From Octopus vulgaris (lineage: Eukaryota), in NCBI GenBank assembly GCA_951406725.2, contig OX597817.1, positions 64,356,001 through 64,420,000 on the forward strand: DNA of 64,000 bases, read 5' to 3'. Made by a program: the position numbers and the translations under genes. Of the stretch, positions 1 through 64,000 are shown one piece after another (position 1 is the stretch's first letter; every line of letters starts with the position of its first letter). The notes below the pieces were generated by a model that did no database searches, was not told where the DNA came from, and saw nothing but the letters and a program-made list of their open reading frames with translations.

Positions 1-635
1 AGATAATGAAAACAATGTCACATTTTAAACTTGAGAAATGTCTTGCATATTTTTGCTGTTCCACTTATAGATTGTATTTGTAATGTGCGAGTCAGTTGAT
101 TTCTTTTTCTAAAAATCCAAGACTATCCAAACTGAAAGGTATTTATTTACAAAACTAAGTGCTCCAATTATTATTGGTATAAATGTAAATTTGTAATCTG
201 GATATAAAAACTGGAGGTTTTGAAGCAGATGTCCATAGTTATCTTCTTTCTCTTTGATTCTTCAAAGAGGTAAGTAGGTAGGTAGGTAGGTAGGTAGGTA
301 AGTAGGTAGGTAGGTAGGTAGGTAGGCAGGTAGGTAGGTAGGTAGGTAGGTAGGTAGGTAGGTAGTTAGATGGGTAGGTAAGTGGGTAGATATATGCATA
401 TGTGTATGTGCATGTGTGTGTGTGAAAGTATGTATGTATGTATGTATGTATGTATGTATATAAGTATGTATGTATGTGTGTGTGTATATGTATGTATGTA
501 TGTATGTGTGACCTGTTATTAACAGTTTCTTTTGGCAAAGAGCTCAATAAAGATACAAAGTGTCATCACTGGAATGTAGATAATGAAAACAATGTCACAT
601 TTTAAACTTGAGAAATGTCTTGCATATTTTTGCTG
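1..635. repeat. Exact 58-bp direct repeat (1-58 and 578-635)
   Basis: AGATAATGAAAACAATG..GCATATTTTTGCTG twice, 577 bp apart; may extend left of the window. Confidence 0.9.
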
Positions 636-1072
636 GTTAATCAGCTGGGTCATACCACTGCTTGATTCAAAATGATTGATGTGACTCAATAACAACAGTC
701 ATAAATAACAGTGTAATTACCACCACCATGCCTGAGAAAGTCTCAAATCATAAAAGTTCATTCACCTTCTAGGGTAAAAAAAAAACCCATAGAACTTTTG
801 TGTGAAACACAAAAGAAAACTGATTTTCTTTTATATGTTGACTTTGTTGATTTATGTATGTATAATTATATATAAATAAATGTATATATATAAATATGTG
901 CATGTATATATACACACACACATACATACATTTATAGAGAGATTAAGATATATAGATAAGTAGATACATATGTATTTGCTTTGTATGTATGTATGTATGT
1001 ATGTATGTATGTACGTTGTATATATAGATATATATATATATGTGCATACATGACACATATACACACATATCC

Positions 1073-1103
<31 letters not shown>

Positions 1104-2015
1104 AAACCAGTTACATATATTTTATAATTTTACTAGTTTCAACGTGTTCCAATGAAGCACTTACGTATTTGAAGAGGTTAGAGGTGGAAGGTGTTTTTAT
1201 TGTCTCCACAGTGTGTGTGTGTGTATGTGTGTGCGTGCATGTGTGTATGCATATGCATGTGTATGTTTGTATGTGTGTGTGTCCGTCCATCCATGTGCAC
1301 GTGAGAAAATTTGTCTCTGTTCAGTTTGTTCTATTTTCTTTCCCTTCCTTGAAGAAAGATGTGATTTAAGTCCAAAGTATATGGCCACCACTAGTAGTTT
1401 AGCTAACTTTTGCTAGAATGTCACCCAGCAAGAAAGAAGGCCATACCACCGCAATTATAACTATCATCACAACTATTCAAGCTAATGAGGTGATAGACCC
1501 TCCATGCAGTTGCTCACCACATGGAAGATTTATCCTAATGGAATAGCAACTAAATCCCCTTCAAATCAAACCCTTCCATTCTAAGTAAATGCAATCCCTG
1601 ATTCATTTAAAAGAGTGGATCACAGACGGAATTTGTTTATCATACAGTTTTCATGAACCAAGCAACATGAAAACAACAATCACATCACCATCATTATATA
1701 ACCACCATCATAATAAGTGAAACTTATAAAAATACCTCAGCAAGGTCACACAGGCTGCTAGAAGTAGCAACCAAATCTCATTCATATCTTAAATAAAGAG
1801 GAATATATTGGATAGTGTAAATTGACCATAAATCTGTGAAGCAAAGTTCACTTGATGCTATACATTAACAATACCTCTCTTCCACAACACTGATACTAAT
1901 TGCTGTTACATCAATGAAGAAAGTGAATACTTCTCATAAACTGTTCTCCCACCTGTTTCATCACTGTTGTTGTCTTTTCTGACTCAAAGTCAACCCTGAT
2001 GCATTGAACCTATAA

Positions 2016-2276
2016 TCAAATGCATTTGAGCCATAAATGTCCTTGATCATTGAGATTAACAACTACACAATTCCAGCATGCATCTGTGATATTTTCTAAT
2101 CGTCTACTAACAGTAATGGGTGAAACAGAAAAATTTCCTGATGCCTGAAGAAGTCTGGCTGTCCTGCTCCAGCCAGGAATTAACAACTGCCAGTGTGTAT
2201 AATTATATTGGCAAAATGACTTTCCCAAAATACAACTAACTACATCTGTTTCAATGCACAATTTCATATCAAGAAT
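2016..2276 (-). CDS. Candidate terminal exon
   Basis: 87 open codons in unique sequence (ILDMKLCIE..GHLWLKCI*) after a T-rich tract; the acceptor is a weak AAG. Confidence 0.2.
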   Translation of the reverse strand: MLDMKLCIETDVVSCILGKSFCQYNYTHWQLLIPGWSRTARLLQASGNFSVSPITVSRRLENITDACWNCVVVNLNDQGHLWLKCI

Positions 2277-2341
2277 CTTACAACACAAATAAAGATAAAA
2301 ATACATGCATACATACATACATACATACATACATACATACA

Positions 2342-2374
<33 letters not shown>

Positions 2375-2938
2375 GCATGCATGCATACATACATACATAC
2401 ATACATACATACATACATACATACATACATGCATACATGCTTACACACAAGCACACATACATGCACACACATTCACATGTGCATGCACACAAACACACAC
2501 ATACACACATACTCTCACACACACATACTCACACACACTGACACAGATAGATAGAATCTTCCTTAAACAATTTCCTGCCAGAATATTGATATGGCTTTCC
2601 ATGTGAAAAAGGTGTTACTGATATGACGTTTGCGATAAAAATGGTCTAGACAAAGTGTACAGAGTTGAATTAGTCTCTGAATATAACCTTGGTTGATCTC
2701 AAAGCTTTTGGCATGATGGTTTATAAAGAATTCTTGCCAAATACCATTGTCCATGCATGTTCATACATATAAATTTTATGATGGTATACAGGAGAGCACT
2801 AGAAGCACTAAAGACATATTCTTTGTCTTTTACTTGTTTCAGTCATATGACTGTGGCCATGTGGAGCACCACATTGACGAGTTTTGATTGGACAACTTAA
2901 CCCAAGGACTTATTTTCTAAGCTTATTACTTATTCTAT

Positions 2939-3451
2939 AGTGGAGACGCAATGGCCCAGTGGTTAGGGCAGCGGACTCGCGGTCGTAGGATTGTGGCAAT
3001 TATTCCCAGACCAGGCATTGTGAGTGTTTATTGAATGAAAACACCTAAAGCTCCACGAGGCCCCGGCAGGGGATGGTGGTGAACCATGCTGTACTCTTTC
3101 ACCACAACTTTCTCTCGCTCTTTCTTCCTGTTTCTGTTGTACCTGTATTTTAAAGGGCCAGCCTTGTCACACTCTGTGTCACGCTGAATCTCCCCAAGAA
3201 CTACGTTAAGTGTACATGTGTATGTGGAGTGCTCAGCCACTTGCACGTTAATAAATGAGCTGCGACGTCACTGGTGCCAAGATGTATCGGCCTTTGACTT
3301 TCCCTTGGATAACACTGGTAGCATGGAGATGGGAGGCTGGTATGCGTGAGCAGCTGCTGGTCTTCCATAAACAACCTTGCCCAGACTTGTGCTTCGGAGG
3401 GTAACTTTCTAGGTGCAATCCCATGATCATTCATGACCGAAGGGGGTCACA
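2939..3451 (+). mobile_element. SINE family C, tail type 1, with 11-bp TSD
   Basis: tRNA-like head GGAGACGCAATGGCCCAGTGGTTAGGGC; TSD ACTTATTCTAT at 2928-2938 and 3452-3462, inside a family A SINE. Confidence 0.88.
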
Positions 3452-3584
3452 ACTTATTCTATCATCTTTTATGACAAAATCACCAAATTACAGGGATGTA
3501 AACACACCAACACCGATTGTTAAGGAGGGATATATCAAATACAGACATAAAGACATACACACACACAGATATATACATACATAT

Positions 3585-3943
3585 ATGTGTGGATGTGTGG
3601 TAAGAAGCTTGCTTACCAATCACATGGTTCTGGATTCAGTCCCACTGCGTGGCACCTTGGGCAAGTGTCTTCTACTATACCCTCAGGCTGACCAAAGCCT
3701 TGTGAGTGGATTTGATAGACAGAAACTGAAAGAAGCCTGTCGTATATACGTGTGTGTGTGTGTGTGTGTTTGTATTTGTCCTCCTACCATCGCTTGACAA
3801 CCGATGCTAGCGGTTCAGCAAAAGAGACTGATAGAATAAGTACTAGGCTTACAAAAAATAAGTCCTGGGGTTGACTAGTTCGACTAAAGATGGTGCTCCA
3901 CCACGGCTGCAGTCAAATGACTGAAACAAGTAAAAGAATAAAA

Positions 3944-3981
<38 letters not shown>

Positions 3982-4139
3982 CAGGCTTCTTTCAGTTTCT
4001 GTCAACTAAATCCATTCATAAGGCTTTAGTCAGCCCAAGGCTACAGTAGAAATTACTTGCCCAAGGTGCCATGCAGTGTGACTGAACCTAGAACCATGTG
4101 GTTGGAAAGCAGGCTTCTTACCACACAGCCACTCCTGCA
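3585..4139. mobile_element. Two family A SINEs in inverted orientation (3585-3947 plus; 3980-4139 minus head)
   Basis: Head sequence and its reverse complement about 240 bp apart. Confidence 0.85.
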
Positions 4140-5002
4140 TCATCTTCTGTCACAACTGGTGTGAAACAGGATTGTGACTAAGCAACTACACTTTTCAGTG
4201 TTATGTTTTCTGCCATATTGCAAAAGGCTTTCCAGATCACTACCTAGGATTGACAGATATGACGAGAAATTGCAAAATATTTGCATATTGCAAGCAAAAA
4301 CCAAAGTTTGGCATCTAAGCATCAGTGAACTGCTGTTTGTAGATGATTACAAATTTTTTTGTGCCAGATAAGTACAGCATGCAAACTTTTATCACTCAAT
4401 TCACAAAGGTTTGCAATAACTTTGGTGTCACAACTGGCACTTCAAAAACTGTACTGCATCAATCTGTCCTGGAGCATGCCCAACGTGCACCTCCTGGAAT
4501 AACAATAAGTAGGTGCTAAGATGAAAATGTGGGTAATTTTGGGTATCTTAGAAGTAGATTCTCATCAAGTGCCTGAATTGGTGTTGAAATGACATAGAAT
4601 ATTGGGTAAGTTGAAAGCAGCTTTTGAATAACTCTAGAATAGCGTGTGGGACATTCCAAGTATTTGCATTAATACCATGATCAAAGTTTACCTTGCTGTC
4701 ATTTTCACAACCCTCTTCTATGAGACTGAAAATTGGACAATGTGCTAGTCCCATATTAGAAAGCTCAACCATTTCCACATCTTGTCTATGGAAGCTTCTA
4801 AATATCCATACACATGCACACACATACACGCACACTCGCACGCACGCACACACACACACACACACACAAAATAGGGTAAATTTCCAACACAGGACAGATG
4901 TGAAAACACCCTAGAAAATTGGGTAAACACCCCTAAAAGATGGTAAAATATTGCCAGCAAGCAGCTACAGAGAATCAAACCCTGTACCTCTCAGACAGAT
5001 AT

Positions 5003-5460
5003 AGTAAAGTCTATTTGCCAACGCAATATGGCAGTCCTACATAGACGATGTAACTACTTTTTAGCCACAGGAAAGCATCTTTTCCAGCTGGCTGCCAACA
5101 TGTGATCTACATCTGTATACTGTGAGCAAGAGAGTCTACTGCTCTTTTCTAGCCATAGTGATCCCTGTAGACCAATGGTTTCTAGGTAATTTACCTTCAT
5201 CGGTACAGGACAACTGCGGGCTAGAGGTAGCAGCCACTCACTCCAGATAACAGTATATACTTTTAAAGCAACACATAGTCACTGATCTCATAAAGAGAAA
5301 AGCAACTAGTTTCAAATCTCTGAGCTATAAATATGTAGTAGCAGTACCTTACAGTAAAGTCTATTTGCCATTGCAATGTGGCAGTCCTATGTAGGACAAT
5401 GTTTCTACTTTTTGCCCCCCAGGAAAACATCTTTTCCAGCTAACTACCAACACATGATCT
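5003..5460 (-). mobile_element. Partial tandem (about 1.3 units, 350-bp period) HHR-bearing element; Penelope pLTR/retrozyme-like
   Basis: 5003-5108 is repeated at 5353-5460; HHR at 5164-5209; ends next to (TA)n. Confidence 0.72.
5164..5209 (-). ncRNA. Type I hammerhead ribozyme motif (U4C core variant)
   Basis: Minus strand CCTGTA-CCGATGA-AGGTA(AAT)TACCT-A-GAAA-CCA(T)TGG-TC-TACAGG: perfect 6-bp stem I, 5-bp stem II, minimal stem III, GUC site. Confidence 0.8.
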
Positions 5461-5569
5461 GTCCTTTATATATATATATAGGGAGAGTTTACGAAAAAAC
5501 AAAAGACGAAGACAGGTGGTGTACAAAACAAACAGATGTATTAGTATAATGCTCAGGAATAGAAAAAGT

Positions 5570-5605
5570 CTTTTATGTTTCAAGCCTATGCTCTTCTACA
5601 GAAAG
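5570..5605 (-). ncRNA. Second copy of the CUGUNGA hammerhead-like motif
   Basis: Minus strand CTTT-CTGTAGA-A-GAGC(ATAG)GCTT-GAAA-CA-TA-AAAG within repeat 5480-5668, flanked by (TA)n. Confidence 0.5.
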
Positions 5606-5691
5606 GGACACAGAAAAAACAAGGAGAGAAAAAAAATGTGTGTAGTGGGTAACGGTCTATCATGGCGTCTATATATATATATATATTAAGA

Positions 5692-5880
5692 AGGTAAAAG
5701 TTATGGCTGGTCATAGAGTGACCATTGGTTTCACACCTAAAGCACTTAGCAGTATAAGTGACTCATTAGAGGTTATGTGCCTTCAGCCATTTGAGTCCAA
5801 TGTGTTGTCTATACTGCACATCATTTTATAGGTGCAAAACCAGTAGTCACTCTATGACCTGCCAGAACTTTTGACTACCT
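5692..5880. repeat. Older fold-back hairpin with decayed HHR in both arms
   Basis: AAAAGTTATGGCTGGTCATAGAGTGAC..CACCTA pairs with TAGGTG..GTCACTCTATGACCTGCCAGAACTTTT. Confidence 0.85.
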
Positions 5881-6183
5881 AGAAAATACATTACTGCTCT
5901 AATACTTTAGAGTGTGCATCTTTTTTGGATATATGAACTACTGACAATATGCAGGAATAGGACCCCCTTTAATCATGAATGACCATGGGATTGCACCAAG
6001 AAAGTTCCCCTCCGAGTCACAAGTCCAAGCAAGGTTGTTTATGGAAGACCAACAGTTACCCATGTATACCAGTTTCCCCTCTCCACGCTATGTGGTTGGG
6101 GAGCAAGCTTCTTACCACACAACTACTCTTCCACCTATATATGTATGTATATATATCAGTAATGTACCTGTAATGACTACTGG

Positions 6184-6442
6184 GTGGAGGCGCGTGGCTT
6201 AGTGGTTAGGGTGTCAGCATCATGATCATAAGATTGTGGTTTCAATTCCTGGACCGGGCAATGCGTTGTGTTCTTGAGCAAAACACTTCATTTCACATTG
6301 CTCCAGTCCACTCAGCTGGCAAAAATGAGTAATGCTGCAATGGACTGGTGTACCGTTCAGCTGGGGAACATACACCATAGAAACTGGGAAACCGAGCCCA
6401 TGAGCCTAGCTAGGCTTTAAAAGGGTGCACTTATTTTATTAT
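6184..6442 (+). mobile_element. SINE family D with 13-bp TSD
   Basis: Head GGAGGCGCGTGGCTTAGTGGTTAGGG, B box GGTTTCAATTCC; TSD TAATGACTACTGG at 6171-6183 and 6443-6455. Confidence 0.88.
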
Positions 6443-6523
6443 TAATGACTACTGGAGACAGCTGTAAGCCAAATTTGCTCTAATAAAGGCAAAATATGTA
6501 ATGACCATTATTTTAAACTTATT

Positions 6524-6564
<41 letters not shown>

Positions 6565-7128
6565 CATAAATACGTATATACATACTTATGTATAATTACG
6601 CTTTGTTAATTATTTTAGTATTTTTTGTTGACTTCTTTCACACTAGCCATCAGTCTTTTTTTCCATCCACCATGTCACTAAAATAAATAAATAAATAGAA
6701 CACGAAAAACATGTGTGTACCTGTGCAATCTCTCTAGGAATGTGACTTTTAATGTATTTCACTGAGTTTTCTTAAAGACGTTGGAACAAACAGACTGATA
6801 AATAATATCAGAACCAAACTTGGCACCATGTGTCAATCAAATACTTTCTTCTAATATTGTCTTTTAGCCTTTGGTTGTCAACATTGTATCTTTTGTGTGT
6901 TTGTGTGTGTGTGTATGTGTGTTGTGTGTGTGTGTATTATATCTGTTGTGGTGGTTTTAGAATCTGATTAATTAGTTAGATGTATGCGGAGAGAAAGTAG
7001 CATAGATTAAAGGCGGCGGTGTAGATGAGAAGAGGTGGCATGGATAAAATAATCAATGGCTCTTTGGCACACCTGACCAGTTTACGGTTTTGTGAGTGCA
7101 CTTTTGTCTTTTGGTCTCCATGTGTGTG

Positions 7129-7160
<32 letters not shown>

Positions 7161-7194
7161 CTAAAGACTGTGGTGTATACAAGATTAGTAACAG

Positions 7195-7357
7195 AAGTAG
7201 TAGTGGAGGTAGTGGTGTTAGCAGTAGTAGTGGCAATGAAGGTGGTGATGGTGATGGTGATAGCAGTGGTGATGGTAGTGGTGGTGGTGGTGGTAGTGGT
7301 GGTGGTGATGGTGCTTGTAGTAGTATCAGTGGCAGCAACGGCAGCAGCAGCAACGGT

Positions 7358-7432
<75 letters not shown>

Positions 7433-7435
7433 TGC
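7195..7435. repeat. Compound trinucleotide repeat (GTG/GCA/GTA)n
   Basis: Read directly from the sequence. Confidence 0.95.
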
Positions 7436-7692
7436 TGGAATATGTGGAGAGGTGAGGTGGAGAGTGGGTGGGGTGGGGATGATCATGTTCCAGATTTGTG
7501 AGGTTTGTTCTCCATGTATGTGTTTGTGAACACTGCTTTGTCAGTGTATCTATGAGTATGCTTGTGTGCGTTTGTGTATGTGAGTGTGTGTGCTTGTATT
7601 TATGTGTTTATGAATATTTAAGAAAATGTATACTTGTATGTATGTAAGTATATATTTTGAAGTTCTTATGTGTGTGTTCATACATGTATTTA

Positions 7693-7732
<40 letters not shown>

Positions 7733-8279
7733 CACTTTCATGTGTATGTTTTCCAGTGCATTTATGAATATGTATGCATGTATGTAAAACATGTGAGTGC
7801 ATATGCGCATTTGTGTGTACATGTGTGTGTGTGTGTGTGTTTGTGCATGTGTGTGTGTGTGTGTGCATGTGTGTGTGTGTGTGTGTGTGATAGCAAAAAC
7901 GGTAATGATTGGAAAGTAGTGGCCGTGTTTTGACTAAGGTGACTGGTTTTGGTCTGAAAATTAGTTGCAGTGATTGTGTATGAGTATGTATATGTATATA
8001 TTAATATATATGCCTATTATATTTCTATGTATGTACATATATATATATGTATACATGTATGTGTATATATGTATTTATGTTATGTATGCATATATTTATT
8101 TGATAGACTTATTGTGTTAACAAGAGAATGTCAACTTTTTTGAGTACCCCATGTTATGCATGTATTTAATATATATTTCCAATCTTCCTTCTGTAATATA
8201 TTGACAGTACTCCCATTAAATATCTGAGTCACAAAAAGTTCAGTAAATCATACACATATAAGATTATATATATATATTA

Positions 8280-8857
8280 GTGTCGCCTGACTGGCTCCTG
8301 TGCTGACAGCACGTAAAAAACACCATTTGAGCGTGGTCATTGCCAGTGCCGCCTAAGTGGCTCCTGTGCCGGTGGCATGTAAAAAGCACTATTTGAGTGT
8401 CATCGATGCCAGTACTGCCTGACTGGCCCTTGTGCCGGTGGCACATAAAAAGCACCCACTACACTCTCAGAGTGGTTGGTGTTAGGAAGGGCATCCAGCT
8501 GTAGAAACTTTGCTAAATCAGATGAGAGCCTGGTGCAACCTTCTGGCTCGCCAGCCCTCAGTCAAACCGTCCAACCCATGCCAGCAAGGAAAGCGGACAT
8601 TAAATGATGATGATGATGATGATGATTAGCTTACAGAGAAAGCAAAATTTTATTGGCACCACATAAGAAGTACCCCTGGTGACACCACACAAAGAGTACC
8701 CATACTGGTGCCATGTAAAAAGCACCCAGTACACTCAGTAAAATGGCTGGCATTGGGAAGGGCATCCAGCCATAGAAACCATGCCAGAACAGACAACTGG
8801 AGTGTGATACAGCTCCTCTCAAACTGTCCAACCCATGGCAGATGTTAAATGATGAGG

Positions 8858-8860
<3 letters not shown>
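8280..8860 (+). repeat. Family E repeat, two copies (internal CTGGC.CCTGTGCC..GTAAAAAGCAC tandem units, (GAT)n tail)
   Basis: Tail GGAAGGGCATCCAGC..CCAACCCATGCCAGC..TTAAATGATGATG. Related copies at 13860, 27160, 31215, 35660, 35890, 37260, 40015, 55990 and 63060. Confidence 0.8.
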
Positions 8861-8913
<53 letters not shown>

Positions 8914-9199
8914 AGAGAGGAGAGTGAGAGAGAGGCGGGGAAGCAAATAGTCCATAGCTTCATAGAATTAGTGTTAATTGTGGAGCTTGAAAAGGTTAAA
9001 GATTGGTGTGTCATCTCATTACTTAAAAGAGAAATAAATTTTCAGAAGAGCTCAAAATGAAGAACTGCATGTAATGTTTGTGGAGGCATGTGGCTTAGTG
9101 GTTAAGGTGTTGGATTCATGATTGTAAGATTGTGGTTTCAATTCCTAGACAGGTCAATGTGTTCTGTTCTTGAGCCAAGCACTTCATTTCATATTTTCA

Positions 9200-9722
9200 A
9201 AGGTCCTAGTCACTAGTCATTGCCTCGGTGAGGCCCAATGTTCGAAGGTCATGCTTCACCACCTCATCCCAGGTCTTCCTCTTCAACAGGTTCCCTCAAC
9301 CGCTAGGGTATGGCACTTTTTCACACAGTTATCCACATCCATTCTCACCACATGGCCATACCAGCACAGTCATCTCTCTTGTACATCACATCTGATGCGT
9401 CTTAAGTCCAACTTTTCTCTCAAGGTACTAACACTCTGTCGAGTATGCACACTGACATTACACATCCAGTGGAGCATACTGGTTTCATTCCTTGCAAGCT
9501 TACGCATGTCCTCAGCAGTCACAGCTCATGTTTCACTACCATGTAGCATGGCTGTTCATACACATGTGTCATACAGTCTACCTTTTACTCTGAGCAAGAG
9601 GCTCTTTATCACCAGCAGAGGTAAGAGCTCTCTGAACTTTGCCCAGGCTATTCTTATTCTAGCAGCTACACTTTCAGCACACCTTCCCCCGCTACTGACT
9701 TGGTCACCTAGGTATCAGAAGC
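9200..9722 (-). mobile_element. RTE-clade LINE 3' fragment
   Basis: Minus strand reads YLGDQVSSGG..RIRIAWAKFRELLPLL..KGRLYDTCV..MLHGSET..LCWYGHVVRMD..RGRP. Confidence 0.88.
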
Positions 9723-9723
9723 T

Positions 9724-9768
<45 letters not shown>

Positions 9769-10396
9769 CTTCTTTCAGATTCTGTCTACCAAATCCACTT
9801 TGGTCAGTCCAGGGCTATTGTAAAGACACTTGTCCAAGATGGCATATAGTGAAATTGGGCCTGGAACCATGTCGTTACGAAGCAAGTTACAAAATGTTTA
9901 CTGTGTTTTTAAAGTTATTTTCACTCAAAAATATTTTCCCATCATAATGTGTCTAACGGAAAGGTTAAATGTTCTTCCTTTTCAGGGTTAAGTTATTTTC
10001 AACGTATTTTCCCATTATGCCCAGTTTTAGGTATTTATACCCCAAAACTTCAAATATCTCAATAACTACTGGTCCAATTTATGCAAAACTTGTTTTATTC
10101 CGTTCATATTCATATTTCAGGGGCAATTTACTTTCAAAGTATTTCCCCATTATGTGCCAGTTTAGCTGTGCAACATTGCAAGCAAGCAATATTAACCTTC
10201 ACTTTTAATGTATTATACATATAAGCTAATATTGAACAATGAGAATGAGTGCTCAACACTGCATTGGTGGACAAGTATTCTTTATTCGTGTGGTAACTAG
10301 ACTACCATTGGTTTTGCGCCTGTCACATGGTGCTCACCTCCGTCTTCGGTAAAAACTCAAATAAAGTATATACATATCCACACACACACACACACT

Positions 10397-10457
<61 letters not shown>

Positions 10458-10526
10458 GTATACGTATGTATCATTCGCTATGAAAGATTGCTAGCCACTA
10501 CACATTCTTTATTTCCTCTCCTTGTT

Positions 10527-10564
10527 TCTTTCTGTGGAAGAGCATAGGCTTGAAACGTTAAAGA
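10527..10564 (+). ncRNA. Ultra-minimal hammerhead-like motif (CUGUNGA variant)
   Basis: TCTTT-CTGTGGA-A-GAGC(ATAG)GCTT-GAAA-CG-TT-AAAGA within a ~165-bp repeat (10470-10633). Confidence 0.55.
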
Positions 10565-10648
10565 TTTTTTCACTTCCTAAGCGTTATACTAATACATCTG
10601 TTTGTTTTTTACACCACCTGTCTTCGTCTTTTGTTTTTTGTGAATTCT

Positions 10649-10692
<44 letters not shown>

Positions 10693-11217
10693 CTTATATA
10701 TATGTATATATGTGTGTATGAAATGATGTACACGTAAGTGCTAATTTTCATGTTCATGTATGTATTACTGTTATTTCCAAGTATATTTATGTTTTGGATT
10801 TGTATGTGCCCATGTAATTAAGTGTGTTTATTTATTTGTTTTTTTATTTATTTAGTGTGTGTGTGTGAGAGAGAGAGAGTGTGTGTGTGTAAGTGCAAGT
10901 TTATTTACTTATGTGTGCACGTGTGTAGACGCATGTACATAGGTATAGTAACCATACATAGGTGTATATAGATGTGTATCTATGAATATATATATATGCG
11001 TTTGTGTATGAATGTGACATGTGTCTATGAGGGGGGAAGAGATGTGGAAAAGGGAAGACTGGGTGAAGCAAAAGAGAGACAGAAAGACAGACAGACAAAC
11101 AGACAGATAGATAGAGAGACTGACAGACATAGCAGCTGAAACCATGAGATACTTTGCTACTGACTACCTTCCTTCCATCTCTACCATTACTGGTAGCAAA
11201 GAAAAAAATTTGCTGGA

Positions 11218-11256
<39 letters not shown>

Positions 11257-11456
11257 GAGAAGAGAGAGGGGAGGGAGGGAGGAAGACATGTCAAAACTTG
11301 CTATTAACTACAAGAGAACAACATGGATATCATTAAAAACAATAACAACAACGATAATTGTTTGTAATTTTGGCACAAGGCCATCAGTTTTGCAGAAAGG
11401 GGTTTAGTAAATGCCATCAACCTCAGTATTTGACTGGTACTTTGTTTTTCAACCCA

Positions 11457-11582
11457 GGTGCAAGCATGGCTGTGTGGTAAGAAACTTGCTTCTCAACCAC
11501 ATGGTTCCAAGTTCAGTCCTAGAGTGTGTTACCTAGGGCCTTGTGAGAGGATTTGGTAGACAGAAGCTGGAAGAAGCCTGTC

Positions 11583-11640
<58 letters not shown>

Positions 11641-11658
11641 GTGTGCGCATGAGTGTGA

Positions 11659-11699
<41 letters not shown>

Positions 11700-11925
11700 C
11701 ATGTGTGTATGTCTTTGAGTTTGTGTTTGTCCCCCACCACAACTTGACAATCAATCATGGTGAGTTTATGTCCCTGTAACTTAGCAGTTTGGCAAAATAC
11801 ACCAATAGAATAAGCACCAGGCTTAAGAAAAATATAAGGTTGATTCATCAGATTAATATTCTTGAAGGCAGTGCCCCAGCATGGCAGCACTGTCATGACT
11901 GAAACAAATTAAAGAATAAAAGAAA
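11457..11925 (+). mobile_element. SINE family A
   Basis: Head GCATGGCTGTGTGGTAAG through tail GACTGAAACAAATTAAAGAATAAAAG. Confidence 0.85.
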
Positions 11926-12434
11926 AGGAAGGATGAAAATTAAAGCTGGCCTTGACGAGCACCTAAACTTAAAAGTTTCAATTCCATATTTAGCATATGG
12001 AATGACTCTTGGCTTTAACATTTTAATTCATAGCTTTACATATATTGTTATTGCTGTTGTGTGGCCTCATAACAGCCTGACTTGAGCAGACATTTGATCA
12101 AAGGTATTGCAAGCAGGAAAAATCTCACCTTTTCTTCAGTTACAAAAATTGCATTTTCCAATATATCACCCCTGTTTAGCCCCAGGTTAGCTCTGAGTGT
12201 ACAGGCTTTATGACCAAAATTGTTCCAGCCATAACTATCTCATTTATTTTTTTCCCCTGATATTGTGGATCTAAGATTACCACAGTGTTTAAAGTGTCCT
12301 TCATTTCCTTTCCTAAGATAATGAGTTGTGATTTGAGTGAGATTTGATAGTTATTTCTAGCAGATCAAATGACCACAAAGAGATCTCTTTGATGGCACAA
12401 AGCTTTATTTTATATGCAGACGTATAGCTGTTAC

Positions 12435-12515
12435 CTCTTGGCTCAATTGAAAATGACGCAATACACATATTTAAACATACACACATACCCTTCCAAATCC
12501 AGAAGTACAAGTTAG
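12435..12515 (-). CDS. Candidate 81-nt symmetric exon
   Basis: CTTTTTTTAG| acceptor, AG|GTAACA donor, open frame NLYFWIWKGMCVCLNMCIASFSIEPR. Confidence 0.25.
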
Positions 12516-13109
12516 CTAAAAAAAGTCTTACTGAATAGAGATAATTTTATCATGCTAGTTATCTTATATGTGCATGTTCACACACACACACACACACACA
12601 CATACACTCACATGCACAACATACACATGTACACACACACACACATACATACACATATGTGCAAACACTCACAGACACATGCACACACATACTCATGTAT
12701 GCACACATATGCACATGCACACACACTCACAAAGGCATGCGCACACACACATACACACACTACATACACACACATACAGACACACTACATACACAAACAT
12801 ACAGACACACTACATACACACACATATACATATGTACACATAGATGCACACCACAAAAGCTCTCACTTTTTGCTGTTCTAACAAGAGATATTGGACAAAA
12901 GTAACCAATAAACCTATGATGCATATGAGTTTACTTGCCTTCATGATAGTTAACAACATCAGGAAGTCCTACAAACACAAAGCCTATTCATCCAGTTTAG
13001 CAAAGGAAACTTGAATAGGCTTCATTTGTTGAATCTCACACACAGCTTTCACAAATACACAATCAAACTCTAGAAAGGAAACTACAAGAAAAATAATACA
13101 AAAAACATT

Positions 13110-13845
13110 CCCAAAATCTGATCTGTAGTAGCTTTAGAGAAAATATTCCAGACATGGCAGATGCAAAAAACCTGGAATCCAGAGGCCTTGAAGTAAACTT
13201 AGTGAAGATTAAATTATTATAAATAGGGAAGAATGAATATGCTTGATATATAGAAAAGTAATAAGTGGGACTTCCCTATGTTGTACCAATTGTAAACTAT
13301 GGATGCATATGAAGCGTAGTAGGATCATAAGCAAGCTAACAGATAAGGTAAACTTCAATTGCAGCTGGAGCAAACATCTCATGCAAAATAGATTCTCTCA
13401 AATGCCTACAAGGCTCCCTAGAAGTAATGAACATCTTTTGTTATCTAGGTGACCTAATTAGCAGTGGGGTGGGTGTTCTGAAAGTATATTAACCAATTTA
13501 AGAATGGGTTGGGAAAAGTTCAAGTGATTATTACTTCTGCAGGTAACAAAGGGTTTATCCCTCACAGCGAAGGGTAAATTGTATGATTCTTGTGTATGAA
13601 GTGTGATACTGCATGCTAGTGTGACGTTGGTCTTGAATGCTGAAGAGTTGTGAAGACAAGAAAGAAATTGAATAAGCATGCTCTGCTGGATGTGGAATGT
13701 TAGTATGCACAAAGGAAGGAGTACAGATAAGCTGAGAGAAAAATATGAATATGAGAAGAATTAGATGTAGTATGAATGAGAGAAAACTGGGTTGGTATGG
13801 GCACGTGATGCCTGTGGAAGAGGACAATTGTATAACAAAATAGCA
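13110..13845 (+). mobile_element. RTE-clade LINE relic, same family as 9200-9722
   Basis: LESRGLEVNL, FCYLGDLISSG, GWEKFK..LL, KGKLYDSCV, GWYGHVM, with stops and frameshifts. Confidence 0.82.
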
Positions 13846-14302
13846 AAATAGTCTTGTCAAGGACTTGACAACCTTACTAGTGTCAGTGCCCTGATAAAAT
13901 GTACCCAGTACACTTTGTAGGGTGACTGGTGATAGAAAGAACATGTAGCCATTAGCGTCAAGCCCAAAAATAAAACATGCAAATAAGACATTATTCTTTA
14001 ACTCTTCCAGAAGAACAGAATAAGAACAACTGACTTAGATTGTGGTAATCCATCCAACCTCTGCCAGCCTGAAAAACAGGCATAAAGGCATAAAGTGATG
14101 ATGATACTCACACATATAAATAGATAGATATATAGATTTATGCATATATATATATGCATATACGTGCATGTGGGTATGTATATATATTAATTAAGTAATG
14201 AGAAGATGGATTTTGTATTAAACTTTATTCTGTACAACATGCAATTCAACCCATCCTGCTATTGTCCTAATTGACTTATAGTTATTAGTCCAAAATATGA
14301 TC

Positions 14303-14372
<70 letters not shown>

Positions 14373-14950
14373 CTTACTTGGAGAAAAGAAAAGAAACGAA
14401 AAGAGTTTTCAGTGGCTGTATGCTCATCTTGTTGTCAACTCCCACTTGTTTCTAAGTGAGGTAATGATCTAATCTAATAATTAGGTCATGGCTTACCAAA
14501 TATATGAATCATTTGTCACTTTACATGTAAATGTTCGAAAATAAAGATTTACACGGTGATTGACAGTTCAATTTTGTTCCTACATCCAATATCTATCAGC
14601 CATGACAGACAAACAGATGTCAATCTTATGGCTTTACTGCATGATCTGCAAATCTGGTGAAATTTGTACACTGCCTTTTTCATCCTATCCACCCTGCCAT
14701 CTCCACTTACTACTACTAGTCAACTATACCACAGTTATCTCCAGCCATCAACAAGCTGAGGACTAAATTAAATTGATAACTTAATTACAAACAAAAACAG
14801 GTTATTTCTGCTACATTTAACATGCAAATCCACACACACACTCTCATACACACATACACACTCACACACACACACACATACACACACACACACACACACA
14901 CTCTCATACACACATACACACTCATACACACACACACACACACTCTCTCT

Positions 14951-14987
<37 letters not shown>

Positions 14988-16587
14988 ACACACACACACA
15001 CACACTCTCATACACACATACACACTCATACACACACACACACACACAACACACTCTCATACACACATACACACTCATACACACACACACTCATACACAC
15101 ATACACACACACATATGCAAGTTACTAAATTTTGTATATTTAGATAGTTGGATGCTGCTTTGTGGCTTATAGAAAATAGTATGTACTTCATTTAAGACAT
15201 ATATTACAAGCTCACTTGCTGTGCTGTACTGGAAAGATATTTATAGAATTGATTTGCTTTTGGTTAATCTGAAAATGGCAAATGAAGAGACACCCAGAAG
15301 AATTTGCAACACTAAGATTTATACAGAGGGTTTGTCAAATGTGACTCTTGAAGTTATCAGCAGAGTGAAATGTCACTTTTTGTAAGTAAATTAACATTCA
15401 GGTGCTGCATCATGTTTTTGCAGTTATTATATTTTGTGTATTTGAAACAGTTTAATGCACAGATGTAGAAAAATAAGTAATAAATAAATTACATATGATG
15501 GATGATGTTACCCAGAAGAGACAATAAAAGGAATAATACATTATATATTTGCTTAATTACTCATTATATATTTGCTTAATTACTCAGCCCATAACCAAGA
15601 GGTCCCTAGATCAAAATTATGCTCTACAAAAAATTGGATACTATTTCTAATATTTATAAATTACAACTGAGTTGTCTACAGATATACTAACCATATAAGT
15701 ATACATATACCTACAGGGGTAAATATAAATTGTATTCCATAGAAATTTATATAGGAACAAGGGGTCACCAACTGTTTGCAACACAACAAAACTGAAGTAG
15801 CATAGAGACAGCAACAAAAACAAATTATAAACAAGAACCAAAAGCTCTTGTTCAATTCATTAGTCCAGGATAGTTTTGACTGAGGAGGCACAACAATATC
15901 AAAACACCAAGTGTCTCAGAATTCACTTATGCAAATGACTTAAATGTGTTATGAACACACATCCAGTGACAAGATCCAACAGCCATTAGCTTATTCATTT
16001 TTGAATCTCGTCAACATCCGATTATAATGACTTAAGAATGATATAATAATTAGGAAGATATTAGGAAGCAGTCACCTCATCAGCACTTTATGTAGAAACT
16101 TGGCTTGTATAGAGTTTGAATAACTAAAAGATGATTGGTTATATTCCTGTCAATTATAAAAGGAGTATTTTGCCTATCCAAGGCCTGTTAAAATCCTCAC
16201 TGAGTGAATAATGATTATTTTAATTGAGAAACAGAGAAGTCAAATCAATGTTATGTACATTTCAGTAAATGAACATCTTTTATTTCAAATTACATACAAA
16301 GTTATGTAATTCATGCAATAAATTTAGTGTTCATTCACTTCTCCATACATTTGAATTTGAATTACAATCAACTTATGAAATAAACTTACAATGCTACAAG
16401 AAGAGTAAAAAATTTTTTTATTTATCATAAATCACACAGATTCAGCATTTTTCTCTGTACAAGTTAGCCTTTTCCTGGAGGGACGTCTTGACAAACAGAC
16501 CAGGGGTTTCTCATTCCCAGTTGACTTACTGTGCCCTCAGACACCAACCTGAGTATTTCTGAAAACTGGTGCATACCTGCTCAGACT

Positions 16588-16809
16588 ACATACATGCATA
16601 CATACACAAATACATACATACACAAATGCATACATACATACATACATACATACATACATACATACATACACAAATGCATACATACATACATACATACATA
16701 CATACATACACACATACATACATACATACACACATACATACATACTTATATACACATATATATGCACTTATATACAGATAGACAGACAGACAGGCAGGCA
16801 GATAGATAT

Positions 16810-16893
<84 letters not shown>

Positions 16894-17153
16894 ATTGATT
16901 GATATGTAGGGAGGTAAATAGGTAGGTAGATAGGTAGATAGGTAGGCAGGCAGGTAGGTAGGTAGGCAGGCAAGTAGGTAGGTAGGTAGGTAGGTAGGTA
17001 GGTAGGTAGTTAGGTAGGTAGGTAGGTTGGTAGGTATGTAGGTAGGTAGGTAGGTAGGTAGGTAGGTAGGTAGTTAGGTAGGTAGGTAGGTAGGTAGTTA
17101 GGTAGGTAGGTAGGTAGGTAGGTAGGTAGGTAGGTAGGTAGGTAGGTAGGTAG
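16588..17153. repeat. Compound tetranucleotide microsatellite (ACAT)n(AGAC)n(AGAT)n(AGGT)n
   Basis: Read directly from the sequence. Confidence 0.95.
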
Positions 17154-17666
17154 ACTCATTCATACATATATATATGCATGCATGCATATGTAAACACCAA
17201 AAACATGCCATGTACAACACCAGACATTGACTGTTTTATTTATCATAGCATGTGCCAGATGATGACAGACTGTAATGGGTGACAAGATGCAGTGAAACTC
17301 ATCTGACTAATGTCAGCATGGACAAATGAACCTAAATTTTGTCGATGACACTGGCTGTTTCTCTATGTTTCTAGTCTTGTTTAGAGCTGAATCTAACAAA
17401 AATGTCATCAAACATGGCATATTTAATGTTTATATCAATACAGAGAACATTTGTAATTTTTAAGCACTCCACCTTCAATCCTTTAGTTTGAATATAAGTT
17501 ACTAGAAGGCACATATGCATGCATGCACATACTGGTACATATGTACACACACATACACACATGTATGTGGATGTATGCATGTTGTGTGCATACATGCACA
17601 TATATGTGAAAATGTATAGAACATACACCCACCCATACATATGTCTGTGTATGCATGTTTATGTAT

Positions 17667-17707
<41 letters not shown>

Positions 17708-17825
17708 CACATATAGTCAAGTACAATTGTCCCTTCAAGTAGATACTTAAAGATAAGACACAAGATCCTTTATATATTTACATCTGTACACACAAGCTCA
17801 CACATACAAAACCATGCATACATAG

Positions 17826-17859
<34 letters not shown>

Positions 17860-18834
17860 GAAAACAAAGGAGAGGTGTGGGGTCTCATCCCATTTATGAG
17901 TTACTCTGTGTTAACTGTGCGAGTTTATACCAGTCCTCCTGCTCTTCTGAGATCACCTGTAAATTTCCCAGACATGAATGAGTCACCCACCAACTCTATA
18001 TTGGTCAACTTTATATTATTTCAATTACTAGATATTATTTACTAACACTAAAAGCACCAACTCTCTCCTTCCCATTGAGCTTTTCCTCCACCACCTCCTG
18101 TAACCTGTTATCTTTTGGAACACAATCTTAACGGAAGTAGCCCTCCTGTCAGATGAATTTTGCTACTTGACACCTTTATCTACTCTAGTTTGCTGTCAAA
18201 GGGTGAGACAAAAGAGTGGGGTGAGTGGATGAGATTCCCTCCCTCTCATCCTCTGTCCATTATCATAGAAACATTATCATTGAAGCTTTATATTATGTCA
18301 CTATTTGTTTTAAGGAATATATTATTCAAATTGATGGGGGTGGCAGGATTGGGGGATTAGATTATAGTAAGTACCTGTCAAGAACTAAGACCCTTCCTCA
18401 GTTCAACCAGTTGCATGCCCTCCCCCAGAAATCTGAGGCTTTATGACTAAATTTAGAAACAGTAATTTCTGGTGAGGTAAGATGTCATAGTTACAGAAAC
18501 AGTGGAGAGTTTCAGTTAATTAGCTGTTAGTGCTTACCTTTACCCTTTTACATTTATCATCCTCATTTTGATGTCCCCTTTTCCATGCTTGCACAGGCCA
18601 GATGCAATTTATTGAAGCAGATTTTCTACAGCTGCATACCTTTCTTGTCACCAACCCTTACCTGTTTCCAAATGTTACTGCTAAGTTTAGAGTTCCACAT
18701 AGATTATCATTGTCCAGTCTGCTTCTAGTATAATGGTTAAGTAACTACTATACTTAATAGCATTACTAGCTAAGAAATTCAGAGGGACTGCAAGAGAAAT
18801 TACAATAAACACAAGTTTATATTATTAGTTCCTA

Positions 18835-18998
18835 GGCATAGGAGTGGCTGTGAGGTAAGTAGCTTGCTTACGAACCACATGGTTCCAGGTTCAGTCCCAC
18901 TGCGTGGCACCTTGGGCAAGTGTCTTCTATTATAGCCTCGGGCCGACCAAAGCCTTGTAAGTGGATTTGGTAGGCAGAAACTGAAAGAAGCTCATCGT

Positions 18999-19040
<42 letters not shown>

Positions 19041-19275
19041 ATGTGTGTGTGTATATGTTTGTGCATCTGTGTTTGTCCCCCCCAACATCGCTTACAACCG
19101 ATGCTGGTGTCTTTACATCCCTGTAACTTAGCAGTTCGGCAGAGGAGACTGATAGAATAAGTACTAGGCTTACAAAGAATAAGTCCTGGGGTCGATTTGC
19201 TTGACTAAAGGCAGTGCTCCAGCATGGCCACAGTCAAATAACTGAAACAAGTAAAAGAGTAAAAGAGTAAAGAGA
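18835..19275 (+). mobile_element. SINE family A, full length (tRNA-like head, internal microsatellite, CR1-type tail)
   Basis: A-box-like TGGCTGTGAGG, B-box-like GGTTCAGTCCC, internal (TA)n(TG)n, tail GGCAGTGCTCCAGCATGGCC..GAAACAAGTAAAAGAG. Confidence 0.9.
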
Positions 19276-20562
19276 GTTTCACCATTATGATAGCTTGGAA
19301 CACTACAGTAGATGTCCCAAGTGCATTTGGATGCTTAACCAGAATGGATCATAATTGTTTACTAGGAACTGATATATTTTTCAGTGATGTTCCAAGGTAT
19401 TGTTTATCCATGTTCCAGTGTTGAAGTAGAGCTCCACTGCTAGGAAGCAAGTTACAATGTATGTTGTGTATACAAATAGATGTATGACTGCAACTGTTGA
19501 GTTTATGCTTCCCAAATCCTCTCACAGGGCTTTGCTTGGCTCATGGCTAAAGCAGAAGACAATCATCTAAGGTGTCACACAGTGGAACTGAATCTAAAGC
19601 AATGTGGTTGGGAAGCTTACATCACAATCACAAAGCCATGTCTATGCTGTGCCATACATTTTATGTTTAATCCTCTCTGAGTCAACCATTTTTATCATTC
19701 TCCTGTACCCCTCAACTTAAAACCAATGAAATAAATACCTGTTAGATACTGGGGTCAACCAGTCATCTAATCTCCTCCTCTACAAAATTGTGGTCTTACG
19801 CTAATATGAGAGATATATATTTTAGGCAGTGAGTTGAGTTCAAGTATCAGACAGGAAACTTTGTGGTATTTGTTCTGGGTATCTGCACTTTGAGTTCAAA
19901 TCCTGCCCAGATTAACTTTGCCTTTCATCCTTTCAGTATCACTGGAAGAGTATCTATCAAAGATGATGAATTGGAGGAATTGTAAGAACATAGGACTGGA
20001 TACCTTGTGGTATTTGGCTCTTAGTGTTCTGAGTACACATCCCATTATGGCCTATTTGGGTGTTAGACTCTGTTTAGCATAACCTCTGTTTAACATTGCC
20101 TCTGTTTAGCATAACCACCTGGTGCAATTCCTATTTGAGGTCATCAGTATTAAACCAGTTGTGAGAATGAGATGAAGAGTTAGGGGCTTGTTCTGCCAAG
20201 GGTTGGTCTGTTATTGCAGTACTTCCAAGATTTTGCTCACCTTGCACTTGAAGGTAGCAAACTGATAAAATCATTAATATGTTGGACAAAAGGAACAAAA
20301 TGCTTAGTGGTATTTCTTCTACCTCATTACATTTTGCATTCATATTTTGCCAAGATAAGCTTTGCCTTTCTCCTTTCAGGGCCAATAGAATAAAGTACCA
20401 TTGAGTATCAATGTAATCGACTGGCCTTTCCTTCAAAAATTGCTGGCTGTGTGCCAGAATCTGATACAAGTATTATTATCATAACTGTTTTATTTGTCTA
20501 TTTGTTCATGGAGGGTTTTTAAAGGCTATGGTGACAACCAAACCATTAAGCAGACATACATA

Positions 20563-20577
20563 TCATCATCATCATCA

Positions 20578-20624
<47 letters not shown>

Positions 20625-20790
20625 CCATTATCATCATTGTCATCGTGGTCATTGTCGTTGTCATTGTTGTTGTTGTTGTTGTCGTCTTTGTTGTCGTCAT
20701 TGTTGTCGGTGTCAGTGTCATTGTTGTCGTCGTTGTTGTCGTCATCGTTGCCGTCATCGTCATCGTCATCAGCACCATCTTTATCGTCAT
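20563..20790. repeat. Compound trinucleotide repeat (CAT/TGT/CGT)n
   Basis: Read directly from the sequence. Confidence 0.95.
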
Positions 20791-22098
20791 TGTTTTTACA
20801 GATACTTTGTGAATTATAAATAATATTAACTTGACAAAAAATGACCAGCAAAAATTAGAGTACCTATAAAATTCCTCTACAAAAAGACATACTAAATCTA
20901 TGTATTATATCTGTTGTTGGTAGAGACCTACCATAGTTATGTCATACAACACTTCAACTAAATCCTTTCCTAAAACATTACTGGCATTGAGACATTTGCT
21001 TGTTTACACACACACACGCACACACACACACATGTATGTATGTATATAATTACATATATATCCATAAATACAAATGCATACATATATATAGACACACACA
21101 CATATATGTATATAGATGTATGTAAATAAAATATATATATGTATATGTGTATGTGTGTGTGTATATATAATATATATATGTATGTGTATATATATATATA
21201 TGTGTGTATATATATATATGTATGTATGTATATATATATGTGTGTGAATATATGTATATATACATATATACATACATTATATATATATATATATATATAT
21301 ATGCACATATATGTATGTATTTATGTATGTATGTATGTATGTACATATGTACATATATTCTTGCAGATATGTAGACATTTCCTACAATGATATGAAAGCC
21401 AGGAAAAACAGTTGATCCAATGGATTATAAGATTATGATAATATAAAAAAAAGCTTTGGACTTTTGGATTACTATACCATAGGAAAGGTGATGTAAGTAA
21501 AAAAAGTTTTGTTTGTTTATCTTTTATTGCTTTTGTTTGTATAAAGGGGTGGCATGGGGTAGCAATGGTGTCTGTGGCGATGGGTTTCTTGTAAGTATTT
21601 CATATCTTTGCCACCTGCAAGTAATATTATAGAGCAATAGTTTTTGACCAGGTAATGGACAAGGCCATTAAGTACAACATATGCAAGTATGGTAGCTAAG
21701 CTGTTTTTATTGTTGGGTACAAAGGTACATTTATTTTTTATATATATCTATATCAGTACACATATGTCTGGTCTATCACCTTATGTTCATTCAGTCCATG
21801 TACTAGAGTATATGCTCATATCTTCACGATTGCTGTTGGTGTGTTTACATTCCTGTAAGTCAGTAGTTCAGCAAAAGAGTCTGATAGAATAAGTACCGGG
21901 TTTGAAGAAAAATGGAATAAGTGCTGAGGTCAATTTGTTCAACTAAAATTCTTCAAAATGGTGCCCCAACATGGCCATAGTCTAATGACTGAAATAAGTA
22001 AACTATAAAAGATAAAAGAAACTAACTGAATTCATACACTGGACCTTAATAGAATGTTATAGTTTATTTTGCCTGATCTGGTGGCCTGTTCCCTTGAA

Positions 22099-22445
22099 CA
22101 GTAGTTCTCAAAATGTCTGTTTAATGCACTTAGTGGCATTTCTTCCACCTCATTGCATTTTGCATTCATATCCTGCTGAAGTAAGCTTTGCCATTCTCCT
22201 TTTGGGGTCAATATGACCTTTGAGGGTCCATATAAGATTGTGTCATTAAAGTTTATGTGAAATAAATTGGTTATACTCGTACAATAGAAAAATATTTTAA
22301 CATTTTTTAATACAATTCCTAATAATATTTAATTATAAATACAAAAGACAATAAGTATTTCTCAACATCGAATGGCTATGGGGGTCTAGTGGAGTAGCAT
22401 AGGAATCAAAGAGGTCCATAGGCAATAAATGATTGATAAGCACTT
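22099..22445. mobile_element. hAT/Charlie-type MITE
   Basis: Ends CAGTAGTTCTCAA / TTGATAAGCACTT followed by CTCTAGAG; body homologous to 52375-52619. Confidence 0.65.
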
Positions 22446-22901
22446 CTCTAGAGTGTCTCTAATGTATTGTTGGTGCAGGAATATTCTTGTTGGAGGAACC
22501 GATAACACATTGAGGTGAAGTCCACAGTAAAAGGTCACTGAATCAGCCTAAATAGACTATATGTAATCTGTGTGTGTGTGTGTGTGTGTGTGTACACATA
22601 CACACATACATGCATACATTTATACACATATACACATATATGCACATACGGTAAAGAAATGCAGATGTAGGATAGATATATTAGTTGGTATATAGGTTTG
22701 AACTGTGTGTCAGAGTATGCCCTAGAGAGGAAAGCCAAATGTGATTAATTGCCCTTATGGATTCATGAAAGGACTTGATTCTGTTTCTACATCTATCTAA
22801 CTTTCAAATATCTGTCACTTCATTTCTCTGTATGTTTATATAATGTTGATAATGTTCTCAATGAACCAGCCCTATCACTCTAGCTTACATTCACACACAA
22901 G

Positions 22902-22976
<75 letters not shown>

Positions 22977-23036
22977 ACACATGTTCTTTTTAATCCTTCT
23001 AAGTTGCCCACTTCCTTCTGGAGTTTTCATAATGTG

Positions 23037-23256
23037 TACTCTTTTACTCTTCTACTTGTTTCAGTCATTTGACTGTGGCCATGCTGGAGCACTGCCTTTA
23101 GTTGAGCAAATCGGTCCCAGGACCTATTCTTTGTAAGCCTGGTACTTATTCTGTCAGTCTTTTTTGCCGAACCGCTAAGTTACAGGGACGTAAACACACC
23201 AGCATCGGTTGTCGAGTGATGTTGGGGTGACAAACACAGACTCACAAACATACACA

Positions 23257-23290
<34 letters not shown>

Positions 23291-23443
23291 TGGCAGGCTT
23301 CTTTCAGTTTCCGCCTACCAAATCCACTTACAAGGCTTTGGTCGGCTGGAGGTTATAGTAGAAGACACTTGCCCAAGGTGCCACGCAGTGGGACTGAACC
23401 CAAAACCATGTAGTTCGTAAGCAAGCTAGCCACTCCTACGCCT
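23037..23443 (-). mobile_element. SINE family A, full length
   Basis: Reverse complement of 18835-19275. Confidence 0.9.
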
Positions 23444-23536
23444 ATGTAGGTAATGTGTTTTAAATCATCATCTTATACTGGCTAATTTTAAACAATTATC
23501 ACACAGTATAGCTTAGTATGTATGTGTAAGTGTGTG

Positions 23537-23569
<33 letters not shown>

Positions 23570-23591
23570 ATGCGTGTGTGTGTGTGTCTGT

Positions 23592-23650
<59 letters not shown>

Positions 23651-23821
23651 TAAAGCTATACTGTATGATTATTGTTTAAAATATATACATACATATGTGT
23701 ATGTATGTGTATGTATATATGCATACACAGAAACACATACATACATTCTCTTTTACTCTTTTACTTGTTTCAGCCATCCGGCTGAGGCCATGCTGGGGCA
23801 CCGCCCTTGTTGCTACCCTCT

Positions 23822-26800
23822 CTAAGTCCAGTTTGCCGTGGCTGGCCACTGATCTAAGAGAGAGTTTGTAGCTGCTGCCCTTAGGTTACCTTCGTACCTT
23901 GCAGTGGGTTCATCTGGGATCCCGGAAAGCAGCTTGTCTAGATGTTTTTTGAAAATGTCCACATCCGCATCATGTAGATCTCTTAGTTTTCTTGGCAGTT
24001 TGTTGAAAAGCTGAGGGCCCCTGAACCCCAGGCTATTACAGTATCTGCTCCTTACCCTGGATGTGGAAGACGGGACCTTTGGCACCACACAGTGACGTCC
24101 TGTACAGGGATTGGAACAGCTCTCAATTCCAAAATTTGGTGCTAGTCCCTCCAGGATTTTCCATATGTATATCACTGCATATCTCTCTCGTCTTCGTTCC
24201 AAGGAGTACAAATTGAGTTCCCTAAGCCTCTCCCAATAGTTCTTTTCTTTCATGGTGGAAATCCTCTTGGTGAAATGTCTTTGGATTGTCTCAAGCTCTG
24301 TGGTTAGTTTGACACTATGCGGTGACCACAGTTGGGAGCAGTAGTCCAGGCGGCTTAGGACAAATGTCCTCCATAGTGTCAACATGGTCTCGCAGTCTCT
24401 TGTCCGGAATGTCCTCAGGATCCAGCCAGTGAGTCGTCTGCACATTGTCGCCACCTTCGCGATGTGTGAAGAAAAAGATGCATCGTCACTCATGTCTATC
24501 CCCAGGTCCCGTATTGATTTCGATACTGGGATTTCGATCCCTCCTGGACCAGTATTGTTGTGTTGTAATGTATATGTGTTTACAGCTTGATATTGTAAGG
24601 CTTGAAATTTGCCAGCATTAAATTGCATGTTGTTGTCTTCAGCCCATTTGTATATGGCATCCAGATCTTGTTGTAAAAGGTCAGCATCAGCTGGGTTTTT
24701 GATTGCCTGTGCTACCTTTGTGTCATCAGCATAGCTAGTGAGGGATGTTGTTTGTGCTACCAAGGGCATGTCAGAGAGCGCCACCAAAAACAGCAAGGGT
24801 CCCAAGACTGTGCCCTGTGGCACCCCGCTTGCTATTGGTGTCTTTCCCGAGAGGGCTCCATTGGCTGCAACCATCTGGCTTCTGTCCTTCAGGAAGTCAT
24901 GTATCCACTCACCTACTTTTCCTGTTATGCCGAGTCTGAGTAATTTGTGACATATCACTCCGTGGTCGACTTTGTCAAAGGCCTTCGCAAAGTCGAGATA
25001 TACCACATCCACCTGTGAGCGATCCAGTAGTTGTTTCAGTACCCAGTCGTAGTGTTGTAACAGCTGCGTAAGGCAGCTTCTTCCTGGGCGAAAGCCATGC
25101 TGTGTGTCAGTGAGACGGTTAGTTTCTTCGAGGAACGTGATCAGTTTTTTTCTGATGATTCGTTCCATGACCTTACTTATGTGTGACGTCAGGGAGACTG
25201 GCCTGTAGTTTTTGGCCTCTGCTCTACTCCCTCCTTTGTGGATAGGGCATATGGTGCCTTCTTTTAGCGCCCTGGGCAGTTTACCGTTAGCCAAGGAACC
25301 ACTGAAGAGCTTCTTCAGTGGTCCCGCTAGGGCATGCCTGCATGTTTTTAGGAGGACTGCTGGGAATCCATCTGGTCCAGCAGCTGAGTTTATTCTCATT
25401 TCTTCTATGGCAGATATTACATCCCTCTCTGTTATGTCTATGTGGTCGATGGTTGTTGTTTGGTTTTGGAGTGTTGTGGCATCAAAGAAAACTTCTGGGT
25501 TTGTGATTTGCATGTGCCCCAGAGGGGATGTGAACACACTTTTATACTGTTCCTTTAGTATTTCACTTATCCCTTGGGGGTCCTCAGTTAGAGAGCCCTT
25601 TTTATCAAAGAGTGGGCCAATCTTGCAGTGTACCGAGGTGGTTTCTTTCGCAAATTTAAAGAAGGCTTTAGGGTTTGTTTTAATATTCTCTATGGCCCTG
25701 GCTTCTCTCTCTGCCCTCTCCTTCTCATAGGAAAGTTTGAGTGCAGTTTCCGTTTCAAAAAGTTTCAGGTGGAGTCCCTCATTGTTTCTCTGCCGTGCAT
25801 TCAGTTGTTTCGAGAGCTTAGCTCTTCGCCTCATAAGTATTTTCCTGTCTCTGGGAATAACGTTCCTATGCCCGCTGGCTTTTTTCTCCGGGACAAACTT
25901 ATGGCATATGTTCTGTATTGTTGTCATGAAATGTTGGAAATGTGTGTTGGTGTCTTGTGTGGTGATGAAGTCACTCCAGTCATGTTTTCGGATCTCTTCG
26001 TTGATCTTCTTCCAGTTTGCCTTATGGAAGTTTAGACTGGATAGGCCTGTGGTATTTTCTAATGGCTGCGTCTCAACTAACTCTCTCATACCATATATCA
26101 TTACCTCTACTAAGTTGTGATCTGAGAGAATTGTTGGTGTTACCATTATGTTGTGGATGAGCATCGGGTTGCTTGTGAAACAGAGGTCCAAGACATTCTC
26201 ACCTCTTGTTGGCCAAAGCACTGCTTGCTCCATGAAAAACTTGCGTGTGAGAGCCAACAAGGACTCTGTCTGTCTCTGTTCAAGTGATGTCATTCCAGGG
26301 AGGAGATGGCCATCTGGCCATTTGACTTTCGGAAGGTTAAAATCTCCCAGCAGTAGAATGGTGTTACCCTGGTCCAGTTTGTCCAGGACTTCTTCTATTC
26401 TTCTGAGGCTATCTTCAAACACTCCTTCATGACTAGGGGTGTCTGGTGGCCGATATGTGACACATATTACTATTTTCGGTTGTTTCATGTGTACTATCAG
26501 TGTGTCACAGACTGAGTTTGAGTGTGTCAACAGTACTATGGGTGTGACATCTTCACGGACGTACAGGGCAACCCCACCATGAGTTCTTTCCTTCCTGTCC
26601 GACCGAAAAACAGTATACTTCGGTATGTGTATTTCTGCATCTGCTATACTGCTTGACAGGTGCGTTTCAGTCAGCGCTATGCATATTGCATGGTTGCTTG
26701 TGCTCAAGTCCCTAAGGTAAGGAATTTTACCCATATTAGTGGGTTTCACCAGACCTCTGACATTCAGCAGAAGCACTGGTGAGACACCCGGGGTGTCAAT

Positions 26801-26950
26801 AAAGGCTGACGGTGTGGCACCTGGGCCGGCGTCAGCGGTGGCCACCCTGGGTCCCTTGATTGTGGTGGTCTTGAGTGCTGTTGTGAGTGCCCCTGGCTCT
26901 GAAGACGATGTATCCAGGCCAGTTGTCCCACAATTTTCTCTGCCATTTCT
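23822..26950 (-). CDS. LINE ORF2: apurinic-like endonuclease + reverse transcriptase
   Basis: APE motifs LLNVRGL, IALTETHL, VTYRPP, LLGDFNLP, LDLCFTS, LSDHNLV. RT motifs NYRPVSLTS, QHGFRPGRSC, DFAKAFDKVDH, GVPQGTVLGPLLF, YADDTK. CR1-like C-terminus LYSLERRRERY. The first 35 codons of the 1077-aa track ORF are flanking sequence. Confidence 0.95.
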   Translation of the reverse strand, partial: RNGRENCGTTGLDTSSSEPGALTTALKTTTIKGPRVATADAGPGATPSAFIDTPGVSPVLLLNVRGLVKPTNMGKIPYLRDLSTSNHAICIALTETHLSSSIADAEIHIPKYTVFRSDRKERTHGGVALYVREDVTPIVLLTHSNSVCDTLIVHMKQPKIVICVTYRPPDTPSHEGVFEDSLRRIEEVLDKLDQGNTILLLGDFNLPKVKWPDGHLLPGMTSLEQRQTESLLALTRKFFMEQAVLWPTRGENVLDLCFTSNPMLIHNIMVTPTILSDHNLVEVMIYGMRELVETQPLENTTGLSSLNFHKANWKKINEEIRKHDWSDFITTQDTNTHFQHFMTTIQNICHKFVPEKKASGHRNVIPRDRKILMRRRAKLSKQLNARQRNNEGLHLKLFETETALKLSYEKERAEREARAIENIKTNPKAFFKFAKETTSVHCKIGPLFDKKGSLTEDPQGISEILKEQYKSVFTSPLGHMQITNPEVFFDATTLQNQTTTIDHIDITERDVISAIEEMRINSAAGPDGFPAVLLKTCRHALAGPLKKLFSGSLANGKLPRALKEGTICPIHKGGSRAEAKNYRPVSLTSHISKVMERIIRKKLITFLEETNRLTDTQHGFRPGRSCLTQLLQHYDWVLKQLLDRSQVDVVYLDFAKAFDKVDHGVICHKLLRLGITGKVGEWIHDFLKDRSQMVAANGALSGKTPIASGVPQGTVLGPLLFLVALSDMPLVAQTTSLTSYADDTKVAQAIKNPADADLLQQDLDAIYKWAEDNNMQFNAGKFQALQYQAVNTYTLQHNNTGPGGIEIPVSKSIRDLGIDMSDDASFSSHIAKVATMCRRLTGWILRTFRTRDCETMLTLWRTFVLSRLDYCSQLWSPHSVKLTTELETIQRHFTKRISTMKEKNYWERLRELNLYSLERRRERYAVIYIWKILEGLAPNFGIESCSNPCTGRHCVVPKVPSSTSRVRSRYCNSLGFRGPQLFNKLPRKLRDLHDADVDIFKKHLDKLLSGIPDEPTARYEGNLRAAATNSLLDQWPATANWT
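26764..26950 (-). CDS. Possible C-terminal remnant of LINE ORF1, overlapping the start of ORF2
   Basis: Pro/Gln-rich open frame (MAEKIVGQLAW...HQCFC*) ends at TGA exactly over the first endonuclease motif of ORF2, in a different frame. Confidence 0.4.
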
Positions 26951-27799
26951 ACATATATATATATATATATAAGAATAAATGTTTTTATATATAAAGAACG
27001 TGAAATACAGGAAGGGACGAACACGGAACACAGACAAATCATTCGAAGCCTTCAATCTTCAGTCAGACACCGATGTATACACACACATACATATACACAC
27101 TAATCTACATACATACAGATGTATGTATGTATGTTCTTTTATGTGTGTCTGCATCATCGTTATCATTTAATGCCTGTTTTATATGCTGGCATGTTTTGGA
27201 CAGTTTGACAGAATCCAGTGAGCTAGAGGACTGCATCAGGACCAGTTATCAGCTTTGACATGGTTTCTATTGCTAGATGCCCTTCTTAATACCAACCAAT
27301 TTACAATGTGTACTGGGTGACAGAGATGGAAGTCAGAGGTACATAAACATGACTGTAGTAAGTGGGTTAACAATTGTGGTACATTCATGGCAGATTTGAC
27401 AGAGCACAAAGAATGGTAGCGGATATGACAGGTGTTAAAGTTGAGGTATAACAAGTCTAAGATGTGGCTCTGAGACACTGAATACTCTGAAAGAGAAGGG
27501 ATGATAATGAAAATGAGGGATGCTTTTTAATATGGAGTTGTTCCAGAGAAGGAAGGAGGCAACTGGTAGTATATAACAAAAAGGGATGATGAAATTAGTG
27601 TCAATTTCTGCTCTCAAATGATTACAGCAGTCAAGTGGTGCCATAGTTAGAAGGGTAACGAGTATTAGGAGATTGAAATGTGGAAAATTCTTGATGGGGC
27701 AGATTGGATGCAGGGACAGGGCTCAGCATGTACAGGCATAGAAAAATGCTCTTAGAACCTCAGTTTTCTCCATGATAGGTGGGTTTCTCAAGCACAGCA

Positions 27800-28050
27800 C
27801 ATTATCAATCATCCCAGTCCTTTGTCATCTCCTCTGGGAAATTCAATATCTTGAGACCAGCTTTTACTTCTTTATCGCATATAGTCCTGGATTGTCCTTT
27901 TCCACAAAGTGCCATCCACTTTAAGCAACCAGTACTTCTGTATGCAGCTGTCCTCATCTATATGCATTACATGGCCACACCAGCACAGTCTTCTTTCATG
28001 CATACTATATCTGATTCCTCTTATGCCTAATTTTTCACTCAATACATTTG
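27800..28050 (-). mobile_element. RTE-clade LINE 3' fragment
   Basis: LSEKLGIRGIRYSMHERRLCWCGHVMHIDEDSCIQK. Confidence 0.8.
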
Positions 28051-29372
28051 ACATTGCACAAACAATGGAACATGCTAGCTTCTGTATGATGTAATTTGAG
28101 AGAATTTACCTGCTGTCTCTAGCAAGTAAAGTGTTTGTATAGCATGCATGGGCAACATTTTTCAGGAAGTGGGCAGCAAGAGACATGGCTTATCACCAAG
28201 TAAGCCACACTACCAAAAAATTCAAGGTAATTTTTCATCAAGTATGTCATTCAGAAAATTCCGCCTATGACTGATATATAGAGTGTCCTCTATTTCTTCA
28301 AATACATTATTTCTGCACTAGTTTCCTTTCAAACTGTGTCCTATATTTTGCACTATTTTCTGCATGTGAATGCATATGATTGTGTTTGCTTGGTCAAATA
28401 TAGGTAGTGAGTAAGTAAACTGGGTTCCTGCCAGTTACATTGAGTATTCAGTTGTTCAGTCAACTAAGTTACCTGCTCATTGAATTAGCATGTAAGTTGC
28501 AGAGTATTCCACTGGCACATGTACTATTAAAGTAATTCTCAGGTACATTCAGAGTGACACAGCATGTGAGAAGTTTGTGTCATCAAATGATGTTCTGTTC
28601 TGGTCCTTTTCTCTCATACTTTACCTCTCTTGGTTCCTCATCTCCAGGCATAAATTTTCCCCCATGGAGTTTGGACTCTTGCAAGTTGCATGGCAACCTT
28701 ACTAAAGCTGGAGGCAAGAAAAAATCATATAGTATATGCTGTAAAGTGATTGGTATGCCAAAGCTGATCCTAAAGCAAGATGCAGTCGTTGGGCCCATCA
28801 ACTGTCCAGCCATATGAGCATGGAACACAGACGTTAAATGATGATGATAAATCCATATGAGATGCTTCTTTTTGGTAGCAAAGAGAGCATTTAAATTTTT
28901 GCATCCATTGGAAAGTCTGTTAGATGGATTCATGTTAGTGCACATTTGTGCTTGGCAATTATTGACAGCATATCACCTTATTCCAATTACTTACTTACAA
29001 AAGATGTAGTATACTGATAGTATAAGAATGGCTTGGTAGATGGATGGATGTTGCCCACAAGTTTCACATGAAATTATTTTTACTGTATTCAGCAGACATT
29101 TACTTCTGATTTTCTTATGGATAGTTTCTGAATTAATTTTTGCTAATCAGTGTCAGATACTTTAAAATGGTTAATACAAGAATAACTTTAAAATCTTCAA
29201 TTGATATTTACGTGTAAGATACTTTAAAAAAATGACTTAGAAAACCACAGCATTAAATTTATTAACCATATGTTGTTACCAAAGTACATTAAATATGTAT
29301 ACATATACATACATACATACATACATACATACATACATACATACATACATACATACATACATACATACATAA

Positions 29373-29820
29373 AGCAGTTGTCCAAAAATGTCATCACAAT
29401 ATTATCTACTGATGAGACATTATGTTGTAGCTAGGACATTATATAATGAAATTCGTTGGAAGGATAACCCCAAGGACAAAGAAATAAGAACCCACAATAT
29501 GGTAGAAGCCATAGCCGCTCATAATAAAAAGGAGTACTGGTGGAATATCCCAGTGAAAACCTTGATAAAATGTAAGCACAAAAGACCTGATATAATGATT
29601 TGGGATAGAGAAGAGAAACTGTGTACAGTTGTGGAAATCAAACTGCCCAGCAGATGTTAACATAAAGCTGAAGATCAGTGAAAAAGAGAATATCTACACT
29701 GAACTATTGAGAAATTTGCAGTTACTCTATCCAGATTACAAGTTCAGGTTTATACTCGTAATTATCGGGTCCCTGGGATATGTAACACGCTGCCTAGATA
29801 CCAATCTTGAGAAATTAGGC
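29373..29820 (+). mobile_element. R4/Dong-like non-LTR retrotransposon fragment: restriction-like endonuclease (RLE) domain
   Basis: SSCPKM..YY..RH.VV..EYWWN..KRPDIMIWD..VVEI, a frameshift near 29640, then CPADVN..EKENIY..IIGSLG (PD-(D/E)xK nuclease pattern after a zinc-knuckle remnant). Confidence 0.85.
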
Positions 29821-29858
29821 TGGTACCATGGGTTATTTCGATTGACAAAATTGAGATG

Positions 29859-30284
29859 CTAGCAATAGCCGCTTTGATTAGCTGTTTCGAATCCTGCTCG
29901 AGACTGACACATTTCAATAAACATTAGATAATCACACACACTTCATACTGATACACACTTTTTTCATTTTATTTTCACTATTAACCGTCCTTGCGACCCC
30001 CTTCGTATCTACGATGGGACCACGAACTATATACAATGAAAATTCAGAGTTACTTGTGGTCTGTTAATTTTTAATAAAAATGCAAAGGTGGTTTGTCAAT
30101 TCAAAATTCGATATCCCTAATCATACTTTCAGATTTTTTGATGTTAAAAACCTTCCTGATGACCATCTTCGTAACCCCGAAAAATATCATAACCATTGGT
30201 TCAGGTGTCTGGCTGTGAAAAGGGTACAGACGAAGAGACGGGCAGACAGACAGACAAACAGACATAACGCCCTTTATAGTAAGA
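29859..30284 (-). mobile_element. Non-autonomous Helitron-like element
   Basis: Minus strand starts A|TCTTACTATAAA..(GTCT)n..GAACCAATGG and ends GCTAATCAAAGCGGCTATTGCTAG. Confidence 0.65.
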
Positions 30285-30329
30285 TAGCATATCTGCCCAT
30301 CTATGATGCGAAATAAAGGGATAGTATCG

Positions 30330-30620
30330 CAAATTTAAACCCTCTAAATTCACGAACTATATGGGCAGGAGTGAGGGGGAGATCCAGAGTTAATCCTCGT
30401 TACTGGAATTTTAACAAAAAAAAAATAAATCAAAGGTGATTTGTTAATACAAAACTCAATGTCCACTAAATAATCATACTTTTCACATTTTTTTCGCTAA
30501 AAACCTTTCTGATTGCCTCTTTTGTAATCCAAAAGAACATCGCGACCATTGGTCCAACCATTTGACAGGCAGATAGACAGAGGGACAGACAGATGGACAA
30601 AACTCCCATTATAGTAAGAT
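30330..30620 (-). mobile_element. Second, diverged copy of the Helitron-like 5' part, in tandem
   Basis: Collinear with 30020-30285 (CACGAACTATAT, CAAAGGTG.TTTGT.AAT, AATCATACTTT, ACCATTGGT, TTATAGTAAGAT). Confidence 0.65.
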
Positions 30621-30864
30621 ATTTTAGTTTATAATTACACAGGGTTTGTTTTTATTAGTAGCAGTTGTATACAAATCTAATAATACACTCTCAAAAACAG
30701 GTTAAATCATGTCTATTCTTGAGTAGCTCTAATGCCTTAATGGTTGGTTCAACATAAACAGCACAGTGTACATTCTGGGAGAATAATTACCAATATGCCA
30801 CTGATACACACAGATATGAACCCAAAAGTCCACCTAATGCATTTATCTCTTCTCTCATTATCCC

Positions 30865-30907
<43 letters not shown>

Positions 30908-31496
30908 CCATAGTTGGTGCTGTACGTCAGTTAAAATAGATATTAAAACTGATAATTATTGGAAAAATTTTTTGCAGAGTTAATTTATTATAAAATTGGA
31001 AAATGAAAATCTTTTGATATTTATTCTCCATTACAAGTGTTTCATTTGCTAATAGAAATCACAAAGATTTACATGTCTATCTAACATGTAAGTCTTTGTG
31101 ATTCCTATTACCAAATGAAACACATGTAATGGAGAATAACTAATACCAAAAGACTTCCATTTTCCTATATTATTATATGTGTATATGTATATGCATGTAT
31201 ATACATATGTATATATCATCAACATCATCATCATTTAACGTCCGCTTTCTATGCTAGCATGGGTCAGACGATTTGACTGAGGACTGGCGAACCAGATGGC
31301 TGCACCAGGCTCCAATCTTGATCTGGCAGAGTTTCTACAGCAGGATGCCCTTCCTAACGCCAACCACTCTAGTTTGTTGCACACACGCATTTTGCTAATA
31401 CATACGCGGTGAAGCTACACATTAGCGTCGTATTTTTACGTTCACTATTTCCAGTAAATATCGGTACTTAGTTGTGCCATTTATTTACTAATTTGT

Positions 31497-31562
<66 letters not shown>

Positions 31563-31620
31563 GTATATGTATATATATATATGTGTGTATATATATATGT
31601 ATGTATATGTATGTATATAT

Positions 31621-32055
31621 TAATAATCAATTAAGTAAACAGATGGAATTGGTATAACTCTTTATCTTGTACAACAATCATTTCAACCCATCCTGCTTGA
31701 GTCCTTTATGGGTGGGATGCTGTGCATCGTATTATCTTGCATCAATTTTGCAGTCTGGGTCACATCAGGTACATTCATACATAAAGAGGTGTCTCATTAA
31801 AGATCTTGAGTTTTGGTGGTTGTGTTGTTATTTACTCTAACTGAAGTGGGCAAATAAAAACATAACTGCCAAAAGTTCAAGATCTTTAGTGAGACACCAT
31901 TTTAAGTATGAATGTACCTGATGTGACCCAGACTGCAAAATGAATGCAACATAATATGATGCACAGCATTCCACCCATAAAGGACACATGCAGGATGGGT
32001 TGTCATACAAAATAGTTATACCAATTCCATCTTCTATTTGCTTAATTGATTATTA
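31621..32055. repeat. Fold-back hairpin (arms ~210 bp, 18-nt loop) carrying an HHR
   Basis: 31621-31833 pairs with 31852-32055. Confidence 0.93.
31668..31773 (-). ncRNA. Decayed hammerhead with large stem II insertion
   Basis: Minus strand TGTAC-CTGATGT-GACCC..GGGTT-GAAA-TGATTG-TT-GTACA; TGATTG is the CpG-decay product of CGATCG. Confidence 0.68.
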
Positions 32056-32200
32056 TCTCAACTAACACTGTGGAATTATTCCTGAAGTAGAGCCAACAGA
32101 AACTGACCCAACTGCGGATGACACCAGATAGCCCAAACTGTACCAGTGCTTTACTCAACACATCAGCACACTAATTGACATAAACTCATTAGCCCAAAAA

Positions 32201-32255
<55 letters not shown>

Positions 32256-32267
32256 TTATATATATAT

Positions 32268-32456
32268 AGGTGCAGGTGTGGCTGTGTTGTAAGAAGCTTG
32301 CTTCCCAACCACATGGTTCCAGGTTCAGTCCCACTGGCACCTTGGGCAAGTGTTTTCTACTATAGTCTTGGGCCAACCAAAACTTTGTGAGTGGATTTGG
32401 TGGATGGAAACTAGAAGAAGCTTATCATATATATATTTATCATGTATATATTTATC

Positions 32457-32490
<34 letters not shown>

Positions 32491-32744
32491 CTTTGTGTCT
32501 GTGTTTGTCCCCCCACTACCATCACCACCACCATCACTTGACAACTGATGCTGGTGTGTTTATGTTCCCGTACATATATACAACAGGCTTCTTTCAGTTT
32601 CTGTCTATCAAATCCACTCACAAGGCTTTGGTCAGCCTGAGGCTATAGTAGAAGGCACTTGCCCAAGGTGCCACGCAGTAGGACTGAACCTGAAACTATG
32701 TGGTTGTTAAGCAAGCTACTTACCACACAGCCACTCCTACACCT
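32268..32744. mobile_element. Two family A SINE heads in inverted orientation
   Basis: 32268-32425 plus and 32585-32744 minus are reverse complements. Confidence 0.85.
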
Positions 32745-35700
32745 ATACAAATAAATATGTTGCCATACAAATTAAACTGTTTAATACTTATAGATTTACA
32801 ACATAGGAAATATAGAGAATATTCTAGTTAAATCTGTTATGTTGGCATGTTCATTGTCATTATAGAAATAAGAGAAAATAGAGCAGTTAATTAGATAATT
32901 GGATGTTTGGACGTATGTCAGTATTAAATCACATAGATAATTTATCTTCATGGATCAGGTATTTTCCAAGTAGATGGAAATGAAAGCATATCTTGTGGAA
33001 TAAAGTGACAAGGTTTTGTATGGAATCTAAGTTGATTTTGGCATAGAGTTCAAGCCACCAACTTTTATAATGCTGAGCAAGATTTTCTTGAACCTTCAAG
33101 TTACGATTTCATGAGAAGCTTAGAGCTTCTTTGATGTTTACCACCAGTAGTTAATATATGCTAGCTGATACTGATTGGTTGGTAATCTTTTCCATAAATG
33201 TTCTATTTTCCCATGCCATTTATGGCAGCGTGATTACTGTGACAGCTGCTGAAAATCCAAGTGAGGTGACTTTAATGGCAAAACTCTGCTACACCATTTT
33301 TACTGATGCACAGTGTGCACAGGACCTCATTATTTAACGTTTGTTTTTATTAAGATAGTAAAGTTCTGATGTTGAGTCTACAAACACAAGTCCACAATGA
33401 CATACCTAAGGTTTTATGTGTCATGTAATAGACTTTGGCAAAATCTGCAGTTTCATGCTATAAAAATACTTATCAACAAGCATTTACCTTAAATTAAGAT
33501 GATTTTATACAAGTAAGTAACACTTCAATAACAAGTTTATTTTAAAAAATTAAAATTTCAGCACTCTGGGCTTAAAAGTTCCTTATCACTACTGTTGGAT
33601 GTGGTCTGAGGAAGATTTGGCTGCTAGTTCCTGCAAAACAGAACCACTGCAAGAAAGCTCACTGCATCTGCTATCATAAATCTCTTGAACTTCACAAAAT
33701 AATGAAGAGCTACTTACAATATGAAAAGGGGAAAGATATATAACTTTTGTATATTTCAGGCACAGAGGTCCACTATCCAGCCTTTGTGCCTAAAATATAT
33801 AAAGTTTATTAAACTTTTCCTTTTTTGCATTGTGAGAAGCTCTCTGTCTTCATTATTCTATTATTTTAGTTCTTTATCACGATGTTTCAAGCAAGTTGCA
33901 ACACCCTTCTTAAATTTACTTTCATTGTTTCTTTCTTATGTCTTGATTTACTGTTAATCGTTCTTGTGATTGTTATTGTTGGTAACTAACAGATCTATGT
34001 CTATACAAAACATTTAGTGACAATAACTGAAGAGAGGTCAACTAAACAGCTATAATATTTTACCAGTCATATTTCATTTACAAATGAAATACAGTGAATT
34101 ATCCTGTCTAATCACAATCACTGTGCTGGATTGTGATAGAGCCTTATGTTGACGTCATTACAATGGAAAAATATTGAATACTAATGTTACCATGTTGACA
34201 ACAATGAACTACTTTGACTATCTATCTACCTCTAAATCATATACTTCAATAGTTTCAAATGATTATATAAAGATCAGGAGGTTAAGGTCAATTCAGCAGG
34301 TAAGTTGTAAATAGGTGTCAGAGAGGAGAGGAACTAATTTAGCTATGTATTACACCAGAACACTATCAGCTATAAACCCCACATTGATATCAAAGTAAAG
34401 CTGACATTTAAAAACAAATGAAGATAATAAACCGCATTCCATATTTAATTAAATGGGCTAACAAAGAAATGAATCTTTAGTTTTTGTAAAATGATCCCAT
34501 TCTATTGTGTGAAGCAATTTGGACATTTAACACAGTACAGTAGAGTTGTTGATATTGTTTAGCCCCAAGTCATCTCTCCATGATCAAGCAGACCTGTGAC
34601 CACTCTATCTTTTTGTATATGAGGGATCACCTTGTTCATTGTGTCCTTCCTTTATGAAGGTTGTAGGGTATGACTCAAGGGAAATGTGGCTGAATTTCTA
34701 ATGACCACTGAAAGGCTTGACTAAAAAATAGATCCAATTGTCTGTTGTAATTCTGTACAAAGATTTTTACAATGTTTTCTTTCAAACTAATTTTTTGTAT
34801 TGTCTTATTGAGGGAAAATTTTCACATCATAAAATAGGGATGTTTTAACTGATTAAATCTTAGATCACATAATTGATTAAGTGATTGACTGATAAGTTAA
34901 CTGATTGATACCCGTAGAATCACTGAAAGATAAGGATAAATAGAATGAGTGATAATTTCATTCAGTTGTTGTTTAGTACCAAGTCAACCTTGATTGAGCA
35001 GATATATACACTAGTATAGCAGGGTGCAGGGCAAGGGGGCAGTTTACCCTATCAGAGGAGTTACAATGGCCCAACCTAAATGGTTAAAGCATAAGTTTTA
35101 TTTTGACTAAAAAGTCATGTTTGTATTCTGTCATTGGCTTAGCATAAGATACCGGATTTTTACTCTAGCTACTTGATATATGAGTATAAAAAATGGCATA
35201 TTTCATTACCACAAATAATTAATCAAATAAGTAAACAAATAATATCTGAAGTCACTTATTAACTGATAATAGACCACTTGAACACAATAACAAGCAATTT
35301 ATGTAATAGTTTCTAAATTAGGAATAAGGCCAGCAATTTTGAGGGGAGAGTATAAATCAATACCATCAACTGGTACTTTATTTTATTAATCCCAGAGGGA
35401 CTAAAGTTGACCATGGTAGCATTTGAGTTCAGAATTTAGAGTTGGAGCAAATGCCATAAAGCATTTTGTCCAATGCTCTTATGTTTCTGCTAGCTCAGGG
35501 CAGTCCCTGGTCCACTTCACTGTACACACCTCCCTGTAACTTGGGTGAACAGCCCCTGTCCCCACTGTCACATCTTCCCTCTCTCCATTTGAAGTAGCCA
35601 TGTTTCCCTTCTAATGCAAGGTTCCTTTTCTGTCCCTCAATACTACTTTGGTCTTGCAAGTGGCTTGGTGACCTCACTGCTGCTGGTGCCATGTAAAAAG

Positions 35701-36174
35701 GCACCCAGTACACTCTATAAAGTGGCTGATGTTAAGAAAGGTATCCAGCCACAGAAAAACATGCCAAAGCAGATAGCAGGGCTTGGTGTAGTCTTCTAAC
35801 CCATCCAATCCATGCCAACATTGACAAGGGTCATTGACTGAGGATGATGATGACAACACACACACACACACATATGAGTGTGTGTGCATTGCAGTGCTTG
35901 AGGATCCATCAAGCCAAGTGAAATCGTAGTTATGACAGATACTGGTATCACGCAACTGGCACCCATGCTAATGGCATGTAAAAACACAGATTACACTCTC
36001 ATAGTGGTTGGTATTAGGAAGGACATCTGGCCATAGAAACCATGCTAAATCAGACTGGAGTCTGGTGTAGCCCCTCAGCTTACCAGCCTTGGTCACACCA
36101 TCCAACCCATGCTGGCATAGACAACAGACATTGAATGATGATGATATATATATATATATATATATATAAATCTA

Positions 36175-36578
36175 ATATCATTCTTAATGTATACACACTC
36201 TTTGTAGGCCAGTTACTGCAGTATATGTCCTGAGATAGCTTCCCTAATAAACTTGGTGTGCAAAAAAACTCAAGCAGAGTGAGAAAGGGATGAAAATTCA
36301 TCACAACAGCAGTCAGTGAGTGTGTCAGATGCATTTCAACCTTTTTGGGCCCTTTTGATGGCACATAGTTGCAGCTAGCACCATGCTCAGACAGGGATTT
36401 GTCATCTCTGATATAGGAAAAAGTGAATAAAACACTCATTGATGTTGCAATAAATTACCTGACTGACTAAAAATCCAGTATACACAACTGAGGTAGTATT
36501 TAATTAAAATAGGCATCTATGTATCATACTTAATGTATACACGTTGTTGATAGGTATGTCACTGCAGTATTTTTCCTA
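36175..36578 (-). mobile_element. Partial tandem (346-bp period) HHR-bearing element
   Basis: CTTAATGTATACAC..ACTGCAGTAT..TCCT at 36183 and 36529; HHR relic in between; abuts (TA)n. Confidence 0.55.
36322..36364 (-). ncRNA. Strongly decayed hammerhead relic
   Basis: Minus strand GTGCCA-TCAAAAG-GGCC(CAAAAA)GGTT-GAAA-TGCA-TC-TGACAC; stems and spacing correct, first box mutated. Confidence 0.5.
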
Positions 36579-37259
36579 TTTGAGAGTTGAGTGACTTGTC
36601 TAAATACAAACTCTTGCTACTGACAAACAAAATACAGACTGTTGACTTATTAATTGCCAGTTCACACCATTTACATTTCGCTAGCTATTGCTCTCTTTCT
36701 TTCTCTTTCTCCCTCTCTCTCTCCCTCTCTAATTTTTTCTCTCTCTCTCTTTCACACACACACACACACACACTTTCAGTAACCACATATCAGATATATC
36801 ATATGGACTATAAAACTGTCTCTTGCATGTAGATAGATTGATAGACCAACAGATTGTTGTTTTGCCCCAGGTTAATTATTATTGAGCAGACCTATGACTA
36901 AGTGCATTCCAGTTATGACCATCCATTATTTCTATGGGTATGTAGGGCTACATTATGCAATGTATCCTTCCTTTGACAAAATAGTAGGATGGAATGTGAA
37001 GGGAATTTGACTACTATTTTTAGAAGCTCCTATACTTGCTAGTTTAAACAGAGAGAGATATAAAACTTGGAGTACGACCATTTTTTATCAACCTCAAGCT
37101 TAGCTTTAAGTAGACCTGTGACATAAGACATTCTAACTGAGACCAATTTATCTTATTTTAATTCATTGCATGTCTAAGGCATTATCCAGTGTCTTTAACT
37201 TTTACTTGTTTCAGTCATTGAGTTGTGGCCATGCTGGAACATTGCCTTGAAGGGTTTCA

Positions 37260-37860
37260 TTGTCATCATCATCATCGTGGTTTAATGTTTGCTTTCCTTG
37301 CTGGCATGGGTTGGACAGTTTGACTAAGGGTGGCAAGCCAAAAGGCTGCACCAGGCTCCAAGCTGATCTGGCAAAGTTTCTACAGCTGGATGCACTTCCT
37401 AATGCCAACCACTCCGAGAGTGTAGTGGCTGATTTTTATATGCCACCAGCATGAGGGCCAGTCAGGCAGCACTGGCAACAACTGTGCTTGAATGGTACCT
37501 TTTACATCCCACAGGCATGGGAGCCAGTCAGGTGGCACTGGTAATGATCATGCTCAAATGGTGATTTTTATGTGCCACTGGCATTGACCATGCTCGAATG
37601 GTGCTTTTTACATGCCACTGGCAATGACCATGCTCGAAAGATGCTTTTTACATGCCACCAACACAGGAACAGTCAGGCGGTACTGGCATTGACCACGCTC
37701 GAATGGTGCTTTTTACGTGCTACAGCACAGGTACCATTCAGGTGGTACTGGCATCAGGCATGACAATGACTTCATTTGACTCAACAGGTCTTCGCAAGTG
37801 CAGTTTATTGCCCAATGATTGAAGGGTACTCTTAAATGAACTGGTTATGCTGCACTGGCA
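37260..37860 (-). repeat. Family E repeat with expanded internal tandem array
   Basis: About five repeats of CACTGGCA.TGACCATGCTCGAATGGTGCTTTTTACATGC. Confidence 0.8.
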
Positions 37861-38079
37861 TTATACATCCAGCAGAGCATTCAGATAAATTTACCCTGGT
37901 ACTTACTTATTTTTAAAAAGTTTGGTACTTATTCCATCAACCTATTTTGCCAAACCACTAAGTTATGGGGACATAAACAAACCAACACCATTCATCAAGT
38001 AGCTGGAAAACAATGCAAACACAAAGACATATATACATACATACATACATACATGCATACATACATACATACATACATA

Positions 38080-38155
<76 letters not shown>

Positions 38156-38249
38156 AGTTCAGTAAAATTTAGATTCAAATGAATATGGTACTTAAGTTAG
38201 ATACACCAGAATTTAGTATGGTGTTATCCATATAAATCCATGGGGTGAT

Positions 38250-38601
38250 TATAATCAAAATAAGCAACAAGAGTAACTTCGGTAATTTGGTACGATCGTT
38301 TCACGCAACATCATTTTATTAAATGTTGTAAGTATTACAACAGTTTTAAAATGTTGAGCAATCATCAGCCATTAATAGAGATTTTCCATTAATACATAAT
38401 TTTCATATCAATTGATAACATTATAGAGAAGGTAGATATAATGTTATCAATTGATATGAAAATTATGTATTAATGGAAAACCTCTATTAATGGTCAACAT
38501 TTTAAAACTGTTGTAATACTTACAACATTTAATAAAATGATGTAGCGTGAAACGATCGTACCAAATTACCGAAGTTATTCTTGTTGCTTATTTTGATTAT
38601 A
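38250..38601. repeat. Near-perfect fold-back hairpin (arms ~176 and ~165 bp, 11-nt loop) carrying an HHR
   Basis: 38250-38425 is the reverse complement of 38437-38601 except for about 3 substitutions and an 11-nt deletion. Confidence 0.95.
38288..38371 (-). ncRNA. Type I hammerhead ribozyme with canonical core and long stem II
   Basis: Minus strand TGG-CTGATGA-TTGC..(nested CATTTTA/TAAAATG and TGTTGTAA/TTACAACA)..GCGT-GAAA-CGATCG-TA-CCA. Confidence 0.82.
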
Positions 38602-40656
38602 TATATATGAGCTTTCACACCATTTCTGTCTCCTAAATTTACTCATAAGGCTTTGGTTGGCTTGGGGTTATAGTAAATGATACTTGCCCAAGGTGCCATG
38701 AAATGGGACTGAACCCCAAGCCATGTAGCTGTAAAGCAAGCAACCACACTGCCATACCTATGTCTATGTCTTGTTCCATTTTTACAACAGCAGAATATGT
38801 AGAATATGTTCTGAGGGAAATTTAGCAGCTATTTTCAACAAGTTGAGTGACCACATTGAAGCTTTCTGATGTTGACGTTATGAGATCAAGTCTAAACTGT
38901 AATGGATTGGAGCAGTCAACTTGTGTCCAAATATGACCACTTCTCAGATACCAATAGTACTTCATAAAGAGCAGTAGCAATGGAGATGCCACTGCACAAG
39001 CAATCAACTAGAGAACATGGCTATGACCACCTAAGTTACATCTACTGAAGGGCCTCACAAATGAAGAAATTATGGAAATAGTGAGTTTTCATCACCATAG
39101 ATGCACATGATACCCAGACTGCTACAACCACAATTAGCAGTTTTGAAAGGTTTGAATTATACTGTTCTTGAAATTAGCTACCTAGAACACATAGTGTAAT
39201 GTAGCCCAAGATACAGAATGACTGAATATTTCAATATTTTGAGTGTTAGGTAACTAGGTAGCTAGCTAATTTGGAGATCAGCATTAAGGTGTCATCATAA
39301 ATAAATTAAAAAAGTACACTAAAAAATTTCATTTAATTAATATCAAAGGATTTTCATTTCCTTCACAATAATTCCCAGCGAACTAGCACAGTGTTAATGT
39401 GTGTGTGTGTGAAGAGAAGAGAAAGAGAAAGAGATGACAGGTTGGATAGCTGAATAGTCTTGAGACATGAGCTTTCTATAAATCAATCAAATACAAGACA
39501 TAAGCAAATACTAAGACGCACAAAAACAAAAGTAATAAAATGAAAATAAATAAATAGATAAATAAATAATGAAAAAAAATTTAAGACAGACCAATAAACA
39601 TATTGAGAATATCAAGACCAGACAGGTAAAACTGAATGATCTGTTATGGCTGGTTCAGCTACAGACACAAATGTTACCATACTGTGTTGTTTAACCTCCA
39701 GGTTAACCTTTATTGAGCAGATCTATGATCAAAGACCTAAACAAGTATTCTTACTAGAATCAGAATTCCTATGATAGACTGACTTACAACACCAATGTAT
39801 GATATAATATAAAGGACAAAACCACCATAAACCTAGAAGCCAAGAACCCCTAAACAAGTTTAATTCTTTAAGAGTTAGTTTCAATGAAGGACAACTTAAA
39901 ACCATATGAACACAAGATATAAAGGGTGTACAGCCAACAAGCATATCAAAAATATACATCCATTATCAGCTGCTTAATGAATTTCAATGTGATTTCAGCA
40001 TTTTGGCAGTATTTGACGGGCTTCCGTGCTGGTGACATGTAAAAAGCACCGAACAATCGTGGCCGTTGCCAGCCTCCCCTGGCACGTAAAAAGCACCCAC
40101 TACACTTACGGAGTGCTTGGCATTAGGAAGGGCATCTATCCGTAGAAACACTGCCAAATCAGACTGGAGCCTGGTGCAGCCTCCTGGCTTCCCAGACCCT
40201 GGTCAAACCGTCCAACCCATGCTAGCATGGAAAATGGACGTTAAACGATGATAATGATACACACACATATATAAAATTACACACATGTAATTGGATGCAC
40301 TCAACACATGGCAATTAAACCATTGAAAGTTTGGCTCTTATGTTAGTTGCATTAAGCTTGTATTTCTGTTTCAATTGTCTGATGATGTGTTTCAATCCTA
40401 TACCAGCCCTATCAGGTGCATCTCAGAGGTGAAGAATTACATTTGTCTTTGGCTTTCGAGTCTGACAAGATGCCCATGGAGCTAAGCCCTTTCTGGATGC
40501 AAAACTATTGGTTACTCTACATTTAATATATATATATTTTAGAGGAAAAAGGATAACAAAACCAAGGCAGGATGAGTATCTTTAGAGTACTTAATTGGAG
40601 TAAGGTGAATTTAAAGTAATTGGTTAATTAATTAATCAATTATTTATTTGTTGGAT

Positions 40657-40732
40657 GTCTTACAGTTGTTTCTAAGATATCCCAAGTGAAAGGTTAGAAT
40701 CTCCATACACTGGGTATTCTATCATTAGAGAC
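40657..40732 (-). ncRNA. Decayed hammerhead related to the 41648 copy, with longer stem II
   Basis: Minus strand GTCT-CTAATGA-TAGAATACCCAGTG..CACTTGGGATATCTTA-GAAA-CAACTG-TA-AGAC (G5A mutation). Confidence 0.7.
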
Positions 40733-41479
40733 AAGGTGTGTATGTATGAGGTCCAAGACAGAGAATTCACAGTGTATAAAGGAATAAAATATTAGATAGA
40801 AGAATAAAGCATAAAACAGTAGAAAGAAGAATACAGACAGGTGAATAAAGTTCACAACTCATCTTCTTCCATATGTATGCCAAGCATCCTGTCTTTTGTT
40901 AAGTTTTCGCAAAACTATCTTATTTTCTTTCTCTCTCATCCTCATATTCCTTTTCTAGCATCCCTACTTCCACTCTCCCTCTCTCTCATCTTCTCACTCT
41001 TAATTGTAGACTTTCTTCCTTCCTTCCTACCCTGTCCTCTCTGCCACTATCTCTCTCTCTCCCTCTCTCTCTCATCCTTCTATCTACTGCCCACACATGA
41101 CTAATTTTCTCATCTCTGCCTTTTCACCACCAGACATTTAGCCTGCTGGTCAACATTTTCTCCTCTCATACTGTTTCTCTTTTTATATTCATTGAGGACT
41201 TCTTCTAGGCATTACCCATCATTCTCGTGTCTGGCCGAAAGGCTGTATATATTCTGTCTTCGTCTATCATTACAAATTACATTTGTTTACTTTCATACAT
41301 CCACCCTGTATTATATCGTTTCCATGAGCCCTAATTCTCCACAAATTTTGCAGGCACCACTGATATACAAAGTTCTCATTAAAGGCACAGAAGAGTGTAT
41401 TTTTGGTCAATAACTGAAGAAGAATTAGGGTCCTTCTGTGTCTATCTTACATATACGTTTTGTAGTAAATGCATTTTTC

Positions 41480-41517
<38 letters not shown>

Positions 41518-41647
41518 CATTCTGCTTACATAATGGAACTGCAAATACAATATCCTTATGTATCTCACATCTGTTTCCATTCCTCCACTTCACTCAGTAT
41601 TTCATATCTTCCCTATAATAACTATTACTTAAATATTTTCTCACACT

Positions 41648-41695
41648 GTCTCTGATGAAGGGATGTATAAAATATCCCGGAAACAGCTGTAAGAC
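41648..41695 (+). ncRNA. Minimal type I hammerhead ribozyme with canonical core
   Basis: GTCT-CTGATGA-A-GGGATGT(ATAAA)ATATCCC-G-GAAA-CAGCTG-TA-AGAC; palindromic stem III, GUA site. Confidence 0.85.
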
Positions 41696-41774
41696 CATCT
41701 CTTTATAAATGTTCTGAAAACTATTCACAGCCTTGGATTTTTTATTCCATTCTGTTGATTCTTATATATACATG

Positions 41775-41912
<138 letters not shown>

Positions 41913-41964
41913 ACATACATATGTGTGTGTGTGTGTGTGTGTAGATAGATAGATAGATACATCA

Positions 41965-42345
41965 TGGCACTCTGTTGGTTACGATGACAAAGGTTCCAGT
42001 TGCTCCGATCAACAGAACAGCCTGCTCATGAAATTAACATGCAAGTGGCTGAGCATGCCACAGACATGTGTGCCCTTAGCGTAGTTCTTAGGGAGATTCA
42101 GCATGACACAAAGTGTGACAAGGCTGGCCCTTTGAAATACAGGTACAACAGAAACAGGAAGAAAGAGTGCGAGAAAACTGTGGTGAAAGAGTACAGCAGG
42201 GTTCAACACCTACCCCTACCAGAGCCTCATGGAGCTTTAGGTATTTTCACTCAATAAACACTTACAACACTTGGTCTGGGAATCGAAACCATAATCCTAT
42301 GACCGTGAGTCTGCTGCCCTAACCACTGGGCCATTGCACCTCCAT
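41965..42345 (-). mobile_element. SINE family C, tail type 2
   Basis: Head and body match 2941-3255; the 3' part is different. Confidence 0.85.
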
Positions 42346-42427
42346 GATACATACATACATACATGCATACATACATACATACATACATACATACATACAG
42401 GATAAACACAAATTTATATTAAAATTC

Positions 42428-42797
42428 CTGTGGTAAGTAGCTTGCTAACCAACCACATGGTTCCGGGTTCAATCCCACTGCGTGGCATCTTGGGCACCAA
42501 TGCCTTGTGAGTGGATTTGGTAGACGGAAACTGAAAGAAGCCTGTCGTATATATGTATATATATATATGTGTGTGTGTTTGTGTGTCTGTGTTTGTTCCC
42601 CTAGCATTGCTTGACAACCGATGCTAGTGTGTTTACGTCCCCGTCACTTAGCGGTTCGGCAAAAAGAGACCGATAGAATAAGTACTGGGCTTACAAAAAG
42701 AATAAGTCCTGGGGTCGAGTTGCTCGACTAAAGGCGGTGCTCCAGCATGGCCGCAGTCAAATGACTGAAACAAGTAAAAGAGTAAAAGAGTAAGAGT
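42428..42797 (+). mobile_element. SINE family A, young copy
   Basis: Same head, microsatellite and tail; CpGs retained. Confidence 0.9.
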
Positions 42798-43020
42798 ATG
42801 TGTTTCACTATTATGATTATTTAAAGCCCTGTGGTAGATGCTCCAAATGAATATTGATACTCATCAACAGATCTGCAGAGAACACTTTAATGTATCAAGT
42901 TATAGATATAATTTGACAATTGTTTTTTCCCAAATTATATGTTTTGCCAAATGTCCTCTACACTGTCCCCACATATAATGTCACCATTATTGCCAGCAAC
43001 TTAGAAACTTCAGAATATCT

Positions 43021-43440
43021 TTTAACTTTAACTTGTTTCAGTCATTGAACAGCAGCCATGCTGGGGCAATGCTTGGAGGCTTTAGTTGAGCAAATCAATC
43101 ACAATACGTTTTTCTTTTATAGCATGGTACTTATTCTATCAGTCTTTTTTGCTGAACCACTAAGTTATGGGAATGTAAACACACCAACACTAGTTGTCAA
43201 GCAACATATAAAGACGACACAAATATGTTTACACACACACACACACACATACACACACACACACATATACACACATGCATATTCAATAGGCTTGTTTCAT
43301 TCTCCATCTACCAAATCTACTCACAAGTTTTTCACATTTTCACCATCCTGGCACTATAGTAGATGACACTTGTCCAAAGTGCAACACAGTGGGACACAAC
43401 CTAAAACCATATGGTTGAGTGCCAAACTTTTTGCACCTGT
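43021..43440 (-). mobile_element. SINE family A, old copy
   Basis: Tail, middle and head recognisable in reverse complement. Confidence 0.8.
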
Positions 43441-45677
43441 GCCTATAGCTACACTTGTGCCTATAGCTCACTATTCTTTTATCTATTTAGTTATTGATAT
43501 TTGTGGTTTCTGTTTAGTTCTTTCCTTTATCATATTATATATTTTTACTGCTTTATTTTAGTTTCTTCATTCTTCAACTTCATTCCCCTACTCCTTCTCT
43601 TCCTCTTATTGTTTCATTGCAACAACCTATGATATACCTTTCAATATCAATCTTTTTCCATTTCAAACAATAGTCTTCTATCACTCTCCTCCTAAGGGCC
43701 AAGTATTATAATCCTCATCCTAACTATAATTCCCTTTATTCCTCCACCCTTACATTCTTTACACACCAAAGTATTACACTATATTAATCAGCCATTGGAT
43801 ACACAAACACTTTTCATTACCCTACAAGTACTTTATCTCCACCCCATACACACATATACTCACATATACAAATCCTAATTTCTTTAATTTTATTTGCACT
43901 CAGATGGATTCAAAAATGACTGAAACAAGATCAGTTTTGTTTGTACCATCATCTAAATGAATAAATATATCCACTCTACTTTATGTTATTGAGAACTTGG
44001 ACTGAAATTGTGACTCTTCTAGTCTTTTTTAAATGGATATTTACAAATATACAAAGGGGTTATAACTAAATACTGCAAAGTATCTTATCCAGTGTTAATG
44101 ATTATTCATTTTTGTGAAATGCAGTTTTGCAGATAAAAGAAGTTTTAATTCATTTTGCTTTAATTGGGTTCATATGGTTTCATATGAGATGAACATCAAA
44201 TTGAGATTTGATGTTCATCTTATTTAATAATTTAAAGATTTCAGAAAGATAAATAAGACCATTCCTTTGGATTTCTAGCTTACTACATATTTTCTAATAA
44301 CAAAACTTATAAGTTACCAAAACAGATACTATAGAGAAAACAAAAATATTGCTTTTATGAACTTCATGATACTATTTGGTATTGTAGTAGATGACACTTG
44401 AATTCTTGTTCAGTTTCATAGCAAAATTTCCCAAAACTACAGGTTTGGTTATGGATAGGTCCCACTTATTCACTGCTTTATTAACATTGTATAAAGTTTT
44501 TATATATTTCTTAAATGTCTTATAGCTAAGTGTTGCTGATAAATAACACAGAGAAACACAAAGATATCTGAAGATTCTTGTTTTAAGTGTGCTATAAATC
44601 CATGATGGTGACCAGTCATGATAAGTGCTCCATCAGTTGTATATGCAATAATATTTGTGAGAGGAATATTCTTATTATTAAAAGTGCTCAGTTACTCTAT
44701 AAATTTTATAGAATCTTTCTGTCAGTTTACAATTGCTTGGCAAATAAAAACTCTTCTATAACATCTTGATTAGTATTTGCATAAAAAACATTAGCACAAA
44801 TAGCAAAAATCCATTATCACAAGAAGTTGTCTCATTGAGTTATAATAAAAATTCTATGGTTTGTAAAACCTATAAACTGTTTTGTTGGGGATTTTTTTCC
44901 CAATGTTATATATCATTTCTTTAGTTCTTGATAAAATGAAACTATTGCTGACAGGAATTAGTGATGTAATATTACTTTTACCAGGAATCATCCAGAATAT
45001 TTATAACTTCATTTGTGACTAGAAAGACAAGATCTTCACCAATAGTAAGTGGTGGTCCATATCTGGTGATTAATTTTCAAATTTTGTTTGATGCAACTTT
45101 CTCTAACTGACTTCTATGTTTCACAATCAACTCATTAACGATGAATCATTTTTTAAATATATTTTTTTAAAGTCCTAAACACAGGTTACATCCCTTTTTG
45201 TTTCACCTGGATGATTTGTTTTTAAAGTTCCCTCATTCATGAAGTTTTCATTCTATTGTTTGAGTAAGTTTATTCAGATAGACATATTAGTAACTATTCC
45301 CTTTTAAATGACACATGAGCTCCCTATTTAAAATACATGAGTAATGTTAACACTTTCATTTTACATATTTCATAATGCTAATCGCAATATCAATGTTTAC
45401 ATAAAACCTTTAGCTAAATGAAGGACTGGTGTACATATAAAATAAATAAATAGATAAAATTAGCTTCAACTGAACGCTATAAGAAATAATCTGAGGAATG
45501 ATTCATTTATACAGATTTAAATATAAATAATTGTTAATATCGTTTAATTATGCTAATCATTGAACCAAAGTAAAACATTTTTGGTTACATGGATGTTGAC
45601 AAAAATATTTAAAAATGAATAGAATCATAATACTTTCATTATTCAATACTTTCATCCATTAATATTTACTGATATTT

Positions 45678-45890
45678 TAAGGCAGCAAGCTAGCAGAATC
45701 ATTAGCATGCCAGGTAAAGTGCTTTGTGACATTTTGTCCATATTTACATTCTGAGTTCAAATTCTGCAGAAGTAACTCTGTCTTTCATCCTTTCAGAGTC
45801 AATAAAATAAGTACCAGTCAAACACTGGGGATGATGTAATTGACTTAAGCCTCCAAAGAAATTGCTGGCCCTGTGCTAAAATTTGAAACC
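45678..45890 (+). mobile_element. SINE family B (Nin/Deu-domain-like core)
   Basis: GAGTTCAAATTC B box, CTTTCATCCTTTCAGAGTCAATAAAATAAGTACCAG core, 17-bp TSD AATATTTACTGATATTT. Confidence 0.85.
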
Positions 45891-45907
45891 AATATTTACT
45901 GATATTT

Positions 45908-46143
45908 CCCACCTAGATGAGACACCAGTCCATTACAGGATTACTCACTTTTGCTAGCTAAGTGGACTGGAGCCAACATGAAATGAAGTGTTTTACTCAA
46001 GAACACAACACATTGCACAGTCCAGGAATCGAAACCATTATCTTATGATTATGAGTCCAACACCCTAACCACTAAGTCATGTGCCATGGAAACCAGGAAA
46101 CCAGCCCTATGAGTCCATATGACAGAAGATGGGACTTGCTTAC
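45908..46143. mobile_element. SINE family D with inverted 5' part
   Basis: 45908-46085 is antisense head and body; 46083-46143 is the sense tail; flanked by ATTTACTGATATT. Confidence 0.8.
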
Positions 46144-47257
46144 ATTTACTGATATTACAGGATATCTCCTGCTGATATGGCTAACAAAAACATTAAGTTC
46201 TATAAAGGTATTGTTGTTGAAAAATCAAACCAATTATTTATGTAGGCATTCATGTAAGTGGGACCGTTTCATTTCATCTTCACAGCCACCCTAAAACAAA
46301 GGTCTACAGCCCAAAGAATATATCAGAAAATGGCTTGTAAAGTTGTTTGAAGCTAAAACTGAAATTATTGACGATGAGATATTTTCATAAGGTAGAATTC
46401 CCAGGAAAAAGTTATTACCATGTATGTAAAATCTAAGAACTTTCTCTCATTTCTCTTAACTCCTAAACTTCTAACATTCTATAAAAAAAAAGAAAGAAAA
46501 CATGCATTTCATAGATGTCTCCAGACCTGTAATTATTTCCATATTTAATGAAATGGTTCACTTCAATAAAATGCTTAATTGATAAGCCATAAGTTATAGC
46601 ATGCCAACAACTTCTAAAAAGAATGAAACAGTACTATATATGATCACCACCATCTAGAAATTTTAATTGCTTTGTAATATGTAAACAAAAAAATTAAGTA
46701 GGGCAATTCTGTGAGTCTTTTTCTTTATAATTTCTTAATTTCACACAATGACAAAATAATAATTGAAATTACTTCTCATAAACATAAAATTTTAAAGCAT
46801 GATTACAAAATGAAGCAGTTTATATTTATAAGACTAAATGAAGGTAAAAAAGTATTTCATAATAAAAGTATTAATGAGTGACAGTATTCAAGAAAAAGGA
46901 AACACTTTTAATTTCTACTGAAAGGCTTACCAATTATGATATTAACTTTGCAATGAGGTTTATATTAAGTATTATAAAATAGTCACAAGTCAATCACTCT
47001 AATCTTCTTGAGAAAGATTATTTACTTTTATCCCACTACAGATTGAAATATATTATTATCAACCTACTAATGAAATTAACTTTAATGTGTGATTAAAACC
47101 AGTAGAAAATAAAGTCTTCAGCAGATGAGATCTTAATCATCATTATTTTAACATCCACTTTTCCATACATGCATGGCTCAGATGGAATTCATTGAGACAA
47201 ATTTTGACAGTTAGTTGCCAGCCTTCACTTGCTTCTAAGTAAAGTAATATTTCCTTT

Positions 47258-47475
47258 GACTAAGGCAGCAGGCTGGAAGAATCATCAGCATGCAAGACAA
47301 AAAGCTTAATGGCATTTCATTTGTCTTTACATTCTGAATACAAATTCTTTTAAGGTTGACTTCGCCTTTCATCCTTTCAGGGTCAATAAAATAAGTACCA
47401 TTCAAGCACTGGGGTCATTGTAATAAACCTGACCCCCACTTCTGAAATTACTGGCCTTGTGCCAAAATTTGAACC
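47258..47475 (+). mobile_element. SINE family B
   Basis: Same core; TSD TAATATTTCCTT; inserted into an older repeat. Confidence 0.82.
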
Positions 47476-47707
47476 TAATATTTCCTTAAGACTAGACATG
47501 TTTTCACAAAAGATTGAGAACAAATGACACCACTTATATGCTGGTGACACTCATTTACAGCTATCACACAATATCAAGGCAAAGATAAACAACTACACAC
47601 ATACGCACACATATACAGACACACTGGGTTTCTTTAATTTCTATCTTTAATTTCAAATCCACTCACAAGGCTTTAGCCAGCCTAGGACTGGCTCTGTGTG
47701 TGTGTGT

Positions 47708-47749
<42 letters not shown>

Positions 47750-47814
47750 ACGCGTAAGTCGTCTAAGAGTCCATAAGTCAGAAAAAATGCATTCATATAT
47801 CTGTCAATAGAGTG

Positions 47815-47926
47815 GATGTATCATCTGAAGTGTACAGTATTATATATCCATCATGACTAATCTCTGGGCTATCCAAGATCTGCCATAATGGATATATAAT
47901 ACTGTACACTTTGGATAATATATATC
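47815..47926. repeat. Short fold-back hairpin (arms ~50 bp)
   Basis: AAGTGTACAGTATTATATATCCAT / ATGGATATATAATACTGTACACTT is a perfect 24-bp core. Confidence 0.9.
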
Positions 47927-49292
47927 TTAATATATAAAACAGAGTTGTGTGTGTGTGTGTGTGCACGTGTATGTTCCTTATGGATTAAAAAACTGAGTTG
48001 CTGATTTTGATGCATGAGGTATCAAAAGATTCAGTAATCTTTAAGCTACCTAATAAAGTATGTTTTTTGTACAACTATTTTTTACTACAAAAACAACCTT
48101 GAAAACGAGATCAGGTCGCACAATTTTAAGGTCCTTAGCTAAGAGAGGCAACCCTGCCTGAGCAATCTTTATATCTCACATAGAGCATAATGAGTAAATG
48201 TTTAAAATACAAGGAGTTTTACCAGGGAATGAAACTTCGAAGATATACCGTCAACTTTATTAATATTATTTAGTAGATAATCTTTTAATGTGAAGTATGT
48301 TTGTCTGTGTTTTGTTTAGTCCAGAGTTGCCTCTCATGTAGCAAACCCAATGCATAATTTTTTTGTTCTTCCTGAAATGCTGTAAATCTGTGTCTTTCTT
48401 TTGATGAAAGGGTGTGTTTTAAGAGATATTTAGCTGCTATTTGTAGTAGCTCAAGTTACTACAAACACACCTGTGTGTGTGTGTGCATTTTGTTGTGATG
48501 AAAAAATTACTTTTTCTTAGAATTTTTTGCACAATAATTTTTAAAGAAATCTAGACATCTTTCTTACTGCTAACCATTCAACTTCAAATTACAATTGTTA
48601 ATTGTTGAAAGTCAAGTAGACTGAGATGTACATATAGTGTTATCATATAAAGCGGAAGTTCAATACAAAGTTTTGAACTTATTATTATCTTGTGGTTAGT
48701 AATCCATCAAGTATGTATACAGCCTGTACAGATGATGTAAAGCAGATGATAATCAACAAACTTTATTAATTGCTGTATGTTATACACTTCATCCTATATT
48801 GAATCTGATCGAGTCTTCAATAAGATGACTACAACTATACAACACTGTTTGGCAACAAAGATTGCTAATAATGCAATTATAAATTGAGAGGTATAGGAAA
48901 TGAACAATAACTTGCAACCCACAGGGAAATGTCCTGTAGAAAACATAAGCTGAATATATAAACTATACCTCTGAGTTACATAAAATACATGTTCAGATTG
49001 ACTTGGAAACATATGTAGTACAGATTTACCTTCTTCATTCCCTACATCTGCTGATTTATAAATATGTATTTACACACACACACACACATATATATAAATA
49101 CCAGTAAAGAATATAAACCTCCCAATTCAAGTTCCTATGCTTTCCTTCGACTACATTTCAAGCAAACCATTCACTAAATATCATTATCAGATGTTTAATA
49201 CAAATTCCAAGAGCTAAATTTGAACTGGCAAAATTTTTATAATGTTTTATCACTCTTCATCACTATTCCTTCCACCCTTGGCTATCTCCCAA

Positions 49293-49355
<63 letters not shown>

Positions 49356-50249
49356 CTTTCACTCTCTCTCTCTTTCACTCTCTCTCTCTTTCTCTCTCTC
49401 TCTTTCTATCTCTCTCCCCCTCTCTCTCTTTCTATATCTCTCTTTCTCTCTCTCCCCCTCTCTCTCTTTCTATCTCTCTCTTTCTCTCTCTCTCACACAC
49501 ACACACACTAATTTTCTTTCTCTTTCACTTCTCTCCCTTTTCATTTCTCTTTCTTTCTCCTCATTCAATCAAAAATACAAACACTTTCTTTTCTCTATAT
49601 CTTTCATATGCACACATCATGTCCTTCTGCATCCTCTTATCCTCACCCAGCCCTTCTTCCCCCACACATACCCTCCACCTCCAGATATCAAGATCAGCAG
49701 ACAATAAATCAGAAGACAGCAGGATAACAACAACAACAACAGCAACACAGCAACCAAATTCAGATTTAGTACAAAGTTAATCCTTTCCATTAATGAATTC
49801 CATTCAGAGATTGGGACATGGGGTGAGAGTGGAGGTGGAGGTGATTTAAGGTTTGTTTCTTATATAATAGTTATATGGTGTTGTTATTGTTGTTGTTGTT
49901 GTTGTTGTTCTTGTTGTTGTTGTTGTTATTGTTGCTGTTGCTGTTATTGTTGTTGTTGCAACAGTGTTGTCACCCAATGGTTTCCATGAAATCCAGGCTC
50001 TTCCAAGGTAAGGAGTTTTGCAGGTCATGAGGTCCCACATACAAGCCCATTACCATGCATTTCTTACATTTTAGGGTTGACTGAAGCTCCTTAAGTAAAA
50101 TTGAGTAAATGGAAACTGAGTGGAGGCTCATTGAATGGATTGTATCTGCAATTCAGAGGTTCAACCTTGTCACAGATTATGTCATCTTAATTCTGCAGAA
50201 GAATTAAACTAACAATTTATATGCTTGTGAAATACACAGCCATTTACAT

Positions 50250-50615
50250 TTGGATTGCATAACTGCTTCTGTGTCATGGCTGTAGTTAGTGACAACTGCA
50301 TGGTGTGGTTATTTCTGTGTTTCTACTATAATCAATCACCACTGGATTGTGTAAATGCTACCGTGTCATAGTGGAAATAATTAGTAACCCTTCGGTGCTG
50401 TGACTATTTTTGTGCTACTGCTAGGACTAGTAACTACTGGATTGTGTGACTGCTTTTGTGCCTTGGTGGTACTTAGTAACCACATGATGTGACTGCTACT
50501 GTGTTACTTCTGAATTTAATGGTAAATGGATAGTCTGGTTGTTTTTTTTTTTTGTGTGTAATTGCTGGAATTATCAGTTATGGAAAGGTGTAGCTGCTAC
50601 TGTGTCACTACACTT
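50250..50615. repeat. Degenerate minisatellite, ~46-bp unit
   Basis: Recurring ACTGGATTGTGTGACTGCTACTGTGTCA-like motif, about 7-8 units. Confidence 0.6.
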
Positions 50616-51327
50616 CATTTGGTCAACACTAGATTTTATTTAGTAAATGCTAGCAGCTTACTTGGTCAACTGAATCTAATGCTCATTTGATGAACATTAT
50701 CAGTTTATTCAGCTCTTGAAGAGACCGGATATGATTACCAGAGAATGAAAAGAGTCAATTAAACAACCATACAACATAAGTTAATGCAACAAATAATGAA
50801 AAAGAATGATACCATTCTCCCAAGTATGCAGACATTTAAAACAAATGTTCACTTTGTATCATGTTTTGTTATGATAATACGTAGGCAGTACTATTTTCGT
50901 AACTGTAACATTCCATTATATTTACACTCCACATAGAGGTAACATAACTAGCAGTCTGTTGCTATGGCAACTTATCCTTGCTATGGTTTGTTTTTAAATC
51001 TGGTTAACCCTTCCAAAGTAACTGTTCAACAATGTCATTTCTCTACTATATTTAAGGATGCAGAGTTGATAAGAAAACAGTAGAGACCCAGATTTCAGAT
51101 CATATTGGGACAGACTTTGTCATCCCTTCAGAGTTCAATCAAATAAATATCATTAATATTTTGTGATAGTTTCAATTGTTTTTTTTTTCTTTCATGTGAT
51201 CTCCTCCCCTCCCAACTTCTTTGAGATATAGTACCAAATCAAAATAAATTGTTTAGGGAATCTAATTGATCCATTGTACCAGTTTAATATTACTGATATC
51301 ATTACAGTTTGAGAATTCCCTTCTTAC

Positions 51328-51484
51328 ATCAGAATAGCTTTGGCAAAAAAACAATGTAGTCAATAATGGATCTATCAACCTGGAAAGATGAACGGCAAAA
51401 TCAAGTTTAGCAGCATTCCAACTTAGAGCAAAAAGGGATGCACAGCATTTTATCTGGTACAGTACTGATTCTGTTAATTCATCT
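51328..51484 (-). CDS. Candidate internal exon of an unidentified host transcript
   Basis: Acceptor TTTTTAATGTCATTATTCAG|, donor GAT|GTAAGA, open frame DELTESVLYQIKCCASLFALSWNAAKLDFAVHLSRLIDPLLTTLFFCQSYSD in unique sequence. Confidence 0.35.
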
Positions 51485-51699
51485 CTGAATAATGACATTA
51501 AAAATAACACAAGAACAGCAATAACAACAATAAGGAAATTAGTTTGCGGACACAAAAATAGTTGGGCTGGTATCCAAGTGTGCATTAAACCCATCCAGTC
51601 CAATGAAGTTTTGCATGCCTTGGTTGTGATTTAGCTAGTGCTGGTGTCCTGTCTCACTGAGCAGGTGAAAATTATGATAAAAATACTTGGAAAAGAATA

Positions 51700-52340
51700 A
51701 CCCTATACCAACCAACTCATTCTGCTAATAATGGAAAGAAATAATGAAACAAGAAACTGCCAAATCTATGGGATAGTGGAAGGGAACCCTGGGATGGAGG
51801 GGTACAACTAGAGAACCCAGGTATGGCAGGTTTGGAGTGAGAGTAGAAAACCTGGTTCCCTACTGGTTTTCATCTTGTGACTGATCCTAACAACACAAAA
51901 ACAACTCTAGATTACAGGACAAAAATCATTGAAGTAGGAAGGAGCAAGTCAGAAATGCTGATCAAAAGCCAATAACAGAGTTGCTCTTGAATGCTTCTAT
52001 GAAACTGAAATGTTTTGTAAATATGGCATCAAGACAGCAAAAAGAAAAAGGCCCATCAAATTTGGATTGAAAAGATAATGTTTGAGATCAGTGCAGCCCA
52101 ACTTATGCACAAAATCTGTGTTATATGGAAAAAGAACTTGTTTACCATCATAAAAACTGAAGAAATAAAGGGTAATGTTGAGAGAAGACTGCTAGATTTA
52201 TATGATTTTGATGAGTTTTTGGAAGAAATTATTGCTAGTGAAATTGAGAGCACAGAGGAGAATGCAGTAAGTGGGAGAGGTGAAGGTAGTGGAAACCAGA
52301 ATAGTGATATTAGTGCAATGGAGAATGCATGTAGAAACCT
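51700..52340 (+). mobile_element. R4/Dong-like element, N-terminal relic
   Basis: NRVALECFY and FEISAAQLMHKICVIWKKNLFT..EEIK resemble the R4/Dong N-terminal motif; heavily decayed. Confidence 0.55.
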
Positions 52341-52374
52341 AACACCTAGGTACCATTACCATTTGAGCTTGAGG

Positions 52375-52619
52375 AATTGTTTCTTAACCAAGGTCCATAT
52401 GACACTGGGGGTCTACATGAGATTTTGTTGTTAAAATTTATAAGCAATAAATTACTTATACTTCTACAATACACATTTTTTTTTAATGTAATTCCAAATA
52501 ATATTTAATAATGAAAATACAGTAGGATTTTTTATATACGTCAAATGGCTATGGGGGTCCAGTAGAGTGAAGTAGGAATCAAAGCGGTCTATAGGCAAAA
52601 ACATGGTTGGGAAACACTG
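52375..52619. mobile_element. hAT/Charlie-type MITE
   Basis: Ends AATTGTTTCTTAACC / GGTTGGGAAACACTG followed by ATGTAGAG; shares AATGGCTATGGGGGTC..TAGGAATCAAAG with the 22099 copy. Confidence 0.7.
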
Positions 52620-53376
52620 ATGTAGAGGATAATGATCTGGAAATACTCTTAACATACTAACTGAATAGCTAATGTATGGTCATCAATGTAAGTGGAGGTT
52701 TAATTTTTTGTATAAATATCTTGTTTTAATTATTGTGTGTTTTATCATAATGTTTTCTATATTTGTTTCCATGTAATTTGTTGTGCTTTATAATTTTTTT
52801 AACTTGTTCTTTCACAAGATATGAACAGTGCCTAATAAGACAGATTTTTGCATAGTGCCAATATCATAGTTTACTTTGAATAGGTCACTATATATGCACA
52901 CATACAACAGACACACACAAGCACATGCAAAAAATATGCACTCTTACATGCATTTATATATGTGTGTGATGTGTATGTATGGTGTGTGTGTGTGTGTGTG
53001 TGTTTGGATACATGCTGTTTATTAATGACTAATGTGCATATACTTATAAGTATTTATTATTTAATGTCAATAAAATATTAATCTATGTATAGTCATATAT
53101 ACAAGCAATTGTTATTGTTGAGTGTTTATGCAGATGTGTGTATTTATATGTATGGATGCTTATGTTGTACATGCTTGTAATTGCTGTTGATTGATCCCAT
53201 TATATTTATTCAGTACACATTAACCTATGACAGCATAGTTATGTTGGTAAGTCTGCTTTGCAACTAGTTGGCTTGGGGTTTAATTCCATTGTGTGGCAAC
53301 TCAAACAGGCATTTTCCATTACTGTCTCTTGGGTGACCAAAATTTGGCAGGTGAAAATCCATCGAAGGGATCATAC

Positions 53377-53554
53377 CGGTTCTTGGATAGTAAATATCTG
53401 CAACCTGGTTAAACTTAGAGCTTAGGTAACTTTAGAAGAGTCCATTCTGTTGTAAACATTCAGGTGAAGTCTCAAATTTGAAGATAACTGTTCCATTTCT
53501 TCTAGCCAGTCTCAAAGTCCCTGGAAAGGGTTCAAGGGTACTGCTGTTCCTTCT
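53377..53554 (-). other. Candidate non-coding or decayed exon
   Basis: TTTCCCCCTTTATTTGGCTTAATCAG| and CCG|GTATGA splice-like sites, but all three frames contain stops. Confidence 0.25.
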
Positions 53555-53654
53555 CTGATTAAGCCAAATAAAGGGGGAAAGACACAGATACTATGTTTAT
53601 ACAAAGTAATTAATATCAAAAAATATGTTATGGAAAAAATATGTGAAGTAATAT

Positions 53655-54100
53655 TCTTTCTAACATAGGCACAAGGCTGGAAATTTGGGGGAGGGGGCTA
53701 GTCAATTTCATCAACCCCAGTACTCAACTGGTTCTTATTTTAATAACCCTGGAAGGATGAACGGCAAAGTTGACTTTGAAAGCATTTGAACTCAGAATGT
53801 AAAGGCAAACAAAATGTCACTAAGAATTTTGCCCTGCATGCTAACAGTTCTGCCAGCTCGCTGTCTTAATATGTGAAGTAATATTGATTTCAAATTTTGG
53901 CACAAGGCCAGCAATTTCAAGGGAGAGGGTAAATTGATTACATCAACCCCAGTGTTTTACTAGTACTTATTTTATTGATTCTGAAAGGAGAAAAAGCAAA
54001 GTCACCCTTGGCAGCATTTGAACTCAGAAAGGAAAGATTGGCAAAATGCCACTAAGCATTTTGCACAGTATGCTAACAGTCCTGTCAGCTCGCCACCTTG
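53655..54100 (-). mobile_element. Two tandem family B SINEs sharing one triplicated TSD
   Basis: ATATGTGAAGTAATAT at 53639, 53869 and 54101. Confidence 0.85.
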
Positions 54101-54718
54101 ATATGTGAAGTAATATCACTATGTATTTAGTGTTGCTGTAAAATTAGGCTCCATGAAGGTATTTTCAGTATCCTAGGATGGAAACTGAACTGAATTTCAT
54201 TATTATTTAATGATTCATTAAGATTCACCTACCTCTCCTTCCCAACATACTGAGCAATAGTAGTGGAAGGCTTTTTATTAAAATCTAAACAAGTATATGC
54301 CTACACAAATTCATTTACAAAATGATGTGTCGAGGTTGATAGCTGGGCAATAATTGCTATGATATTATTACTCTAATAATTAGGGTGACAGATTGGCATG
54401 TGTGTTAATACATTGGATAAAATATCTTCTGGTACTTGTTTTGCTCCTTTAAGTTTCAAGTTCAGATCTTACTGAGCTCAACCCTGCCTTTCTTTCACCA
54501 AGGGTGAATGAAATAAAGTATCAGTCAAGTAGTGGGGTTGATTTAATCAATTGCCAATCTGTGCAACTGGCAATATACAATTGGACAGTCTGGCACAATT
54601 GAGTCCCAACCCAACAATGGGATTCCAGTGGCACAGGTTGGGGTCACTCTGCTATCACATCACTTTTATCAACTTGTAACAATGTTGTTAACAACACAGC
54701 TTCCAGACATACATCCAA

Positions 54719-54830
<112 letters not shown>

Positions 54831-56560
54831 GGACACTTTAAAAAGGGATACTGTAATAAGAAAAGAAGTTTGTTAATCTAATAGTTTACTGATACACAAG
54901 GCTGGGTTAAGACTCACAAAGTTCCCAAGTGCTTAAAAGACTTTGGTGTCTCCATATATATGTAATTCAAAATATAAACAATAATAAACCCTAAAATTGA
55001 TTTTTATTTTTCAAAATGAAACAAAATTAACAATAAGCTGGAAAATAATGCTTATTTTTGTATACTTCCACTTTATTTATATTTGAAGTTTTCTCCTACT
55101 TTTTTTAATTGCAAAGTCTTTGATCAGATCTTCAAAACTGATCTTACATAACACATCTGTTTCTATACTTTGTAGAGATAGGACATCCTGAATATTATTT
55201 TAGCAAGTTTAAAGTGATTTCTTTTGTATTGTAAACCATTTACCATTGCTGTGCCCCACTCCCACTTCCCTTGATGCCCTAAGCACATGCTTATTTTGCT
55301 TAATGATTAATCCAGCACTGCTGATACATATATTTCCTTACATACATGACAGAAAATATCACTGTTCTGAGATGGAACCCCCACTAGATCAGTTTTATAG
55401 TTTAATTATCATAGGATATATTAAGAATCAATTATGCAAAGACTTTCTCTTCATGGCCTGTTTAGCCCCTCTTTGCATAAAAAAAAAGGTCTTAGTACCT
55501 AAGCAAAGGAAGCCATGACTTTTTGCAACCACCTATATTTTGGTATGTTTATACATAACTGGTTATGACAGAAATTCAATAATGTTGTCATGGTTAACCA
55601 ATAAGAGATCCACTACATAATTGCTCAACCTGGTAGAAGCAGTAGCCAAATCTCTCTCTCAAATCACACTTGTAGTTTTTCAACAGAACAGGTAGAACAC
55701 ATTACAAAATGTAGTACTATATGCCCCTAAAGAGATTGAATGGTCATGGCCAAAATGTCTTTGATCATGAGTTTTCTCAATCAAGGTTGACTAGGGAAGC
55801 CAAGGGGTGCTTAAACCACAGCAGCATTTAAAAATGATTGTATTAATAATTGCTTATTTGTTTACCTTGTTACATAACTATCAATCAAAGTCTTTAATTA
55901 ATTTTGTGGGTCTTACCCTGAAAAATGAATTAATGTCAGTTATTTTTCTAGACTGACATTGATTTATTTCAATTTTAAGAGATTTTTTTATCATCATCAT
56001 CATCATCTATTTGTTTTTCATGCTGGCATTGGTTGGGTGGGCTATCACAGTCCAAGTTAGATCTAATTTGAAGTTACTGTCCTCATTGATAGATTGGCAA
56101 TCTAAGTATCACTCATACATCTTATTTTTGACATAATTTTTCTTGTTGGATGCTCTTCCTATCGCCAACCACTTTACAGAGTGCACTGAGTGCATTATTA
56201 TGACTATTATGACACCAGCACTAATGAGGTTGCCATGTACCTCTCAAGACTGAAAAATCTTCACTACACTCAAAGACTTTACCCTTTATGTTGTTATAAT
56301 TATTATTTTATAGCTTTGTTGGTTGAACAAACTTTTGATCAAAAGCATTCAAGTCATAATAATTCATGTCTTCTTTCTGGGTTTGGTGTATCTATGAGCA
56401 ATTTCAAAATGTGGTGTCCAAAGTTTCTACTTTTTTAAGACAAGAGTCTGATATGAGACAGATTTAACAGATCTTTTTATGCAGATCAGACAGCTACATA
56501 GAGGCTGATTCAGTTCTTCATGTCTCAATTTTTTAGGATGTAAACATAACATTTGGTTAC

Positions 56561-56595
<35 letters not shown>

Positions 56596-56596
<1 letters not shown>

Positions 56597-56896
56597 GGTA
56601 CTGAAGCCTATTTGAAAATGATTCCAGGCTAACCATTCCTACAGGAAGTGCAAAAAATCATATTAACTGGAACAGCTCATGTACTGAGAAGAGCATTATC
56701 GTTGTGAAAACAACATCCATCCATGAATTTATTTATTCATTAATTTTTTAATACATATTTTATCTGTGAATTTGCACATGTAATCTGGGAATGCATACAA
56801 TGAGCTTCTCTGCCCTAGGTGTATGGAAAACACTCGGCGAGAAACGGAAGAAAATTTGAAGAAAGAAGGAAAAAACAATAATAATAATAATAATAA
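56596..56896 (+). mobile_element. R4/Dong-like 3' end embedded in (TAA)n
   Basis: IPG..LQEVQKIILTGTAHVLRRALSL* plus 3' UTR (CCTAGGTGT..ACACTCGGC), with (TAA)n on both sides. Confidence 0.75.
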
Positions 56897-57320
56897 TCCT
56901 TTCTACTATAGGCACAAGGCTTGAAATTTTGAGGGAGGGGGAAAGTCAATTACATCGACCCCAGTACTCAATTGGTACTTATTTTATTGACCCTGGAAGG
57001 ATGAAAGGCAAAGTTGACCCCAGTGGAATTTGAAATCTGAATGTAAAGACAGGTGAAAAGTCACTAAACATTTTGCCCAACATGCTAACAACTCTGCCAA
57101 CTCACTGCCTTTTTTTAAAACAAATTAATAAACCTTTCTACAATAGGTACAAGACCTGAAATTTTGGAGAGGAGTTTAGTTAATTACAGCAAACCCAGTA
57201 ATCAACTGGTACTTATTTTATCAACCCCCAAAGGATGAAAGAACCTTGAAGACATTTTAACTTAGGACATAAAGCCAAAAGAAATGCCACTAAGCATTTT
57301 GTCTGATATAACAATTCAGC
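56897..57320 (-). mobile_element. Two tandem family B SINEs
   Basis: Two copies of GGTACTTATTTTAT..AAGGATGAAAG. Confidence 0.8.
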
Positions 57321-58569
57321 AGTAATATTTGCTGCATATTATCAAAACAGACTTGAAACAGAAAAAAATTTTTTTTTCTTTTTTTTAAGTCTACATGTTT
57401 AGGACAATGGTAGCATAGTATTTTATTATTTGTTGCATTAACTTGTGTTGTACAGATGTTTGGTTGACTCTTATTGTTAGATTGTAATCATGGTAACTTC
57501 TAGAGCTGAATAAACTTCTAATGTTGACTAAATAAACTGCATGTGTCAATCGACCAAATAAACTGCTGATGTTGACCAAACCAAACAAACAGCCAGTATT
57601 TACCAGATAGACTGCTGGTATTCAACAAATTATGCTACCCTGTTTTTATGTACAAAACATCTCAGGTGAAACTTAAACCAAATAAAACATGTAATATTTG
57701 TATAGCCATGGATCAGTTCTGATTAAGCAGACTTATGGTATGGGTTGTTTGTTGATTGACAAGGTATGATCCTCAAATCCATTGCTCTAGATATACCATG
57801 CTTTCACCTAAATGAGGAACATGCTTTACCAGATGAATTTACAGTAATTTATCTTATAGAATGTACTGTAGTAGTCTGGACAAGTTGCCTTTTCTACAGT
57901 AACAAGCTAGTTCCTGGAAGCACTATGTTAAAGCCAAACTTAACAGCTCAGTCTAATCAAATTAACAGCTGAATCTCCAACAATTCTTTGTTTCCTTATG
58001 AAAGCTCAAAGGTAATATTGTTTAGTGGAGAGGAATGTTTCATGCTGTTTATTATATGGTCTGTTGGCTTTTGTGTTGTCAATTTTACCAACACATGGCT
58101 ACTAATGCCCTTTTCTCAGTGGTATTTTACTGGGCAGTTATACACACACACATAAATACTCTTTGGTGGTCTTTGCTTGGATAATTGATGAAGCCTTATC
58201 AGGAACAGCTTATCTTTTTAATGAAAATTTATGACTGATTCTGAAAATGTAGCATTGTGCTAAATAACCATTCTGGTAACTATAGTCTTGTCAGATGCTG
58301 TACAATCAAGAAACAGTGGGATTCCCTGATTAACAATAAGTGATAGCTCTTCTGTAAGGGTATTACAAAAGTTTGTAAACTAGGTGTACTTACATTTTGA
58401 TCTTCATTTTCTCTCATTTAATTTCAATGTAAACCCCCACCACATTTGTTCATGTAATATTCCCTCATCTGTTATCCTCATGGTAAATAGAAGGCATTAT
58501 CAGCATTTTCCTTCCCCTCCTCTTCTTCTTCTTCTTCTTCTTCTTCTTCTTCTTCTTCTTCTTCTTCTC

Positions 58570-58576
58570 ATTATTA

Positions 58577-58614
<38 letters not shown>

Positions 58615-59721
58615 GTTATTATTATTATTTTCATTATCATCTTCTTTCAATTCTGTTTCTTTTTCTTGCCGAGTGTCTTCATGACACCTAGAGCAGAGGA
58701 ACACACTGTATATATTTGTAGGCCATTAAAATAAACACCCTAGATTGTTCATTTACGAAGTCATGTGATAGAGAAAATGGGAAAGAAAGACAGAGAGAAA
58801 AAGAAAAAATTTTTAAATATCAAAGTAAACAAAGAAAATAAAGGGAAAAAAAAAAAAGAAAATTCACAGCAACAATGCTCTTCTCAATACATGTGACATA
58901 GCAATTAAGACAATCCTTTTCACTTCCTCTTATGAGCCTTCATGAGTGTCATCCTTTGGTCTTCCATTGTAATGTCTTCCTATGTTTGTTCTGGTAAATT
59001 TTGGTAGGATCCTTCTGTGCGTCTAATCCAGCCTGTAGCTTCATTGTAAGTCTTTTCATCACTCTAGATATTTTTCCAAAAGTTTTCATCTTCTTCCATG
59101 GAAGTGGGATCTTCAACAGTTATTTTCACCTCCTCTATTTTTCTCTGTAGAATGTTTTCATATTGGATGTGGGAAGCTTATTTTGTTAATAAAATTTGTT
59201 TCTCTTCACAAATCTTCGTATTCCTTGAGCTTTTGCTTGGACTTTTGCTTAAAGCACTTCTTCTCTTGGTGAGAAACTATGTTTTCTCTTTATCTTTCTT
59301 CCTTTTCTGGTTTTTACATCATTTTCACAGATTAATTCCTTTAATATTAATATTTCACCTGTCATTATTTTAATCTCTTTTTCAATTTTACTTTTCCAGT
59401 TTGGAATTCTTCTCAGATTTGTATTTCTTTGTTTTTTCAGAGGCATTACAACTGATTTCAATTGTCTTAGCAACTGCATAAATAAATTTGCTTAATTCAG
59501 TGAGATCTGGTTTTAGAGCTTGTATAATTTCTTTTGTTACATAGCTTCCAATTTTAATTTGTTTTCTATTTTTGATTGTATATGAGAGTTTATGAAGTGT
59601 TTCTCTATCATACATATTGGCATGTTTTACAGCTGCAAGCTTAGTCAGGACTTTCTTCTTTCTTTCTGTCATAGACTCTCTATTTTCTTCAGTAAATGTG
59701 TGGTCTTATTATTATTATTAC

Positions 59722-59765
<44 letters not shown>

Positions 59766-60418
59766 CTGCCGGAAGTATTGTTTCCAGTTGTGTTTGTGTG
59801 TCCATAGACAAGATATCTTAAGAACCGCTAGATGGATTCGGATGAAACTTTCAGAGATGTTCAACCTCATGACTGGTATGAACTGATTAGATTTTGGGAT
59901 TGATCTGGTACTGGATAAGGACTCTGGATTATTTTTCTTGCGTTTTTTTACTTAATTTTTGAGAGCGGTCAGGTCCATTTTTAGTATTCTCATTTGTAAG
60001 AGCAGTCGAGTTTATTTGAGATATTCTCATTTTAAAAATCCTCTCTGGTTAATCGTTGAGAGGATGTCGGTGTTGCCTTGGTGGAGGTTTGCACTCTCTG
60101 AGTGCCCTTGTTATTATTTACTTTTTATCTGCATGTTTGTTACAGTTACTCACTAAGACACACCCAGCATCCTGGGGCAAGTGAAGGATAAGAGATGTTA
60201 CTGTATGAGTAGCCCATACCACTCAAAAGGTCCCTGAATGAGGGTTGCTCAAGTATGTTGAACGAAACATCCATATTTCCAAAGGTGAATTATCCAAACC
60301 CCAAAGAATTCCTCTCAATACATGGCTATGATGCTCCCCCACTACTTTGCTTGTGATCAGAGATGAACATATCATCAACCACTAAGGGACATACTCAACT
60401 GGTTAAGGTCAAATAACT

Positions 60419-60420
<2 letters not shown>
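58570..60420 (-). mobile_element. Internally deleted R4/Dong-like element (putative 5' UTR, N-terminal ORF, C-terminus and 3' UTR; RT and RLE missing), interrupted by a HINE
   Basis: PNWKSKIEKEIKIM..KTRKGRKIKRK..; EDITMED..KAHK joins directly to EEVKRIVL..HVLRRALLL* near 58930; 3' UTR matches 56700-56880; (TAA)n at both ends. Confidence 0.72.
59760..60112 (+). mobile_element. Helentron-associated non-autonomous element (HINE/DINE-1-like)
   Basis: 5' TTACCACTGCC and 3' CCTTGGTGGAGGTTT subterminal inverted repeats, terminal hairpin GCACTC-TCT-GAGTGC, internal GATGGATTCGGATGAAACTTT; inserted at TT. Confidence 0.8.
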
Positions 60421-60456
<36 letters not shown>

Positions 60457-60559
60457 TCATTATTCTTTGGGAGTAGGTAAGTAATTCCTCTTGCTAACCA
60501 GTCAGGTTAGCAAGATGTATTACTTAGCAAGAGGTATTAATAAATAAAGAATTATTATT

Positions 60560-61690
60560 ATTTCTTCATCAGACAATGTTAATATAAAATACAAGGTTTT
60601 GTTCTTCCCTTCAAACTAAAAGCTTTCGACAGAAAGTACTCTACTCTGTCTTGATATTCAACTGTTCCAAGTGGTAGATAATTTTTTTTTTTAAGTGTGA
60701 ACATAATCCTTTGATGATAACTAATTTAACTTACACTTTTGCCACAGGGCATCCCCATACTCTTAATATTTCTACTTTTTGTTCAGTATATTTTGAAATA
60801 TTTTGTATTTCCTTATTAGCAATGTTTTTGTCAGAAGGAGTTACACAATCCATTATGATACACTTCCTCTTTTCCATATCATGAATAATAATATCCGGCT
60901 TATGGTGTCCAATCATTCTATCTGGCTGTCAAAACTCTCATAAAAACCTTTGGTTTACCAGGTTCATTTAAAGCCTTTTTTTAATACACTCATCTGAAGT
61001 GTAGGAACCTATTTTTTTTACCAAGTGATCAACATAAATTCACACAAATCTTATCATACTACTACTTGTATTCTTTCTAAGTTAACAGTTTACAACCTGC
61101 TTCAATATCATTATTTTCTGCTCACTGTTGTAGAGCTGGTGCAATAAATATCCTTATTCACTGAATTAATATTTACTGCTTGACCTTGGGCAGCTACCAA
61201 CAAATTCTCAGATTTTCTCTTTAAATCTGCATTAGGAACCACTCCCAGGATGAATCATAATTGCTAGCATTCTCACTATCTCTGTGGATATATCCATATA
61301 GTTGCATATCTATAACAACTGCCTTTCTTCCACAAATTATCATTGCTGTATGTTTAAGTAGTTCTTCATGTTTTACAAAATAGTAGATTGCTGACTTTTC
61401 CCCTTCATCCATACAATACAAATTGCAAACTTATTTCCCCTAACTTCTATTTCATGCATTATTGCATTTCATCAGCTACAGACACTGAATCCATCATTCA
61501 TAGCTCTCTGAGATGGGTTATTCCTAAATATACAAAATACGTTTTACACATATTGTCTAAGAGAAGATTCGTCTCCCATGGCTATTTTCACAGCAAAATG
61601 TTTTCCTGCATCCAAGTGTACACAAACATGTTAAATATGATTGTACACACTTATATTTCATTCACCACTGTTTCATGTTGCTCTACATAA
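60560..61690 (-). mobile_element. Older R4/Dong-like relic (RT end + RLE)
   Basis: HHKPDIIIHDMEKRKCIIMDCVTPSDKNIANKE..ISKY..RVWG; upstream SSWEW..ENLLVAAQ.Q-like motif. Confidence 0.75.
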
Positions 61691-61974
61691 TTAATTCCAT
61701 GTATGCATGTATGTATATATATACATACACACACATGCACACACATGCACACTAACATGTATAGAGACAAATATGTATTTATACATGTATATACACATAC
61801 AAAATAGAAAATGAGAGAGAGGGAGAAAGCAAACAATTAACAAGACATAATGACATCAATCAACATATATGAAAGCTCATTAAAAAATGTCCACATGCAT
61901 TTTAACATACATAAATGGACACAAGCTTACCCAACCAAACATGCACACACAAACACATGTGTGCATGCACATAT

Positions 61975-62045
<71 letters not shown>

Positions 62046-62447
62046 ATCACACACACACATTATGCATATGCATATATAAAATACATTGATATTTACTGCA
62101 GGAACATAAAATAGTATCAATCAACAAAACAGATACATACACAGCCAGTATTTACCAAGGCAGCTTATCGAGTATTATAACAGAACTAATAACCACCACT
62201 GACCAGCTTGTACTCAGTTGAGGCTTCCTTCCTATGGATAGAAAGTGCCATTGTTATTATCTTGATTGAGTGTAGTTTGTTAGATAGACATTTCCTGCTT
62301 ACACACTCTTTTCTATACACATTCAGTTAATTCCTTAGTCTTTAGTCTTCACCTCAATTAATTCTTTAGTTTTCACCAATCCCCTTCACTTTAACTCTGT
62401 CATTGAAATCCACTTGCCTCCTACATGTTTTGGACACTCCTATCCTT

Positions 62448-62682
62448 GAGGTAATATTTATGCCCACTTAAAAGTTGATGTTCTGATAGAATAAACTACT
62501 CCGTGACAGATACCATGAGAGAAACTCTCGTATTGGCTTTTAGATGCAAAATGCACTTAGTGATATAAACAAGAGTGCATTTTGCACCAAAAGCCAATGT
62601 GTCAGTTTCTCTCATGGTATCTACTGCAGTATAGTTTGTTCTAACAGAACATCTATGTTGAAGTGGGGATAAATATTACTCC
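62448..62682. repeat. Fold-back hairpin (arms ~110 bp, ~14-nt loop), no recognisable HHR
   Basis: GTAATATTTAT.CCCACTT..AGATACCATGAGAGAAACT..TGCAAAATGCACT and its reverse complement. Confidence 0.88.
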
Positions 62683-63308
62683 TTGGTATTTATACTGCCT
62701 CTGTCGCTAATATATATAGTTTATAAAAATTCTATACTTGTTTATCCAGTATCAGCCCTTCTCTAACCCTGTATCTAGGAAATAATTCTTTTCTTATCAG
62801 AACCTTTACACAGTCACTCAACCTGCCAGAAATAGCAACCTGATCTCCCTCAAATACTACTTGAATGTTCTAAAAAGGATATATTAGATAATGTAATTAT
62901 AGATAGATCATGCCAGAGAACATAAAAACAGGATGGTTATTTCTGTATGAGAGGTTAACAACAACCATGCATTCTCTGCAGAGCCAAAAAAGTACTTCAA
63001 ATTTCATCAAGTGAAAATCATCTTCATTATCATCACCATCATCACTATCATCCTCCTCATCAATATTATCATCACTTAACGTCCACTTTCCCATGCTTGC
63101 ATGGGTCAAATGGAATTTTCTGGAGGCAGATTTTTTACAGCCAGGTGTTCTTTTTGTCACCTACCCTCACCTATTTCCAAGTGAGGTAATTTTCCTCGTG
63201 ACTAAACACATTTTCATGGAAGACTGGAAACAAAGGACACCTCTTGCTTAACAATGACTCTCAGTTACAACTATTATGCCATGTCGTGGCAAGAGAATAG
63301 TAACACAT

Positions 63309-63355
<47 letters not shown>

Positions 63356-64000
63356 TGCATATACATATATATGTGTGTATGTGTGGGACTGAAACCAAAA
63401 ATCAAATATGGCCCACCGTTGGAGAACTGCTCACAGTTCTATGAGAGTACTGCTGTTGCTACACAATACTCCTATACCAGATCTAAAAATAAAATAAAAT
63501 TTTGAATTGAGTTCAAAGCACTTGATAACCATTCTTTATCTACTCTCAGTAGACAAATACACAATTGCTATTTCTACTTCCTACTTCACATTTGAGTGGT
63601 TACTGGGTAATAAGGAAATACTGTTAAAAAAAAAGTACGAAAAAACCCCATTTGTTTCACTTACATGCTATAATGTACATTTTGCTACCCAAACAACCCA
63701 TTAATAATAGTATAAATAAAATAGATATAAATTTGTGTGTGTGTGTGTGTGAGTGTGCATGTGCACATGTGTGTGTCAAATGAAAGTTTTGCCCTTGGGC
63801 TTTTCAGGACTGTAGGATTTACAGTTTCATAAGTTTAAGCGGATGTTAGATGTTCCTGAGTGGGTGGGCATTCATTATCTTTGAACACTAATTTCAAGTT
63901 GTAGGGATTGTATAAGAATTTATTAAGGTGTGTGTATGTCTGTGTTGAGACCCTCCTATTTTCTTCTGAAAATACTAAACTTGATTTTTTTTTTTTAGAG

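Follow-up and report, generated by a model that had tools for sequence, protein, structure and literature searches.

A long hairpin of nearly identical arms, with a hammerhead ribozyme core in one arm and the catalytic box deleted from the other, raises the question of whether the deletion is functional or an accident of one insertion. The first-pass annotation of this locus offered two functional answers: that selection had removed the ribozyme from the strand on which it would cut a host transcript, or that the unit behaves as a switch between cleavage and double-stranded RNA. Analysis of the surrounding 64,000 nt of the Octopus vulgaris assembly (the ‘window’) points elsewhere. The structure is most probably the product of one insertion of a high-copy Penelope-like element (PLE), or of a non-coding derivative, into a (TA)n tract, with a gap that is private to this copy and neutral. 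The architecture itself is already published, and the gap looks like a one-off mutation.

Anatomy of the hairpin and its insertion site

In the assembly, the inverted repeat occupies 38250-38601, with a left arm of 176 nt (38250-38425) and a right arm of 165 nt (38437-38601) separated by an 11-nt loop (38426-38436). Aligned globally, the arms differ by three substitutions and a single indel, with 38358-38368 (11 nt) having no counterpart in the right arm (Table 1). The claims that the arms are nearly identical, and that the right arm lacks the catalytic box through its sole indel, are thus borne out in the assembly, as are the motif letters given for the left arm. On the minus strand, the missing 11 nt are CUGAUGA together with four bases of stem II. 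Folding predicts a long hairpin of about -237 kcal/mol on either strand with the 11 nt bulged out, and the duplex from a read-through RNA would be 165 bp.

Table 1. Features of the insertion and its flanks (window positions)
Feature	Position	Strand	Basis
Left half of older SINE-like repeat, interrupted by the element	37905..38028	+	
(CATA)n/(TA)n microsatellite inside the older repeat; insertion target	38029..38155	.	
94-nt extension (‘tail’) of left copy, absent from right copy	38156..38249	-	contigs, 4/4 runs
Body of left 5′-truncated copy, including the 11-nt loop and four more bases	38250..38440	-	arm alignment, family contigs
Type I minimal hammerhead, predicted cut after 38291	38288..38371	-	alignment, descriptor, folding
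Turnaround: TATA, 11 nt, TATA; the family sequence offers 4 nt of microhomology at the turn	38422..38440	.	contigs, folding
Inverted 5′-truncated copy ending at the inner family terminus, lacking 11 nt at the junction of 38493 and 38494	38437..38601	+	
Arm substitutions	38273/38578, 38307/38544, 38381/38481		global alignment
Short (TA)n remnant and right half of interrupted older repeat	38602..38769	+	

The limits 38250-38601 hold for the inverted repeat but not for the element, which is larger. Its extent can be read from contigs of four public runs aligned to 38160-38460, a segment that takes in the left copy and the loop and reaches 24 nt into the right arm. The DNA runs are X1 and X2 (organism A) and X4 (organism B); X13 (organism A) is taken as an RNA run by guess only. 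With 3864 contigs aligned from X1, 2286 from X2, 3227 from X4 and 99 from X13, the family is of very high copy; summed contig depth gives letter shares only and has no meaning as a copy number. Contigs lose rare variants, and a single-copy gap lies far below the display threshold of 1%. One X13 contig record was left out, since it listed 0 differences where every X13 contig differs.

Family contigs cover 38160-38249 in all four runs, and in all four there are loose ends at 38164 that lead into TA-rich sequence, in agreement with the window from position 38156. The family has another end near 38250; X13 has loose ends there, and three contig pieces start exactly at 38250. The loop is also family sequence: six displayed contig pieces traverse it, five ending at 38440 and one at 38438, and three of the loop-crossing contigs continue with 4, 23 and 4 letters unlike those of the window. 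The left copy runs from 38156 to 38440, 285 nt on the minus strand; its shorter, inverted partner on the right begins in a TATA common to both copies and extends to the inner terminus. There is no cover of 38446-38460 in any of the four runs, an absence that is uninformative for the turnaround because rare variants drop from contigs. Of the displayed positions that are polymorphic in the family, 38307 is the only one at which the arms disagree, a pattern that fits one template for the two. Opposite-strand joints occur in five other copies, with differing breakpoints.

The ends of the inverted repeat are both in TA, as in a palindromic MITE or a foldback DNA transposon with a TA target duplication. 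Such an origin is extremely unlikely, however, given that the left copy extends 94 nt past the repeat, that contigs pass 38440 with other letters, that inversion points in other copies lie elsewhere and that the family ends are asymmetric and variable. Terminal inverted repeats that are fixed across the family, which would mark a MITE or foldback element, are not seen.

The element splits the (TA)n tract of an older SINE-like repeat, the collinear halves of which form its flanks. The window has five other copies of this repeat in which a microsatellite joins the halves across 83-154 nt, whereas here they are about 570 nt apart; a sixth pairing of halves, at 482 nt, spans further repeat copies. 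Any target-site duplication (TSD) is indistinguishable from the microsatellite. The window holds no second copy of the hairpin’s family, nor a same-strand tandem partner, in its 64 kb. Parts of 38160-39390 are present in 20 of the 24 runs listed for that interval, none of them an RNA run, with a best share of 0.69, values that could reflect an empty site as well as ordinary polymorphism.

The insertion would have begun with reverse transcription primed in the (TA)n tract, starting at the outer end, 38156, and the cDNA would have halted after about 285 nt at 38440. TATA:TATA pairing could then have folded the cDNA end back, with the 11 nt as the loop, to prime synthesis of a self-copy, which would have been resolved at the inner terminus (the equivalent of 38250). 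Resolution at that point would leave a tail on one side only. The 11-nt gap would have arisen during fold-back copying or later, and would be selectively neutral. The anatomy, the high copy number, the one-sided tail, the native loop, the interrupted repeat and the folding energies are the observations behind this account, and from them we infer the fold-back priming. The earlier description of a young, inverted pLTR pair of a PLE with a hammerhead core in one arm is supported.

The hammerhead motif and its family

A type I hammerhead descriptor, built on the hammerhead core motifs, was run over the whole window. Its two matches, at 38368 on the minus strand and at 41652 on the plus strand, each include a palindromic stem III. 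None of 100 block shuffles yielded such a palindromic match, and plain matches averaged 0.43. CUGANGA and GAAA are given in the methods passages of PMC8557442. Rfam has no match in the window at the gathering score and, at E up to 10, no hammerhead, the matches being sub-cut-off hairpin-shaped miRNA models and two weak unrelated models.

The predicted hammerhead at 38368 comprises a 3-bp stem I, CUGAUGA at 38368-38362, GAAA at 38302-38299, a stem II that is a 59-nt hairpin opening with U.U, and a self-complementary stem III at 38299-38292. The core elements CUGANGA, GAAA and UH are found in the left arm only and are absent from the right. Its first description as ‘intact’ stands for the core nucleotides but not for stem II, where U.U takes the place of the closing G10.1-C11.1 pair and a U-A pair is broken at 38307. 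By depth, the family is mostly U.U; position 10.1 is G in 6-23% and position 11.1 is C in 5-20%, and canonical C variants are shown by loose ends at 38302 and 38308. The family varies in stem II at 38361 and 38303-38307, and its further variants there preserve pairing (U-G to U-A and G-C to G-U).

The U-A pair disrupted by the left-arm letter at 38307 is retained by the family majority and by the right arm; the left-arm letter may be a 9-14% family variant. At all three differences the right arm carries the family-majority letter (99.6-100% at 38273, 87-100% at 38307 and 99-100% at 38381), leaving the left arm in the minority state at 3/3 substitutions where an even split is expected, a result with a two-sided chance of 1 in 4. 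The left-arm motif is a partnerless minimal hammerhead with a weakened stem II, and neither arm is likely to cleave.

The catalytic bases seem to be conserved across the family. The 40 of 99 rows displayed give 39 variable positions. In a post hoc comparison, not one of them is among the 12 conserved bases of the core (P 0.16), nor among the 24 bases that the core makes up with stems I and III (P 0.023), and N7 is the only variable base in CUGANGA (47-90%). No RT or GIY-YIG coding sequence is linked to the family. The ORF is absent from this copy, all three sense frames across 38156-38440 containing stops, and it is from structure that the master element is taken to be a Penelope. A 21-base motif of the family has 0 loci in metagenome and viral contigs alike. 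The window’s sole RT belongs to a LINE with an AP endonuclease, a young element with an open frame of 1078 codons (AP endonuclease and RT domains) at 23822-27058 on the minus strand.

Loose ends at 38271 (25 contigs in X1 and 16 in X4), together with a 36-letter replacement at window 38268-38337, suggest a subfamily with the common 3′ end and tail and with different sequence in place of the cut site, GAAA and stem III. Runs of two organisms (X2 and X4) contain a tandem duplication of 33 nt (38337-38369) that takes in the CUGAUGA box. The second descriptor match, with its core at 41652, belongs to an unrelated hammerhead-bearing stump at 41516-41763 (plus strand), between two (TA)n tracts. It has a 4-bp stem I, CUGAUGA, a GGGAU/AUCCC stem II with an unpaired A and G at its foot, and a palindromic stem III; the stump is not similar to the first family, and the window contains it only once.

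Predicted burial of the motif and the 11-nt gap

The head-to-head geometry means that, on either strand, the antisense arm is transcribed before the ribozyme. Folding puts the penalty for adopting the hammerhead at 87.3 kcal/mol in the hairpin and at the same 87.3 kcal/mol in a nascent RNA that ends just past the ribozyme; it is 6.7-8.2 kcal/mol in the arm alone and 119.2 kcal/mol in an undeleted model without the gap. Pairing of the arms would, on these energies, silence the motif whether or not the gap is present.

A plus-strand host RNA would thus have gone uncut even before the gap arose, which removes the pressure needed if selection is to have fixed the gap because plus-strand RNA with an intact ribozyme would be cut. 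Read-through RNA would bury the undeleted ribozyme by about 119 kcal/mol, the gap is a single case (n=1) among thousands of contigs, and loss of the core is not enriched in other copies (2/5, see below). Nor was a host exon found: a Pfam scan of 289 of the 341 short frames gave nothing above the curated cut-off and two weak matches (E 0.002-0.003), although a large intron may be present. Selection becomes workable only if transcription runs outward from the turnaround or if a protein aids folding. There are grounds for both. According to PMC3846280, pLTRs may contain bidirectional TATA promoters, and TATA occurs twice in the turnaround, so that outward RNAs from the turnaround could escape the duplex; part of PMC11167929 describes one PLE hammerhead that cleaves with its protein present. 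Retrozymes are also reported, in one section of bioRxiv 10.64898/2026.07.22.740005, to be depleted from introns and exons, and the family seems to conserve the motif, with none of its variable positions on the 24 bases. Even so, removal of the box by selection against cutting of a host transcript is very unlikely and the claim is not supported.

The other functional answer, a unit that toggles between self-cleavage and long dsRNA, fares worse. The minus-strand fold does leave the core unpaired in a bulge of 11 nt, but stems I, II and III and GAAA are locked in duplex, and an energy gap of about 87 kcal/mol is too large for a switch. RNA of the family may be edited: over 38160-38440, T>C differences (A>G on the element sense strand) make up 27/83 places in X13, whereas the three DNA runs have 10 of 59-63 (Fisher P 0.03-0.05), a comparison made without DNA of the same animal and in which one contig with 31 differences may explain much of the excess. 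The excess may reflect A-to-I editing of RNA from other copies, and so does not concern this hairpin. A switch is therefore about as improbable as the DNA transposon, and this claim, too, finds no support.

With neutrality as the favoured reading, how special is the position of the gap? Among 166 placements of an 11-nt gap, five (3%) remove the whole box, 17 touch it, 39 touch a conserved core base and 55 touch the core or the short stems. Other copies show five skips, of which two delete CUGAUGA (1.33 expected, P 0.40) and three affect any core base (2.84 expected); this control set is small, and one of its skips is probably a replaced segment. The expectation that core deletions are non-random in other copies thus meets with no enrichment. 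Against the neutral reading, clean microhomology is absent from the gap borders, and the upstream border is exactly the boundary of stem I and the core. A microhomology origin through the GCT repeat was considered and rejected, as it predicts a loss of 10 nt and not of 11.

Of the bases in the gap, seven precede the stem II hairpin and four belong to its foot, an arrangement that would suit a polymerase that stalls or jumps at the foot of stem II, clustering breakpoints at the 5′ edge of the ribozyme without any selection. Other copies have an inversion joint at 38368, the 33-nt duplication at 38369 (X2, X4) and skips at 38357 and 38360; all five inversion partners start at 38368-38398, and, of 22 breakpoints in other copies, 4 are no more than about 4 nt from the gap borders (1.5 expected, P 0.054). 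The clustering is, however, post hoc, drawn from few events and not significant, the loose ends at 38371 resemble a diverged subfamily and not truncation, and no identical gap appears in the 12 of 18 indel rows shown. A jump of this kind is unlikely to be the explanation. A compound of these ideas, in which the stem II foot is a recurrent jump site, inverted partners lose the box far beyond chance and outward RNAs from the two-way TATA turnaround, one cleavable and the other dead, are open to selection, is slightly less likely again.

The gap might also be no mutation at all. The hairpin could be real and the gap, perhaps with some of the substitutions, an error of sequencing, assembly or polishing in a high-copy fold-back. 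Nanopore base calls are reported to be missed at inverted duplicates (PMC7229812), and thousands of near-identical contigs on the hairpin stretch make mis-mapped polishing possible. The absence of the gap from the indel rows shown fits an error, but a single-copy gap falls below the 1% display threshold and its absence says nothing. Against an artefact, the symmetry stops at the true family terminus and the flanks are collinear, which a library fold-back would not give, and the gapped arm is otherwise error-free, with the family-majority letter at 3/3 differences. An error accordingly has only a small probability, and a private, neutral loss is the better reading.

Indels are not peculiar to this hairpin. 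Self-BLAST finds four older fold-back repeats in the window (31621-32055, 30986-31177, 62451-62679 and 47816-47923; 78-85%), the first of them adjoining a (TA)n tract, and these may be decayed inverted insertions of other families. In three older fold-backs the arms have indels too (38, 8 and 6 gap positions) and carry no hammerhead core.

The locus is most likely to be one more stump of a common retroelement, and to exemplify fold-back through 4 nt of microhomology, with the tail on one side only. For the role of PLE hammerheads the family is of modest use, being very abundant, with catalytic bases that seem to be kept, a U.U majority and a canonical minority. If losses of the core from inverted partners proved recurrent or strand-biased across the genome, they would be direct evidence that the ribozymes fold or cut in cells; and if the stem II foot is a jump site, thousands of inverted pairs would provide a genome-wide read-out of hammerhead folding or activity during Penelope transposition. 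A literature search outside most subscription journals found nothing on core-specific deletions in inverted pLTRs, on the hairpin’s family or on the activity of U10.1.U11.1 hammerheads.

Comparison with known systems

Animal non-LTR retrozymes, as described in parts of PMC7229834 and bioRxiv 10.64898/2026.07.22.740005, are like this element in being short, non-coding and AT-rich with a type I hammerhead. However, retrozymes are head-to-tail tandem units, each with a hammerhead; no such array occurs within the window, and the pair here is head-to-head without a tandem partner.

Poseidon PAc of the green anole is another system for comparison. In the passages concerned (Frangieh et al. 2024, PMC11167929), two reverse-transcription starts define its tail, and its ribozyme, which cleaves with the protein, is dispensable for insertion in vitro. 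Two start sites with a tail, and AT-rich insertion sites, are shared with the present family. The Poseidon PAc ORF is there said to start at stem II, whereas in this copy all three sense frames contain stops.

The motif itself resembles the minimal hammerheads of metazoan PLEs, in which helix III is palindromic and small, as suits dimers (Cervera and de la Pena 2014, PMC4209133, in the section cited). Shared are the CUGANGA and GAAA boxes, a short helix I, a long helix II and a palindromic helix III. The same section gives pairs of hammerheads on opposite strands 100-700 bp apart, no detectable in vitro cleavage by a single minimal hammerhead and low cleavage by dimers. It also gives the G10.1-C11.1 pair as conserved; here U.U replaces it, and helix II is a 59-nt AU-rich hairpin.

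The architecture matches that of the inverted pLTRs of endonuclease-bearing (EN+) PLEs. Passages of Craig et al. 2021 (PMC8557442) describe 5′-truncated PLE copies with an adjoining inverted copy and a tail of 30-40 bp at one end, and microsatellite targets that mask the TSD. Those of Arkhipova et al. 2013 (PMC3846280) ascribe head-to-head palindromic PLE junctions to self-priming, report Penelope copies disabled by deletions and give, for Pen2a_Av, a 15-bp overlap between the inverted and direct pLTRs; in the present pair, the left copy exceeds its partner by 15 nt at the 5′ end. The features common to such PLEs and this element are a head-to-head, inverted, 5′-truncated partner, a tail at one end, an AT-rich (TA)n target without a discernible TSD, a type I hammerhead near the 3′ end and copies with disabling internal deletions. 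The differences are the lack of an ORF in this copy, a tail of 94 nt compared with the 30-40 nt in print, and a near-symmetric truncation, which turns the familiar inverted pair into an almost perfect hairpin.
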